Assembly: GCA_965644265.1 (NCBI GenBank)
Contig: OZ286461.1
Span: 28,024,001-28,088,000, forward strand
Source of the DNA: Glycera tridactyla
Taxonomy: Eukaryota
Direction of reading: 5' to 3'
DNA length: 64,000 nt
The translations under genes and the position numbers were made by a program. Under the pieces are notes generated by a model. It was not told where the DNA came from, did not search any database, and worked only from the letters and a program-made list of their open reading frames with translations. Each line of letters begins with the position of its first letter. Position 1 is the first letter of the stretch. Positions 1 to 64,000 of this stretch are shown here, piece after piece.

Positions 1-13292: not shown

Positions 13293-13396
13293 ATACACTG
13301 TTGAGCCAGCCCGACGTGGGTCTATAATATTTCTTCATCAATCGGGGCTGTCTAATAGTAGATAGCAATGACGATCAGGAGGAGAAGCGAGATCAC
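13293..13396 (+). pseudogene. Dead W5 copy (psi-2): TLLSQPDVGL*YFFINRGCLIVDSNDDQEEK
   Basis: Clear homology to W5c; in-frame TAA, no AG at acceptor position (ttg), no GT donor. Confidence 0.88.
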
Positions 13397-13499
13397 CCAC
13401 CGAACCTTTGTGGTATTGGCTGGTCATACCTTAATTACGAGATATTGGTCAGAAGGCAATCGAATGCAGCAGAGGTTATAACAGGCATACCAAGCAAAG

Positions 13500-14010
13500 T
13501 ACCGCACAATAACAGTTTGTGGTATTTGTATGATGACATCACAACCAAATGCATCAAATGATGTAGAGCGAATTGCTTGGACACTGCCTCACAATAACAG
13601 TTTGTGTTATTTGTATGATGACATCACAACCATATGCATCAAATGATGAGAACGAATTGCTTGGACACTACCTCCCAATAACATTTTGTGGTATTTGTAT
13701 GATGACATCACAATCGTATGCATCAAATGATGTAGAACGAATTGCTTGGACACCACCTCCTAATAACATTTTGTGGTATTTGTATGATGACATCACCACC
13801 GTATGCATCAAATGATGTCGAACGAATTGCTTGGAAACTACCTCCAACTAACAGCTTGTGGGATTTGTATGATGACATCACAATCGTATGCATCAAATGA
13901 TGTAGAACGAATTGCTTGGACACTACCTCCAAATAACATTTTGTGGTATTTGTATGATGACATCACCACCGTATGCATCAAATGATGTAGAACGAATTGC
14001 TTGGACATTG
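13500..14010. repeat. 84-85-bp tandem repeat x6
   Basis: Unit starts at 13508, 13593, 13677, 13762, 13846, 13932. Confidence 0.95.
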
Positions 14011-14742
14011 CTTACACATTATCACAATAATAGTGGACAACTGGTTCTTGAATACTGCTGACCAATCCCATCACCATCATCCTTGGTATTCTGTCATTCC
14101 TCAGCCTCTTCGATGACTTCCGACATCTCACACCCCACTGGATATCACTCATCCTCGACCTTTTATCGTGCCATCTTCTCCACCAATTGCAGGTGCCCCT
14201 CTCCATCGAGTACACCACCCCATTATTTACATATGCCAACCAGACTTATACTTTTATTGATATCTTCCTTTTTTTCCAGCCTCCCTGCATTTGTAGTCAG
14301 ATTGAAGGTATCACCTTCCCCTCCGAGTCAATAGTCCTACCATTTGCCTACGCATTTGCCTTGTGATCTGATTGATGATAGCCGTCTTTTCCAGCCTTCC
14401 CTGTCCCCAAATGTATTTCAGCATCTCGTGAATGTGGCCAACTATCCAGCTCAATGAAAGGACCCCCACCAAGACTCACATCAATGATATATGAAACACA
14501 AGACAGATTCAGCAACAAAAATTTTTTATGAGACTGCATACATGCAAGATCATCAATTATGTGATATTCGAAAAAAAAAAACAGATTCAACTCTGTATGC
14601 CTCACCATTAGGTTCCCTGGAAATTCACAATCGTACTCATTTTTGTGACATTCTGTCGAACCATATCTCATTGAGTGTGTGTACTGCGTGGTCCTGCCTC
14701 TACAAAAACAATTCCCTGACACTCTTATCATTTAACATTCAG

Positions 14743-14846
14743 AGAAACTCTTGGTCCCCATGGATCCGGGACTCTTCTTCTTCATCAACCAGGGCTGTCT
14801 GACAGTAGACAGTATTGACGATCAGGAGGAAATGTCAATTATGGAC
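14743..14846 (+). CDS. Mhc: Alternative exon W5d (EKLLVPMDPGLFFFINQGCLTVDSIDDQEEMSIMD)
   Basis: ttcAG / GTatgt, 104 nt, phase 1-0. Confidence 0.94.
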
Positions 14847-16337
14847 GTATGTATCGCAGTTGCGGGGTTTCCGTCACGTCACCAGACAACCTACCCCACA
14901 CTCAAAGATGCCCCCCCTAAAGCCCAAGCCCAAGCCCATGCCCCTAGAACGACCATCATCACTACACAGTTTGATAGCATGAAGTATCTTGGATTGCACT
15001 TGGAGATCTTGCGATCAAGCACCAACAGTCTTTTTTCTTTCCACCGCATCATCCGTCTCAAGTAGTCCCGTTATTCAGTAAACTTGTAGACCATCTCAGA
15101 TATAAAATAGCCCCTATTAAGCTGGCTCTATTTGGGCTAAGTCTGCCAAAAAAACTGGATAATGCCTGGTCGCAACTCACAAGCAATCCTTGTACCCCAA
15201 ATGACATTCCTTCTCTAGGAGGAGACTCCAATGAATCCATTTGAACCCTTTTTCTCGAATCTCTAGGTCACCTCTTGTGCCCCTTCATTCCCCTTGTAAT
15301 AATAGTTCATCTTACAACAGAAACGTGTTATAAATATTGTGCACAATCCACTTTTACATCTTTGTGCCCAATCTTATACCCATATCACCTGACCCCTTGA
15401 CTTCTGGTTGCCACACAAACATGACCCAATCACGTGAATGTTTGATGCCAATCCTCATGTTTTCTCTTCATTGATCCAAGAGTGGTAGATAACTCCCAAA
15501 CACTTCATCCTTCATACCATCTTCCCAACGGATCCCATATATACCAATCAACATCTCACCCACACTGCTAATCTCTATTCATCTTCTAGGACCTCCACCG
15601 TCACCTAAACCTGTCTCCAGATTTTTTAGATGTGTTTCCTCTTGCAGCGAACGGACGCAACTGCGCCTCTCTCCTGTATTCATTTTTCCAGCCTGAACTG
15701 AACTCCACCCCTTCACCGATGCCAGAGGATTCCTACTCGTGCCTGTACCGTTTCCTTTTACCAAGAACAACCCACACTCAACGAAGTAGTTTTTTTTGTA
15801 TCTTCTTCGTTGACAGACTTTGTATCACATCCAACCAATTCTTGCCCCTTATCTTACCCGTTTTTTCCCAAACCGATCGTCTGGAGCGATCAATTTTAAT
15901 CTGTACAATTCCATATGCCCTGAATCATCCTGCTGTTCATATTTCATGATGGCTGGTTGAAATTTGTGACTGAGGATTTTCACAGATGTTTACATATCAC
16001 GAATGGTCACAAGCAATAGCTTGTATCGCATGTTGTGCCCCATGCCTCTGGGTGACAAGCAACAACGTCATTTGAAATTTTTAACAATACAAATATGTCA
16101 ATACTGACTTTTTGCCTGGTTCACGCAATCAGTTCAGATGGAAATCCGATACCTCATTTCACAATATATTGTTTTCAACAACTGCATATTGACATTGGGC
16201 AATATTCTGCCTGGCTTGAAATACAAAGCTTGCTATGAATCATTGTGAATCAACGTCTGTGAGGAATCCTCCATCACTTTAGGAGCTTGTCTGGTCTCAT
16301 GTGACACATAGATAATCGTGTCCATGCTTTTGTTCAG

Positions 16338-16441
16338 AAAAAATTCTGATCGCAATGGATCCCGGACTGTATCACTTCATCAACCAAGGCTGTCTTGATG
16401 TCGACAGCATTGACGATAAGGAAGAGATGTCAATTATGGAC
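16338..16441 (+). CDS. Mhc: Alternative exon W5e (EKILIAMDPGLYHFINQGCLDVDSIDDKEEMSIMD)
   Basis: ttcAG / GTatgt, 104 nt, phase 1-0; missed by ORF track. Confidence 0.94.
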
Positions 16442-17507
16442 GTATGTATATCAGGTCAAAATTTGACATGAATCCCCACTCTGAGCAGCTTTGGGATCAC
16501 TCAGGGTGGGGATTCTAATCCTCATGCCACACTTGAATCAAAAACAGTTTCTATACTGCATGGAAATCCGATTTGCATTATTGCGAACTGGATATCCTTC
16601 CGCGGCCATCTTGTTGAGCTGCATCGACTGGTCCCACACACGATCTAACTTTTTGGTGTCGGTGCACCTGATCTATGGAGCCAGTCAAATTCAGACGCAT
16701 TGCATATTGTGCATAATAACCTACACTCCCATGTAAATATGGATACCTACTTGAGTGTGGCATAATTAGGAGGACCTGATGGGCAAGTTGAGTATCTGTA
16801 TAGCGTCTACTAACTCACTGGTATTCATCATCTGTGCACGAATAGCCCACGATATTCAAAATATTTTGGTGAATTATCCACAACAACTAAAACAGAAATC
16901 CACCAGATGTATTTCTGTCGATATGGAATCATGAGCGAAATAGTTCGATGATATTTCTGTAGAAATTTGATAAAAAATCAGCAAATTGAGTATCCTGGGT
17001 TTCCCACCTCAGTGCCTTCCACTCCTTTTTCAGATACATCTGATTTCCATATCCTGCATCTATTTTTAGTCTTTTCCAGCATTCGACCTCAAAAGCACCT
17101 TTCAGAAGGGTGCTTACATGCATAGCACACTTATCCCCACCATTCCATCCATTCCTTGTTTCAGGTTCTTGAAACATCCATTTTATCCTGTCCATCTACG
17201 TACACCTTACCTAAATATTACCTATTCCTTTTCAGGAATTCTGTGTGTATCACCACCATGCCTTATCTTGCATTTCATCTTATTATAGCCTCACCATATT
17301 ATTATATCCTTACCAGATTATTTCTATAGCATTTCAGTTAGCATGACCTAGCCTCTCCTATTGGATGTTCCTGTACCAATCCGCTGTCTGTATATCAATA
17401 AGTCACCACACAATTTCCAGGTTCTTTCTCCTGTGAATTGAATGTCGACTTGCGCCCGATCGTATATTCGCAATGATTCTCACTTATTTCCCACTACCTG
17501 TCTCCAG

Positions 17508-17611
17508 ACCAAATCCTTGTGCAGCCGGATCCTGGACTCTTTCACTTCATCAATCAGGGATGCTTAACTGTTGATGGTCTGGATGACCAAGAGGAATGTG
17601 AAATCATGCAC
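17508..17611 (+). CDS. Mhc: Alternative exon W5f (DQILVQPDPGLFHFINQGCLTVDGLDDQEECEIMH)
   Basis: tccAG / GTatgt, 104 nt, phase 1-0; missed by ORF track. Confidence 0.94.
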
Positions 17612-19349
17612 GTATGTAGACCGAACGTCCTGTCAGAAGATCAGATTTCATGCATGTATATCACAACCTGCCCGACTTTCATGTAAACGCAATGAGTGTA
17701 ATCAGAAGTAAATCCGATTTCGACCTGACTTAATGCTAACAATATTTATAGATTAGTCTTCGGATGATTGAAGAGACTGTGTCTTTCATTATCATCTCAT
17801 GAATGATCTGCTAATCGCTGAAGAGCCAAACCAGTCAAGCTAAAGTCACCGGGACACTGTATTGCTGCCATTGATTCATGCCACATACACAATGGTGAAG
17901 CAAGTCATCACTAGATCAACGTTTACTTGTGATAAACTACGATCTGGATACACTTTGAATACCATCCTCAAATATAGTACAAAGGAAATCAGAAGATTCC
18001 AATGTGTTATCAACCAAACTGAGGAGCAGTATTCCATTCAAATCAATGGTGCTCCTAGCAACTAGAAATTAGTCCCAAAGCTGTGATGAGGCATCATCCT
18101 CGGCAAGACAGATTTGCCAACATGGCGGTGCCCACATATTCGGCATTTATGAAGTAAAACTCCCTGGTGGTAATTGATACACTGGTGTGAATTTCTGCAG
18201 TCATTCATGTGTATATTAATTCCAGACCCTGGGTGGATTTGATGGTGTTCCCTGTGTTGAAGGGCGATAGTGTCCGTGTGACGACAATATATACCTTACC
18301 TGAACCTCGACAAAACAGATATACCCGATAGCACTTCAACTTCACATGTAGAACCCCGCCCTTATCTCCCATTTAACTTCTTCTCTTGCAGGACCTGTCA
18401 CCTCTTCCTCGTATACTTTCCGAATGATTCCCCATACATGAGATTACTACTCTCTTACAGACAGCAGTCTATTGCTACCTTGACCATCTTCCCCATACCA
18501 TCTCATCTTTCCATGTACACCTCATGTCTTCATCCTTCCATAAATAATAATATGCATGAATTAGTGATGTCATTATGGTTACGATGACGTCATTAATTTA
18601 GGCTCTTCATACTCTGTTGGACAGGGTAGTATCCTTGGAGCAAGTCTCTGTGCTCACCAACTTCCTGTTGGGGTTCTCTCTGAATTTGGTCACTCATAAA
18701 TTGACGTAAAGCTGGGATAGCAAGAGGCAATCCTACTCCATTCTAGTCACTACTTTAAAATACTCCCATTGCGAGAGTAACACTCCTCAGTGTGTTTGGA
18801 CGTGCAAATTCACTCCAGCGACACATGTGAAACATTGTTTCACATTGAGACTTGGAAATCGACGTAGATTTCGTTTGGCTCATAGACTTGCTCCAATCCC
18901 AACCCAAATCTACCTATTTTTGATCACACTTCACTCCTTACAGGTTTTCCACCGCGTGCCTCTCAGCCCATTCTCCAACATAGTGGATTTGACTCCCTCA
19001 CTTCCCCTCAATTATCATGAGGTAGCACCATGCACCATCCTAAGATGAACCTTTTCTCTCCTTATCACCATTTCAGCCAGCATGATTCTCCTTATTGATT
19101 GTTTGATTTGGATTTCCTCAGGTACACCAACTTGAAACCCGATTGTGTTTTTTCTGGTCCTGTATTCAACTGCCACCCGATTTGTCATTTCATGCTCCAA
19201 CTATTGTGACATGCTCATCACCCTCATACCCTTTTTTCTCCACCTCCACCTTTTTTTTATTTAGTATATGTATCAGTAGTATTGATCTGATCTGGTCCAT
19301 CTACATAGATGTACTATACTAATGTCTCCCATACATGACCTATCTCCAG

Positions 19350-19453
19350 AGAAAATGCTCATTGAGATGGATCCGGGTCTGTACCATTTCATCAACCAGG
19401 GTTGCTTGGGTGTTGATGGTATCGACGACCAGGAGGAGTGTCAAATCATGGAT
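19350..19453 (+). CDS. Mhc: Alternative exon W5g (EKMLIEMDPGLYHFINQGCLGVDGIDDQEECQIMD)
   Basis: tccAG / GTatgt, 104 nt, phase 1-0. Confidence 0.94.
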
Positions 19454-20265
19454 GTATGTACACTAAGGCCAAAATACTTTCCCGGGTATCAAACCATCTC
19501 GAAATTCTGTATATCCGAAATCGCATCTACTGAAGTCGCCTGAGTCTTCGCCACCTGGTGTTCTGATCCGACTCTAATCCCAGGTTCCATTGTTCACCGT
19601 CAGAGGCGCCAGTAGTGGTGTCCTCCTTACTCTGCGGCTCCGATAGAGTTCTTGAACATGAATATGTTTAGATTATTATGCATACTAAATTCTCTGCAAG
19701 CTATTCGACGTTGTTTGGTGATTTCAGTCGAAAAGCTTTGTATGATTTGTAAATATTATCGGTGCTGGTTTCGAAGGGATGTAACTCCATATATGTTCAC
19801 TTTGATGCGAAAAGCACCGAAACCCGGGAAAGTTCATTTTTTATATTCTCGACTATACCCGCTTATCTGCTATTGCAATGAGGAACAAAAGGCGGCAAGA
19901 ACGCATGAGCCTGTGCTTGATCTATGCTACACATTCTTCCATGCTTCCAGATGTTGAATGACATTCTCGGCAGCAACAATCCTCTCGATTCTCACGAATG
20001 CCTTAATTTTAAGTCAATCCTTGCAGGTACCACTATGCTAGTTCACACCTTTCATTTTTATGCACCGTCCCTGTTGACCATTCCCGAATATTGCCCTCTA
20101 TTATGGAATATCCCATGATTGTGCTCTGTCCTCATGTACCACCTGATGATTCTCACGGATGCTCATCCCTGTGCACCCACCCACCTTTTTCCTCTTCTCC
20201 ATTCCAACAACTCAGTGTTAATCATCCATACTATATTGACCAACCTCTACCGCACCTATCTCCAG

Positions 20266-20369
20266 AGAAAATGCTCGTGTCTATGGATCCTGGACTTTAC
20301 CACTTCATCAACCAGGGTTGCTTGGGTGTAGATGGTTTGGATGACCAGGAAGAGTGTGAAATCATGGAC
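20266..20369 (+). CDS. Mhc: Alternative exon W5h (EKMLVSMDPGLYHFINQGCLGVDGLDDQEECEIMD)
   Basis: tccAG / GTatgt, 104 nt, phase 1-0. Confidence 0.94.
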
Positions 20370-22041
20370 GTATGTACCCAACAACTCTCTTCCATACTTC
20401 TGAGGCTTCTCTCCTTCGATGGAATTCAATTCCTTCTCTCCGAGACGGAATACAGAATTCCGGATGGACGATAGCCAAAGGAGACAAGCGTGTTCTTAAT
20501 ATTTTTGTTCTCATCCTTCCTCTTTTCTTCCTCACCTGATTTGATAACCACATTCCAGTCCATCATTCCTTTAACCAAATGTGTGATGTTTTTCCAGTTT
20601 TTATATCCCAACTTCCACCCACGTGTTCTCCTACCTCTCGTCTCTTCTGAATCTTCCAACCTTGAAGGAGTTACTGATATGTGTGTGTTCTCTTTCAGAC
20701 CTTAGGTATTTTCACCACGAACCCTTCGGTGTAGGACAACCGACCCCCTTCCTTCACCCAATTGTGGTTTCACCTCCCTGAATTCCCTCTCCTCTCTCCT
20801 TACTCTCACAGTGTGGTTTGAGAGCAGCCTCCAAACTCTCTCATGAATAATTCGTGTAGATTTTACCATGTGATCCTATATTAATCTTTCCATACTCATA
20901 CATACAATTCAACTTACTACCATGCTAACAAAACCATAGTTGTGGGTAGCGATACCAGTACCTACCCTATTGAAATCAAAGTACATATGACATTAGATTT
21001 GATAGTTCTGGTTACTGCCCTCACTCACTTTGATCATACTAGACGGGCGTGAGATGGTGAAATGTGTCTGGAAAGATTATTATCTCTTTGTCTCATTTGA
21101 CTTATGAAATACTACCTGTGATGTAACCGATGTGTGATAATCCAGAATGTAGCATCATAGCAATCGTAGTCATTATGTCAGGATTTGTGAAGTCAGCAGA
21201 GTGAAATTGTCTAGATAAGTAGAGATACGTGTACGTAGAATGAAATCTCACTAACTTGTATTGTTCATTGCACGTATCTGTCAAAAACAGCAGAAAATTG
21301 AGAAAATACCGAAAAATAGTCTTCGGTGACTTTGAGACCCAATAAGCTCTTCGTTATGGCCTTTTTACCAGATCTAAGAAGTAAATCAACAATAATGAAA
21401 TTGGAGCTTCGTATTTGGGTCTCTGACGATCGCGATATATGCTTACATAGACGGCGACAATATGGATGACACTGTTCCAGAAAAACCACTCAAAAGTGGT
21501 TTTATTATTCTACAAAGTCATAATGAAATTAGGGCGTCGCGGCATTATGCCGAGGGGATAATATTCTTCGCGAGCACCATTATTTCGTGTTCAACATTGG
21601 TGCAAGCCAACCCGAGCAAAAACACTACTCGCCTTTGCCCCATGCCCATTCATCCCCCATTCACTCAACAACCGACCTTTACCACCATCCCTTCCCGCAA
21701 CTATTTAACTATATCTTCCAATCACCCAAGCACATTTTTGCGAGGTTTCCATCTGTGAGGTAGGTACTCATGATCACGAAATGGCAGTCCCTTGATTGGG
21801 GGCAATATGTCCGCGGTATATTTCCTGGAGTCACCACCAGAATATAGTATTGATAACAGGATCAAGATCCTATTACACCAGTGCCTATTCCCTGATTTAT
21901 TTCGACACAATCGGCGGATATTTTCCATTCGCTGCTTCTCCACGCCCCCGTGCATGCCAAGGGTGAGCCACTTCGTATGTGGCGAAACCTACCCCACCTC
22001 CCTCTAATCCCGTTGTGTCTCTACCTTCATCCTCCTAACAG

Positions 22042-22145
22042 AAAAGATTCTCTGCGCACCCGACCCAAGTCTCTTTCACCAAATCAATCAAGGTGTACTT
22101 GTTGCCGATGGAATCGACGATCCCATGGAGATGAGAATTGCCGAT
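22042..22145 (+). CDS. Mhc: Alternative exon W5i (EKILCAPDPSLFHQINQGVLVADGIDDPMEMRIAD), most divergent
   Basis: aacAG / GTaggt, 104 nt, phase 1-0; missed by ORF track. Confidence 0.92.
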
Positions 22146-22284
22146 GTAGGTAACCTCTATTACCCCCCTCAACCATGCTGTTTACTTGGTCTGAATGTAT
22201 CATGTGTGGCTAGAGAGCTCTAAGAGCTGCCGCCTTGGTGGTGGTAACGGGATCTGTGAGTTCCCGCCAGGGGTATGATGTCGA

Positions 22285-22690
22285 ATTATCATCATCACTA
22301 TTATCATTATTATCATAGTCATCATCATATTCATCAGCGACTCCCGAAATTTACAGACTTGCATCGAAATGTATTATTATTATAATTATTATTATTATTA
22401 TCATTTTTCTTATTATTAGTAGTAGTATAATTATTACCATATCATTATCATTATTATCATTACTATCATCATTATTAGTTATAGAAGAAGAACCAATACC
22501 AACATTCGCCTCCGAGGTGTCTTTTTATATACTCAAATGCCAAGATGAGCACATGTCATTATTATTATTTTTTTTTTTATTATTATCATCATTATTATTA
22601 TTATTAATATTATTATCGTTAATATCATTATCATTTTCATCATTGTTACTATCATTATCATTGTTATTTCTATCATTATCACCATTCATA
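22285..22690. repeat. Degenerate (ATT/ATC)n low-complexity tracts
   Basis: Trinucleotide runs. Confidence 0.85.
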
Positions 22691-23790
22691 TTTCCATTAG
22701 TATCGGAAGTATGATGTGGCACTTGTCTCCTGAACTTGAAAAAACGACGAGTTCGCCTTCAGTTCAAAATGTAATCGTTTCATAGGTGATAATTACAGAC
22801 AATATCAGTGCCGATTTGGACATATCTGTAATTTCTCGACATCCATACACGGTACGATCTTTCCTGGAACAAATTGTACGTAATTCTGCAGCGGATAATG
22901 ACATGCATAATGTAATATATCATCACTATTGGGCTGGCTTCTATATGAAGCAATCTGTAGCGTCATAGCAAAATTATCCATGGCTAGTTTGGAACATGTC
23001 TTCACTATTCGATACGAGCTTTACCAGATAGATCCCAGCTGTTAAAGTAACGGGGTGCAATCAACAAGGGTGGGGTTATTGCCATACAGCATGTTCACAA
23101 ACTAGACGGTTCACATGTCTAGGACACATGAATCCCCGGCATTCTCTCGGCGTGTCTGTGATTTGTCATTCCTCCTGGACATGTGTGTTCTATCGTTGTG
23201 GCATCGCTGCATGGAATTAGCTCCAAACTTGAGGTTGATTTCGTGACACAGAGTGTAGCAAAATGGACACGATACGTGTGCGTGATTCCGGCAAGTCCCA
23301 TCCATTCTCGAGGCGTGTCTGTGACTTGTCATATCGATCATTCATGCGTGTTCTCTCATTTTGTTGCACTCGTCGTGAGGTGACAACTTCATCGTTATCA
23401 CCAATGAACGACCACGATATGAGATTATTCTATTAAAAAAGATCATTCAGATCCTGAATATCGAAATCGATAAGAATCACTGCGTCAGACAATAAATCTC
23501 CCTCCGTTGCATTCAAATTTACCACTTTCTGAGATGCGTTTTATCCAAAAATGGAGAGACGACGATAATATTCGAACGGCGATATCATTATCAAACAGGA
23601 TATTTTTCTGAGGTGAAAACAATGTGGGTTATCACGAACATATGAATGACATATTCTGGCAATCAAATGTCAAATAGATAAAACAGCAATCGCTGCCCAT
23701 TATTCATCAGTGAGCGGGACTAAACAGGGGTCACGGGCGACATTGCAACACAAGCAACAAACCTCCGTACCTCCCGATCCTAAGTTGAGT

Positions 23791-23998
23791 CCACACACCA
23801 TAGGCAAGCTTAGACAGCTAAACTGGTGTCTAATCATGCCTATGGTGTGAGATTGGCGTCCACACATCATCGGCAAGCTTGGACAGCCAAGATGGTGTCT
23901 GATCATGCCTATGGTGTGAGATTGGCGTCCACACACCATAGGCAAGCTTAGACAGCTAAGATGGTGTTTAAGCATGCCTATGGCATGAGAATGGCGGC
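23791..23998. repeat. 69-bp tandem repeat x3, each unit an inverted repeat
   Basis: cacaccataggca ... tgcctatggtgtg arms, inner ttagaca/tgtctaa. Confidence 0.92.
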
Positions 23999-24067
23999 CA
24001 AAGAGACTTGTCATCATTCTGATCATTGCATCCATTCTGACATTGTTCATATTCTATGATGTTGCAG

Positions 24068-24206
24068 GAGGCTTTCACCGTACTCGGCTTCAACGAGGAG
24101 GAGAAGATTTCACTGTACAAGTGCACAGCTGCTGTACTCCACTTCGGAGAGATGAAGTTCAAGCAGAGGCCCCGAGAGGAGCAGGCTGAAGCCGATGGCA
24201 CATCCG
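24068..24206 (+). CDS. Mhc: Exon W6 (EAFTVLGF...[15 protein letters not shown])
   Basis: gcAG / GTatgt, 139 nt, phase 0-1. Confidence 0.97.
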
Positions 24207-24764
24207 GTATGTGAACTTTAACTTCCTCCAGATACCGAGAAAAACGAAGTATCGCACGTGTATATGTGTGTGTAAAAATGGCCAGCCTCATAGATATTGT
24301 GGATTATTGTATTCAAACGCAAAGTCAGAGACATTATCACATGGATGTGCCATTTTCAGTGAAGTATCAGGTGTTGAGTATTGCGTGTGATACTTCACAG
24401 CTGGATGAGAACTACTTTAAGACGAGTTCTCCCCAATTCATGTAATAAAAGCAAGACTATATGGCCATGAGGTTAAAATGCAATACCAAACTCGGTGTGA
24501 ATTTCATATAGTCTTGCTGAACTACTGAGATGTCGAGAATCCAGATCAACGAGTACAAAAGCAATGATATAGTTACCTCCTTTTTGACACGAGCATTTTC
24601 ATCACGTGGTGTATGAAAGGCTTTTTTCGTGTATTTTTGCAATGATCGTTGTGATCCCCACGAGATATAAATAAAGGACAAGTATTGGTGCGAAATGGGG
24701 AGGAATCTCTCCCACACACTGAAAAGTATGTATGGGATATTGATTGAATCATCCTATTCACCTA

Positions 24765-25080
24765 GGATTTATACGTCTGTATGTGTACGTATTTGAGACG
24801 TATGGATGTATACGTCTGTATGTGTACGTATTTGAGACGTATGGATGTATACGTCTGTATGTGTACGTATTTGAGACGTATGGATGTATACGTCTGTATG
24901 TGTACGTATTTGAGACGTATAGATTTATACGTCTGTATGTGTACGTATTTGAGACGTATGGATTTATACGTCTGTATGTGTGCGTATTTGAGACGTATGG
25001 ATTTATACGTCTGTATGTGTACGTATTTGAGACGTATGGATTTATACGTCTGTATGTGTACGTATCTGAGACGTATTTGA
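24765..25080. repeat. 39-bp minisatellite x8
   Basis: ggatttatacgtctgtatgtgtacgtatttgagacgtat. Confidence 0.95.
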
Positions 25081-25157
25081 GGTAAGCCAGAATGACTGGA
25101 GTTTCCTGTCTGGATATCATCAGCGGATTGATATATGTATTATCTACTATCTTACAG

Positions 25158-25426
25158 AGGCTGAGAAGATCGCCTTCTTGTTGGGCGTCAACGCATCTGA
25201 TTTGCTTAAGGCTATCCTGAAGCCAAAGGTAAAGGTCGGAAACGAGATGGTGACCAAGGGTCAGACCAAGGACCAGTGCATGTTCGGTGTAAGCGCCATT
25301 GCCAAGTCCCTGTACTCTCGTATGTTCGGCTGGTTGGTCGCCCGTGTCAACAAGACTCTGGACACCAAGCATAAGCGCCAGTTCTTCATTGGTGTACTGG
25401 ATATTGCTGGATTCGAGATCTTCGAG
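25158..25426 (+). CDS. Mhc: Exon W7 ([10 protein letters not shown]...[12 protein letters not shown]; cardiomyopathy-loop region, switch II)
   Basis: tacAG / GTgaga, 269 nt, phase 1-0. Confidence 0.97.
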
Positions 25427-25440
25427 GTGAGAATTACAAG

Positions 25441-25752
25441 AATTATAAGACCCTCACAAGCCCCATCCCAATCACCAGAGAGCACCACAAAAAGCATTTT
25501 CCCTAATCGGTAATGAGTTGAAAGTTCGACAAAGCCTCACAAAGATTCTAATATTATCAAAAGTATCTTACGTGCATTTGGGCCAAAACATAGGAAAGAA
25601 TTACGAGAATTATTGGACCTTCACAAGCCCCATCCCAATCACCAAAGAACATCACAAAAAGCAATTTCTCTAGTCGGCAATGTGTTGAAAGTTCGACAAA
25701 GCCTCTAGTATTATCAAAAGTATCTTACGTGCATATGGGCCAAAACATAGGA
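25441..25752. repeat. About 160-bp imperfect tandem duplication
   Basis: Copies at about 25441 and 25606 share cacaagccccatc and ttgaaagttcgacaaagcct. Confidence 0.9.
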
Positions 25753-25960
25753 GAGATGTGGACTCTTGAAGCTTCAAGGATGCACAGCTCTACCGAATAT
25801 TATTATTATAAAGCTGAGTGAACTTGCTGAGGATTGCAGAGAATATCTACATCTAGTCATCAAGTGAATTAGACTCAAAACAGCACGAAATCGTCAGATA
25901 TGATACCAACCATAATGAGATCTTTCGGACGCTGACATATGTTTTTCCTTCATCTTCCAG

Positions 25961-26131
25961 TACAACACCTTTGAGCAGCTTTGCATCAACTACACCAACG
26001 AGCGTCTGCAGCAGTTCTTCAACCACCACATGTTCGTACTGGAGCAGGAAGAGTACAAGAAGGAAGGTATCCACTGGGAGTTCATTGACTTCGGTATGGA
26101 CTTGCAGGCCTGTATCGAGCTGATCGAGAAG
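25961..26131 (+). CDS. Mhc: Exon W8, relay helix ([25 protein letters not shown]...ACIELIEK)
   Basis: tccAG / GTgagt, 171 nt, phase 0-0. Confidence 0.97.
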
Positions 26132-26174
26132 GTGAGTCAACTGAAATACTTAATGCAATAAAATGCTTTGAACA

Positions 26175-26452
26175 CATAGCTTAGCAATATAGTAAACTTC
26201 TCCGCATTCCATAGATGATTCTTACTTCAAATATTTACAGTGTATTAGTGCATGTAGGTGATGGGGTGTATGAGCCGACCCTTAGTTCTGATCCCCATCA
26301 TCCTGAGTTCATAGATAAATCTTCACCAGAGTTTTTAATCATTTTCAGCTCATAGCTGAACAATGTAGTAGACTTCCCTACTTTCCATAAATGATTATTA
26401 CTTTAGATATTTACAGTGTATTATCGCATGTAGGTAAAGGTGTGTATGAACC
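26175..26452. repeat. About 100-bp imperfect direct repeat, 176 nt apart, ending just before the W9 acceptor
   Basis: Shared atatttacagtgtatta...catgtaggt. Confidence 0.85.
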
Positions 26453-26461
26453 CATTTTCAG

Positions 26462-26768
26462 CCCATGGGTATCCTCTCCATCCTTGAGGAGGAGTGCATG
26501 TTCCCCAAGGCCACTGACGATTCCTTCAAGGCCAAGCTGTATGAGAACCATCTGGGCAAGTCCAAGAACTTCGGTAAGCCCAAGCCAAACAAGTCTGCCA
26601 AGTACGAGGCTCACTTCGAGCTGTACCATTACGCCGGAACTGTCGGCTACAACATCAGCGGATGGCTCGAGAAGAACAAGGATCCCATTAACCAGACTGT
26701 TGTCGGAGTTCTCCAGGCTTCCAAGGAACCACTTGTAGCGTTCTTCTTCGCCGAAGAGAAGGCAGAAG
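26462..26768 (+). CDS. Mhc: Exon W9 ([12 protein letters not shown]...FFFAEEKAE)
   Basis: ttcAG / GTgagc, 307 nt, phase 0-1. Confidence 0.97.
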
Positions 26769-27018
26769 GTGAGCTGTCGTAATGATTGGGCCTGATCCAT
26801 ATAGAAGACACAATCAGAACTGACACGCAGGCNNNNNNNNNNNNNNNNNNNNNNNNNNNNNNNNNNNNNNNNNNNNNNNNNNNNNNNNNNNNNNNNNNNN
26901 NNNNNNNNNNNNNNNNNNNNNNNNNNNNNNNNNNNNNNNNNNNNNNNNNNNNNNNNNNNNNNNNNNNCCCACATTCAGTCTCAGATACACATACATGTAC
27001 TTAAGACACACAACCACA

Positions 27019-27019
<1 letters not shown>

Positions 27020-27078
<59 letters not shown>

Positions 27079-27080
27079 CA
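27020..27080. repeat. (CA)n/(TA)n microsatellite
   Basis: Direct reading. Confidence 0.95.
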
Positions 27081-27242
27081 CTTACACATATGCATGTATA
27101 CCCATTCACACGACGATTTATTACTCGCAACGAAAGGATACATTCACTCGCCATCCTACCCAATTTAGTGGGATCCAGTTTTTGGAAAAAACGTAGTTTC
27201 CTTTTGGTCTAATGATGATGTCTCTCTTCACCTGTGTTACAG

Positions 27243-27319
27243 AGGGCGCCGGTGGCGGCAAGAAGGGTGGCAAGAAAAAGAAGGGATCCGCTATGCAGAC
27301 CATCTCAGCCACTCACAAG
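27243..27319 (+). CDS. Mhc: Exon W10, loop 2 (EGAGGGKKGGKKKKGSAMQTISATHK)
   Basis: tacAG / GTacat, 77 nt, phase 1-0; missed by ORF track. Confidence 0.95.
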
Positions 27320-27672
27320 GTACATATACTTATTGGCACAAATGTTCACCTTTGATCATACCATGTTCACATTGCCAGTTAAATGAGATCTCAGAGATAT
27401 AAAAAAATCTGTATGGAAGGTGTTGTACACAGTTGACATGTACTCGCACAAACACACATATACGATAAGGAATATACCAAGTCTAACTTCAAAGGGTGAT
27501 TACCATTAAAGGGTAATTACCATTAAAGGGTAATTGCATTCATTTGCCGGTCATGAATCTATGCTCTGTATCTGCTAGATGATATTTGTTCCGCATGGAT
27601 GATTAGTATCACATCCGGGGGGAAGACTTTCATGATGTTCAACACATTTCCGTCACATTCTTCCTTGAACAG

Positions 27673-27760
27673 GATCAGTTGAAAAAGTTGATGCGGAATT
27701 TAGACACCACTCACCCGCACTTTATTCGGTGTGTTATACCAAACTTGAGGAAACAGCCAG
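27673..27760 (+). CDS. Mhc: Alternative exon W11a ([29 protein letters not shown])
   Basis: aacAG / GTaaaa, 88 nt, phase 0-1. Confidence 0.88.
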
Positions 27761-28177
27761 GTAAAATTGCAGACATGTAGCTAGTATGCTCCATCCCTAT
27801 CTAGTATCTAATGCTCCAAATTGCCATAGATTCCGACATAGATAGGGCAATATTATTCATGGTGCAGCAACCTTTCGGTACTATGTACCCTAAACACACT
27901 ATTTCTTGTTCTTATAGACATTTTCTTTCAGTTTTAGTCGGTTCCGTGGTTAACACAACCAGCAATATTTGTAACCGATAATCCTAACTTTCAGTTCATT
28001 TTTCTTTCAGCAGAGTACGTTTATCATAGCAATGTCTGATAATGCTTGGTGTATGTACTAGATGGACTCCCGATATGATTTTGTAACATTCATACCTCTA
28101 CTCCATATTAGATTGTTGAGCGCTCATCATTTCAAACGAGTACCTATAATGATAATCATGAGTGCAATAATGATAAT

Positions 28178-28215
<38 letters not shown>

Positions 28216-28699
28216 TCACTGGATATCGGATGGGTAGAGGCATGACAAGCCTTATTCATTGGAAGCATGTCCAATAGGCATGTAACCGTCCTATAGACAT
28301 GTGTCACTTAGGATACCCTGACACATGAATACCCAATATCAACCAGGAAAGTGCATTCTGATTTATGCTTATGGCATTCCGATTCTGATTGTTCAAGCAC
28401 AGAATGCTTTCCATAAAGGGAACAGCATCCCTTAGGATATGATGCTTTGAAACAGATCAACAGTTCGCTTCCTCAAAAAAAAAAACCCAGTTCGCTTCCT
28501 CGCTGCTGTGACTGACCATATGACGGCAGACGGTATATTACTGGCCACAATAGGTGACCTTGAACAACACCTGCAGTATCCAGTCCAGAGCCCCTCTAGT
28601 GAGTTTGAATCCACCTGCTGGTGGCTTTCAGCGATTCCTTAGGATCCCCACTCAACATTTCTTTTGTTTTTGTTTTGCCTTCGAACTTCACCAAAACAG

Positions 28700-28787
28700 G
28701 AACAGCTGAAAAAGCTTATGCACAACTTGTACACCACTCATCCCCACTTCGTGCGTTGCATCATCCCCAACGAACAGAAACAGCCAG
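28700..28787 (+). CDS. Mhc: Alternative exon W11b ([29 protein letters not shown])
   Basis: aacAG / GTaaaa, 88 nt, phase 0-1. Confidence 0.95.
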
Positions 28788-30407
28788 GTAAAACCAGTTC
28801 GTCAGCGGACCCTTCTGAGCACCTCCGAGTGATATCACCGATGCCAGCATGTGTCTGGCATAAAACCCTAAACGAAATACAAGCCACCTTTGACTCACAT
28901 CCTATGACACTACTTTTGCCCCATTTCACCCTTTACGACCCCTTCTCTGTGTTTCCTCAAACATCGGAATCGATGATCTGACTTCAAGCAGCGAGTGTGG
29001 ATGTGGAATATAGACGATAGAGAATGCTACCCGATACACCTGCCCCTGTGATCCTACGCAATCTGAATTCCCGATTTGTCAGCACGATTTTGGACCCTAC
29101 CTTGTAGCTGGTCAGCCATTGTACCTACCACACCGTTTTGGATTTGGATTGAATTTGGTGTATCTGTACCTTACCACTCCGACACCAAATCATACCTCCT
29201 CCCAAAACGATCGACACACCCCCTAGTAGGTCGTCGTTTTGAGTAAAGATCTATGCTAACCTGTTTTCTCTTTCAGTTCTCACTGTCATGCATGCCCACT
29301 CAACCACATGTGTACCATGTCAACGAGTACCTTTTTCCAGGAGTTGTACCTCAGTCATATCCGTGCCCTCACCCTTACATGATGATAATTCCAACTCATG
29401 ATCTCACTATTCCACCACCACGAGTGACTACCTTTCACTGCAGACGGTTTCATTTCTTCCCACGTGGAAATAGCTCATGACATAAGGCGATAAATGTTTG
29501 GAAGACTTCTTTACTGTTTTTGTTACTGTTGCTGGCTCAAAAGCACTTTCAAGGCTACATGATGGCAAAATTGCTTAAGAATTGTGACAAATCCTATCTC
29601 AGAATGAAATATATGGTGCCTGATATTGTATATTCAGGCCATCTTCCCAGGGGTAAAAATGCCACCGTCAAAGTGATTATGGTTCCCTCTTATATTCTTC
29701 TTCATTGCAGTGTGGACCCAGCCAACAAGAGTTATCCCCTCAAACTAACTCTTAGACCAGTACATTCCCTTCATGTTCGACTTCCATTGACCTGATTGAA
29801 CTTTGAACATTCATCTTCGAAGTGGACCCAATGACTGAGTTGCCATCCAAAATTCTCCACGCAATAGCAATCTGTCACAATATACTGGAAATATACTGCA
29901 AAAGTCAGTATTCATCTCTGGATATACATTTAGGATGCAATTTTCTTAGAAAGAAAAAGATGCAATGTTCTTGATATAGGGACATAGATGAGAGATATTG
30001 CCAAAATTTTGAGGTGAGCTCGATCGTTGGTGAATTACCCTCATTGTGCAGTTGGTGAATAATCCCCTTGATCCCCATCGTGAAAATGCTCACTTCAAAC
30101 CCTGGCCATAGCGTGGACAGTTTCATCGGCCTCGGAATATCTATGGGTCACTTCCAATTTGAAAAGAAACACCAGACTGACACTGTGGGCCACCATTGGA
30201 CATGGCTCAAAGTCTAGTCTGTTGTTTTTACGTGATTACCTCCCCTTTGAGCGACGTAGACCAGAAGACTACGGCTGTCAACCGACGTGTTATTGTGACC
30301 CCAACCATCGGCACCACAACCACCTTCCACCCCCAGCGAGTGTTCTCTTTCTCTCTCTCTCTCCAGCTAACCAACTTCTTATCTACCTGAATACTGATCC
30401 CCTCTAG

Positions 30408-30495
30408 GAATCATTGAAGAAGCTGATGCATAATTTGCATACGACGCATCCTCACTTCGTTCGTTGTATTATCCCCAACGAAACCAAATCACCAG
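30408..30495 (+). CDS. Mhc: Alternative exon W11c ([29 protein letters not shown])
   Basis: tctAG / GTaaac, 88 nt, phase 0-1. Confidence 0.93.
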
Positions 30496-31455
30496 GTAAA
30501 CGTCCCCACCTCCTCCTTTGCACCACCAAATACCCAAACCACCACACTGGATTTTCTCGACATGCACTTCCTCCACATGATCAGAAGATCAATTTCAGTT
30601 GAGTCTGGATGTTCTTGATATTGAAAATAAAACAACTGGTGGCACTTTGCTCTAATTTGGCGAACATTCAGACATTATTGAAAATGATCTATATGTTTGA
30701 AGAACACCGCTTGGGTCACGAGTGCTCAATTTGCACACACAAATTGTCGGGAAAAGAGGTCGAGAACCGAACCGAATCTTGTTTGTTCATTATTCTGCCC
30801 ATTGATTCAAGACCGCACAGGTGTTCTGATAACGACCGTCTTTTGATTGAATCATTCTCTTTTTTTTTTCTTCTCTTGATTTTACTTAAAACCTGCAAGC
30901 TGTCGACCCAAATTTAAGATGATCACCTCTTTTCCATGATTGTGCTCGAGGAACCCCACCCGCATGTTTTATCAGAATGTCATCTTTTTACCTCTTTTTA
31001 CCACTTTCTTCATCAAGAATGATCACAATTCGTCCACGACGGATGATGTACAACTTCTTGACTTTACCCATAACCTAGTTTCCTTCCAGGTTGCTCTTTG
31101 GAGAAGTTGTCTATTGCAGAATGAACTCCAATTGACCTGTTACCTATCACCCTTGTTCTGATTGAAAATTGAGTGTGTTTCCATCAACTGTATTATTCAT
31201 TTCTCTTTGTCGTTTTTTGTTCACCCTAGTCATGTTTTTTTCCATATACTTTCGGAGTTATTTCTTTGATATGATTTTATCCAATCCCTGTTTTCTCTGT
31301 CGGGCCAGACAGCACTTGTTTCGCTAGTTAAGCACGTGCTGTCTTGCCTAATGTCTTCCTCTGCATCTCTCCAATGTTTTTTCTTACTTCGTCCACTTAG
31401 CCAATCCATTTTTCATTTTTTTCCTCTTTGCCTGTCACCATTCTACATCATTTAG

Positions 31456-31543
31456 GAATCATTGCTCAGACTGGTTGCCACTCTGAGATCCACCAACCCG
31501 CACTTTGTACGCTGTATTATCCCTAACGAGCTCAAGCAACCAG
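31456..31543 (+). CDS. Mhc: Alternative exon W11d ([29 protein letters not shown])
   Basis: tttAG / GTaatt, 88 nt, phase 0-1; missed by ORF track. Confidence 0.92.
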
Positions 31544-31805
31544 GTAATTGATGTACTTCAGTGGAATACACCCAGATGTATCATGCTCAAGTGAAAGCTG
31601 GTCTCCATATACAGCCCCTGCACCAACAGGGATCACGCTATGGATCCGGTTTCCCATTAGGATGGAAACTCCTCGGTGTATTCTACATTTATGTCACAGT
31701 GATTGGATGTTCAGTTGACAAAGAGCGGCAAAATTCAATATTTTTTTTCAGTTGTTCATTCTCAAATGGCAATTGAATACTTGATCAGCTGACTTCCATA
31801 AAGAG

Positions 31806-32056
31806 CTCGAAATTAACATCCGGCAGCTCGGAAGTAACATTGGGCAGCTCGGAAGTAACATTCGGCAGGTCGAAAGTGAAATTGGGCAGCTCGAAATTAA
31901 CATCCGGCAGTTCGGAAGTAACATTGGGCAGCTCGGAAGTAACATTTGGCAGGTCGAAAGTGAAATTGGGCAGCTCGAAATTAACATCCGGCAGCTCGGA
32001 ACTAACATTTGGCAGCTCGGAAATAACATTTGGCAGCTCGAAAGTAACATTCGGCA
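31806..32056. repeat. 21-bp minisatellite with 84-bp higher-order unit
   Basis: ggcagctcggaagtaacatt variants recurring in groups of four. Confidence 0.92.
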
Positions 32057-33392
32057 AAATTGCCCTTTGTCAACCTTGATGTACAGGCATCACTCGTGAC
32101 GTAATTGTACATTTACAATCTGACAAGAGATGTGTATAATTTGGCGTGATTACTCTCTGACTTTAACATCCCTTGACAGTCTGAGTGAATCGGGTGATGC
32201 TTAACACAACTGAAAAGAGAGGAAACTTTTGGCTATTAAGTGAAAAAAAGGGAGCTTAGTAGATCCAGACGCTATCAAATCATGAGATGACGTGACCTAT
32301 AAACTGATTGCAGCATCTCGCCCAACCAGATCTCTTCTCTCGTGAATGTCACTAGTGTGACCCTGAGAGAAACGGAAGTGATCACAAAATCGACAATGAC
32401 GACGTTCATAAAAAGATCAATCTCGTCGTTGTCTTGATTGCCTTTCACTCACCTTACATTACCAGTATTGGAATTCACCCCTTTCAGGCTGTATCACAAG
32501 TTTTGGGCTTCTGTTTACAATACAGTTTGTTCAGGGTGAATTACAGTAGCTAAACTACTATACCCCCGCCCGTACGCCAGGTAGTCTAGGTATCACACGC
32601 GTGCGGTTCCCACCTCTTTTTTTCCCTAACCCATCACTGAAAATAAATCTTCCTCATGAATACTATCAGTACAATGCAGCGCATAAGAAAAATCGTGAGT
32701 TCACATTTCCTTCTGGATTCATCGATTCCAAGTGACAGAAAATGGCATACTTCGAATAAACGCTTCTAAATTTGGTAAGGGATATCGGCTGTAGAGTCAT
32801 GTATATTCCTGACAAATGGCAACTATGAAAGAGGTAGTCTGTATATGTCTTGTTTTATTCAACACCTCATCATGGTGAGCCACATTTCATGACCAGACTT
32901 GAAAGTATTCGTGACTTGGCAGAATTTATTTTCAGTGTCTCCGTAATTTAAGATCAAACTCATCAAACCACATGGGTCATAAATAATGAGTCTCGAGCTT
33001 TCATCATGAGAAAAAAAATCAAAGTGAATAGCGCGACTCAATTGGTATTGAGGCCAAATGATGACACATTTCTTGACGTCACTCCATGAAGTGACGTCAC
33101 ATTCTAGTGTGGATTTGCTGGGTTTGTCCTGTCTTCTCTTCCATTTAGTGGTGCAGTGATAGTAGCTGAGGTCAAGATACGATGTTCACCATAAGTCTGT
33201 GGTGATGATCATCCATAACGTGTGCTCTCTCACGTGCGGTGTCTATGGGATACTCCTCTCTTTCTCCATCTCTCTCTCTCCGACAAGTGACTCTTGACTA
33301 ATCCATGATCTGTTTTCCATATTCCTGTGTGCCTGCCTACTTCCCGTGTGCCTACTCTTCCATCCTACCACACCCCGTCCGTGTGCATGTAG

Positions 33393-33480
33393 GAATCTCT
33401 TTTAAAATTGATGGCTAACCTCCGGACCACAAATCCACACTTCGTCCGATGTATTATTCCCAATGAGAACAAAGAGCCAG
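33393..33480 (+). CDS. Mhc: Alternative exon W11e ([29 protein letters not shown])
   Basis: tgtAG / GTaggt, 88 nt, phase 0-1. Confidence 0.92.
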
Positions 33481-33984
33481 GTAGGTTGGGCCGGAAGGCC
33501 CAGGCGGTAACTAACATATACTCCCTATTATATCCCCTATTTTCACCCCATTTTATTAATCCATCTATAATAAGATATCCAGGATTGAGGGACTTACGTA
33601 GATTGTAGTGACTTCACCGTTTTTGTCGTGACTTGTAGTTTTCCTTCAATTTTTTGTACTTTCAAGTTAACGTGATCCCTATTTGAGTTTTTGTCACCCC
33701 AAATATCCACCCAAACTGTAACATTCCAAACCCTATAAAATCAACAATGGTGTAATATGAATGGGATTGGGGCCAGGCGTGCAGTATTGATTGCAACCCC
33801 TAGAGGTGCAAGAAGGACATCATCAAGGCCAGGCAAATGCAATGTCTACATCCAATGATTCATAAATATCTGATGTTTTCAAACGTGCATATCTTTATCA
33901 CATATCTGCTTCTGAAAATCGGGGTTACTCACAGCCGAATGGGTGCTGATAATTCACAAACCATCATCTTTTTCTCAATCGGTG

Positions 33985-34173
33985 AAATACTGGCCGCATT
34001 AACACTATCAAAAATATTGGCCGCATCAACACTATCAAAAATATTGGCCGTATTAACACTATCAAAAATATTGGCCGCATTAACACTATCAAAAATATTG
34101 GCCGCATTAACACTATCAAAAATATTGGCCGCATTAACACAGTCGAAAATATTGGTCGCATTAACACTATCAA
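33985..34173. repeat. 27-bp minisatellite x7
   Basis: aaaatattggccgcattaacactatca. Confidence 0.95.
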
Positions 34174-34639
34174 AACCGGCGGGTGATTTCGACAAACCAT
34201 CACCAACTGCGAATGATTTCTTTGATTTTCACGAATGGCACGAAAGAACCTGTATATGCAAGATATGTGAAATCATCAACCCTCCTATCAAAGAGAAGAA
34301 TGACCAAAACCTATTCTACATACACATGCTAGTATCAATCCGAGAGTGAAAATACCGTGTCAGAGCATTAAAGTTGGTCCTGCGATCAGAGAGAAAAATG
34401 ACCAAAACCTATTCTACATACAAAAATTCCAGTAGCAATGCCAAAGTGGAAATGCCGTGTCAGAGCATTATAATGAACATTTTCATATTGATATCGAACA
34501 ACAATTGTTCACACATTGTTTGGCCGGAAAGAGCAGGAAAATTGTCTACAGAAAAGAGAGAGATATTTGCTGTAGGAGTAGTTTGATGTCATCATTTGTA
34601 GAGAGTGTTGTATTTATGTTGGTGATCATCTTTCCTTAG

Positions 34640-34757
34640 GTATGATCGATGCCGACCTCGTACTGAATCAGCTCCAGTGTAACGGTGTGCTTGAGGGTAT
34701 CCGTATTTGCCGAAAGGGATTCCCCAACAGGATGATCTACTCCGAGTTCAAGCAACG
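34640..34757 (+). CDS. Mhc: Exon W12, SH1-SH2 helix ([40 protein letters not shown])
   Basis: cttAG / GTaagt, 118 nt, phase 1-2; missed by ORF track. Confidence 0.97.
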
Positions 34758-35666
34758 GTAAGTAGCAAGCAAACCACCGTTATATCTCTTTGATGAGCTT
34801 GCTAGAAAAATGACCGTCAAACGGAACAGAACATCTGTATCATATTGGGGACAAAGTGTGAGAGTTGAGGTGAAAGCGTGAAGTGAAGAGGGGCGGGGGG
34901 GGGGGAGGGAGAGACAGTGAGAGATATGGGGAGAGAGGGGGGGAGGTAAGGTAAAGGATAAACCAATGAATGAGAGAGATCGAGGGAGAGAGTGTGTNNN
35001 NNNNNNNNNNNNNNNNNNNNNNNNNNNNNNNNNNNNNNNNNNNNNNNNNNNNNNNNNNNNNNNNNNNNNNNNNNNNNNNNNNNNNNNNNNNNNNNNNNNN
35101 NNNNNNNNNNNNNNNNNNNNNNNNNNNNNNNNNNNNNNNNNNNNNNNNNNNNNNNNNNNNNNNNNNNNNNNNNNNNNNNNNNNNNNNNNNNNNNNNNNNN
35201 NNNNNNNNNNNNNNNNNNNNNNNNNNNNNNNNNNNNNNNNNNNNNNNNNNNNNNNNNNNNNNNNNNNNNNNNNNNNNNNNNNNNNNNNNNNNNNNNNNNN
35301 NNNNNNNNNNNNNNNNNNNNNNNNNNNNNNNNNNNNNNNNNNNNNNNNNNNNNNNNNNNNNNNNNNNNNNNNNNNNNNNNNNNNNNNNNNNNNNNNNNNN
35401 NNNNNNNNNNNNNNNNNNNNNNNNNNNNNNNNNNNNNNNNNNNNNNNNNNNNNNNNNNNNNNNNAGAGCTAGAGATACATAGAGAGAAAGAAAGGGAGAG
35501 GCAATCAGAGGAAGAGAGGTTAGGATTTCAATGATATAGTCTACTGGAATGAGCCAAACCGTCACTGAGCAATATGGCCGAGGTATAAATACTTGGCAGT
35601 AGGAATGAATAAAATACCAATACCAACTTGGAATAACGTGTCTATGTTTCCTTTCTTTCCACACAG

Positions 35667-35924
35667 TTACTCCATTCTGGCCCCCAACGCCATCCCATCT
35701 GGCTTCGTTGACGGCAAGGTCGTATCTGAGAAGGTCTTGGCTGCTCTGCAGCTCGACCAGAACGAATACCGCCTGGGTCACACCAAGGTCTTCTTCCGTG
35801 CTGGTGTCCTCGGTCAACTTGAGGACATCCGTGACGAGCGTCTTGCTAAGATCATCTCCCTCTTCCAGGCTCATATCCGAGGCTACCTGATGCGCAAGAA
35901 CTACAAGAAACTCCAGGACCAACG
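35667..35924 (+). CDS. Mhc: Exon W13, converter and first IQ
   Basis: acAG / GTatgt, 258 nt, phase 2-2; YSILAPNAIP...TKVFFRAG...QAHIRGYLMRK. Confidence 0.97.
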
Positions 35925-36024
35925 GTATGTACCCACTCAAAGAAACCTGACCACCAATGGCGGCCTGAGTGGAAGTTTGGAACATTCCATCAGTGTGCCA
36001 TGCATTACAGCACATATCAGTTAC

Positions 36025-36025
<1 letters not shown>

Positions 36026-36076
<51 letters not shown>
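36026..36076. repeat. (CAAT)n microsatellite
   Basis: Direct reading. Confidence 0.95.
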
Positions 36077-36077
<1 letters not shown>

Positions 36078-36475
36078 TCTCAAAACGAACAATGATTCAA
36101 CCAGCCGATTCCTGAATCAAAGGGTATCTCAGATAATCATACAGGATCGTATTAAAGTCGAACTTGTCCTAAGGAAGACCTTCACTAGACATGAACTTGT
36201 CCGTAGCGCACAGTTTGGACTCACCCCCTGGCCTCATTCCTAGGACACGTTCCACTATACATAGAAATATATCCTTCTTTTGGCATGCTTCAACGATTTT
36301 ACGCAAAACATCCACACGCATACACATGGAACTTTTGGGTAGGTCTTTGCAAAGAAACCAGAGTCATCACACAAGACATACATAACCCCAGGGTTGATAC
36401 ATGCCGCTGCTCCCCAAACAAACAAACAAACTGCTAGAATGTGAATTGAGTCTTGTCTCATTTGGCTGTTTTCAG

Positions 36476-36737
36476 TACCGGCCTGAGCGTAATCCAGCGT
36501 AACATCCGTCGTTGGCTGACCCTGCGTAACTGGCAGTGGTGGAAGCTGTACACCCGCGTAAAGCCCCTGCTCTCCATCGCCCGTCAGGAGGACGAGATGG
36601 CCGCCAAGGCTGCCGAATTGGACAAACTGAAGGAGGAATTCACCAAGATGGAGAAGCATAAGAAGGAGCTTGAGGAACAGAACGTCACTCTTCTCCAGGC
36701 CAAGAACGACATCTATCTGCAACTGCAGGCCGAACAG
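36476..36737 (+). CDS. Mhc: Exon W14, RLC-binding region / head-rod junction ([14 protein letters not shown])
   Basis: ttcAG / GTgggt, 262 nt, phase 2-0. Confidence 0.97.
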
Positions 36738-37072
36738 GTGGGTTGATTCGCGAGAGGGCACTTTTTCATTGGTAAAGCCGATTGTCCATCTAGCGGAAAT
36801 GAACATTGATACTAAGGCCAACAGTGACACATGATGCACAAATGACAAACGTACCTTTATCACTGTGATGGTACAGCATTGGAAGTATTCTGAAGTACTG
36901 TAATCATCGATTTCCTATTGACCTTACGAAATTATTAGTTGGTAACATCATGTTCGATACGGAATATCCCACTTATTACAATTACTCAGTAACACTTTTC
37001 ATTCGAGAATGTCCAGAATTATTTTGAATCCACATATTCTATTCTGCCAATAGATGGCCTTGCGATATTGCA

Positions 37073-37225
37073 CTTGTTTGTTGCTAAGTGACTGGCTTTG
37101 TGGTGTTACACTTATTCGTTGCTAAGTGACTGGCTTTGTGGTGTCACATTGGTTCGTTGCTAAGTGACTGGCTTTGCGGTGTTACACTTGTTCGTTGCTA
37201 AGTGACTGGCTTTGTGGTGTTACAG
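37073..37225. repeat. 38-bp tandem repeat x4 whose last copy is the W15 acceptor
   Basis: ttgttcgttgctaagtgactggctttgtggtgttaca(c/g). Confidence 0.93.
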
Positions 37226-37785
37226 GACAGCTTGGGTGATGCCGAGGAGCGTATCTCACAGCTGGTCAACCAGAAGGGCGATATGGATGAGATGATCAAG
37301 GATTACGAGAAGCGTCTTGAGGAATCCGAGGGTGGTGCCGAAGCTCTGAATGAGATGAAGAGGAAGCTGGAAGACACCATTGGCAACCTCAAGAAGGACA
37401 TCCAGGATGTCGAGCTCAACCTCCAGAAGGCCGAGCAGGACAAGCAGAGCAAGGACAACCAGATCAAGACCCTCAACGACGAGATGGCTCGCCAGGATGA
37501 GTCCATTGCTAAGCTGCAGAAGGAGAAGAAGAACGGCGAAGAGGGCAACAAGAAGCTGGCTGAGGACCTCGCTGCCGAGGAGGACAAGGTCAACCACCTC
37601 AACAAACTCAAGCAGAAGCTGGAGAGCAACATTGATGAGCTGGAAGATAACTTGGAGCGTGAGAAGAAGGTGCGTGGAGATGTCGAGAAGGCAAAGAGGA
37701 AGTTGGAGAACGACCTTAAGATGACCCAGGAGACAGTTGAGGAGTTGGAGCGCATCAAGAGCGATCTTGAGGGCAACGTCCGCAA
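37226..37785 (+). CDS. Mhc: Exon W15, S2 coiled coil
   Basis: tacAG / GTacgt, 560 nt, phase 0-2. Confidence 0.97.
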
Positions 37786-39413
37786 GTACGTATTTACAAA
37801 CAATTACTTTGAACTTATAACAACAACATTTCTGCTTCTCTAACAACAAGACAACAACAAAAACGACAGCAATAACAATTATAATAACAACAAGAATATC
37901 ATCAGCATTCCTGACATATCATATTCTTCTCATTGCCATGGAAACAGAGGATTCATTTCGATAATTCTCTGGCAATGATGGTTGGATTACTTAGCATTTC
38001 CACCCTTTCTTCTGTTAACTGAACTTTTCGAATCTCAAGCGATATGCTATAATGTTGGCTTCGGCTGATGTTGTCGCTGTTGTTATCAGTGTTGTTGTTA
38101 TTTTCATAGTTGTTGCTTTATGCTTCTATGCTGTAATAACGGCTGACTTGGAGTTGTAAATATGCTTTGGGGGAATTTCGACCATTTTCTTTTCGGTAGA
38201 ACATGCGTTTGGTGTGCGAAATAATTCAGTTTTCACTTATGGCATCTCAGCTAGTGACGAAAATAGAATAAATTCGAGAGTGTAACTAGATTCGAGGAAG
38301 ATGAGAAGTTGGACAGAGGGAAAAGAAGGGTGAATCGAAGATGATCAATCGATCACTTGATGATGGGAAAAACAGGGATGCTTACGCAGCAATCCCTGAT
38401 GGGGTGTGATGGAGGGGTGGGGGGTATCCCACAGTAAAAGATGGTCCGTGGGAACTGGTAGACGGTTCATTGCCGCTCAACTCAGGCAAGCATGCCATAG
38501 ATACCCCAGAGCCGGGGTGCAACATGCAGGCTGGAGTTGGCAACTGGCAGAAGGGGCTGAGCCTTTTGTTTTTTACCATCACACCCTTCATCAACGTGAA
38601 CGGGTATGCTGCTTGCTGTTTTGTACCATCATCAGTCGATGAGTGAACATCGGCGGGGCGGGTGATCAGCCTTGCAGTGAGGAGGTCCTCTCTTGTGAGC
38701 AGGAGCGAGCAGACACGCTCGTACCAGGGGAATTTACTCTCACCAGCTCAGGGAGACTCAACTTACTTCCATCGGACTGGACTCCTCCTCCTCTTCTTCC
38801 TCACACTCTTTCGTCATGCGCTATATTGGGCTCGCTATAATTGGCTGATTAATCTTTAAAACTTCTTTCGTGAGGGATAATCTAGGATAATACTTGGATT
38901 AAGCAAATCTATTGCAAGATGACGGGCGAAACTAATGAAATGGAACATGCCATTCTTATTAAGAGGTGAGATTCGATAATCGAAACAAAACGAAATATCA
39001 TAACAGATCAATGTTATCAGAATGTTTCGTTTTGATGTACTCATTCAGCCAGACTTGTGATCTCACAAAAGTCATCCAAAGATGCCACCCATGATGATCC
39101 TCTTTATTCATCGATGTCAGAAATATCATATGATAAAAACAGAATATGAAGTACCATGAGATTAAAACCTAGTGAAGCATCGCAAATATACTCCACCGAT
39201 AGTACTAGTACCAGTTGGAAAATATCTCATCATGAGTGAAATTTTCATCCTGAATTCGGAAAAAATGTGCAAAAATACAGGAAACCAATGGAACCATCAT
39301 CAGCGAAATTTTATTCAGACTTCCGATGATGGGGATCAACATGCTATCGTATCTCACTAAATTTCTGTTTGAGGAACGGCAAAATACTAAGAAAACCATT
39401 TCTTTACTTGCAG

Positions 39414-39504
39414 AAAGGACCAGGAAATCAACAACCTGAACGGCAAGTTGGAGGAGGAACAGAACCTCGTTGCTCAGCTCCAGAAGAAGATCAAGGAACT
39501 GACC
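39414..39504 (+). CDS. Mhc: Exon W16 (KKDQEINNLNGKLEEEQNLVAQLQKKIKELT)
   Basis: tgcAG / GTgagt, 91 nt, phase 2-0; missed by ORF track. Confidence 0.96.
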
Positions 39505-39705
39505 GTGAGTATCTGTCTCAATATAGCACCAGTCATAATCAAATGCTGCTTCTCTTGCTTAGCTATAATTAACTGATTATCACTCAGCTTGATGCATATT
39601 TGCGCAATATCTTGTTGGCATTTCAGAAGATAAACTGGAATTCCTCAACATTTTGAAATATTCCTCACAGGGAAGACATCACTGCATCATAACCTGTGGT
39701 AGGAA

Positions 39706-39739
<34 letters not shown>

Positions 39740-42560
39740 CTCATTTATGCCCAATATATGGCCTCTTCAAGTGGGGCCTTCCTTCAGATTTGCTATTACT
39801 AATCTCCAAACAAGCCAGAAATGGTGGCCAATGGATGTACTTGATGTCCAGTTGGCACCCCTGGTTGCCTGCTTGTTATAGCTATATCATGCTTGTTATC
39901 GCTGATACCTATCAGGCTTTAATGCCATGGCAAATTGCTGGTTGCTTGGTTGTTTGATATATCATGAATACCAAATGGGGTATATTGAAACGCCCATGAA
40001 TTCGGATATCATGGTTTATAATTGATGTTTAAGTCAATATCTGAAGAATCTTTAAAGGCGCATACAATTCCTTCTCTCGGAGAAGCATATATTGATTGTT
40101 TTTGTAGATTTAGTGGCAATGGTATAGAATAGAACACGAACATATGCACACGAACGTATTTTTTAGTATGTTTATTGCTCTTGTACTCTTGTGAATCATT
40201 TAAAACTTAACAGTTGGTGCAAGTCGGAAACTAATATCCATGGAAAATTTCGATGAAATAGGAACTGGGAAGAATGGGTGAGATGTGAAATATCGAAACC
40301 GGAAGCATTGAGATTTTACGAGGCCGAAGTGGTATATGGTGATTCGATAACCAGGGATTCTTGCATTTATACCGCAGATTCAGAGCCTAAAATCAAAACC
40401 TTCTGAAAGTATCCTTAGGGGATATTGTTCCTATATCACACAACTTCATATCCCATGGATTCTACTATATCCGTGGTATGGGGGGAATAATCCCCAATCA
40501 GTCCATCACGGAAGATGTTAATTCACACCACGGCCTACATACATTTTACCTGTTGGTTTGCGGCCCCAATCATCTCACATACCTGGATTGATCCGTGGGA
40601 TGGCTACAGAGGATGCAGGGTGGATGGGGATGGATGAGGGCCCGCTGCTGCTGCTCTATATCTCGCCTGTAGCCCAGGTGAGATGTTGGCCCAGCTTTCT
40701 CAGGTGAGAATCGGCAATTCAGAGGTCAGGAGAGGTCACGGCGGGCCAGGAGCTACTCAATCAAAATCCCCCGCACTGCCAGAGCGGAATGTCTTCGTCG
40801 GAACTAGTACTTTCTTGTTCCGAAGTTCAAATGCCGGATACCACGGAATCCACCGAACAAGTCGAATATGACCAATAAGATGATTAATCCCTTCATCAGA
40901 AGATGATCAGACTCCTACATGGGACATCATAATTCTATCTGCATTTCCATCAGTTTTAGTTGAGATTTCCCAGTTTTGATGTATCCTGCGGATTTGGTCA
41001 CTTCGGCGAGTACCACTGAGCTATATTTAGGTCTAACCACAGAAAGCTGACTCAACACCCGAGGCCCAGGTTGAATCATCGGCCATGAAGGTTGATGTGC
41101 TGCTATCTGTTAGATGTCATGCGGGATGAAATATTTATGTTTACCGCTAACCACCCCATGCGGCTCATCCAGAACATCATGGATGTATACAACGGGTACT
41201 TCACTGTATCTGTATATCTACATGCAGCCTACCTTAGATAAATGGGCCTTGAGTACTCAAGTAGACGAGAGCTCAAGTACACGCACCCCCNNNNNNNNNN
41301 NNNNNNNNNNNNNNNNNNNNNNNNNNNNNNNNNNNNNNNNNNNNNNNNNNNNNNNNNNNNNNNNNNNNNNNNNNNNNNNNNNNNNNNNNNNNNNNNNNNN
41401 NNNNNNNNNNNNNNNNNNNNNNNNNNNNNNNNNNNNNNNNNNNNNNNNNNNNNNNNNNNNNNNNNNNNNNNTTTCACTCGGACTTGCACTCAACAAGACT
41501 CATGCTACGTACAAGTGCCTTTAGCACAACGCACAAGTGCAGAATCATAGACCATACTGAAATCTAGCCNNNNNNNNNNNNNNNNNNNNNNNNNNNNNNN
41601 NNNNNNNNNNNNNNNNNNNNNNNNNNNNNNNNNNNNNNNNNNNNNNNNNNNNNNNNNNNNNNNNNNNNNNNNNNNNNNNNNNNNNNNNNNNNNNNNNNNN
41701 NNNNNNNNNNNNNNNNNNNNNNAAACATGAATGCNNNNNNNNNNNNNNNNNNNNNNNNNNNNNNNNNNNNNNNNNNNNNNNNNNNNNNNNNNNNNNNNNN
41801 NNNNNNNNNNNNNNNNNNNNNNNNNNNNNNNNNNNNNNNNNNNNNNNNNNNNNNNNNNNNNNNNNNNNNNNNNNNNNNNNNNNNNNNNNNNNNNNNNNNN
41901 NNNNNNNNNNNNNNNNNNNNNNNNNNNNNNNNNNNNNNNNNNNTAATGTTTCCATGAATGTGCCAGAATTGACTGGCATATTTCCAGATGAATAGAAAAT
42001 TGGACAGAATAGATAGAGAAAAGACACACAGACCATACCATAAGATAGACCGGGAAGCCGTTCCCCAGATATACACTAGCAATTAGATGTTGGCGCCGAA
42101 ATCAGCGAGGAAATCCAATGTTTGTATATTTAGTTGTTGCAAATTACGTGCATTCAAGCAGTGGGCGGTGGCGTTCTCAAGGTCAAAGAAAACCTCTGGG
42201 CACTTAACTGGTTGATATATCAGCCCACTCCTAAAATCCAAGGCCCAAGCACACATGAAACTGTCAAGTTCATTTGGCGCTGAGCAAGTTTGATGCCTGC
42301 TTTTTATCAGGCGAACAGACCAAAAACACAAGCAAACAGCAGGGCCGTCCATCTTCCAATATTCAGCCAGAAAAAATGCGCTGTCCGACCTACGGTTGGA
42401 TTTATGCCTCAGACTCTTCCTCTCAACAAAACAGTTGATCTACAACATTGGAGTCTAACTGACATTCGAAGCATGCTGATCAGTTAAAAGTGAAAGCTGC
42501 TGGGTAGACAGTTGGTGCTGACCTTTAGAGCGGGGGTATTGTTGATTAGTTAGCTTTTTA

Positions 42561-42690
42561 ATTGGTCGGTAAACGGATTGGCAACGTCGGTGCCATCAGC
42601 AATATTCTCTGTATGAGATCTAGGCCAACTAGCCCCCGCCATATATGGCGTCTGCGATTACCCGAGTAGGCTAGGGGGTGGGCTGTTTAC
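42561..42690 (+). promoter_or_regulatory. Candidate internal muscle promoter: two ATTGG (reverse CCAAT), GC box, perfect CArG CCATATATGG (42639..42648)
   Basis: Motif cluster about 550 nt upstream of the ATG of exon R1; each motif alone is short enough to occur by chance. Confidence 0.55.
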
Positions 42691-43193
42691 CTGCCAGTAG
42701 CGGCCGGGGTTGGTACGTGAGGTTGGGCTTGCACTAGCCCACCCGAGCCAGCTACCCCCACACACATACCCCCCCTCTCAACACACACTGCCAATTCCAA
42801 GTACCTGGTGCATCGCAGACAGGCTCGCAGACTGGCATCTCTTACGCATGCGTGGAATGCTGGCCAGGGAGATATTTACTTATCCACGATGTACTGAGCG
42901 AGCTGAGTTTGCGATTCTTCCTGCTCGGAGTTTGTCATCATTTGAGTCCCGTCGGCCAAGCCTGCTGCATTCTCTGGTGGCCCTTGCCAGCTCATACCTC
43001 CTAGGATACTACTTCACTTCGACTACTGGGACACCTTTCGCTTCCACTACTCCTATGAAGTGTCTCTTCTCAACTCTTTCGTGAGCACTCCATACTACTT
43101 ACCGTCCCTGGGATAGGTTGTGGATAGTCTCTGTGGACTACTAGTAACACTTGGACTAGTTACTCTTGGGTTGACGGGCCACCGGATTTTAAA

Positions 43194-43955
43194 ATGGCTG
43201 ATGAAGAGAGTGCTACGCCTTCGGTAGAGCCAGTTGCACCACCAGCTGAAGCTGAACCGGCTGCTCCACCAAAGGAAAAGAAAAAGAAAAAGAAGAAGGA
43301 TAAACACAGTGAGTCTGAATCGGAATCCGCTCCAGCGACTGTCACACCAACAGTTAGTGAGCCACCTGCGCCTGCGACAGCAGCCCCAGTTGTTGAGGAA
43401 GCAGCACCAGCACCAGAGCCAGCAGCAGCAGCACCAGAAGCGGCAGCACCACAAGTGTCTGTCTCACAAGATCCGCCCTCTATCAATGTGACATGTGAAC
43501 CACAAGTGGAGACCAAAGTCCCCGAACAGGGTGGCCATGGGTCACCTCCTCCAACAAGCACCTATACCAGTGACACTCCTACCAGCAAAGTTGATGACGA
43601 GTTTATGGACTCCTTTCGTAGCTCCTCGGCTAAGTACGTTTACTCAGAGGAGAAGACCTCTACCAAAGCAAAATCAAAATATGACACGGAGGAGGATGCA
43701 CACCATGTTTTTGACCGATACTCAAAGCGGGACCCGTTCACGACGGAAGCGGATATTGAATATACTTCACGGCTGATTCATACGGCTTTAGGGGACCTAC
43801 GCTCAGGGGAAGCCCGTTTGATCAACCACCCAATTTTGGAGAAGAACCCACCGGAACCCATAATGAATCCTAAACTCCGGGCCGGTAGTCGGCGTGTGAT
43901 GAGGGCAGGCTACGATCTCGGCTTCACTCAACCTGGCCTCAAGGCATTATATGAT
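43194..43955 (+). CDS. Exon R1: unique 254-aa N-terminus of a headless rod isoform (catchin/myorod/MRP-like)
   Basis: aaaATGG start, 762-nt open frame, GAT|GTAGGC donor in phase 0 matching the phase-0 acceptor of W17; no myosin homology. Confidence 0.85.
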
Positions 43956-44274
43956 GTAGGCATCGCCATACATGGCTTACTCTCTTTAAATAAGATCGTT
44001 CACTTCTCGAAATCTTGCAAATCCTGGTATACTCGATAATTCTCCAGGCTTTGCAAGCTCAACCAATGACCCTGTCTCATCAATCAAGCAAATGGTAATC
44101 TCGACAGTATTCACTCATTCCAACCAGTCTCTTTTATGTCCAAATCTTCCATGGATATAAGCACCAGTTGTAAGGTTTTTCATGGATTATTTCAGCACTC
44201 GATTGTGTCCAGTTGTTGATGAATATGTGCAGGAGTATTTGGGCTGACCGGATGTTATTTGTCTTGACTTGCAG

Positions 44275-44331
44275 GCCCGTATTGAGGAGCTCGAGGAGGA
44301 ACTCGAAGCCGAGCGTGCTGCCCGTTCCAAG
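44275..44331 (+). CDS. Mhc: Exon W17 (ARIEELEEELEAERAARSK)
   Basis: tgcAG / GTaaga, 57 nt, phase 0-0. Confidence 0.96.
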
Positions 44332-45478
44332 GTAAGAATAACTCATATCAATGGCATCGAGAGATGGCCTTCTGTGTGTTTAAATGATTGCGAAGGTAGC
44401 TTGAATCAATGTGATTCATAGAGATTAATCCAGCACTAGAAAAGGGAAATGGTTGTGAAATCGTAGAAGTAAGGGTAGCGATAAACGTTGAAGGCCGAGG
44501 TAATGGTGGGGACAATGGTATTTCTAGGATTAAGAGGGTTAATCCTGTTGTAAATCCCAATGAATTATATGAAGCACCATCTACCAAATATACAAGCTTC
44601 CCTGGAGATCCATGGGAGTATCTGTAGCTGGGGGAGAACCCTCCTAGTTTGAAAGGCGGAACAGCTGAGTGAACTCAATCTCTTTAAACGGCAGGCATTC
44701 AATCCTGTCTGACAGATGAAAAAAAGAAAAAGAAGAAGGTACAGGTAGAAGAGCAGGTCTTGCTGACGTTAGCGATTTCTTCCATCATTTCGAGCATCTC
44801 TAGGGTATGCCCCCTCCCCTCCATCTTCAACCCATCTCTTGGACTGGTATCAAGTAGCACTGATAAGCTCCAGCTGTGAGGATGATTACCAGGACCCATC
44901 TGTCAGCTACACATCCTACTTGGATCGCTGTACCCGGCTAATGCACCCCAACTACATCAATAAACGGTGCTTGTGGGATTACATTTTATATCCTCTAAAA
45001 TCCCCTGCTGGCTAATAAACATTGTACAGCTGTAGTCTTCATCTCATGAGCTGTAGAAACCACAGGCATCCTCCAATATTCTGAAGATGCTCTGAATTTT
45101 GTATTGATTGAAAATTCCTAACGGTAATTTTCAATTCCCATGATGGTATACATAGAAGAAACATAATCTACTACTTGCAGCAAACAAAATTCTTTTCAAG
45201 ATCAATAGAGAATATTCTAGCAGCTGTTGATATTTCTCACACCATCTTACTGTGTGAGCTACAAAAATTGGGTGGAACTTTCAATCTGGAATTTCAAATG
45301 ATCACTTCAGTGAATGCAGACAGTATTGACTTTTGGCTTATGAGTCAGCGAATGTTTGTACACAGGGGTTTACCTGATGAGCGAGGGGGCTTTCCAATTG
45401 ATTCTTCTCAATGATATTGTATCCAGCATTCAAGTGTCAAACTCTGCAGGTGAGCACATCTTGATCCTTCTTCGGCAG

Positions 45479-45565
45479 GTTGAGAAGCAGCGTGCTGAGT
45501 TGAGCCGCGAACTCGAGGAGCTCTCAGAGCGTCTGGATGAGGCTGGTGGTGCCACAGCTGCCCAG
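45479..45565 (+). CDS. Mhc: Exon W18 ([29 protein letters not shown])
   Basis: gcAG / GTaaga, 87 nt, phase 0-0. Confidence 0.97.
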
Positions 45566-46242
45566 GTAAGAGAATACCATCATCCTCTCATCTCTTCATA
45601 TAAACAAAATTTAAAAAAGTAACTTCAGTTAACAGCTGGTGGGAGTACCGCATCCATCCGAAATTGTAAGTGACTCCACTCAGCAATCATAAAACCTTCA
45701 GACCTACTCATTCTGTTTTTTCGGCTTCGATATAGAAGGTCGAGATCTTCATATTGCACTCCTAGCTGTGTGATATAAACGTGAGAATATATAGTTGTTC
45801 ACTTGTCTATAATGCTCTTCATAGATGGTTGATAACAGAGAGAGAGCTCAATTTCTGGATATCCCATCACAAAGCCTGGAGAGACATGTGAGCGAGCTGG
45901 GAACATATTGCTCTTCACATATGGGAATAATACAAACATTGGACTCATATAGGGGTTCACTTTCTCGATAAAGCAGTTAGGTGCTGGGAGTGGGACAAAT
46001 GAGCTTAATAGAAACGCTGTGATTATACAGTTGTTAAATTTCTCGGTAATGCATTCTCAGATAGGTCAGAAACAAAAGCTGAGAATATAACATATAATTT
46101 TCAAATTTCTCGGTATTTCACTATGCATATGGTAACAACACCAAGACTGAGAATATCAGACTGAGAATATCATCAAATTTTACGCCATTGTACTATACAG
46201 TATCTGCAGGAAACTGAGCAACTGTCTGTCTCCTGCTTGTAG

Positions 46243-46409
46243 CTTGACATCAACAAGAAGCGCGAGGCTGAGGTACAGAAGCTCCGCCGTGACCTCGAGG
46301 AATCTCAGGTTCAGTCTGAACAACAGATCGCCTCCATCAAGAAGAAGCAGCAGGATGCTGTCAACGAGCTCTCAGACCAGCTCGACAACCTCTCCAAGGT
46401 TAAGGCCAA
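46243..46409 (+). CDS. Mhc: Exon W19 (LDINKKREAE...LSKVKAK)
   Basis: tgtAG / GTaagt, 167 nt, phase 0-2. Confidence 0.97.
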
Positions 46410-46429
46410 GTAAGTCCGCCTCCTCACCT

Positions 46430-46829
46430 CATAGAGCAAGTTGAGGGACAGCAGTTCACCTTGTGGTAAACCTTAGCCACGATTCAATTCTTACCACATA
46501 GTGCAAGTTGGGGGACAGCAGTCCTCCTTGTGGTAAACCTTAGCCACGATTCAATTCTTACCACATAGAGCAAGTTGGGGGACAGCAGTTCACCTTGTGG
46601 TATACCTTAGCCATGATTCAATTCTTACCACATAGAGCAAGTTGGGGGACAGCAGTTGACCTTGTGGTAAACCTTAGCCAATATTCAATGCATACCACAA
46701 AGAGCAAGTTGGGGGACAGCAGTTCACCTTGTGGTGAACCTTAGCCATGATTCAATTCTTACCACATAGAGCAAGATGGGGGACAGCAGTCCGACCTTGT
46801 GGTATACCTTAGCCATGACTCAATTCTTA
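46430..46829. repeat. 67-bp tandem repeat x6 starting 20 nt after the W19 donor
   Basis: Unit starts 46430, 46497, 46564, 46631, 46698, 46765. Confidence 0.95.
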
Positions 46830-47721
46830 TATGCTATGCCTCGATTATTATTCAGCCTTCCATATTCGACCATCACCATGACGGATAATAGTAGCATTAA
46901 TCTATCAGTTTTTCGAACATGAAGTCGATAGGCATGAGCTTTACAAAGATTCTTTTCTTATCGGACGAAAGATAAAAGAAAATGATGCTCTTCGATAGAC
47001 GTCTTGGCAACTTGGGACCAAGCACAAACCAATCTCATAAGCATAAAATATACAATCATCAATGATAGATTGGAGGGATTCAGCCACCTTCACCCATCAG
47101 TGGTAAGGAAATGGTCACAGTTATAAAGATTCAGCAATGATCATCACATGATTGTCGCCATTCTCTGTGGGGACATACAGCGATTCTATTGTGACAAAGC
47201 TGAAATAGTGAAGCAATATCGATATTGTTGCCTCCCTACAATATTCATAGAAATTCTCAATTGAATAGTGGTCACACGATCCCAAAAATCGATGAAGAGA
47301 TTCAGTTTTGAAGAGCTAATATGTATTGACTTGTATGGTTTAATTGTCTTCATTTGCAGATGTGCATTGTTGATGTGCATGCAGCATATATTTAAGTTTA
47401 TGTTAGTGATGTGGATATGTCGCGAATGTATTTGGATTGAATGAGTGCATGACTAACAGAACAACTTATGGTCACTAGTTACTGTAATTCACAATAAAAC
47501 AGGTGGGCGAAGTAGTTGTTCTGGTAGTCAAAAGTTGGTATGAATCTATATGTGAGCATGCTATCGTTGAGTTACCAGTTGAACCTTCTCTCTGAGCGAA
47601 GGGGAAGCAGCCCTACTAGGTGGTAATCCAAACCAGGGATAATCTCTCTCAGCATCAGTCATGATGGGTTTATCAAAAGGGAGCTGAGAACAGGGGGTTC
47701 AACTTGAACTTGAACTTGCAG

Positions 47722-47800
47722 GATTGAGAAGGAGAAGAGCCATTTGAAGTCCGAATGCGAGGACCTCCACTCCCAGGTTGAGCACGTAACAAAGGCCAAG
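47722..47800 (+). CDS. Mhc: Alternative hinge exon W20a (IEKEKSHLKSECEDLHSQVEHVTKAK)
   Basis: tgcAG / GTaaac, 79 nt, phase 2-0. Confidence 0.94.
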
Positions 47801-48772
47801 GTAAACAGGTTACCCCTTAGCATTGGCATGGAAACAAGAGTCTGGTGCTGCCTCAACTCATCACAACCTACCGACTACATCCGACCTGTCGAGATGCAAT
47901 CATCATCACTTGCCGTTCTTTTGAGATTTCTTTCCTACAACTCTTTCCAATCCTTTGCCTCAACAACACGTGCTTTTCCATCACACCGAATCTTGATGCA
48001 ACAGAAAACAGAAGATAAACAAAAGAAGAATTGAATAAACATTTGTCAATGTTTATCACATGCGAAGACTATTCGCTTTTTATGAATGTCGGATTTGGAA
48101 AAAATTATCATTAACATCCGATATAGATGAACATGCATCAGTGAATCTCACTGACATCAGGCATTTCCAAGTATCAATCATGGCAGAAAAAAGTGTCATA
48201 TGCAGAAATAATACCAATGGGATATTCCCATGACAATACAGTGTACCACAGAAAAGTTGAGCTTTTCTGACTCTAATCCAGAGTAAACCTGTCGGAACAT
48301 ATATGTTGGAAGACCATTAATTTACTCTGTCAGTGGATCGCTCTGCCCTGAACCGGTTACTAGTGGTAATCACAACAATTTGACATACTGTAGACACAAT
48401 GAAGGCATCTCTCTGAGAGCGAGAAGACTTGTTCTACTCTACTCACCACTTCATATAGCTCATTGGAGCTGGAAGAATTACATACTCCTCGGTGTCTGGA
48501 TAGGAAAAGATGGAAAAGCACTGGTGTGTGATCGAGGGTCCCCACATCCCATTCTTACAAAACAGGTTGCTGTGATGACGTGGTGCCGTGGCTGGTAGTT
48601 GCAGTGTAGAGCGAGTATAAGCTGGTGTTCTCCTCGCCGTGCCTCCTTTATTATTTTTTGCCAGTGTGATGTTTCATTTTCTCTCTGATATCATCATCCA
48701 TGATTGGTACCCGTTTGTGTCTGCATGCCCCGTCTCTTATGGTGTGCTGTGATTGATTTGACGTCGTTGCAG

Positions 48773-48851
48773 AGTTGAGAAGGAAAAGGCAACGTACAAG
48801 GCTGATTTTGAGGATCTCCAGCACCAACTGGAACATGTGGAGAAAAGCCGG
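48773..48851 (+). CDS. Mhc: Alternative hinge exon W20b (VEKEKATYKADFEDLQHQLEHVEKSR)
   Basis: tgcAG / GTatgc, 79 nt, phase 2-0; paralog of W20a. Confidence 0.9.
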
Positions 48852-50715
48852 GTATGCATGGCAGATGGTGGTGTATTTAAATCACTTCAGATATCTGTAT
48901 CACCGTGGTTATACCCCTGAAAATGATATCAATATTAATGCCTTTATTCGCAGAATCCTCTGCAGATTGGCTTCAAACTTGTATTCTTTCGTTTGAAAAT
49001 AAAGTTATTTACATTTACATTTAAACTTTGCATACGGTCACGTCCCACCCATGTGATAGAGAATGCAATTATGTCAAGAGACATCATGGCGAAGAATAAT
49101 ACTTCTCTGTGATTGATAATAAAACAGCCTTAGTCGATATGATCCTGATGAAAATAATTCTTCAGAGGGATACCATATCTTGCTGAATGCATGATACCCT
49201 ATTTACCACGAATTGCTACAGAAATATATTTCTTTCTAGCCACTAGTCTTGCCATAGTCACTCTTCTTGCCCTCGCATGAGTCGAACTGTACATGCGTGG
49301 TGTGCATCCTCTCGCACAAACACACGCACAAACACACGCTCCACAGAGTGGACAAAGAGTCGACACTGTTACAATCTCATCAGAAAATGGCACAACGATT
49401 CATACTCTGCTTTCACATAAATGAAAGGAATTCTAGATAGAATTTCGACCCTGCACATTTTGTTTCTTACCAGGGGTGTAACCACATCCAGGGAACCGAT
49501 TCAATTCTCCACAATGACATTACAATGAATCCATCTCTATTGTCAAAAATATACGGTGAATCGATGCATTCCTGTGTTGATGGCCGACATCGTAATAGGA
49601 ATCCGACAGAATATAACTAAAATAGACATAAAACGACGTTGGACAGGTCAGGATTAAAGTTGCAGCAGAAAGAAAAATCACAGAATAGATTTCATTCAAC
49701 CAGTGTTCAGTTTAACCCGGCGCACTTTTTGCCGGAATATGGCTACTAGTTCTATTTATATTGAAATATGACTGACTGGTGAAATAGAATAATTGACAAG
49801 CCTAATTATCAAGCACATGACATCCAGTGAATGTACACATTCGGCATATTTGGCATTCTCAAGTTTACATGCAACCTTAATCTGCTTCCATATACATATG
49901 CAACCCATATTTGATTGAAAAAAAACAGGTCATTCGGCCAATTCGGCAATTCGATAAGTTCAGCGGCACTCCAATCCTCTTTTCCGATCGCGTGAAATTC
50001 ATTGAAAACAATGTCTTGTCGATCTTTGTTTTTTTTTGCTGATCTGTGTACGTAGTCTTATAGCTTTTATGGTTTAAGACTTGATTTCCACTTCATGTAG
50101 TGTACTATATGCATTTATTTTTATTTCTGTAAGAGATCTATATAATGGAGCTAAGCAGATTTGCATTATTCATTTAGCTTCCCGTCTGTGTCCTACGTAG
50201 TTGGCATCATAAGTAGAGTGTGCATGAGTATGACCAGAATGACTAGATGACTAGCTGACAGCAAACTACGAACTTCATCTGTTGATTACAATCAATCAAT
50301 CACGATTAGCATTGCAGTTTACTGAGAGAGCCACTCTGTCACTACACCCTCTCAACAAATGCCATAATTCTGCTTCCAAAGATATGTATCTATTGAAATT
50401 TTTATTGTTTGCATATAGAAAGCTCTCTTCTGAATAGAAACCACCAAACGCTGTCCTAAATGGATATTCAAATATTTGGTGGCCTAGCTGTGCCTCTCGC
50501 AAATCATTGTTCTTTTCTCATCAAAGTCTTACCAGACTTGCACTCTTGTTCAAAAAGTTGGACTGAAATTGTAGACATCTTGTATGAAAGAATGGTATAA
50601 TGAGATAGCTTTGGTCGATACGACATTGTTCAGGTTTGACAGAAAAGTGATATTAGAAAATACTTGTGGTCTTGGTTCCAACCAAATAGTTGACACTATT
50701 GTTTTCTCTTTCTAG

Positions 50716-64000: not shown

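Follow-up and report, generated by a model that had tools for sequence, protein, structure and literature searches.

The question raised by this locus is whether a long open reading frame (ORF) inside an intron of a muscle myosin heavy chain gene opens a second, headless product of that gene and, if so, of which kind. Catchin, also called myorod, was reportedly described from Mytilus galloprovincialis and Argopecten irradians by Yamada et al. in 2000, and the Drosophila myosin rod protein (MRP) is said to go back to Standiford et al. in 1997. We consider it highly probable that this ORF opens, as first coding exon, a second transcription unit nested within the myosin gene, with a headless product orthologous to mollusc catchin/myorod. 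A headless catchin-type protein is of a kind already known; what is new here is its predicted occurrence in what is probably a new phylum and its longer, presumably differently regulated N-terminus.

Results

A single muscle myosin heavy chain gene lies on the plus strand of the window, i.e., the whole stretch of 64,000 nucleotides that was analysed. Motor exons, with arrays of alternative exons among them, extend up to about 36 kb, and rod exons follow from about 36.4 kb; positions 9236-22145 correspond to the Drosophila exon 7 region. Two rod ORFs of the gene matched Pfam Myosin_tail_1, including the shared exon 50716-51511. The upstream constitutive rod (S2) exon at 39414-39504 (+), read from sequence and translation, ends in ...LQKKIKELT with a phase 0 donor, GTGAGT, at 39505 and is joined to 44275 in full-length myosin splicing. 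Its last codon (39502-39504) completes the ...KIKELT that abuts ARIEELEEE in full-length myosin; the relative at L004 differs slightly here, with ...KIKELQ. Because this is the preceding rod exon, the ORF lies in a 4,770-nt (4.77 kb) host intron of the full-length gene (39505-44274, +), which carries it as an alternative exon 319 nt 5' of the ARIEELEEE exon. Three runs of N in this intron (41291-41471, 41570-41722 and 41735-41943), 1.25-1.9 kb upstream of the ATG, could conceal an element of the promoter or a leader exon without coding sequence.

The ORF runs on the plus strand from an ATG at 43194 to a stop at 44037-44039, with 254 codons (43194-43955) preceding a GT donor and 27 beyond it. 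Codon 254, GAT (Asp), has its last base at 43955, and the six bases after it are GTAGGC, giving the phase 0 donor GAT/GTAGGC (a slash marks the splice junction). The acceptor ...cttgacttgcag/GCCCGTATTGAGGAG at 44274/44275, which reads ...ttgcag/GCCCGTATTGAGGAG at the junction itself, opens, also in phase 0, the exon ARIEELEEELEAERAARSK that encodes ARIEELEEE from 44275. A 319-nt intron (43956-44274, +) separates the unique exon from the first of the shared rod exons, and the introns of relatives at this place are short too (approximately 60-500 nt). The ten shared rod exons downstream (44275-57967, +), which encode coiled coil and tailpiece, were rebuilt using tblastn with a full-length relative together with splice-site phases. 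Exons 1-5 lie at 44275-44331, 45479-45565, 46243-46409, 47722-47800 and 50716-51511, and exons 6-10 at 52106-52346, 55232-55643, 56192-56473, 56985-57185 and 57797-57958 (or up to the stop at 57965-57967), all on the plus strand. They total 2484 nt, or 828 codons, with two further residues (VN-stop) if the last donor at 57959 is unused. Unique exon and rod exons together form one open frame with a sole, terminal stop, coding for 1082-1084 aa of about 122 kDa with a pI of 5.2. Thus the initial annotation, which had described 254 codons with a KEKKKKKKKDK patch and a composition that our analysis recovers, spliced in phase to ARIEELEEE and followed by 828 residues (830 with the VN read-through), was right on these points. 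An extra terminal exon at about 62488-62571 (MSVFTGVKLKSS...SQN-stop), weakly like the tailpiece of relatives' headless isoforms and probably a chance likeness, was rejected because its tblastn E value is 2.4 and it is out of frame with the phase 0 donor at 57959. Capitella has been reported with three alternative C-terminal exons.

The unique exon falls into two parts. Residues 1-180 (43194-43733, +) are predicted to be disordered and comprise, in order, a Met-Ala-Asp start, an acidic Ala/Pro/Glu leader, the K7 patch, a second Ala/Pro/Glu spacer and a Ser/Thr/Asp-rich stretch (residues 91-180). The A/P/E-rich residues 1-26 have a net charge of -6, the KEKKKKKKKDK patch occupies residues 27-37, and residues 1-26 and 38-90 consist of 27-30% alanine, 21-27% proline and 15-19% glutamate. 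Past the start, residues 1-180 could not be aligned with relatives (alignment A1). An Ala/Pro/Glu-rich leader is also found in the relatives P0010, P0020 and P0061, and the poly-Lys patch in this protein only, among the relatives compared; the long acidic leader, rich in Pro and Ala and bearing the K7 patch, is specific to this lineage. Residues 181-254 (43734-43955, +), of ordinary complexity, form a juxta-rod module conserved in the catchin family, with the pattern D.EYTSRL ... HPIL ... NP.L..GSRRVMR.GYDLGF..PGLKALYD. The family-invariant residues M1, N218, S232 and G243 are kept here, as are the nearly invariant H212, R233, V235, G239, L249 and Y253. AlphaFold2, run with the 26-row alignment A1, gave a mean pLDDT of 55 and a pTM of 0.20, with no secondary structure in residues 1-180 (pLDDT approximately 45-58) and, at modest confidence (pLDDT approximately 65-71), five short helices at 185-198, 204-210, 213-217, 230-241 and 247-253, the last of which is predicted to continue into the coiled coil. 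A Pfam scan of the 254 aa returned no family, and the best of their ESM Atlas look-alikes scored a meaningless 0.51.

Searching 1.84 billion (1.84e9) cluster representatives with phmmer at a threshold of E<=1e-3 yielded 25 relatives, of which the best three (1.2e-14, 6.1e-14 and 3.1e-11) also pass E<=1e-10. The matches are 90-253 aa long, and all 25 alignments stop at query residue 254. All genomic relatives read ...G[YF]D[LM]G[FI]..P.L[KR]..[YF][DE], then Val (GTN), then mutually unrelated residues. The GTN codon after the conserved end and the unrelated tails indicate that these are ORF calls on genomic DNA that run across a conserved splice donor. The majority of full-length relatives begin with Met-Ala-Asp or Met-Ser-Asp, and their unique domain measures 125-226 residues. 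Judged by these similarities, the ORF is a conserved exon rather than a chance ORF. A profile search with the module alignment A2 gave 14 strong matches, none of them mollusc-like. With the 254 aa, a word-indexed homology search returned 8000 candidates and no significant one, probably because low-complexity words swamp it, and a search of papers for the module motifs found no mention of them.

The genomic position of the exon is shared as well. A homologous ORF lies just 5' of an ARIEELEEE-type exon on six other genomic contigs, the second exon being probable in three of these (L009, L010 and L011), in which a 33-aa ORF situated approximately 60 nt past the homologous ORF is probably the ARIEELEEE-type exon. 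On L002, L003 and L004 an ARIEELEEE or QRIEELEEE exon follows approximately 120-500 nt 3' of the homologous ORF, and Myosin_tail ORFs occur nearby on the same strand, on each contig downstream of the homologous ORF and on L003 and L004 upstream of it as well; in L004 an exon ending ...KRKIKELQ lies upstream of the catchin-type ORF.

Spliced products of this arrangement exist in relatives. The 90% cluster of P0009 contains P0033, a protein of 1028 aa from a 3.6-kb RNA-seq contig, and a region search with P0033 found only four more full-length isoforms, P0034-P0037 (990-1021 aa). All five come from other organisms, lie on mRNA-like contigs of 3.1-3.9 kb, and read from the unique N-terminus through ...MYD/[AQT]RIKELEEELE... 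into the rod and on through its C-terminus. Five 5'UTRs of 103-263 nt, from the P0033, P0034 and P0035 contigs, contain in-frame stops, and myosin head or S2 coding sequence is absent from them. Taken together, these spliced isoforms and 5'UTR stops show that at least five organisms make headless mRNAs with precisely this junction. The same 3.9-kb headless mRNA encoding P0034, with an AATAAA near its 3' end, was present in three JGI samples (L005, L006 and L007; 3300036414, 3300036111 and 3300036452), which suggests that this transcript is abundant in some host-associated or environmental metatranscriptome. JGI labels the P0034 protein as a 'chromosome segregation ATPase'.

We then compared the host exon with the published mollusc exons. 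Predictions of the catchin exon exist for Mhc2 of Crassostrea, Mhc1 of Aplysia and of Biomphalaria, and Mhc6 of Lottia, and Figure S3 of that study prints six exons, those of Argopecten, Mytilus, Crassostrea, Aplysia, Biomphalaria and Lottia, and shows their junction as ...PGLK.LLE/ARIEELEEELEAER (Kollmar and Hatje, 2014; PMC3912159). The host junction reads ...PGLKALYD/ARIEELEEELEAER. In both, the unique exon lies in a myosin heavy chain gene intron directly 5' of the exon starting ARIEELEEELEAER, its N-terminal part is of low complexity and Ser/Thr/Pro-rich, and the junction lies approximately 830 residues from the C-terminus (828, or 830 with the read-through, in the host; 830 as published). 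Like the mollusc exons, the host exon has HP.L, ...EP, [LI].A.S[KR][KR][VI].R...DL and PGLK in its last ~70 residues, and the shared module can be written ...HP.L...[LI]S..S[KR]..[ILM]R...DL...PGLK.L.[ED]/ARIEELEEE. For a column test, residue sets were taken from the last 28 columns of the six printed exons, and all six frames of the window were scanned. The best site coincides exactly with codons 227-254, matching 15 of the 25 constrained columns, whereas the runner-up among approximately 128,000 positions matched 11. Relatives scored 10-18 on the same test, except P0002 and P0003, which scored 6 because a one-residue insertion shifts their register; P0061 (...SRRSKKVIRE...APGLKLLFE) has an intermediate look. 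The catchin-type junction asserted in the initial annotation is therefore upheld by the match of the module to published mollusc catchin exons and by the placement of the best six-frame site. From the printed alignment and the column-match count, we read the host exon as an orthologue of the catchin/myorod exon.

The two are far from identical. The unique part has 254 aa in the host versus 156 aa in molluscs (approximately 100 longer), and the K7 patch and two Ala/Pro/Glu spacers of the host have no equivalent in the six printed mollusc exons. The host has GYDLGF where molluscs have T-S-D-L-A/G, its exon ends in ...LYD instead of ...LLE, and identity with Mytilus amounts to only about 12 of the final 28 residues. 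Thr141 of Mytilus (of 156; RDT*SDL), 15 residues before the exon end, is the published myosin light chain kinase (MLCK) site; its column holds Gly239 in the host, which lacks the phosphosite. Of the relatives recovered, at least 90% have glycine in this column, and only P0005 and P0022 have threonine. We conclude that the host exon belongs to a sub-family marked by GYDLGF/GFDLGI and devoid of the Mytilus phosphosite.

An exon may be conserved in a family and yet idle in one of its members. That the exon is no longer used in the host species, as a silent relic or with marginal expression, has in our estimate a small but real chance of being true. It would fit with the donor GTAGGC, which is of moderate strength and short of perfect consensus, and with the missing Mytilus phosphosite; against it, all 254 codons are open, the invariant and nearly invariant family residues are retained, the splice phase is intact and relatives express the isoform. 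We infer from conservation that exon 43194-43955 is used in the host animal, and the conserved Met-Ala-Asp together with an upstream in-frame stop indicates, by sequence logic only, that it has its own start in the host gene.

Two other arrangements of the same ORF are far less probable. Since the frame stays open for 27 codons beyond the proposed donor, it could be read as an independent intronless gene of 281 aa nested in the intron and ending at the stop at 44039. We think this very improbable, given that similarity to all 25 relatives ends exactly at residue 254, that the tails past the GTN codon are mutually unrelated and that transcripts of five relatives are spliced at this point into the rod. 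There is equally little to be said for an internal cassette exon of full-length myosin, placed between ...KIKELT and ARIEELEEE with no start of its own. The phases would allow it, as the upstream exon ends in phase 0, but the closest in-frame stop 5' of the ATG, at 43125, leaves just 66 nt for an acceptor and the Met-Ala-Asp start is conserved. In addition, the mRNAs of relatives measure merely 3.1-3.9 kb, the five 5'UTRs (of three proteins) have stops in place of head or S2 coding sequence, and a stretch of approximately 250 disordered residues would interrupt the coiled coil of S2.

Like the host protein as we read it, Drosophila MRP is a headless product of a muscle myosin gene from an internal start, and it is a thick-filament component. 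However, MRP begins with the first exon past the neck and retains the rod in full, approximately 260 residues more than a catchin-type junction leaves, its N-terminus is an exon extension with no separate exon, and MRP N-termini are unconserved even among flies, between close species of Diptera, in contrast to the long unique catchin exon, which is conserved (PMC3912159). The host junction lies approximately 260 residues deeper in the rod, at ARIEELEEE. Because the junctions differ and MRP N-termini are unconserved, any likeness of the host exon to MRP is compositional only. An MRP-type rod protein in place of a catchin-type one is scarcely credible, the Ala/Pro/Lys-rich leader said in the initial annotation to resemble MRP being outweighed by the lack of conservation within Diptera (PMC3912159), the junction at ARIEELEEE and the conservation of the exon across many taxa. 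Of the proposed headless hybrid of about 1080-1145 aa, the headless rod isoform thus stands, with its catchin-type junction, a length of 1082-1084 aa and spliced transcripts in five relatives, and the MRP half finds no support, as MRP begins about 260 residues further N-terminal with N-termini that differ from fly to fly (PMC3912159).

Discussion

Returning to the nested catchin-type unit, transcription would most likely be driven by an internal promoter within the intron that precedes the ARIEELEEE exon and begin a short way 5' of 43194, possibly with a further non-coding leader exon. Translation would begin at the ATG at 43194, and the 254-codon exon would be joined (43955/44275) to the last ten rod exons, yielding a headless product of approximately 1082-1084 aa and 122 kDa. 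By extension from the mollusc protein, its 828-residue coiled coil, the same as that of myosin, would dimerise and co-assemble with myosin on paramyosin-cored thick filaments, and the N-terminus would project from the filament surface in place of heads. The projecting part would then consist of approximately 180 disordered residues and a helical module of approximately 70 residues abutting the rod. In Mytilus, the module carries an MLCK/twitchin-type phosphosite and binds actin and myosin. By analogy, the conserved rod-adjacent module is likely to be the functional part. As the Mytilus threonine is a glycine here, regulation, if any, needs other sites, e.g., the invariant Ser232 in RAGS*RR. 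It is tempting to speculate that the K7 patch and the Ala/Pro spacer reach acidic actin surfaces.

The presumed internal promoter and 5'UTR (42600-43193, +) are marked, as weak evidence, by a GC-rich start and a CArG box. The GC content is 0.58 at 42600-42900 compared with 0.41 across the window, and one perfect CArG (SRF-type) box, CCATATATGG, lies at 42639-42648, at the start of the GC-rich stretch and 555 nt 5' of the ATG. The number of CArG boxes in the window is at the level of chance (5 versus 4.7 expected), MEF2 motifs show no excess over chance, and the CpG observed/expected ratio of the presumed promoter region is unraised. Scans of the intron for tRNA and Rfam families gave no match.

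An inverted repeat of 51-52 nt flanks the presumed internal promoter and the unique exon. Its arm A (40231-40282, +) pairs with arm B (44110-44161, +), which is located within the small intron at a distance of 113 nt upstream of the ARIEELEEE acceptor. RNAduplex gave a nearly continuous pairing of the arms at -45.0 kcal/mol, compared with -16.9 +/- 3.4 kcal/mol for shuffles (best of 500, -29.9; z of approximately -8), and the ungapped pairing score of 29.5 was equalled by none of 100 shuffles. The repeat was found once in the window. In a pre-mRNA from the far-upstream promoter, pairing of the arms would enclose the internal promoter in a loop together with the unique exon and its donor; internally started transcripts would be devoid of arm A, and the competition of two donors for one acceptor would be solved in this way. 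No counterpart of the stem was seen in five related loci, so that it is possibly lineage-specific or a remnant, and we rate a function for it as rather doubtful.

With motor exons nearest to those of Capitella, the host is probably an annelid, other than Capitella itself, rather than a bivalve; the initial annotation had called the protein notable should its host be no bivalve. Among the entries of Dataset S1 that were compared (PMC3912159), the exon YNTFEQ...ACIELIE is identical to that of Capitella teleta Mhc1, with 3-4 differences from leech and oyster, and LQASKEPLV and a 24-residue stretch are common to the window and Capitella only. Over the last 56 motor residues, the window differs from these entries at 6 positions for Capitella, 7 for Helobdella and 10 for Crassostrea. 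The same study analysed Capitella and Helobdella and reported the catchin exon for molluscs only; Capitella alone was reported with more than two cluster-9 variants (PMC3912159). Papers on catch muscle treat myorod/catchin as confined to the catch muscle of molluscs, bivalves for the most part, and consider it among the candidates for the catch linkage (PMC4410989, PMC12040844). Among the matches listed, all open-access papers with 'catchin' as a protein concern molluscs, with no annelid report (the subscription literature lies outside this search).

Two known systems are instructive here. The rod-only gene Mhc8 of Lottia gigantea begins at the rod position of catchin; unlike the host unit, it is a separate gene and has no long unique N-terminal exon (PMC3912159). 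The host arrangement also has a parallel outside the myosin genes. Telokin, or kinase-related protein, arises from an internal, intronic promoter of the smooth-muscle MLCK gene and binds the myosin filament. Being identical to the C-terminal portion of a larger protein of the contractile apparatus, it follows the same genetic logic as the host unit, from an unrelated gene and fold and without a unique conserved exon of such kind.

An intact orthologous exon in a probable annelid, together with at least 25 divergent relatives, which are more like the host exon than like those of molluscs, and the expression of five headless isoforms, suggests that catchin is wider and older than its mollusc record. 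Catchin would then be a general myosin partner on paramyosin-rich thick filaments and no catch-specific invention. A bolder scenario, which we put forward tentatively and with more doubt than confidence, is that catchin is old in molluscs and annelids, and perhaps in more spiralians, with the ~70-residue module conserved and the leader free to vary; that in this animal the Lys patch and spacer tether thick to thin filaments; and that the 52-nt stem (40231-40282 with 44110-44161) hides the donor in full-length pre-mRNA. The comparison also offers a handle on what matters in the protein, the ~70-residue module and Ser232 being conserved and Thr141 not. Finally, gene models of such loci would be corrected, as prokaryote-style or naive annotation detaches the exon as a 'hypothetical protein'.
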